Assembly (NCBI GenBank): GCA_030619985.1
Contig: JAUXAI010000041.1
Coordinates: 1 to 11,178, forward strand
Reading direction: 5' to 3'
DNA length: 11,178 nucleotides
Origin: a bacterium
GTDB lineage: Bacteria > UBP18 > UBA7526
The position numbers were made by a program, and so were the translations under genes. Under the pieces are notes generated by a model. The model had not been told where the DNA came from. It did not search any database and saw only the letters and a program-made list of their open reading frames with translations. Below are positions 1 through 11,178 of the stretch, one piece after another. Every line of letters begins with the position of its first letter. Within the stretch, counting starts at the first letter, position 1.

Positions 1-1435
1 GGTCTATATCTAAAATTTTGGAGTTTCTTATCAGGCGATCAAATCTATCTTCAACGATCTTGTCTCGCTCAATTATAATCTCCCTTAATTCATCTCGTAA
101 GGTGGTACCTTTTAATTCTTTGGCAGTGATGCGCTCCACAACATGCATGAGGGCCGACCGGCGGCTTACCTTAGCCCGGGCGTAAATCAAATACCAGGCT
201 AGGGCACAAGCGATAAAAATTCCAGTTATTTCGAGGGGAAGCCTTCCCATTTTAAAAATGAGAAATCCATAACTACCAATAGCTAAGATCTGAATCCAGG
301 GATAGAGGGGAGAGCGGAATTTTGGGCGATAGGTCTGTATCTTACTTTCCCGCATAACGATCACAGACAGGTTTACAAAGGCGAACAATAGAATCATTAA
401 AGTAGAGGCGGTCTTGACCAAATTCTCCAGACTTAAGAATAAGATAACGATAATCATAAAGAGAGTGGTGAAGATTATGGAGGAATAAGGAGTGTTAAAT
501 TTGGAGCCGACTTTCTTGAAGAACCCGGGCAGAAGTTGATCCCGGCTCATAGCCAGGGAATCTCGAGAGGCGGTTAAGATTCCAGCATTGGCCGTGGAGA
601 CGAAGGCCAACAAGGCAGCAATGGCCAATACCACGCCTCCTGCAGTTCCCATGAAAGTACTGGCACCAAGTGAGAGAGGAGTACGAGAACTGGAAAAATT
701 TTGGGGATCGAGCAGGCCTACGGTTATGAAGGTGACTAAAGCGTAGAGAACCATTACCATGCTAAAAGCAAGGAACATCCCCAGGGGTATATTTCGTCCC
801 GGATTCTTTACCTCTTCCGCAACACAGCATATCTTCGTTAGGCCTCCGAAGGAAACAAAGACAAGACCGGCAGTGGCAAAGACAGAACCCATCCCATATG
901 GCATAAAAGGAATGTATCTGGAGTGTTGAATAGAGAAAGAACCACGAAGAACATATAAGACAAGTATGCCAATGAGAGAGAGAACTAGTGCTATCTGGAA
1001 CCTCCCGGTATGTTTAACCCCCATGATATTGACGAACATAAAGAAGAGACAGCAGGCAATCGCGACGAATCTGTAATCGATGCCGGGGAAAAGAAACTTG
1101 GCCAATATCCCCATCCCCACCAGGGCGAAGGCGCTTTTAAAGCTCAAGGAGAACCAACTGGTGAGCCCACCTATGGTACCTGCAGCAGCCCCCATACTTC
1201 TTTCAATAAAAAAATAGGTTCCTCCTGCTTTGGGCATAGCAGTGGCCAGCTCCGCCTTGGCAAGCATGGCTGGTAAGATAAGAAGGCCAGCCAAAATATA
1301 AGAGAAGACCATAGATGGTCCGGTCTTAGCATATGCCAAAGCGGGCAGAATGAATAATCCAGAACTGATCATTGCGCCCGAGGCAATGCAGAAGACATCG
1401 AGAAGACCCAGTCCTTTCTTTAATTTCTCTTCCAT
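1..1435 (-). CDS. Amino-acid permease (APC superfamily), C-terminally truncated by window edge; ATG at 1435, frame open to base 1
   Basis: Reverse-strand translation checked by hand. N-terminus MEEKLKKGLGLLDVFCIAS... and internal ...GPSMVFSYILAGLLILP... are multi-TM and typical of APC amino-acid/polyamine permeases. The last codons in the window read ...DRLIRNSKILDID with no stop, so the gene continues past position 1. No minus-strand ORF is listed in the track for this span, consistent with a run-off ORF. Plus-strand ORFs 1010..1276 are antisense artefacts. Confidence 0.75.
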   Translation of the reverse strand, partial: MEEKLKKGLGLLDVFCIASGAMISSGLFILPALAYAKTGPSMVFSYILAGLLILPAMLAKAELATAMPKAGGTYFFIERSMGAAAGTIGGLTSWFSLSFKSAFALVGMGILAKFLFPGIDYRFVAIACCLFFMFVNIMGVKHTGRFQIALVLSLIGILVLYVLRGSFSIQHSRYIPFMPYGMGSVFATAGLVFVSFGGLTKICCVAEEVKNPGRNIPLGMFLAFSMVMVLYALVTFITVGLLDPQNFSSSRTPLSLGASTFMGTAGGVVLAIAALLAFVSTANAGILTASRDSLAMSRDQLLPGFFKKVGSKFNTPYSSIIFTTLFMIIVILFLSLENLVKTASTLMILLFAFVNLSVIVMRESKIQTYRPKFRSPLYPWIQILAIGSYGFLIFKMGRLPLEITGIFIACALAWYLIYARAKVSRRSALMHVVERITAKELKGTTLRDELREIIIERDKIVEDRFDRLIRNSKILDID

Positions 1436-1460
1436 TACTTCTTCTCTCGCTTTGTTTGAA

Positions 1461-1577
1461 AGTTGGTTAGTTGTTAGTTGGTTAGTAGTTAGTTAAAAAG
1501 AAAGAATTAAACAGACAATTAGCAGACCAGCAAATTAACCAACTAAAGGCAATAAAGTTGCCGTCCTAACTACTAAC
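1461..1577. repeat. Simple-sequence cluster (GTTAGTT/GTTGGTTAG units, 1461-1494) plus perfect 12-nt inverted repeat GTTAGTAGTTAG (1481-1492) / CTAACTACTAAC (1566-1577), flanking a small hairpin GGCAA-TAAAG-TTGCC at 1543-1557
   Basis: Read directly. Lies in the spacer between the lptE-like stop (1591) and the permease start (1435). Read on the minus strand the small hairpin is followed by TTTAGTTGGTTAATTT, so it may be a weak terminator for the leuS-lptE transcript. Confidence 0.4.
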
Positions 1578-1590
1578 GACTCTTACTCTG

Positions 1591-2148
1591 CTACTCTTCC
1601 TCTTCTGGCAGGATCCCCCTTTTCCATTTTGCCGTGGGAAATCCCCTCATTACCCGATTGACGATATCCTTTGCCAAGTTGTCGATAGCTCTGGCCTTGC
1701 CCTTTGCCTCTGTCTCCTTCGGTTGGAGGGCTTCCTCCGTATACCAGATGGTGGTATCTCCCCTCATCCCTTCCTCTTTGAAGAGGACCTCACCGGTAGT
1801 CAGATCCTTTAAAGTAATATTGGCTTCAATATATACCCGATATTCCTCAGCTACATCGTAATCATCATAGGATAAAACATCCTTACCATAGCCACTTACG
1901 CCCCCCTGGAGTACGGCATCAGCATGCTTTAGGCTTACAATCTTCAGTCTCCCATCAGTGAGAAAGCTCTCAATAACGGCATCGGTCAGGCTATTCTCCG
2001 CCCCATACTCATAGGTATCGTTCCCGAATATGGGAATGGCAATCTTCTTAATATGGAGAGGTAGCTTATACTCTGCTTTATAGGCACAACTGGTTATCGT
2101 AATTCCCACTACGAGCACTGCCAATAGAATAATTCGTCTTATTTTCAT
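1591..2148 (-). CDS. lptE: LPS-assembly lipoprotein LptE-like (RlpB family) lipoprotein
   Basis: 185 aa. N-terminal signal peptide with lipobox (…VVGITITS-C-AY). Located immediately downstream of leuS on the same strand, the conserved leuS-lptE(-holA) order of many Gram-negatives. Size and secretion signals fit LptE. SD AGAGGAG lies 4 nt upstream of ATG 2148. No motif-level confirmation is possible by eye. Confidence 0.55.
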   Translation of the reverse strand: MKIRRIILLAVLVVGITITSCAYKAEYKLPLHIKKIAIPIFGNDTYEYGAENSLTDAVIESFLTDGRLKIVSLKHADAVLQGGVSGYGKDVLSYDDYDVAEEYRVYIEANITLKDLTTGEVLFKEEGMRGDTTIWYTEEALQPKETEAKGKARAIDNLAKDIVNRVMRGFPTAKWKRGILPEEEE

Positions 2149-2164
2149 TTTACTCCTCTTTAGA

Positions 2165-2209
2165 CACAGATGATCACAGATTTTTTACAGATATTCACAG
2201 ATTACAGAT
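2165..2209 (-). promoter_or_regulatory. Array of five [C/T]ACAGAT direct repeats (starts 2165, 2175, 2186, 2196, 2203; 10-11 bp phasing) immediately upstream of lptE; read in gene orientation = ATCTGTG/ATCTGTA
   Basis: Read directly. The copy nearest the gene runs into ATCTGTGTCTAAAGAGGAGtaaaATG, the same RBS-adjacent element seen at two other genes (see findings). Confidence 0.5.
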
Positions 2210-2453
2210 CGAATTCGGAAAACTAAAAGCTTGTGAAATAACCAAACACCAAGAGACAAGATACAAACAAACATCAATCACTAAATAACCAATGACCAAA
2301 ACAACTTGTCTTTATCAAATCTGGCGAAGCCAGAAAAGTTTGGTTATTTGAATTTGGATATTGTATATTGTCTGATTATTGTTTCTTGTATCTTGTGTCT
2401 TATTCTCTTACTTTCTCATTCTCTTACTTTTCTTCTTTCCTACTCTCCTACTT

Positions 2454-5066
2454 TTATTTGGTGACAATATTTACCAATTTCTTAGGGACAACGACCACTC
2501 TTTTGATTCCCTTTCCCGAAATAAACTTCCTTACCTTTTCATCAGATAGGGCCTTCTCTTTTATCTCCTCACCACTTGAATCTATAGGAACCTTTATTCT
2601 GCTTCGGAGTTTTCCATCTACTTGAATGACGATTAGAATCTCCTTTTCTATAATTGCTTTTGGATTATAGGTTGGCCAATCCTTTTGGCCGATACTCGGT
2701 TTATTGCCTAAGATCTCCCAGAGTTCTTCACAGATATGGGGAGCGAAGGGAGAGAGTAATAGCACCACGGTTTCGATGGCTTCTTCTATTGTCTGCCTGT
2801 CTGCCCGTCTACCTGTCTGCCTGTCTTTATCTTTTGACTGGCTGACTGGCTGACTGGCTGACTGGCTGACTACTGAGTGAATGGCATTGACCAGTTCCAT
2901 AATGGCAGAGATGGCGGTATTGAAATGGAACCTCTTCTCAATATCCTCAGTCACCTTCTTAATTGTTTTATGGGTAATCCTTTTTAACTCAGTTTCGGGT
3001 TTCGGGTTTCGGGTTTCGGGTTTACCTTGTAAATTAGAAATTGCCCGCCCCGCTTTGCTTGGCGAGGCCGGGGGAAATTGGAAATTAAAATCATTAATTA
3101 ATCTCCATACCCTATTCAAGAACCTAAACGACCCTTCTACCCCTTCCGCGCTCCATTCTAAGTCTTTCTCTGGAGGAGAGGCAAAGAGGATGAAGAGCCG
3201 GGCGGTATCTGCACCATATTTATTCGTTATTTCATCGACAGAAACCACATTTCCTTTTGATTTGGACATCTTGGCCCCATCCTTTACCACCATTCCCTGA
3301 CAGAATAGTTTCTTAAAGGGCTCATCAATCTTATATAATCCTATGTCTCTCAAGGCCTTGGTGAAGAATCGAGCATACAAAAGATGCATGATGGCATGCT
3401 CTATTCCCCCAATATATTGATCAACGGGCATCCAGTAATCTATTCTCTTTTCATCAAAAGGTTTTTTGGTATAATCCGGGCTACAGTATCTGGAGAAGTA
3501 CCAAGAGGAGTCGACGAAGGTATCCATGGTATCCGTCTCTCTTCTTGCTTTCCCCTTACACTTAGGACATCTGCAATTTACAAATTCTCGACATTCTTCT
3601 AAGGGGTTACCCTTTCCGGTAAATTTAATGTCCTTCGGTAACTCTACTGGCAGGTTCTTTTCTGGAACAGGAACTACTCCGCACTTCTCACAGTAGATGA
3701 TGGGAATGGGGGTCCCCCAGTATCTCTGTCGAGATATGAGCCAGTCGCGCAACTTATACTGAACCGTCTTCTTTCCCCATCCCTTCTCTTCTAGGTAGGT
3801 GGTAATCTTCCCTTTGGCCTCTTCTGAGTTTAGGCCAGTGAATTGAGCAGAATTCATCATTATTCCTGGATTAACATAGGCCTCCTTTAAATCGGTGCTC
3901 AGTGGTCGCCCCGACGAGCGCGGAGAAGAAGGGTCGGGGTCTCCGCTTCGCTCCGAGAGTTCGGAGTTCGGGGGCATGATAACTTGTTTGATGGGGATAT
4001 TGTATTTTTTGGCGAACTCGAAGTCCCTCTGGTCATGGGCGGGAACGGCCATGATAATCCCTGTACCATATTCTAAGAGAACGAAGTTAGCCACATAGAT
4101 GGGGACCTCCTCATTGGTTAAGGGATTGATGGCGTACCTACCGATGAAGACCCCTTCCTTCTCCTTATCCTCTGCCGTTCTGGTAAATCGATCCTCCAGG
4201 ATTACTCTATTTATAAATTCCTTGACTTCTTTCTCATACTTTGTGCCCTCAACTAATTCTAAAGCCAAAGGATGTTCACAGGCCATGGTCATGAAGGTTA
4301 CGCCGTATAAAGTATCCGGCCGGGTAGTGAAGATAGGGAGGGTCTTGTCGCTATCTTTGAGTTTGAAGTTGACCAAAGTTCCAGTTGACTTTCCGATCCA
4401 GTTCTCTTGCATTAGTTTCACCCTCTCCGGCCATCCTTCTAACTTTTTTAAATCTCTTAATAATTCCTTAGCATATTCTGTAATCTTGAGGAACCACTGT
4501 TCCAGATCCTTTATCTCAACCCTTGATTCACATCTCCAGCACTTTCCATCTTCAACCTGCTCATTGGCCAGAACGGTCTGACATTTAGGACACCAGTTGA
4601 TGGGCGCCTTCTTCTTATAGGCCAACCCCCTCTCATAGAACTTCAAGAAGATCCACTGGTTCCATCTATAATAGTCTGGCTGAGAGGTAATGACCAGTCT
4701 ATTCCAGTCATAGGATAATCCCATCTTCTCCTGCTGCTTCCTCATATCAGAGATGCATTTTCTCGTCCATTCTGCAGGATGGGTCTTATTCTGCATGGCA
4801 GCATTCTCTGCGGGAAGGCCGAAGGAATCATAGCCCATGGGATATAATACATTATATCCCCTCATCCTCAAGAAGCGAGTTAGGGTATCGCCAACCACAT
4901 AGTTTCTCATATGGCCCATATGGAGCTTTCCAGATGGGTAAGGAAACATCTCTAAAAGATAGTACTTTTTCTTCTCAGGGTCTTCCTTGACTTTGAACTG
5001 GCTCTTCTTTCCCCAGTAATCCTGCCATTTTTTTTCAATCTTTCGGAAAGGATAGTATCTTCCCAT
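2454..5066 (-). CDS. leuS: Leucyl-tRNA synthetase (class I aaRS), with low-complexity insertions
   Basis: HIGH-type motif (…PYPSGKLHMGHMRNY…) and KMSKS motif (…DGAKMSKSKGNVV…). N-terminus …YYPFRKIEKKWQDYW… and the editing/CP1 and C-terminal regions match bacterial LeuRS. The ORF-track start at 5117 (MQKGL…) would sit inside the predicted -35 box. ATG at 5066 (MGRYYPF…) is preceded by GGAGG with a 5-nt spacer. ATG 5078 is a less likely alternative. Confidence 0.95.
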   Translation of the reverse strand: MGRYYPFRKIEKKWQDYWGKKSQFKVKEDPEKKKYYLLEMFPYPSGKLHMGHMRNYVVGDTLTRFLRMRGYNVLYPMGYDSFGLPAENAAMQNKTHPAEWTRKCISDMRKQQEKMGLSYDWNRLVITSQPDYYRWNQWIFLKFYERGLAYKKKAPINWCPKCQTVLANEQVEDGKCWRCESRVEIKDLEQWFLKITEYAKELLRDLKKLEGWPERVKLMQENWIGKSTGTLVNFKLKDSDKTLPIFTTRPDTLYGVTFMTMACEHPLALELVEGTKYEKEVKEFINRVILEDRFTRTAEDKEKEGVFIGRYAINPLTNEEVPIYVANFVLLEYGTGIIMAVPAHDQRDFEFAKKYNIPIKQVIMPPNSELSERSGDPDPSSPRSSGRPLSTDLKEAYVNPGIMMNSAQFTGLNSEEAKGKITTYLEEKGWGKKTVQYKLRDWLISRQRYWGTPIPIIYCEKCGVVPVPEKNLPVELPKDIKFTGKGNPLEECREFVNCRCPKCKGKARRETDTMDTFVDSSWYFSRYCSPDYTKKPFDEKRIDYWMPVDQYIGGIEHAIMHLLYARFFTKALRDIGLYKIDEPFKKLFCQGMVVKDGAKMSKSKGNVVSVDEITNKYGADTARLFILFASPPEKDLEWSAEGVEGSFRFLNRVWRLINDFNFQFPPASPSKAGRAISNLQGKPETRNPKPETELKRITHKTIKKVTEDIEKRFHFNTAISAIMELVNAIHSVVSQSASQPVSQSKDKDRQTGRRADRQTIEEAIETVVLLLSPFAPHICEELWEILGNKPSIGQKDWPTYNPKAIIEKEILIVIQVDGKLRSRIKVPIDSSGEEIKEKALSDEKVRKFISGKGIKRVVVVPKKLVNIVTK
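2790..2872. repeat. Two adjacent octamer microsatellites inside the leuS ORF: (TGTCTGCC)x5 (two imperfect) at 2790-2827 and (GACTGGCT)x4.5 at 2836-2872
   Basis: Read directly. Translated in frame as …SQSASQPVSQSKDKDRQTGRRADRQT…, an insertion relative to the usual LeuRS segment just before the conserved …LLSPF.PHI… C-terminal region. Confidence 0.85.
2992..3023. repeat. Heptamer microsatellite (GTTTCGG)x4 + partial inside the leuS ORF
   Basis: Read directly. Encodes …GKPETRNPKPETEL…, part of a ~20-aa low-complexity insertion (QFPPASPSKAGRAISNLQGKPETRNPKPETE) in the anticodon-binding region ahead of …HKTIKKVTEDI…. Confidence 0.85.
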
Positions 5067-5088
5067 TCTCGCCTCCATTAATTTGATT

Positions 5089-5117
5089 AGTATAGCATAA
5101 ATAAGACCTTTTTGCAA
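5089..5117 (-). promoter_or_regulatory. Sigma70-type promoter for leuS: -35 TTGCAA (5112-5117), 17-nt spacer, -10 TATACT (complement of 5089-5094)
   Basis: Hexamers and spacing read directly. Predicted TSS ~7 nt downstream gives a ~15-nt leader carrying GGAGG before ATG 5066. The -35 is fused to the conserved element …GCAAGCCCCGTTA (5114-5126). Confidence 0.5.
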
Positions 5118-5231
5118 GCCCCGTTAGAAAATTCTTTAGCTAAGGTGATATTTGCTATTTAAATGCAATCATTCTCTTAAAACGCAGTATTTAGAGAATG
5201 TGTCTATTAAGATTTCTAAAGGGGCAAGTTT

Positions 5232-5265
5232 TAAAAAAAGAGCCACTAAACAAGTTAGCGGCTCT
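5232..5265 (-). terminator. Rho-independent terminator downstream of bioY (minus strand): stem AGAGCCGCTAAC / GTTTAGTGGCTCT (one mismatch), loop ~CTT, followed by TTTTTTT
   Basis: Read directly. Plus strand shows the A7 run at 5233-5239, then AGAGCCACTAAAcaaGTTAGCGGCTCT at 5239-5265. Lies 29 nt after the bioY stop (5294). Confidence 0.6.
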
Positions 5266-5293
5266 AAAGATTCTAAGCAGGGTGTGAAGCCGG

Positions 5294-5899
5294 CTACCGA
5301 GGAAAAATCTGACCTGCCCGATCTTGAAGTTTACAGTAGATGCTGGCAGCAGCGAATAACTTCAGGATGTCACCGGGGAGGAAAGGAAGTATTCCCAAAA
5401 GGAACGCTTTTCCAATTCCCAAGTGAAGAACCAGGGCAAGATGAATGGCCCCCAGGAGAAGAATAATTAAGGAACCCAGAACCATGGCCAGGACCGTCTG
5501 GCCAAAACCGGCTCTTTCTTTATTACTGAGCACCTTCCCAATTATATAGGCGGCAAGGATGAATCCTAAAAGATATCCGCCTGTAGGGCCAAAAAGAGGG
5601 ATTAAGCCACCTGTGGCGCCAGCAAAGATGGGAAAACCCAAACTTCCCAGGAATACGTACCCCAATTGGCTCAAAGCTCCCAACCTCTTGCCCAATAGGG
5701 CTCCAGCCAACAAGACGAAGAAGGTCTGGAGGGTAATGGGAACCGGGGTAAAGGGAATGGGAATCCTGACAAAGGCTCCCAGAGCAGTGAAGGCGATGAA
5801 GATGCCTATCCCAATCAGGGCACAGCCGATTCTATTAGTGACTACTTCCCGATTTCCGATTTTCCATAACTGATCCCATGTTTTTTCAATAACGACCAT
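5294..5899 (-). CDS. bioY: Biotin transporter BioY (ECF-type S component), solitary
   Basis: Membrane protein with …VRIPIPFTPVPITLQTFFVLLAGALLG… and …GPTGGYLLGFILAAYIIG…, characteristic of BioY. The track start 5908 is GTG. ATG 5899 (MVVIEK…) is preceded by AGGAGGTG with an 8-nt spacer. No ECF A/T components are in the window. Confidence 0.85.
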   Translation of the reverse strand: MVVIEKTWDQLWKIGNREVVTNRIGCALIGIGIFIAFTALGAFVRIPIPFTPVPITLQTFFVLLAGALLGKRLGALSQLGYVFLGSLGFPIFAGATGGLIPLFGPTGGYLLGFILAAYIIGKVLSNKERAGFGQTVLAMVLGSLIILLLGAIHLALVLHLGIGKAFLLGILPFLPGDILKLFAAASIYCKLQDRAGQIFPR

Positions 5900-5918
5900 C
5901 TCTTTCACCTCCTATTAC

Positions 5919-5947
5919 ATCCTACCATAAATTATTTTTGATTTCAA
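5919..5947 (-). promoter_or_regulatory. Putative promoter for bioY: -35 TTGAAA (complement of 5942-5947), 17-nt spacer, -10 TAGGAT (complement of 5919-5924)
   Basis: Read directly. Overlaps the 3' end and stop of the upstream beta-barrel gene, so read-through from that operon is also possible. Confidence 0.4.
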
Positions 5948-5948
5948 G

Positions 5949-6746
5949 TTAATTTTTAATACTGAAATAATAAGCGCAGGCGAGATAGGCTAAATAGTCT
6001 GGGGTGGCCTGGTTCAATCTCGTGCCCAGAGAGGCCTTCATGCCGAAGGAAGGAGTGAAGCCATATTTGAATCCTCCATAGAGATCCAAAGTATTCTCCT
6101 TCACTGTAAGATGGGGTTCCTTATAGTTTGTCTTCCCCACTAACTCCAGGACCAATGAGACCGACTTTACAGGGTAGACATAGGCCGCCCCATAACTCAC
6201 CTGGTTAGAATATATCTTATCATCTGGTTCACCAACATACTTATAGCCTAGATTGAGATTGAGTTGCCCTCCAATTAGGTCTTTACTCACAATGAGATAG
6301 AGCGCATGATCAACCTCTCCTGTAGTCAGACCCTTGCTATCCGTATTAGTAGGGATTTTCAGAGAATACTTTGCTGCTAAGGATGGTAGATTATCCCTTT
6401 CCTCTGAGAATTGATACTTAAGCCCGCAGACAACATCCCCAAAGTCATGGTCGCTACCACTGTTATCCCTTCCCCATATGGCATCATGCACCTCAGGGGC
6501 AATGACCGCCTCTAAATGATCCGTTATCCCATAGGCTAAAGCAAGCCAGATGGAGGTGGTATAATAGCCAGGTGAGCCACTATAGACCACCTTGGGAATG
6601 GTGAGCTCGAATGTCCCCTTGGGTTCTGTTCCTGCATCATCCAAGACCACTCCCGCACCATACTTTGTGTGGCGTGCTTCTACTTTGGTAGAGAATCCCA
6701 AGATTAATGAACCCATTAAACCCAAAAATATCAAACAATTCCTCAT
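5949..6746 (-). CDS. Secreted protein with signal peptide; putative outer-membrane beta-barrel (Phenol_MetA_deg/transporter-like fold suspected)
   Basis: 265 aa. N-terminal signal peptide (MRNCLIFLGLMGSLILGFSTKVEA). Body rich in alternating aromatic/small residues and Gly/Tyr (…LNLNLGYKYVG…, …YGAAYVYPVKSVSLVLELVG…, …LDLYGGFKYGF…), typical of amphipathic beta-strands. SD AGGAGG lies 6 nt upstream of ATG 6746. That ATG overlaps the stop of the upstream gene (ATGA). Family assignment is a guess. Confidence 0.5.
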   Translation of the reverse strand: MRNCLIFLGLMGSLILGFSTKVEARHTKYGAGVVLDDAGTEPKGTFELTIPKVVYSGSPGYYTTSIWLALAYGITDHLEAVIAPEVHDAIWGRDNSGSDHDFGDVVCGLKYQFSEERDNLPSLAAKYSLKIPTNTDSKGLTTGEVDHALYLIVSKDLIGGQLNLNLGYKYVGEPDDKIYSNQVSYGAAYVYPVKSVSLVLELVGKTNYKEPHLTVKENTLDLYGGFKYGFTPSFGMKASLGTRLNQATPDYLAYLACAYYFSIKN

Positions 6747-7168
6747 CTTTTTCCTCCTAAAAAATCGTCTATCTTCTTAAGGCCCTCTGCACAGTATCCC
6801 ATTTTTAGCCAGGGACAATCCTTACAGATGACTGATAAATCACCTGGCTTGATCTTCTTCTTTACCGAATCCAGGACTTCCTTTATAGTCAATATATCCT
6901 CAGCTTTGAGATCCAGCCTTCCTGCTACCTGGCTATCTCTTTCCCTGACCCTTTCTTCACCCCCTACCGCTTCATTCTCGCAAAGTCCATTAATATTAAA
7001 AGGACAGGCGGCACAGATATCATCACAGCCTTCTATCAACTCAATCTCTAAGGTGGGATTATCCTTTATTTTTTGAATGACTCTTTCCATCCCTTTAATA
7101 AATTTCTCATCATATCCCAATCCCCGAAAGCCAAAAATGCATAAGAGATGATGAAGGCGCAGTCTCAT
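6743..7168 (-). CDS. DUF1284-like Cys-rich protein (MRLRLHHLLCIFGFRGLGY… N-terminus; CxxxCxxC plus additional Cys pairs)
   Basis: 141 aa. N-terminal HHLLC…F.G.GY pattern recalled from DUF1284. Eight cysteines including C-D-D-I-C-A-A-C-P and C-K-D-C-P, suggesting metal/Fe-S binding. First gene of a 3-gene minus-strand cluster (this, beta-barrel, bioY). Confidence 0.5.
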   Translation of the reverse strand: MRLRLHHLLCIFGFRGLGYDEKFIKGMERVIQKIKDNPTLEIELIEGCDDICAACPFNINGLCENEAVGGEERVRERDSQVAGRLDLKAEDILTIKEVLDSVKKKIKPGDLSVICKDCPWLKMGYCAEGLKKIDDFLGGKR

Positions 7169-7201
7169 CTGTTAACCTCTTTTTAATTTTGGTTAACTAT
7201 T

Positions 7202-7230
7202 ATGATAAAACAAACTTTTCTATTTGTCAA
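7202..7230 (-). promoter_or_regulatory. Promoter for the DUF1284 operon: -35 TTGACA (complement of 7225-7230), 17-nt spacer, -10 TATCAT (complement of 7202-7207)
   Basis: Read directly. The -35 is fused to GCCCCGTTA (7231-7239), as at leuS. Confidence 0.45.
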
Positions 7231-7271
7231 GCCCCGTTAAGATTTTTAACGGGGCAAGTATTTCTTGACAA
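7224..7271. promoter_or_regulatory. Palindromic divergent-promoter core: TTGTCAAGCCCCGTTAA (7224-7240) / TTAACGGGGC-aagtatttc-TTGACAA (7246-7271). Inner 9-bp arms CCCCGTTAA/TTAACGGGG can form a hairpin with loop GATTT
   Basis: Read directly. Each arm carries a -35 TTGACA pointing outward: one toward the DUF1284 operon (minus strand), one toward tRNA-Ala (plus strand). Confidence 0.6.
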
Positions 7272-7293
7272 GTCTAAAAAAATAGGATAAGAT
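7265..7293 (+). promoter_or_regulatory. Promoter for tRNA-Ala: -35 TTGACA (7265-7270), 17-nt spacer, -10 TAAGAT (7288-7293)
   Basis: Read directly. Predicted TSS ~7300, i.e. a ~7-nt 5' leader before the mature tRNA 5' end at 7307. Confidence 0.5.
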
Positions 7294-7306
7294 GAGAATA
7301 AAGGAT

Positions 7307-7382
<76 letters not shown>

Positions 7383-7385
7383 TAA

Positions 7386-7424
7386 CACGGATGCACACAG
7401 ATAACAGCACGGATTGACACAGAT
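7386..7424 (+). promoter_or_regulatory. Array of four CAC[G/A]GAT direct repeats (7386, 7396, 7408, 7418; 10-12 bp phasing) directly after tRNA-Ala and upstream of the SPFH gene; two inverted copies ATCCGTGT at 7438-7445 and 7477-7484
   Basis: Read directly. The last inverted copy abuts the RBS: gaaATCCGTGTCTAAGGAGGaaaaaATG. Confidence 0.5.
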
Positions 7425-7498
7425 TTATCCATAATTATCCGTGTATTTAATCCTAAATAGTGAGCAGAACAAAGAAATCCGTGTCTAAGGAGGAAAAA

Positions 7499-8488
7499 AT
7501 GGAATATCCGAGAAGAGAGACGCTGAGGATGGAGGACTTACTGCGTATGGCTCCCAGAGAAGGGGGAAGGATAAACCCGGTAGCCACGATACTCTTCATT
7601 ATTATTGCCGGGATAGGAATAGGATTGAGTTCCTACTTCCAAAACTTTATCTGGGGAATCCCCTTCTTTCTACTTGCTTTCTTGGTGGGAGCAGCACTGA
7701 AGATCGCCTCCCAGTGGGAGAGGGTAATTATCTTAAAATTGGGGAAGTTCCATCGCATGAAAGGCCCGGGACTATTCTGGGTTATTCCCATTATAGAAAG
7801 CATCCCCTACTGGATAGATATCAGGGTCTGGGCTACGGATATCAGGGCAGAACAGACTCTCACCAAAGATAATGTTCCAGTGGATGTGGATGCCATTGTA
7901 TTCTGGAAGGTCTTCGATCCCGAGAAGGCTGCTTTAGAGGTAGAGAACTATAGGGCAGCCATCTCCCTGGCCTCCCAGACCGCTTTGAGGGATACTATAG
8001 GAAAGACCTCACTCTCTGAGATGCTCGTGGGAAGGGAAAGATTGGATGTTGACCTCAAGAAGAGGATTGATGATCGGAGTGATCCCTGGGGGATCTCGGT
8101 TCAGTCTGTGGAGATCAGGGAGGTATTAATTCCTCAGGCACTACAGAAGGCCATGTCCATGCAGGCCCAGGCAGAGAGGGAGAAGCAGGCCCGGGTTCTC
8201 CTGGGTGAATCAGAGAAGTTAATCGCCGGCAAGTTTGAAGAAGCGGCAAAGACTTATGCCAACAACCCCACTGCTTTACATCTCAGGGCTATGAATATGC
8301 TCTATGAAGGATTGAAGGAGAAGGCCACCATCTTGATCGTTCCCTCTACGGCAGTAGATACCATGAATATAGGTGCTTTTGCGGGATTGACCGCCCTGGC
8401 CAAGATAACAACAAAGGAGATGGAGACCGAAGAGAAGAAGGAGAAGGAAAAAGAGAAAGAGCCACCGCCAAAGGCGGGAAAAAAGTAA
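7499..8488 (+). CDS. SPFH/band-7 (stomatin/prohibitin-like) membrane protein
   Basis: N-terminal hydrophobic anchor (…ILFIIIAGIGIGLSS…FFLLAFLVGAAL…) followed by an SPFH core (…WERVIILKLGKF…GPGLFWVIPIIE…VDVDAIVFWKV.DP…), then a coiled-coil region and a charged KE-rich tail. The track start 7460 is GTG. ATG 7499 has a strong SD, AAGGAGG with a 5-nt spacer. No NfeD partner gene is adjacent. Confidence 0.85.
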   Translation: MEYPRRETLRMEDLLRMAPREGGRINPVATILFIIIAGIGIGLSSYFQNFIWGIPFFLLAFLVGAALKIASQWERVIILKLGKFHRMKGPGLFWVIPIIESIPYWIDIRVWATDIRAEQTLTKDNVPVDVDAIVFWKVFDPEKAALEVENYRAAISLASQTALRDTIGKTSLSEMLVGRERLDVDLKKRIDDRSDPWGISVQSVEIREVLIPQALQKAMSMQAQAEREKQARVLLGESEKLIAGKFEEAAKTYANNPTALHLRAMNMLYEGLKEKATILIVPSTAVDTMNIGAFAGLTALAKITTKEMETEEKKEKEKEKEPPPKAGKK

Positions 8489-8503
8489 TAAATATTAGGG
8501 AAT

Positions 8504-8540
8504 AAAAAAAGGTCGTCCTTTTGGACGGCCTTTCCTTTTT
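8504..8540. terminator. Bidirectional rho-independent terminator between convergent SPFH (+) and pseudopilin (-) genes: A7-AGGTCGTCC-tttt-GGACGGCCT-TTCCTTTTT
   Basis: Read directly. 9-bp stem (one G-U pair), 4-nt loop, T-run on the plus strand (8531-8540) and A-run (= T-run on the minus strand) at 8504-8510. Confidence 0.65.
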
Positions 8541-8548
8541 GTCAATTA

Positions 8549-9034
8549 TTACTTAATGCAGGTTCTCACAATATCTGCATTCCAGCCCGTTCCTCCTGAT
8601 ACCCCATCCTTTCCATAAGAGACGATATCACAAGAGCCATCACTATTGCACTGATAGACATACTTGTTTCCCCAGGGATCTGTGGGCTCTTCCGCTGTCA
8701 CCCCTCTGCAGCCGCATCCCCCGCCGGTAGTGACAGCAAATCTTCGATACTTTATGTATGGCCCATTCCAGGCATCGAGGTCTTCATCTCCTTCAGCAGA
8801 TGGTTTCTTTACCAGGGCAGGAAGACCTTGATCCGTAGAGGGGAAATGTCCGATGCTAAGGCGATACATTTCCAAAGAGATGCTGAAGATATCCATCTCT
8901 GCCTTGACTGCTCTTACCCTTGTTTCCTCTTTACGATGGGGAATGATCTTCACCGAAGCAATAGCGGCTATTAGTCCCACGATGACTACCACTACCATGA
9001 GTTCGATTAAGGTTATGCCTCTCCTTCTATTCAT
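8549..9034 (-). CDS. gspG: Type II secretion / type IV pilin-like major pseudopilin, GspG family, orphan and Cys-rich
   Basis: N-terminus MNRRRGITLIELMVVVVIVGLIAAIA is a class III (prepilin) signal with G|ITLIE processing/methylation motif. The body matches GspG (…EMDIFSISLEMYRL.IGHFPSTDQGLPALVKKPSAEG…, …DPWGNKYVY…DIVSYGKDGVSGGTG.NADI…). Seven Cys (…GGGCGCRG…QCNSDGSCD…RTCIK) is unusual for GspG. The track start 9067 is TTG. ATG 9034 gives the canonical prepilin N-terminus but has no obvious SD. Confidence 0.8.
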   Translation of the reverse strand: MNRRRGITLIELMVVVVIVGLIAAIASVKIIPHRKEETRVRAVKAEMDIFSISLEMYRLSIGHFPSTDQGLPALVKKPSAEGDEDLDAWNGPYIKYRRFAVTTGGGCGCRGVTAEEPTDPWGNKYVYQCNSDGSCDIVSYGKDGVSGGTGWNADIVRTCIK

Positions 9035-9072
9035 TCTATTGCCTATTTTAAGGTATCGAAATTTCAATAAAA

Positions 9073-9145
9073 CAAGGTTCTCCGATGAAATCGGAGGTTC
9101 TTAATTCGTAGAATCAAGGTTCTCGCGAAGCGAGGTTCTTATTTT
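9073..9145. other. Tandem duplicated hairpin module: [CAAGGTT]-CTCCGAT-gaa-ATCGGAG-[GTTCTTAATT] (9073-9106) and [CAAGGTT]-CTCGC-gaa-GCGAG-[GTTCTTATTTT] (9115-9145)
   Basis: Read directly. Identical flanks and identical GAA loops, with different but still self-complementary stems (compensatory changes). Lies between the stop of the basic-protein gene (9139-9141, inside the second unit) and the pseudopilin gene. Confidence 0.55.
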
Positions 9146-9492
9146 CTTAATCGCTTGATCTCTTTCTCTTTCTTTCGAATCTTGGTCTCCAGATTCCTTA
9201 TCTCTTCACTCAGGGATTTCAGGTTCTTTTCGGAAATCTTTCCGCTTTTAATCAGGCGGTAAGTCTTCTTCCCCAGCTCCTTTAGTTTTCTATCCCTTTT
9301 CTGAACCAAAGGAACGATCTCCAGTCTCAACCTGCTAATCCTGGCTGTCTTTCCCGCCCCTTCCTTCGCCTTCTTGGCCAGAGCGGTCGTTCTTTTCCTA
9401 AATTCCGCCAGCCTCTTCCTCGCCTCTTCCAAATCCTTAATGAGGCTCTTCTTCGTCCTCTCCAGAATCCCTTCTATCTTCTTCTTTGCCAT
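9139..9492 (-). CDS. Small highly basic (K/R-rich) predicted coiled-coil protein, function unknown
   Basis: 117 aa, ~35% K+R, heptad-like charged pattern (…LEEARKRLAEFRKRTTALAKKAKE…, …EEIRNLETKIRKKEKEIKRLRK). SD GGAGGGAG lies 4 nt upstream of ATG 9492. No family recognised. Could be nucleoid-associated, phasin-like or ribosome-associated. Confidence 0.6.
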   Translation of the reverse strand: MAKKKIEGILERTKKSLIKDLEEARKRLAEFRKRTTALAKKAKEGAGKTARISRLRLEIVPLVQKRDRKLKELGKKTYRLIKSGKISEKNLKSLSEEIRNLETKIRKKEKEIKRLRK

Positions 9493-9505
9493 CTCTCCCT
9501 CCTAT

Positions 9506-9563
9506 ACACGGATTTCTTTTTACCGCTTATTGCGTTAGTTTAAAAACACGGATGGTCACGGAT
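9506..9563 (-). promoter_or_regulatory. Three CACGGAT repeats (plus strand 9507-9513, 9547-9553, 9557-9563), read in gene orientation as ATCCGTG, in the 5' region of the basic-protein gene
   Basis: Read directly. The proximal copy abuts the RBS: gaaATCCGTGTATAGGAGGGAGAGATG. Confidence 0.5.
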
Positions 9564-9578
9564 AAATTATAAGCGCGC

Positions 9579-9611
9579 CTGTCCGTCCGATCGCCTCTGG
9601 CGGACGGACGG
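9579..9611. other. GC-rich perfect hairpin: C-T-GTCCGTCCG (9579-9589) / loop ATCGCCTCTGG / CGGACGGAC-G-G (9601-9611), inside the long leader of the basic-protein gene
   Basis: Read directly. 9 perfect bp, extendable to 11 with a G-U pair. Embedded in AT-rich sequence with no adjacent U-run on either strand, so not a canonical intrinsic terminator. Confidence 0.6.
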
Positions 9612-9693
9612 AAATTATTGCGAACATTATAACTGCAAAGACGCAAAATTTAATTTAAAAACGCAAAACTGAGATTCCTTGTTGCTTTATCAT

Positions 9694-9722
9694 ATTATAG
9701 TATATTATTTGGACTTTTGCAA
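9694..9722 (-). promoter_or_regulatory. Putative promoter: -35 TTGCAA (9717-9722), 17-nt spacer, -10 TATAAT (complement of 9694-9699), immediately after the nfo stop
   Basis: Read directly. It would give a ~190-nt leader for the basic-protein gene, containing the GC hairpin and the ATCCGTG repeats. Confidence 0.4.
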
Positions 9723-9726
9723 GTAA

Positions 9727-10569
9727 TTATCTGGCCAATCTTCGCAGAGTGGCCAAGTTCTTTAAATCATCCCCTGGTTCTTTAAAGGGGGTCTCAATGA
9801 TGATTGGTAGATTTATTATCGCTGGATGATGCAATAATGCCCGGAACCCTTCCTCTCCAATATATCCCTTTCCAATGTGCCAGTGGCGATCGATATGGGA
9901 ACCTAAAGGACTTTTGGAGTCATTGGCGTGGATAACCTTTAGTTTCTTCAAGCCAATTAAATTATCAAATAATTTCAAGGTTTTAGAGACTGCCTTCTTC
10001 GTCCTAAAATCATACCCACTGGCAAAGCCATGACAGGTATCGAAACAGACCCCGATCCTTTCCTTCTCTTTGATACTTTTGATAATTTTTGCAAGCTCCT
10101 CGAACCTGCTGCCTAACTCTCTTCCTCCCCCTGCGGTATTCTCTAAAAGGAGCATGACATCGTTCTTTACTTTAACAAAAGCAGTATTTATTCCTTCGGT
10201 CACTCTCGCTATTCCTTCTTCCCGGCTGGAAAGGTCGGAAAAGCTTCCGATATGAGTAACGAGATAAGGCGCTCCCAAGACCTCGGATCTTCTTAAGTCT
10301 TCTTCTAAGGCATTGACTGATTTAAGATATAATCCAATTTTAGGAGAGGCTAGGTTGGGAAGATAGGGCATATGAACGATGAGGGGATGGATGTCAAATC
10401 TTTCTAAATCATCCCTCAGTCTCTTTGCTTCATCGGAAAGGAGTTCTTTGAGTTGCCATCCCCTTGGGTTTCGAGAGAAGATCTGGGCAGTATTGCATCC
10501 TATCCTTTTGGCCCTCTCTGCCACCTGATATATCTTACCCGCAATGGAGATGTGAGCCCCAAACCTCAT
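9727..10569 (-). CDS. nfo: Endonuclease IV (AP endonuclease family 2)
   Basis: 280 aa with Endo IV signatures: …GAHIS…, …IHPLIVHMPYLPNLAS…, …YLVTHIGS…, …LLENTAGGG…, …CFDTCHGFASGYD…, …HANDSK….G.H.DRH. ATG 10569 overlaps the stop of the upstream gene (ATGA). Confidence 0.9.
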   Translation of the reverse strand: MRFGAHISIAGKIYQVAERAKRIGCNTAQIFSRNPRGWQLKELLSDEAKRLRDDLERFDIHPLIVHMPYLPNLASPKIGLYLKSVNALEEDLRRSEVLGAPYLVTHIGSFSDLSSREEGIARVTEGINTAFVKVKNDVMLLLENTAGGGRELGSRFEELAKIIKSIKEKERIGVCFDTCHGFASGYDFRTKKAVSKTLKLFDNLIGLKKLKVIHANDSKSPLGSHIDRHWHIGKGYIGEEGFRALLHHPAIINLPIIIETPFKEPGDDLKNLATLRRLAR

Positions 10570-11178
10570 CTTAATTTCCTACGGACAAGGGGAAGGATGG
10601 CTATAATAAGGAGGAAGGCTCCAAAACACAAGAGGATGTTTCCTAAAATGAGGAGGATTTCATTATACTCAAGGTAGCGAACCCAGAGATTCAAGAATAT
10701 AATCCCTTTGGAGAAAAGAAGGAGGGCTATTCCAATTACCGCTAAGTTTAAAAGCATGGGTTTCATCTTAAAAAGGCACAAAAAGAAATAGGATATAATC
10801 GACCAGATAATCCAGGATAAGAGCCGAAAACCATTTAGACTGGAGAAGTAGTAGAATGAGCCGACAAATGGCTCGAAGAAATACCTTACTCTATTTTGAG
10901 GTTCAATCCTGTCATAGAGAATTACCTTGAATAGATTTACTTTTCTGTTACGCAGGGCAGCGAGTATTGCCTCTTCTTTTTTCTTTTTGTTCAGATTGGA
11001 CCAATCCGCTATATGGATTGAGGTCCAGATATGAGAAGCACTTCCCCAGCCATGCCAGTTGCTTGACCCAAGCATGATGAGATTATTTCCCTGGCAGACA
11101 TCTTTGATTGCTTCTCGAATAGATCTTTCAGGCCCCAGGGCGCGTGCAGTATAGATCTCAAACCCATCCACTCCAGCC
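10566..11178 (-). CDS. Partial CDS (N-terminus beyond right window edge): soluble domain followed by 3-4 C-terminal TM helices; possibly a glycoside-hydrolase-like TIM-barrel family member
   Basis: The frame is open from 11178 to the stop at 10566 (…AGVDGFEIYTARALGPERSIREAIKDVCQGNNLIMLGSSNWHGWG…, then hydrophobic …LLNLAVIGIALLLF…ILLILGNILLCFGAFLLIIAILPLV). The track start 11171 is GTG in an open frame, so the gene probably continues upstream. The VDGFEI motif is reminiscent of the DG[IF]h.D motif of GHL10-type hydrolases; weak. Confidence 0.55.
   Translation of the reverse strand, partial: AGVDGFEIYTARALGPERSIREAIKDVCQGNNLIMLGSSNWHGWGSASHIWTSIHIADWSNLNKKKKEEAILAALRNRKVNLFKVILYDRIEPQNRVRYFFEPFVGSFYYFSSLNGFRLLSWIIWSIISYFFLCLFKMKPMLLNLAVIGIALLLFSKGIIFLNLWVRYLEYNEILLILGNILLCFGAFLLIIAILPLVRRKLR

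Follow-up and report, generated by a model that had tools for sequence, protein, structure and literature searches.

The window, by which we mean the whole stretch of 11,178 nucleotides analysed here (the complete contig JAUXAI010000041.1, from a bacterium of the GTDB lineage UBP18), includes leuS, lptE, a tRNA-Ala gene, an SPFH gene and a gene for a basic protein of 117 aa. Pfam confirmed the LptE and SPFH (Band_7) calls, and the tRNA-Ala was confirmed as well; no Pfam family was found for the basic protein. Upstream of lptE, SPFH and the basic-protein gene the heptamer ATCYGTG is repeated in arrays (Table 1). Counting both strands, the window had 15 copies, compared with 1.77 ± 1.34 expected and at most 6 in any of 200 dinucleotide-preserving shuffles. 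Twelve of the 15 formed three intergenic clusters, mostly at 10 bp from each other. ATCTGTG and ATCCGTG were the two top-ranked 7-mers among those recurring within spacers, and the longer box ATCYGTGTMTA, with up to one mismatch, was found six times (0.49 expected). The recurrence recognized in the first-pass annotation is non-random (15 versus 1.8 expected) and confined to non-coding DNA.

Upstream of lptE there were three strict copies on the minus strand (2165–2171, 2175–2181 and 2196–2202) and two ATCTGTA variants (2186–2192 and 2203–2209), with a start-to-start spacing in gene orientation of 7/10/11/10 and a TRF period of 10. The five copies previously counted here hold if a G-to-A change of the last base is allowed; strictly, there are three. 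The proximal copy continues into the RBS as ATCTGTGTCTA-AAGAGGAG (2171–2153, minus strand). The array comes after leuS, and no promoter was found between it and the SD. Most of the 305-nt leuS–lptE spacer, which is lineage-specific, is occupied by a long hairpin. The corresponding spacer measured 8 nt in L001, 76 nt in L005 and 38 nt in L007, and the arrays accompany spacer expansion (305 nt versus 8–168 nt in relatives). The lptE array was absent in the nine relatives examined (L001, L005, L007, L136, L137, L225, L226, L227 and L228), including L225, whose LptE is 94% identical to that of the window, and L227, which also has the unusual 156-nt lptE–permease spacer of the window. Because GGAGGAGTAAAATG is found in the array-less L227 too, the lptE SD is ancestral and was not imported with the array. 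The array represents the sense ("right") arm only, probably expanded by slippage.

Between tRNA-Ala and SPFH the heptamers form two arms. The antisense ("left") arm begins 3 nt past the 3' end of the tRNA-Ala, and its four copies are antisense to SPFH. These four copies had been placed correctly at 7386–7424, but the coordinates given for the inverted copies were off by one, the sense copies being at 7437–7443 and 7477–7483. In the alignment, the inner dimer of this spacer's sense arm corresponds to ATCCGTG-att-ATCCGTG in L130, L139 and L140. The single heptamer next to SPFH is kept in L136 (ATCCGTGTTTAAGGAGG) and degenerate in L001, and its retention in array-negative relatives hints at a local function rather than pure selfishness.

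The leader of the basic-protein gene has three copies, as reported before, at 9507–9513, 9547–9553 and 9557–9563, all sense, and its RBS-proximal string is ATCCGTGTATA-GGAGGG (9513–9497, minus strand). The similarity between this leader and that of SPFH is longer than the heptamer, with a homologous pair of 72 nt at 7423–7494 and 9496–9567. In L005 the second copy of the basic-protein leader is split by a 19-nt palindromic insertion. Since the conserved promoter of the gene is located ~200 nt upstream, the module lies inside a transcribed leader. In L001 and L136 the same promoter leads into the SD within about 20 nt, with no ~190-nt leader insertion, and the heptamer box was absent at this gene in L001, L007 (short leader) and L136. 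All three window genes have exactly 4 nt between the last heptamer and the SD; this junction of the start-proximal copy with the SD is conserved, as the first-pass annotation had described, and the RBS-proximal strings given there are correct.

Table 1 Heptamer arrays, module parts and neighbouring features in the window.
Feature	Position	Strand	Details
lptE SD and spacer, AAGAGGAGTAAA	2149–2160	−	Precedes the lptE ATG (2146–2148)
lptE-proximal array	2161–2209	−	In gene orientation ATCTGTA ATCTGTG aat ATCTGTA aaaa ATCTGTG atc ATCTGTG, then TCTA
Long imperfect hairpin	2225–2420	−	Fold −72.1 kcal/mol, z = −3.2; array directly 3' of the hairpin
Antisense ("left") arm	7386–7424	−	On the plus strand CACGGAT gca CACAGAT aacag CACGGAT tga CACAGAT; spacing 10-12-10
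Inner dimer of sense arm	7427–7443	+	ATCCATA att ATCCGTG; first copy (7427–7433) degenerate
Conserved internal module segment	7444–7476	+	tatttaatcc...gcagaacaaagaa; mean identity of 77% in alignment A1, with copies from before four unrelated genes
Terminal box, ATCCGTGTCTA	7477–7487	+	Followed by the SPFH SD AGGAGG (7488–7493); ATG at 7499
Terminal box, ATCCGTGTATA	9503–9513	−	Abuts the SD GGAGGGAGAG of the gene for the 117-aa basic protein
Internal segment and inner dimer	9514–9563	−	ATCCGTG acc ATCCGTG; sense arm only
Rest of the ~190-nt leader insertion	9564–9693	−	GC hairpin, TTTTGCGT twice; between conserved promoter and module
Sigma-70-type promoter, TTGCAA-17-TATAAT	9694–9722	−	Conserved in L001, L005 and L136

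The box at the RBS is the outer end of a module of ~75–100 nt. Besides the SPFH and basic-protein genes, the module precedes exbB (L130), cvpA (L131, L139 and L140) and a eutN-like gene (L138), with a mean identity of 77%; lptE is likewise preceded by the module-end box and an array. Plain arrays were found before rpsU and upstream of a gene for a chorismate-binding enzyme, and the motif also occurs next to a B12-riboswitch/TonB-receptor leader. Complete copies carry a second arm of inverted heptamers. Two outward-facing but unequal arms were recognized at 7386–7487, in L139, in L130, at 12454–12521 of L005 and in phage cassettes, and only one arm in two of the three window copies, those of lptE and the basic-protein gene. 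The four-copy antisense arm with 10-12-10 spacing recurs at yqeY|cvpA in L139, with a PD-(D/E)XK gene between the arms. Across the array copies the heptamers are constant and the intervening spacers variable. The strict module is rare, with one or two per genome, the abundant item being the arrays rather than a fixed element. In a look for a sigma-70 promoter inside the module, all −10-like hexamers were without the final T.

TA frequently, though not universally, flanks the arms. No target-site duplication and no clean filled/empty pair was found, the relatives having either no spacer or another cassette. Where close relatives differ, the whole spacer has been swapped for a cassette of another short repeat, as between L229 and L230 (96% identity of the flanking proteins), in the lptE spacers and in the rpsU spacers. 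None of the fetched loci, which are a limited sample, had a transposase-sized ORF between the arms. The same genomes also have other small insertions, some of them in frame inside leuS.

The modal start-to-start spacing was 10 bp in the bacterial loci (16 cases, with 12 bp in three) and 9–10 bp in phage loci, in agreement with the phasing at about one helical turn proposed earlier. The array-positive loci (the window, L005, L130, L131, L139 and L140) had 56 heptamers in 6.9 kb of spacer (8.2/kb) and 5 in 37 kb of coding DNA (0.13/kb), counts that are not fully independent because these loci are partly homologous (the window with L005; L131, L139 and L140 mutually), and that depend on an approximate split by greedy ORFs of at least 90 aa. 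At least two copies were present in 14 of the 35 spacers (~40%) of these loci. In array-negative relatives the densities were 0.19/kb in spacers and 0.16/kb in coding DNA, none of the 32 spacers had an array, and no phased heptamer pairs were found even with one mismatch allowed. The motif is a genome-wide repeat of the spacers. Among the genomes concerned, GCA_030615855.1 is array-positive, and GCA_002478245.1, GCA_021733565.1 and GCA_011049955.1 are array-negative.

The same arrays were found on contigs of uncultured tailed phages, where they form inverted arms enclosing terminators or small genes; L035, L032/L069, L083, L012 and L042 are array-rich. How many viral matches there were is no evidence in itself, with at least 120 stretches for the motif and 84 for a reversed-heptamer control; only the multi-site pattern discriminates, with two to five separate array sites in 19 of the 120 ATCYGTG-array loci and in none of the 84 control loci. 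The contig L035, with genes for a minor-tail protein Z and a tape measure protein, had five cassettes, with inverted triple arrays around a terminator hairpin, and their terminal extension GTGTCC(C)AA resembles GTGTCTAA of the window. In L042 and L094 a 49-aa ORF is flanked by arms. Two array queries of the phage type gave no BLASTN match against 50,697 cultured phage genomes.

What the analysis shows is a dispersed motif that keeps to spacers, comes and goes between close relatives, has a modular two-arm anatomy and is shared with phages. We favour, with a probability of roughly 55%, the reading that ATCYGTG is the iterated subunit of a small, dispersed, mosaic family of intergenic repeats, MITE/BIME-like and seemingly new. 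The element would have spread through the spacers of some genomes in an uncultured lineage for which Elusimicrobiota are the closest named relatives. A complete copy would consist of two arms with the heptamers pointing outward, placed back to back or around variable cargo: a left arm of three to four copies reading CACRGAT, and a right arm made of ATCYGTG-nnn-ATCYGTG, a conserved segment of ~31 nt and ATCYGTG-TMTA, the outer end abutting the SD of the next gene. The window would then contain a complete, cargo-less element from tRNA-Ala to SPFH (7386–7487), a right arm in the leader insertion of the basic-protein gene (9503–9563) and a recently acquired, slippage-expanded right arm at lptE (2161–2209). 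Paired arms might form an interrupted hairpin ending right beside a free SD. Based on the constant heptamers, the varying spacers and the 9–10-bp register, the heptamers are most likely recognized by a DNA-binding protein that is sequence-specific and oligomerising. This protein could be a transposase or recombinase moving the element, or a regulator using it. As the copies are transcribed within leaders, side effects on neighbouring genes are probable.

The first-pass annotation had instead seen a plausible envelope/stress regulon of three genes and, in the direct repeats, the signature of OmpR/PhoB-type boxes or of other phased DNA-binding proteins. The direct repeats do have the format of OmpR/PhoB boxes, i.e., 6–7 bp units at 10–11 bp from center to center. 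However, they are not located at a −35 element, the proximal copy being 4 nt from the SD and the promoter of the basic-protein gene ~200 nt upstream, and no response regulator gene is encoded in the window. The genes next to arrays are functionally unrelated (SPFH, exbB, cvpA, eutN-like, rpsU, the chorismate-binding enzyme and the B12-riboswitch/TonB-receptor leader), arrays occur in 14 of 35 spacers, and at orthologues only the heptamer next to SPFH is kept, in L136. The conservation of the box at orthologous genes, on which the proposal had been made to depend, is contradicted both at lptE (nine relatives) and at the basic-protein gene (L001, L007 and L136). We therefore discard this regulon. 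A sequence-specific binding factor is still the simplest reason for a conserved heptamer with varying spacers, and in a broader form the arrays would be operators of a global DNA-binding regulator, limited to array-positive genomes and their phages and acting as a roadblock or repressor just upstream of the RBS, similar to stoperators. Candidates would be a tandem-binding winged-helix response regulator, a NarL-like heptamer binder or an RHH/MraZ-type oligomer. Besides the modal 10-bp register of the direct repeats and the free spacers between conserved heptamers, this agrees with the equal conservation of both orientations, as for recognition of double-stranded DNA, with the arrays of the phage contigs L032 and L069, which stay on one strand whatever the gene direction, and with the heptamer kept next to SPFH in L136; the all-or-none distribution among genomes fits the presence or absence of a trans factor. 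We nevertheless hold a global regulator to be unlikely. Arrays in forty percent of the spacers, before unrelated genes, are a poor fit for a specific regulon, the sites are not conserved at orthologous genes, L005 tolerates a copy split by an insertion, and the positions relative to promoters are heterogeneous (upstream of −35, in leaders, after terminators). No regulator gene was found in the window, and the sole small HTH ORF beside an array (54 aa, L130), considered as a candidate binder, gave weak, sub-threshold matches to HTH_23, Sigma70_r4 and Mor and was dropped, having no homologue in the other array-bearing loci fetched. The heptamer is not known to match the consensus of the DnaA box (TTATCCACA), the CRP half-site, OmpR/PhoB, WalR, ResD, Spo0A, NarL, the omega heptad or MraZ. 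Arm-type integrase sites next to the tRNA gene were also considered but cannot account for the several sites in a single phage late operon or for arrays in 40% of the spacers. Possible, although we would not bet on it, is a wider version in which the arrays are recognition sites of a trans-acting protein family (a regulator, or a transposase/recombinase of an undescribed type) that uncultured tailed phages of one clade share with their hosts. In that case the two-armed cassette would serve as a portable "leader module", putting a control point immediately 5' of the RBS of any neighbour, and one junction could exchange cassettes that differ in their heptamer specificity, as between L229 and L230 and in the lptE spacers.

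An operator at the RNA level, which had been offered as an alternative, is consistent with the location of copies in transcribed leaders. The AUCYGUG repeats of the leader could bind a translational regulator (TRAP/CsrA-like), or pair with CACRGAU in cis or, in trans, from the 3' trailer of the tRNA-Ala, tuning translation or making an RNase III site. Each of the three window genes has its proximal copies in sense orientation, in a leader that follows a consensus promoter or a co-directional gene, and the 4-nt distance to the SD is fixed. In the predicted fold of the SPFH spacer, 7385–7392 pairs with 7477–7484 and 7407–7414 with 7437–7444, leaving the SD free (z = −2.1), and the L035 cassettes fold at −76 kcal/mol (z = −12.7), with three G-U and no A-C arm pairs. 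The module is otherwise unstructured, as a single-stranded protein-binding site would be. Yet the outward-pointing heptamers of a two-armed element give the sense orientation automatically, making an RNA function unnecessary. Repeats bound by a TRAP/CsrA-like protein would always be sense to the regulated leader, whereas here the antisense arms are equally conserved and the strand-constant arrays of L032 are antisense upstream of minus-strand genes. Many cassettes have unequally decayed arms that no longer pair, as in L012, and neither the lptE copy nor the basic-protein copy has an antisense arm to pair with. RNAalifold on five module copies gave −1.2 kcal/mol, with no conserved structure and no covariation, and Rfam 15 at E ≤ 1 gave no family at the arrays, with only the tRNA region scoring. 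Taken together, we find an RNA-level element very unlikely. Slightly less credit still goes to the arrays as a functionless by-product of lineage-specific mutation, in which slippage or template switching would build and turn over tandem repeats in spacers. Unrelated arrays of short repeats do exist in other spacers of the same genomes (TGTTCAW upstream of lptE in relatives, an ACTAAC type at 1461–1495, TTGGCG and GTTGATAA), leuS contains period-7 and period-8 repeats in frame, in a close relative of phage L035 the same two junctions hold repeat cassettes of a different build, and the adjacent heptamers at 2196–2209 look like slippage. Against this, one and the same heptamer recurs, with varying spacers and flanks, across many unlinked loci, several genomes and phages of 43–67% G + C; the control heptamer had no multi-site dispersal at all, and a 75-nt module is common to unrelated genes. 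Mutation by itself is thus scarcely probable.

If the reading as a repeat family is right, nothing specific to lptE, SPFH or envelope stress can be read from the arrays, and annotating them as a regulon would be a mistake. The interest would lie in the family itself, a spacer repeat of phased heptamers that seems not to have been described before; a whole-word literature search with four heptamer strings found incidental mentions and no description of the motif. The family fills roughly 40% of the spacers in some genomes and none in close relatives, is shared with phages and is located precisely where transcription ends and translation starts. Its all-or-none distribution makes the binding protein directly accessible to phylogenetic profiling. 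It would also be a natural experiment on small mobile sequences rewiring leaders in streamlined genomes, whose genes are otherwise only 7–8 bp apart.

Several known systems share some of these features. OmpR/PhoB boxes, NarL heptamers, omega heptads and MraZ boxes are phased direct-repeat operators with units of 6–7 bp. The present arrays resemble them in unit length and in having two to five copies, in variable number, about one helical turn apart, and share a variable orientation with NarL and omega sites; they differ in not being at −35, in lacking conservation at orthologues and in occurring in about 40% of spacers. Enterobacterial REP/BIME repeats are extragenic mosaics, the REP units being palindromes of 20–40 nt tied to RAYT transposases, and the STRR repeats of heterocystous cyanobacteria consist of contiguous 7-nt units with a 7-bp period. 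With both, the present family has in common its extragenic location, very high copy number and mosaic of direct and inverted short units in variable number, but its heptamers are spaced 9–12 bp apart and form two outward-facing arms. There may also be a likeness to the Correia repeat, between GCGGATTAAC and CACGGATTAAC; a literature search for the repeat string gave no match.

Bacterial MITEs, including Correia/NEMIS of Neisseria, are non-coding, multi-copy and co-transcribed elements of about 100–200 bp, mostly in gene-flanking spacers, with terminal inverted arms forming long hairpins and a variable internal segment, and they can hold protein-binding sites (PMC2229807). The present family is likewise short, non-coding, multi-copy and dispersed in spacers, with its module upstream of five unrelated genes, and, as with RPE elements, the same genomes have in-frame insertions in conserved genes (PMC2229807). 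Unlike in MITEs, the arms are not continuous inverted repeats but two to four phased heptamers with free spacers, many copies are single-armed, and the family is shared with phages. An autonomous relative with a transposase and the same ends, as expected for MITEs, was not among the fetched loci, a limited sample.

In behaviour rather than membership, there is an analogy in position and orientation with the SAS and extended SAS of Cluster K mycobacteriophages. These are asymmetric boxes a few nt from the starts of unrelated genes, in one orientation and joined to the RBS; imperfect inverted repeats, separated by a variable spacer, often precede them, the departures in these repeats do not support RNA pairing, and the authors favour binding sites for a host or phage factor (PMC3203893). 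The SAS consensus GGGATAGGAGCCC is, however, unrelated in sequence and itself includes the SD. Furthermore, SAS are limited to one phage cluster and absent from the host chromosome, and different phages conserve them across gene families, whereas the present arrays come and go between close relatives.

The heptamer ATCYGTG (reverse complement CACRGAT) occurred 15 times in the window against 1.77 expected, a number reached in none of 200 shuffles. Twelve copies lay in three intergenic clusters, at the sites named in the first-pass annotation, and the three start-proximal strings matched its quotation. From the five copies it had counted upstream of lptE, three were strict and two read ATCTGTA. 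Four copies 3' of tRNA-Ala were antisense relative to SPFH, and two in the same spacer were sense (7437-7443 and 7477-7483). The leaders of SPFH and of the basic-protein gene resembled each other over 72 nt (7423-7494 vs. 9496-9567). A tmRNA label for the tRNA-Ala region, from a permissive Rfam scan, was rejected (its 43 bits fall short of the gathering score of 47 bits); it arose because the tRNA-like part of the model matches a normal tRNA.

Genes in the window, which is the complete NCBI contig (P0019; 11,178 bp).
Feature	Position	Strand	Remark
Amino-acid permease	to 1434	-	
lptE	1591-2148	-	
leuS	2454-5066	-	
bioY	5294-5908	-	
MetA-type outer-membrane protein	5949-6746	-	
DUF1284	6743-7168	-	
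tRNA-Ala	7307-7382	+	
SPFH/Band_7	7499-8488	+	
T2SS-G pseudopilin	8549-9067	-	ORF as listed
117-aa basic protein	9139-9492	-	no family
nfo-like AP endonuclease	9727-10569	-	

The window and the related loci L005, L130, L131, L139 and L140 were array-positive, and L001, L007, L136, L137 and L225-L227 array-negative. With coding DNA and spacers split by greedy ORF calling, and some array-positive loci homologous to one another, ATCYGTG reached 8.2 copies per kb of spacer in the positive and 0.19 in the negative loci, against 0.13 and 0.16 per kb of coding DNA. At least two copies were present in 14 of 35 array-positive spacers (≥40 nt) and in 0 of 32 array-negative ones. No phased heptamer pairs were found in the array-negative loci with one mismatch allowed. 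Both heptamers ranked top among the 7-mers recurring within spacers, and the modal spacing was 10 bp.

LptE and LeuRS homologues gave access to the orthologous loci of nine relatives (genomes or contigs). LptE identity ranged from 76% to 94%, and the nearest named LeuRS sequences were from Elusimicrobiota (~60-63% identity). The three genes had been proposed to form an envelope/stress regulon. This was not supported, as the lptE array was absent from all nine relatives and the array-adjacent genes were functionally unrelated: SPFH, lptE, the basic protein, exbB, cvpA, a eutN-like gene, rpsU, a chorismate-binding enzyme and a B12-riboswitch/TonB-receptor leader. The leuS-lptE spacer measured 305 nt in the window, 8 nt in L001, 38 nt in L007, 168 nt in L136, filled with other repeats, and 76-110 nt in L005, L137 and L225-L228, with another heptamer array, TGTTCAW. 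L227 shared with the window an unusual 156-nt lptE-permease spacer and the Shine-Dalgarno site (SD; GGAGGAGTAAAATG) and had no array, which argues that the lptE array is a recent gain, ending exactly at the ancestral SD. The lptE-permease spacer (window 1436-1590) carried AGTT/ACTAAC-type short repeats with an inverted partner; it was also long in L227. L001, L005 and L007 had just 7 nt at this place, and L137 had 4 nt.

Upstream of the basic-protein gene, a TTGCAA-17-TATAAT promoter was conserved among relatives. L001 and L136 reached the SD within ~20 nt of it, and the window and L005 had a ~190-nt insertion containing the repeat module, one heptamer of which was split in L005 by a 19-nt palindromic insertion. 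The SPFH region was nearly identical in the window and L005; L136 kept one proximal heptamer (ATCCGTGTTTAAGGAGG) with a canonical promoter upstream of it, and in L001 the proximal heptamer was degenerate. The orientation of tRNA-Ala relative to SPFH was opposite in L001 (3762-4022) and L136 (2978-3283) vs. the window (7169-7498), and SPFH had its own TTGACA promoter in both. In the window and L005, the tRNA-Ala promoter was the only consensus promoter pointing towards SPFH in this spacer, and no terminator-like site followed tRNA-Ala there, so SPFH may be read through from tRNA-Ala.

The strict box GAAATCYGTGTMTARGRRGG was rare, with one or two per genome. A scan of one genome per GTDB species gave eight stretches only. 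Relatives accounted for three of them (L130, L131 and the contig of L005), and five were single isolated copies in unrelated taxa, taken to be chance matches. JGI metagenomes added L138, L139 and L140. The box terminated a homologous module of ~75 nt, in the order ATCCGTG-att-ATCCGTG, tatttaatcccaagcagtatgcagaataaagaa, ATCCGTG-TCTA, SD. Module copies upstream of unrelated genes were 77% identical (alignment A1), with no conserved RNA fold.

The window's four-copy antisense arm (10-12-10 spacing) was also found in L139, at the yqeY 3' end, with a PD-(D/E)XK (GxxExxY) gene between it and the cvpA-upstream module. This arrangement indicates that the complete unit is a pair of outward-facing arms able to enclose cargo; the copy at 7386-7487 in the window has none. 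Arm geometry alone explains why the gene-nearest copy is always sense. The PD-(D/E)XK_3 gene had two copies in L139 (1-365 and 1379-1744), in the spacers upstream of rpsU and cvpA, and was missing at both sites in the related contigs L131 and L140.

The triple-array pattern matched at least 120 viral stretches and its reversed-heptamer control 84, so the raw viral count means little. Two to five separate array sites occurred in 19 of 120 real viral loci vs. 0 of 84 controls. The phage contig L035, with minor-tail protein Z and tape-measure genes, carried five cassettes between late genes: three CACGGAT copies, a filler such as a terminator hairpin, and three ATCYGTG copies (predicted fold -76 kcal/mol, z = -12.7). 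Arrays were also found in L032/L069, L083, L012, L114, L124, L076, L118 and others (43-67% G+C), with differing spacers and flanks; several of these contigs had structural proteins in common. Arms flanked a 49-aa ORF in L042/L094, and every array in L032/L069 was on one strand, independent of gene direction. L230, a close relative of L035 (flanking protein 96% identical), had at the same two junctions similarly built cassettes from other short repeats; in more distant relatives the genes overlapped there, with no spacer. The phage contigs L229 (3300033153_013534) and L230 (3300033148_006939), compared at the same two junctions next to a 96% identical protein, had different repeat units: ATCYGTG in L229, NNTCAAT and GGTCAGA-type in L230.

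Other repeats were recognized in these genomes. In-frame insertions in leuS (-), at 2786-2873, 2992-3023 and ~3895-3970, made the LeuRS of the window 870 aa long; most relatives had 817-850 aa. The insertions contained repeats of period 8, (TGTCTGCC)n and (TGACTGGC)n, and of period 7, (GTTTCGG)n, as well as a palindromic, GC-rich stretch that encodes SELSERSGDPDPSSPRSSGR. The relative P0020 had this peptide additionally at a second, different LeuRS site, and the stretch resembles a mobile insertion of the RPE type, here within an essential gene. A similar GRRTDGQTDRRTG insertion was found in a long unannotated ORF for a membrane protein of 377 aa (L130, 6827-7960). Most of the leuS-lptE spacer was taken up by a ~190-nt imperfect hairpin (2225-2420, -) with an AC-rich vs. 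a GT-rich arm and a GC loop stem ctggcttcgccag (predicted fold -72 kcal/mol, z = -3.2), possibly a MITE-like element or a site of processing. Another dispersed motif, GCCCCGTTA(A/G)A...GGGGCAAGT (family D11; 5116-5130, 5207-5232, 7228-7262), formed hairpins at the promoters of leuS, DUF1284 and tRNA-Ala, directly beside their -35 boxes (TTGCAA/TTGACA). A mini-hairpin AAGGTTCT-stem-loop-GGTTCTTA was present twice between the basic-protein and pseudopilin genes (9068-9138), and in L131 one of this type interrupted the cvpA-upstream heptamer module (~1420-1450). In L130 (1594-2380), a short ORF (54 aa), whose HTH matches (HTH_23, Sigma70_r4, Mor) were weak and below threshold, had its 3' end within a 7-copy inverted heptamer array, followed by a consensus promoter, an apparent cobalamin riboswitch leader, with two more antisense heptamers beyond its terminator, and a TonB-dependent receptor gene.

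A dispersed, labile, mosaic spacer element fits the data better than gene-specific operators. Pure slippage would account for the numerous arrays of other short repeats that these genomes carry, but leaves the recurrence of this one heptamer unexplained. Its constancy across loci, genomes and phages, while spacers and flanks drift, argues for sequence-specific recognition. Both strands were equally conserved, the register was 9-10 bp, and the strand rule of L032 ignored gene direction; we infer from this, and favour, a DNA-binding rather than an RNA-binding protein. The element may plausibly, as a consequence, affect adjacent genes at the RNA level, since its copies are located in leaders and, in the fold predicted for 7383-7505, the outer heptamers are paired with each other and the SD stays unpaired (z = -2.1). 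No target duplication, empty site or parent transposase was found among the examined loci; the element's mobility is our inference.

The proposed phased binding sites are retained as predicted sites and not as OmpR/PhoB-type boxes, with which, among the tested features, the arrays share only repeat length and phasing. In its behaviour the element matches mosaic repeats and the MITEs of bacteria (PMC2229807), and in the way it is joined to ribosome-binding sites it recalls the SAS/ESAS, sequences of unknown function in Cluster K mycobacteriophages (PMC3203893). We regard the heptamer-array repeat as a new family of an already familiar type of element.

Follow-up and report, generated by a model that had tools for sequence, protein, structure and literature searches.

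Non-triplet tandem repeat arrays in predicted disordered loops of a bacterial leucyl-tRNA synthetase gene

The window, meaning the whole 11,178-nt stretch of DNA that was analysed, carries on its minus strand a gene named leuS in the initial annotation, and this identification was supported by Pfam and by PDB 1h3n. The open reading frame is listed at 2454–5117, reaching a TTG at 5117; protein sequence P0001 was 100% identical over 98% of this frame and begins with the Met codon at 5066, giving 870 aa. The translation matched the Pfam families tRNA-synt_1 (E = 9e-61), tRNA-synt_1_2, which is the editing domain (E = 2.9e-70), and Anticodon_1 (E = 4.5e-27), while T. thermophilus LeuRS (PDB 1h3n) gave a full-length match to the frame (E = 1e-260). 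The Rossmann-fold catalytic core of class Ia LeuRS was present with both of its motifs, HIGH (here HMGH, residues 49–52) and KMSKS. Across 74 LeuRS sequences, H49, M50, G51, H52, M600, K602 and S603 were invariant and S601 was at least 90% conserved. The CP1 editing domain and the alpha-helical anticodon-binding domain were found in the bacterial arrangement (Pfam, 1h3n and AlphaFold). Judged by its sequence, the gene is intact and encodes a bacterial class Ia leucyl-tRNA synthetase with conserved catalytic motifs. The closest named LeuRS sequences were from Elusimicrobiota, at ~60–63% identity. Comparison of relatives' loci showed a conserved order leuS-lptE, with leuS upstream of lptE. The gene and the repeats associated with it are listed here by position in the window.

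2149–2453, minus strand: leuS-lptE spacer, ~305 nt, with several tandem arrays of periods 7, 8, 10 and 16 (TRF)
2454–5066, minus strand: leuS, housekeeping leucyl-tRNA synthetase, 870 aa (Pfam, PDB 1h3n, P0001)
2790–2826, minus strand: site 3, 3′ arm, octamer array (TGTCTGCC)x4.6, 86% match (TRF); sense unit GACAGGCA, two units variant; encodes ...DRQTGRRADRQT... (residues ~747–759)
2827–2834, minus strand: A-rich spacer between both octamer arrays as TRF delimits them
2835–2871, minus strand: site 3, 5′ arm, perfect octamer array (TGACTGGC)x4.6, 100% match (TRF); sense unit GTCAGCCA; encodes VSQSASQPVSQS (residues ~732–744)
2992–3023, minus strand: site 2, heptamer array (GTTTCGG)x4.6, 100% match (TRF); sense unit AAACCCG; encodes KPETRNPKPET (residues ~682–692)
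3030–3090, minus strand: site 2, second heptamer array, sense AATTTCC (by comparison with the uninterrupted AATTTCC array in L005)
3906–3971, minus strand: site 1, editing-domain loop, GC-rich insert and heptamer units (TRF, site extraction)

Arrays were called with Tandem Repeats Finder (TRF), which recovered the three tandem arrays already noted in the LeuRS frame at coordinates within 1 nt. The copy numbers first given for them (5, 4.5 and 4) were slightly off, as TRF returned 4.6 in each array. All three lie within the intact gene and keep its reading frame, and the peptides first quoted for them were correct: in-frame, low-complexity and situated in loops of which other LeuRS have shorter versions. 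When the window was simulated 2000 times with a first-order Markov model, perfect self-matches at period 7 or 8 never exceeded 14 nt, compared with 25 and 29 nt observed; a chance origin of the arrays is therefore excluded. With 4.6 copies and 86–100% match, the arrays are head-to-tail repeats of units in the 5–11-nt range and longer than chance, as expected of long SSRs and STRR-type repeats. The plus strand of the 2992–3023 array reads (GGGTTTC)n, a G3N4 quadruplex-type motif. Rfam and tRNA scans of the window returned only a tRNA-Ala (7307–7382); the arrays matched none of the known RNA families.

The initial annotation lacked the complementarity of the octamers, the third (editing-domain) site and additional heptamer arrays in which GC-rich elements are nested. 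The second array at site 2 is split into 3030–3042 and 3074–3090 by a 31-nt GC-rich insert at 3043–3073 (sense CCCCGGCCTCGCCAAGCAAAGCGGGGCGGGC, peptide PPASPSKAGRA). This GC island has a 97% identical copy in L001 (other loci are denoted by such handles), and its predicted hairpin had a folding energy of −17.5 kcal/mol (z −1.75). At site 1, a 51-nt GC-rich insert at 3906–3956, element A, encodes ...SERSGDPDPSSPRSSGR... and adjoins two units of sense AACTCCG at 3957–3971 (TRF). A 94% identical 51-nt copy of element A occurs at site 3 in L001 and L005, and identical copies of element F lie in L006 leuS and, on the opposite strand, in an intergenic spacer. Smaller elements were embedded in heptamer arrays, among them a 23-nt CCTGCCTCGCCGGCAGGCAGGCG within (AAACCCG)n of L005; elements B and E, embedded in this way, are 22–24 nt long (hairpin z −1.3 and −2.1). 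Hairpin support for the small GC-rich elements was weak overall, with z from +0.7 to −2.1, and strong hairpins in them were rejected on these values. The elements were seen in 2–3 copies within 108 kb of clade DNA. Scanning metagenomes with the 23-nt core of element A gave one match, in an unrelated gene (L130); this match was limited to the 23-mer, so no further copies were found. Dispersed copies, as in RPE- or MITE-like elements, were thus observed for the nested GC-rich inserts (A at two leuS sites, F in leuS and a spacer) and, in the 108 kb, not for the tandem arrays. The arrays of the leuS-lptE spacer show the same repeat-forming tendency in non-coding DNA; in L007 and L008 this spacer measures just 8 and 38 nt, respectively.

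The positions of the inserts were confirmed by the alignment of LeuRS orthologues (T. thermophilus, 74 sequences) that had been proposed as a check. Relative to T. thermophilus LeuRS, the insertions amount to ~8 aa at site 2 and ~15 aa at site 3, and the corresponding loops are 42 and 39 aa long, compared with medians of 30 and 22 aa in the 74 LeuRS. The AlphaFold model of the protein (mean pLDDT 87.5, pTM 0.82) fell below a pLDDT of 50 only at residues 373–376, 381–388, 668–687 and 742–753, which are the three insert sites. The array-bearing loops are thus predicted to be disordered and on the surface. Site 1 lies in the editing domain. Sites 2 and 3 are both inter-helix loops of the anticodon-binding helical bundle, which corrects an earlier placement at the C-terminal junction. 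In a census that is biased, every locus having been picked via leuS and orthologous arrays being non-independent, leuS and intergenic DNA were equal in array density (29 in 24.8 kb and 15 in 13.0 kb), and leuS had ~40 times the density of its neighbouring genes (2 in 70.4 kb). No leuS unit was found as a tandem pair outside leuS in the 108 kb of clade DNA, a small sample.

Arrays of 7 or 8 nt occurred at the same three leuS sites in all eight relatives of 84–87% amino acid identity, drawn from seven independent assemblies (NCBI, JGI and ENA), and the repeat structure was present at the nucleotide level in these sister genomes. L008, at 80% identity, had no arrays. Units and copy numbers varied among the eight, as is characteristic of long SSRs in related genomes. 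At one site, units differed between relatives by 1–2 substitutions, and AAACCGGC was present in 1.6, 3.5 or 6.5 copies depending on the relative. The L001 site-2 array has the length of that in the window, with units AAACCCA/AAACTTA. L009 carries a (AGTCAGCC)x4.6 array identical to that at 2835–2871, and at the position of 2790–2826 only 1.6 units of AAACCGGC, which leaves it 24 nt (3 units) shorter than the window. The same 24-nt, or 3-octamer, difference separates L002 and L003 from L004, while L004 and L009 differ by a compensated +16/−7 nt. The reading frame was kept in 13 of the 13 assembled leuS alleles examined. These data suggest that the purifying selection first proposed to act on copy number acts on net length. 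Recent expansion, also invoked at first, is not the whole story, as the arrays are present in all eight relatives despite divergence at 29–38% of fourfold-degenerate leuS sites.

Several loci shared repeats between sites or retained traces of an earlier state. In L003 and L004, a composite (AGTTAACC)n+(AAACCGGC)n of ~70 nt occurs at site 2 and again at site 3, ~210 nt apart. Across the loci, the AACTCCG unit is present at both sites 1 and 3. The site-3 arrays of L006 and L007 take up precisely the 60 nt that are free of repeats in L008, and L008 has the proto-repeat AAGTCCGAATTGCGG where others have (AACTCCG)n. The closest relative of the window's leuS shifts along the gene, from L006 (96%) at the 5′ end to L001/L005 at site 2 and L009 (95–96%) at site 3. 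By sequence comparison, leuS alleles are mosaic, with array states moving together with recombined segments.

The two octamer arrays of site 3 would together form an imperfect hairpin. The 2835–2871 arm was quasi-complementary to the 2790–2826 arm at six of eight unit positions; predicted folding energies were −37.3 kcal/mol for RNA and −18.1 for DNA, with AAAAGATAAA as the unpaired loop. Unit-permuted controls folded as well in 0.7% of cases for the window, 0–0.7% for L003 and 1.7% for L133. L002 and L004 had octamer pairs of marginal complementarity (7–15% of unit-permuted controls). Among the adjacent pairs tested, only those of the window, L003 and L133 were significantly complementary. 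General complementarity of neighbouring arrays was rejected, as it fails in intergenic pairs, at site 2 of L009 and L001, and in the L132 lptE pair. At unit level, the shift from L-type to W-type exchanges U-A for C-G in the two arms alike; L009, with a single arm, is without the hairpin. A separate hairpin at 9577–9612 was rejected as kin of the octamers: its arms, (GTCC)2/(GGAC)2, have only few bases in common with them, despite an initial likening of the octamers to its arm at 9579–9589, and it was followed by no T-run on either strand.

Tandem heptamers of this general kind have precedents. Mazel in 1990 and Vioque in 1997 reportedly described heptamers of cyanobacteria termed STRR, with copies in the RNase P RNA gene of heterocystous species. 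The leuS arrays resemble these STRR in that an essential gene tolerates tandem heptamers where its product varies in structure. Cyanobacterial STRR are said to comprise few genome-wide units, and rnpB is an RNA gene with no frame to preserve. Unlike the STRR hosts, the leuS-array lineage is non-cyanobacterial and uncultivated, its nearest named relatives being Elusimicrobiota. A few units at many loci of a cyanobacterial genome, which is STRR in the strict sense, is not the pattern seen in the 108 kb of clade DNA. Small dispersed repeats (SDR) of Nostoc, 21–27 nt in length and embedded in tandem heptamers, were reportedly documented by Elhai et al. in 2008 (Genome Res 18:1484, a study cited in PMC3116915). 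As with these, very small GC-rich, hairpin-capable elements interrupt heptamer arrays here; unlike the SDR, said to be high-copy with a conserved hairpin, they belong to another phylum, were seen in 2–3 copies in 108 kb and have weak structure support.

According to the Mrazek group's survey of prokaryotic genomes, as summarised in PMC4679880, no class of long SSR is more abundant than the heptanucleotides. The GGGNATC heptamer repeats of Xanthomonas and Nostoc prefer four units and include inverted pairs (PMC4692102). Prokaryotic long SSRs share with the leuS arrays head-to-tail 7-nt units, typically in ~4 copies, copy number that varies between relatives, occasional inverted pairs and abundance in intergenic DNA of the same genomes (PMC4679880, PMC4692102). 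Long SSRs are reported to be under-represented in coding regions, with non-triplet units rare there, whereas the leuS arrays occupy an essential gene at intergenic-like density. The leuS units also differ from those long SSRs in being locus-specific, lacking one dominant motif and including octamers. In Geobacter metallireducens, a family of 49 elements, each of four tandem heptanucleotides (GGACCGG), is one multicopy sequence with a proposed regulatory role (PMC2700814), whereas leuS has many units, each at one site in the sampled DNA. Rickettsia palindromic elements (RPEs) and other MITEs insert in frame into ORFs (PMC10969869). The likeness to RPEs, in-frame selfish repeats at permissive positions of housekeeping proteins, is closest for the GC-rich elements A, C and F; RPEs are ~150 bp, with defined families and a conserved peptide (PMC10969869), whereas the leuS inserts span 22–51 nt and tandem arrays are the dominant feature. 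The leuS arrays belong with the LSSR/STRR-type repeats; they occupy permissive loops and are filtered by the reading frame, a neat case but one with precedents.

The arrays are probably genuine, inherited non-triplet SSRs that grew by slippage in disordered LeuRS loops, were filtered by frame and encode passenger peptides. Replication slippage and intra-array conversion would make them grow, shrink and homogenise, sometimes from a seed of proto-repeats in the ancestral loop. Selection on the essential gene would purge net lengths that are not multiples of 3, as well as units that introduce a stop codon, whichever of the three frames it falls in. Sense units rich in A+C may be favoured for encoding polar, disorder-compatible residues. 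The peptides would be tolerated passengers with no role in aminoacylation, and we infer an absence of function for peptides and hairpin alike. The octamer quasi-palindrome was probably made and kept complementary by strand-switch (quasi-palindrome) templating, and the nested small GC-rich inserts may constitute a separate layer of dispersed mini-elements.

The point made at the outset that a one-unit slip would shift the frame holds, and in leuS, an essential single-copy gene, such a slip should be lethal. Ordinary slippage therefore hardly accounts for growth from <2 to >4 units, since misalignment by three units presupposes an array of three or more. The route across this gap is a puzzle; an array might have passed through polyploid intermediates, gained several units in one event or been imported. 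The shared composite at sites 2 and 3 of L003/L004, and AACTCCG at sites 1 and 3, mean that inter-site copying is needed besides local slippage. The locus may be seen as a natural experiment in the coexistence of selfish or slippage-prone DNA with an essential gene. The reading frame would act as a sieve passing only three-unit steps or compensated indels, the disordered loops would be the sole safe harbours, and recombination would shuffle the alleles.

In an alternative view, small non-autonomous mobile elements (hairpin/REPIN-, MITE- or SDR-like) would have been inserted ready-made in frame and would account for the arrays, or at any rate for the paired-octamer composite, in place of local growth by slippage. 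This is unlikely, yet deserves consideration: the composite recurs at two sites in L003/L004, arm complementarity is significant in three loci, both arms changed together from L-type to W-type, and elements A and F are dispersed at different sites. Against this, leuS units had no tandem pairs outside leuS in the 108 kb of clade DNA, the metagenome scan with the element A core gave no further copies, and the 1–2 substitutions between relatives' units at one site are as expected for descent in place. L009 has a single arm, and neighbouring intergenic arrays are non-complementary. No terminal repeats were identified, the paired octamer arrays themselves acting as imperfect inverted arms, and no target-site duplications were recognised at the arrays, whose flanks are repeats themselves.

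It is very unlikely that the repeats are functional, with the mRNA or DNA hairpin and the G-rich antisense tract regulating leuS or the peptides forming a new interaction surface. The strength of the predicted RNA hairpin, the (GGGTTTC)4 motif on the template strand and the retention of arrays at the same loops across lineages agree with such a role, but close relatives vary in units, peptides and lengths, the peptides are not conserved and their loops are predicted to be disordered. Moreover, L009 dispenses with the hairpin, and L008 and most LeuRS with the inserts. Still less credible is a phase-variable (contingency) locus or a decaying copy whose function is supplied by a second leuS. Phase variation classically relies on non-triplet repeats within an ORF, but every allele from the independent assemblies was in frame, catalytic motifs are intact, the leuS-lptE context is canonical and copy numbers are low (4.6). 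Coexisting in- and out-of-frame alleles of a dispensable gene, which define contingency loci, were not seen among the 13 assembled alleles. An assembly artefact was among the options first raised, and the metagenomic origin of the window, together with the proneness of repeats to mis-assembly, speaks for one. An assembly or sequencing artefact can nevertheless hardly be entertained, as the arrays (32–37 nt) are below sequencing-read length, one site-3 array is identical in L009 from a different assembly, and homologous arrays share these sites in seven other, independent assemblies.

Beyond this clade, the same loops bear heptamer arrays in two Elusimicrobiota genomes (L131, L132) and in the unclassified L133. 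It is conceivable, though rather improbable, that a dedicated lineage-wide process writes 7/8-nt arrays of ~4.6 copies and their inverted partners in single multi-unit events, even in essential genes, with LeuRS loops as recurrent landing sites across several phyla and the U-A to C-G change reflecting a hairpin requirement. Such array writing might proceed by reiterative strand-switch synthesis, or through a tiny element that forms a hairpin with tandem-repeat arms. Non-triplet microsatellites are, in any case, not restricted to contingency genes or intergenic DNA. Loops bearing them enlarge and diversify protein lengths in metagenome-assembled genomes and can confuse orthology and alignment; they would also serve as strain-level markers. 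A scan for (AACTCCG)x3 across 185,579 species-representative genomes, in which the window's clade was not recovered, found this tandem heptamer at >120 loci in Cyanobacteria, Verrucomicrobiota, Omnitrophota, Planctomycetota, Acidobacteriota and others. Among 131 sampled (AACTCCG)n arrays from diverse phyla, 54 lay within stop-free spans of at least 200 codons. The lengths of these arrays peaked at 30–33 nt, which fits a seed of ~1.5 units plus three.

Three tandem arrays lie within an open reading frame (ORF) on the minus strand at 2454-5117, which is a complete bacterial LeuRS. Its Pfam domains are the class I core, the editing domain of LeuRS (E 2.9e-70) and the anticodon-binding domain, and T. 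thermophilus LeuRS (1h3n) aligned with the ORF from end to end (E 1e-260). HMGH and KMSKS are present, and are conserved over 74 sequences. P0001, the database copy of the protein, matches 98% of the ORF at 100% identity and starts at the Met codon at 5066, giving 870 aa. The leucine-specific domain of T. thermophilus, ~56 residues long, is absent at ~3220-3230 (residues ~595-598), as it is in relatives; in the alignment, ORF residues 612-615 span 1h3n residues 579-636, where this domain would be.

Tandem arrays and GC-rich inserts in leuS
2790-2826, octamer array, unit TGTCTGCC, period 8, 4.6 copies, 86% match (TRF)
2835-2871, octamer array, unit TGACTGGC, period 8, 4.6 copies, 100% match (TRF)
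2992-3023, heptamer array, unit GTTTCGG, period 7, 4.6 copies, 100% match (TRF)
3030-3042 and 3074-3090, minus strand, second heptamer array of site 2, unit AATTTCC (sense)
3043-3073, site 2, GC-rich insert of 31 nt splitting the AATTTCC array
3906-3956, site 1, GC-rich insert of 51 nt adjoining two AACTCCG units

The three TRF arrays are also visible by direct reading of the sequence. When the window was simulated 2000 times with a first-order Markov model, perfect self-matches at period 7 or 8 reached 14 nt at most, compared with observed runs of 25 and 29 nt. The tandem arrays of the initial annotation, which had missed the AATTTCC array and the GC-rich inserts, are confirmed, and their copy numbers need only trivial correction.

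A protein search returned a tight group of LeuRS relatives, 817 to 895 aa long, with aligned amino-acid identities to the window LeuRS of 84-87%. DNA from nine relatives (L001-L009; NCBI, JGI and ENA assemblies) was compared, and 7- or 8-nt tandem arrays were found inside leuS in eight of them (L001-L007 and L009). The leuS of L008, the most distant of the nine (80% amino-acid and 76% nucleotide identity), was without such arrays. Segments cut out between conserved anchors defined three insert sites. Site 1, in the editing domain, carried units of ACCGATC, ACCGTTC, CTCAAAA, CAGATAT or AACTCCG. Units at site 2 were GCCACAA, CAGGCCA, AATTTCC, AAACCCG, a 10-nt unit, or the octamer pair AGTTAACC and AAACCGGC, and those at site 3 were AACTCCG, CACAGTT, or the octamer pairs AGTTAACC with AAACCGGC and AGTCAGCC with GACAGGCA. 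An assembly artefact, which had been offered as one explanation, can be excluded for practical purposes, since the perfect (AGTCAGCC)x4.6 array of the window is identical in L009, from another assembly, all leuS alleles are intact ORFs, and the window arrays, at 32-37 nt, are shorter than a sequencing read.

The structural context of the inserts was examined in an AlphaFold model of LeuRS built from a 74-sequence alignment (mean pLDDT 87.5, pTM 0.82). The only segments with pLDDT below 50 were residues 373-376 and 381-388 (site 1), 668-687 (site 2) and 742-753 (site 3). Site 2 was modelled as a coil between helices 640-663 and 690-712, and site 3 as a coil between helices 715-737 and 755-771; the arrays fall at residues ~682-692, ~732-744 and ~747-759. 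Median loop lengths over the 74 LeuRS sequences were 13, 30 and 22 aa for sites 1, 2 and 3, against 31, 42 and 39 aa in the window, in agreement with the initial view that these loops are shorter in other LeuRS. The anticodon is not known to be read by bacterial LeuRS, which would fit permissive loops in the anticodon-binding domain.

The arrays substitute for loop sequence besides lengthening the loops. At site 3, (AACTCCG)x5.3 of L006 and (CACAGTT)x5 of L007 fill exactly the 60 nt that are repeat-free in L008. Where the others have AACTCCGAACTCCGA (NSELR), L008 has AAGTCCGAATTGCGG (KSELR), plausibly a two-unit proto-repeat. Two Elusimicrobiota loci (L131 and L132, about 65% identity) also have heptamer arrays in these loops, without a net gain in loop length, and one unit is common to sites 1 and 3 of L131. 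Between relatives, array units differ by identical one or two substitutions in every unit, with intermediates present, as for AGTTAACC and AGTCAGCC; within an array, the units evolve in concert. Fourfold-degenerate sites differ by 29-38% between the window and its relatives (56% for L008), and despite this divergence the window is identical to L009 over 57 nt around the site-3 array. Sliding-window comparison showed leuS to be a mosaic, with L006 the nearest relative at the 5′ end (96%), L003/L004 in the middle, L001/L005 at site 2 and L009 at site 3 (95-96%). Such mosaics in the clade indicate frequent homologous recombination, which therefore carries loop alleles between lineages and accounts for the arrays that relatives have in common.

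Neither 7 nor 8 is divisible by 3, so every unit comes to be translated in all three frames, and the resulting peptides have periods of 7 or 8 residues (e.g. KPETRNP, VSQSASQP). Only stop-free units can survive. On the sense strand, as direct reading of the extracted sites showed, the units are rich in A and C, and the residues they encode are polar. The site-3 difference between L002 or L003 and L004 is 24 nt (6.5 versus 3.5 copies of AAACCGGC), as is that between the window and L009 (4.6 copies of GACAGGCA versus 1.6 of AAACCGGC). Relative to L009, the L004 array has gained 16 nt (two units) and the adjacent spacer has lost 7 nt, a net change of +9 nt. Lengths have therefore changed both in steps of three units and in out-of-frame steps that were compensated locally. 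The leuS arrays cluster at 4.5-4.7 copies, which corresponds to about 1.5 units plus three more; intergenic arrays of these loci have between 3.3 and 7.9 copies.

A further property, overlooked initially, is that the (GUCAGCCA)n and (GACAGGCA)n arrays are quasi-complementary, forming 3-bp helices with A·A mismatches between them. The octamer pair is predicted to fold at -37.3 kcal/mol (RNA) or -18.1 kcal/mol (DNA), with z about -10 to -12 versus shuffles. As a control, the positions inside the unit of one arm were permuted, which kept composition and periodicity. These controls folded as well as the window pair in just 0.7% of cases, and as well as the homologous pairs of L003 in 0-0.7%. Complementarity was marginal for L002 and L004, L009 lacks the second arm, and none was found by the same control in adjacent intergenic arrays. 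An unrelated heptamer pair at site 2 of L133, from an unclassified lineage, was complementary too (1.7% of controls as good). From the AGTTAACC/AAACCGGC type to the window type, GUU:AAC becomes GUC:GAC, a change in both arms that represents a single event only.

The GC-rich inserts appear in more than one place. The 51-nt element recurs at site 3 of L001 and L005 (94% identical), a 37-nt element has identical copies in site 2 of L006 leuS and, on the opposite strand, in an intergenic spacer, and a 23-nt element breaks up heptamer arrays at site 1 of L001 and site 2 of L005. Their predicted hairpins are weakly better than shuffles. The unrelated L133 carries, at 4107-4196 and 5151-5240 in leuS sites 1 and 3, a GC-rich palindromic element, CCCCCCCTTTAGAAAAGGGGGGATGGGGGGAT, that differs from the clade's inserts. 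It encodes PPLEKGGWG, a peptide also present in site 1 of a Nitrospinota LeuRS (P0107). The same loops therefore take different selfish elements in different phyla.

Arrays of period 7 or 8 with at least three copies, counted over ten clade loci, numbered 29 in 24.8 kb of leuS, 2 in 70.4 kb of other genes and 15 in 13.0 kb of intergenic DNA, counts that are descriptive only because the loci were chosen via leuS and orthologous arrays are not independent. Elsewhere in these loci, which cover 108 kb, no leuS unit was found in tandem. The spacer between leuS and lptE contains several arrays of its own.

Tandem arrays in the leuS-lptE spacer (TRF)
2149-2453, whole spacer, about 305 nt
2165-2204, period 10-11
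2379-2401, period 7
2398-2430, period 16
2420-2452, period 8

The corresponding spacer measures only 8 nt in L007 and 38 nt in L008; in the window it has therefore lengthened through the accretion of repeats. Heptamer or octamer arrays also lie in L132 at 6525-6607, 11573-11611, 12405-12429 and 14469-14505, near the 5′ ends of lptE and of SLT-domain, DNA_binding_1-domain (PF01035) and RCC1-repeat genes; coding arrays in that Elusimicrobiota genome are therefore not limited to leuS. A scan of 185,579 species-representative genomes for (AACTCCG)x3 returned at least 120 stretches from many phyla (L010-L129). Among the matches listed, 54 of 131 (AACTCCG)n arrays (about 41%) sit within stretches of 200 or more codons that lack a stop, and array lengths peak at 30-33 nt. 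In-frame heptamer arrays within genes are therefore widespread, though seldom discussed.

The core reading of the initial annotation was right, and the finding is real. Quite probably, slippage-type 7- and 8-nt arrays, with a few tiny dispersed GC-rich inserts, occupy three disordered LeuRS loops: arrays would change by slippage-type events within these loops, the reading frame and stop-codon avoidance would sieve the variants, and recombination would shuffle the surviving loop alleles. The puzzle raised is how such arrays could arise and become homogeneous in an essential gene while avoiding lethal frameshift intermediates, and the paired complementary arrays may point to a strand-switch or hairpin-element mechanism. 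STRR heptamers exist in cyanobacteria, also within rnpB, and Nostoc SDR elements were reportedly found by Elhai in 2008 to be nested in heptamer arrays. The leuS arrays work like these two systems and also like long SSRs and Rickettsia palindromic elements. According to a summary of an earlier prokaryotic SSR survey, many bacteria have heptanucleotides as their most abundant class of long SSR, and coding regions are said to contain non-triplet units only rarely (PMC4679880). Housekeeping genes take in-frame insertions of Rickettsia palindromic elements (PMC10969869). The leuS case is not a new kind of system; the host and gene are new, and the frame filter is unusually clear.

Other features of the window were noted. 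On the plus strand, the leuS template strand, 2992-3023 reads (GGGTTTC)n, with four G3 tracts and 4-nt loops, a canonical G-quadruplex sequence motif that resembles in type the GGGNATC repeats of Xanthomonas and Nostoc. The GC-rich hairpin GCCTGTCCGTCCGATCGCC/GGCGGACGGACGG at 9577-9612, in an AT-rich spacer, has arms with (GTCC)2/(GGAC)2 and bears no sequence relation to the octamers, to which it had been likened. Since a T-run is missing downstream of it on both strands, the hairpin does not qualify as a typical intrinsic terminator. At its 3′ end, the SPFH/Band_7 gene (7460-8488) has an imperfect hexamer array, (AAGGAG)x8 at 8414-8461, that gives the protein a KE-rich tail (...EEKKEKEKEKEPPPKAGKK); the protein is 342 aa long, compared with 325-328 aa in L001 and L007. 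Between this gene and a DUF1284 gene lies a plus-strand tRNA-Ala (GGC) at 7307-7382. An amino-acid permease gene on the minus strand extends past the left end of the window, and a 15-nt x2.3 / (AGTT)n array at 1461-1494 lies in open frame either at the start of this gene or immediately upstream of it.
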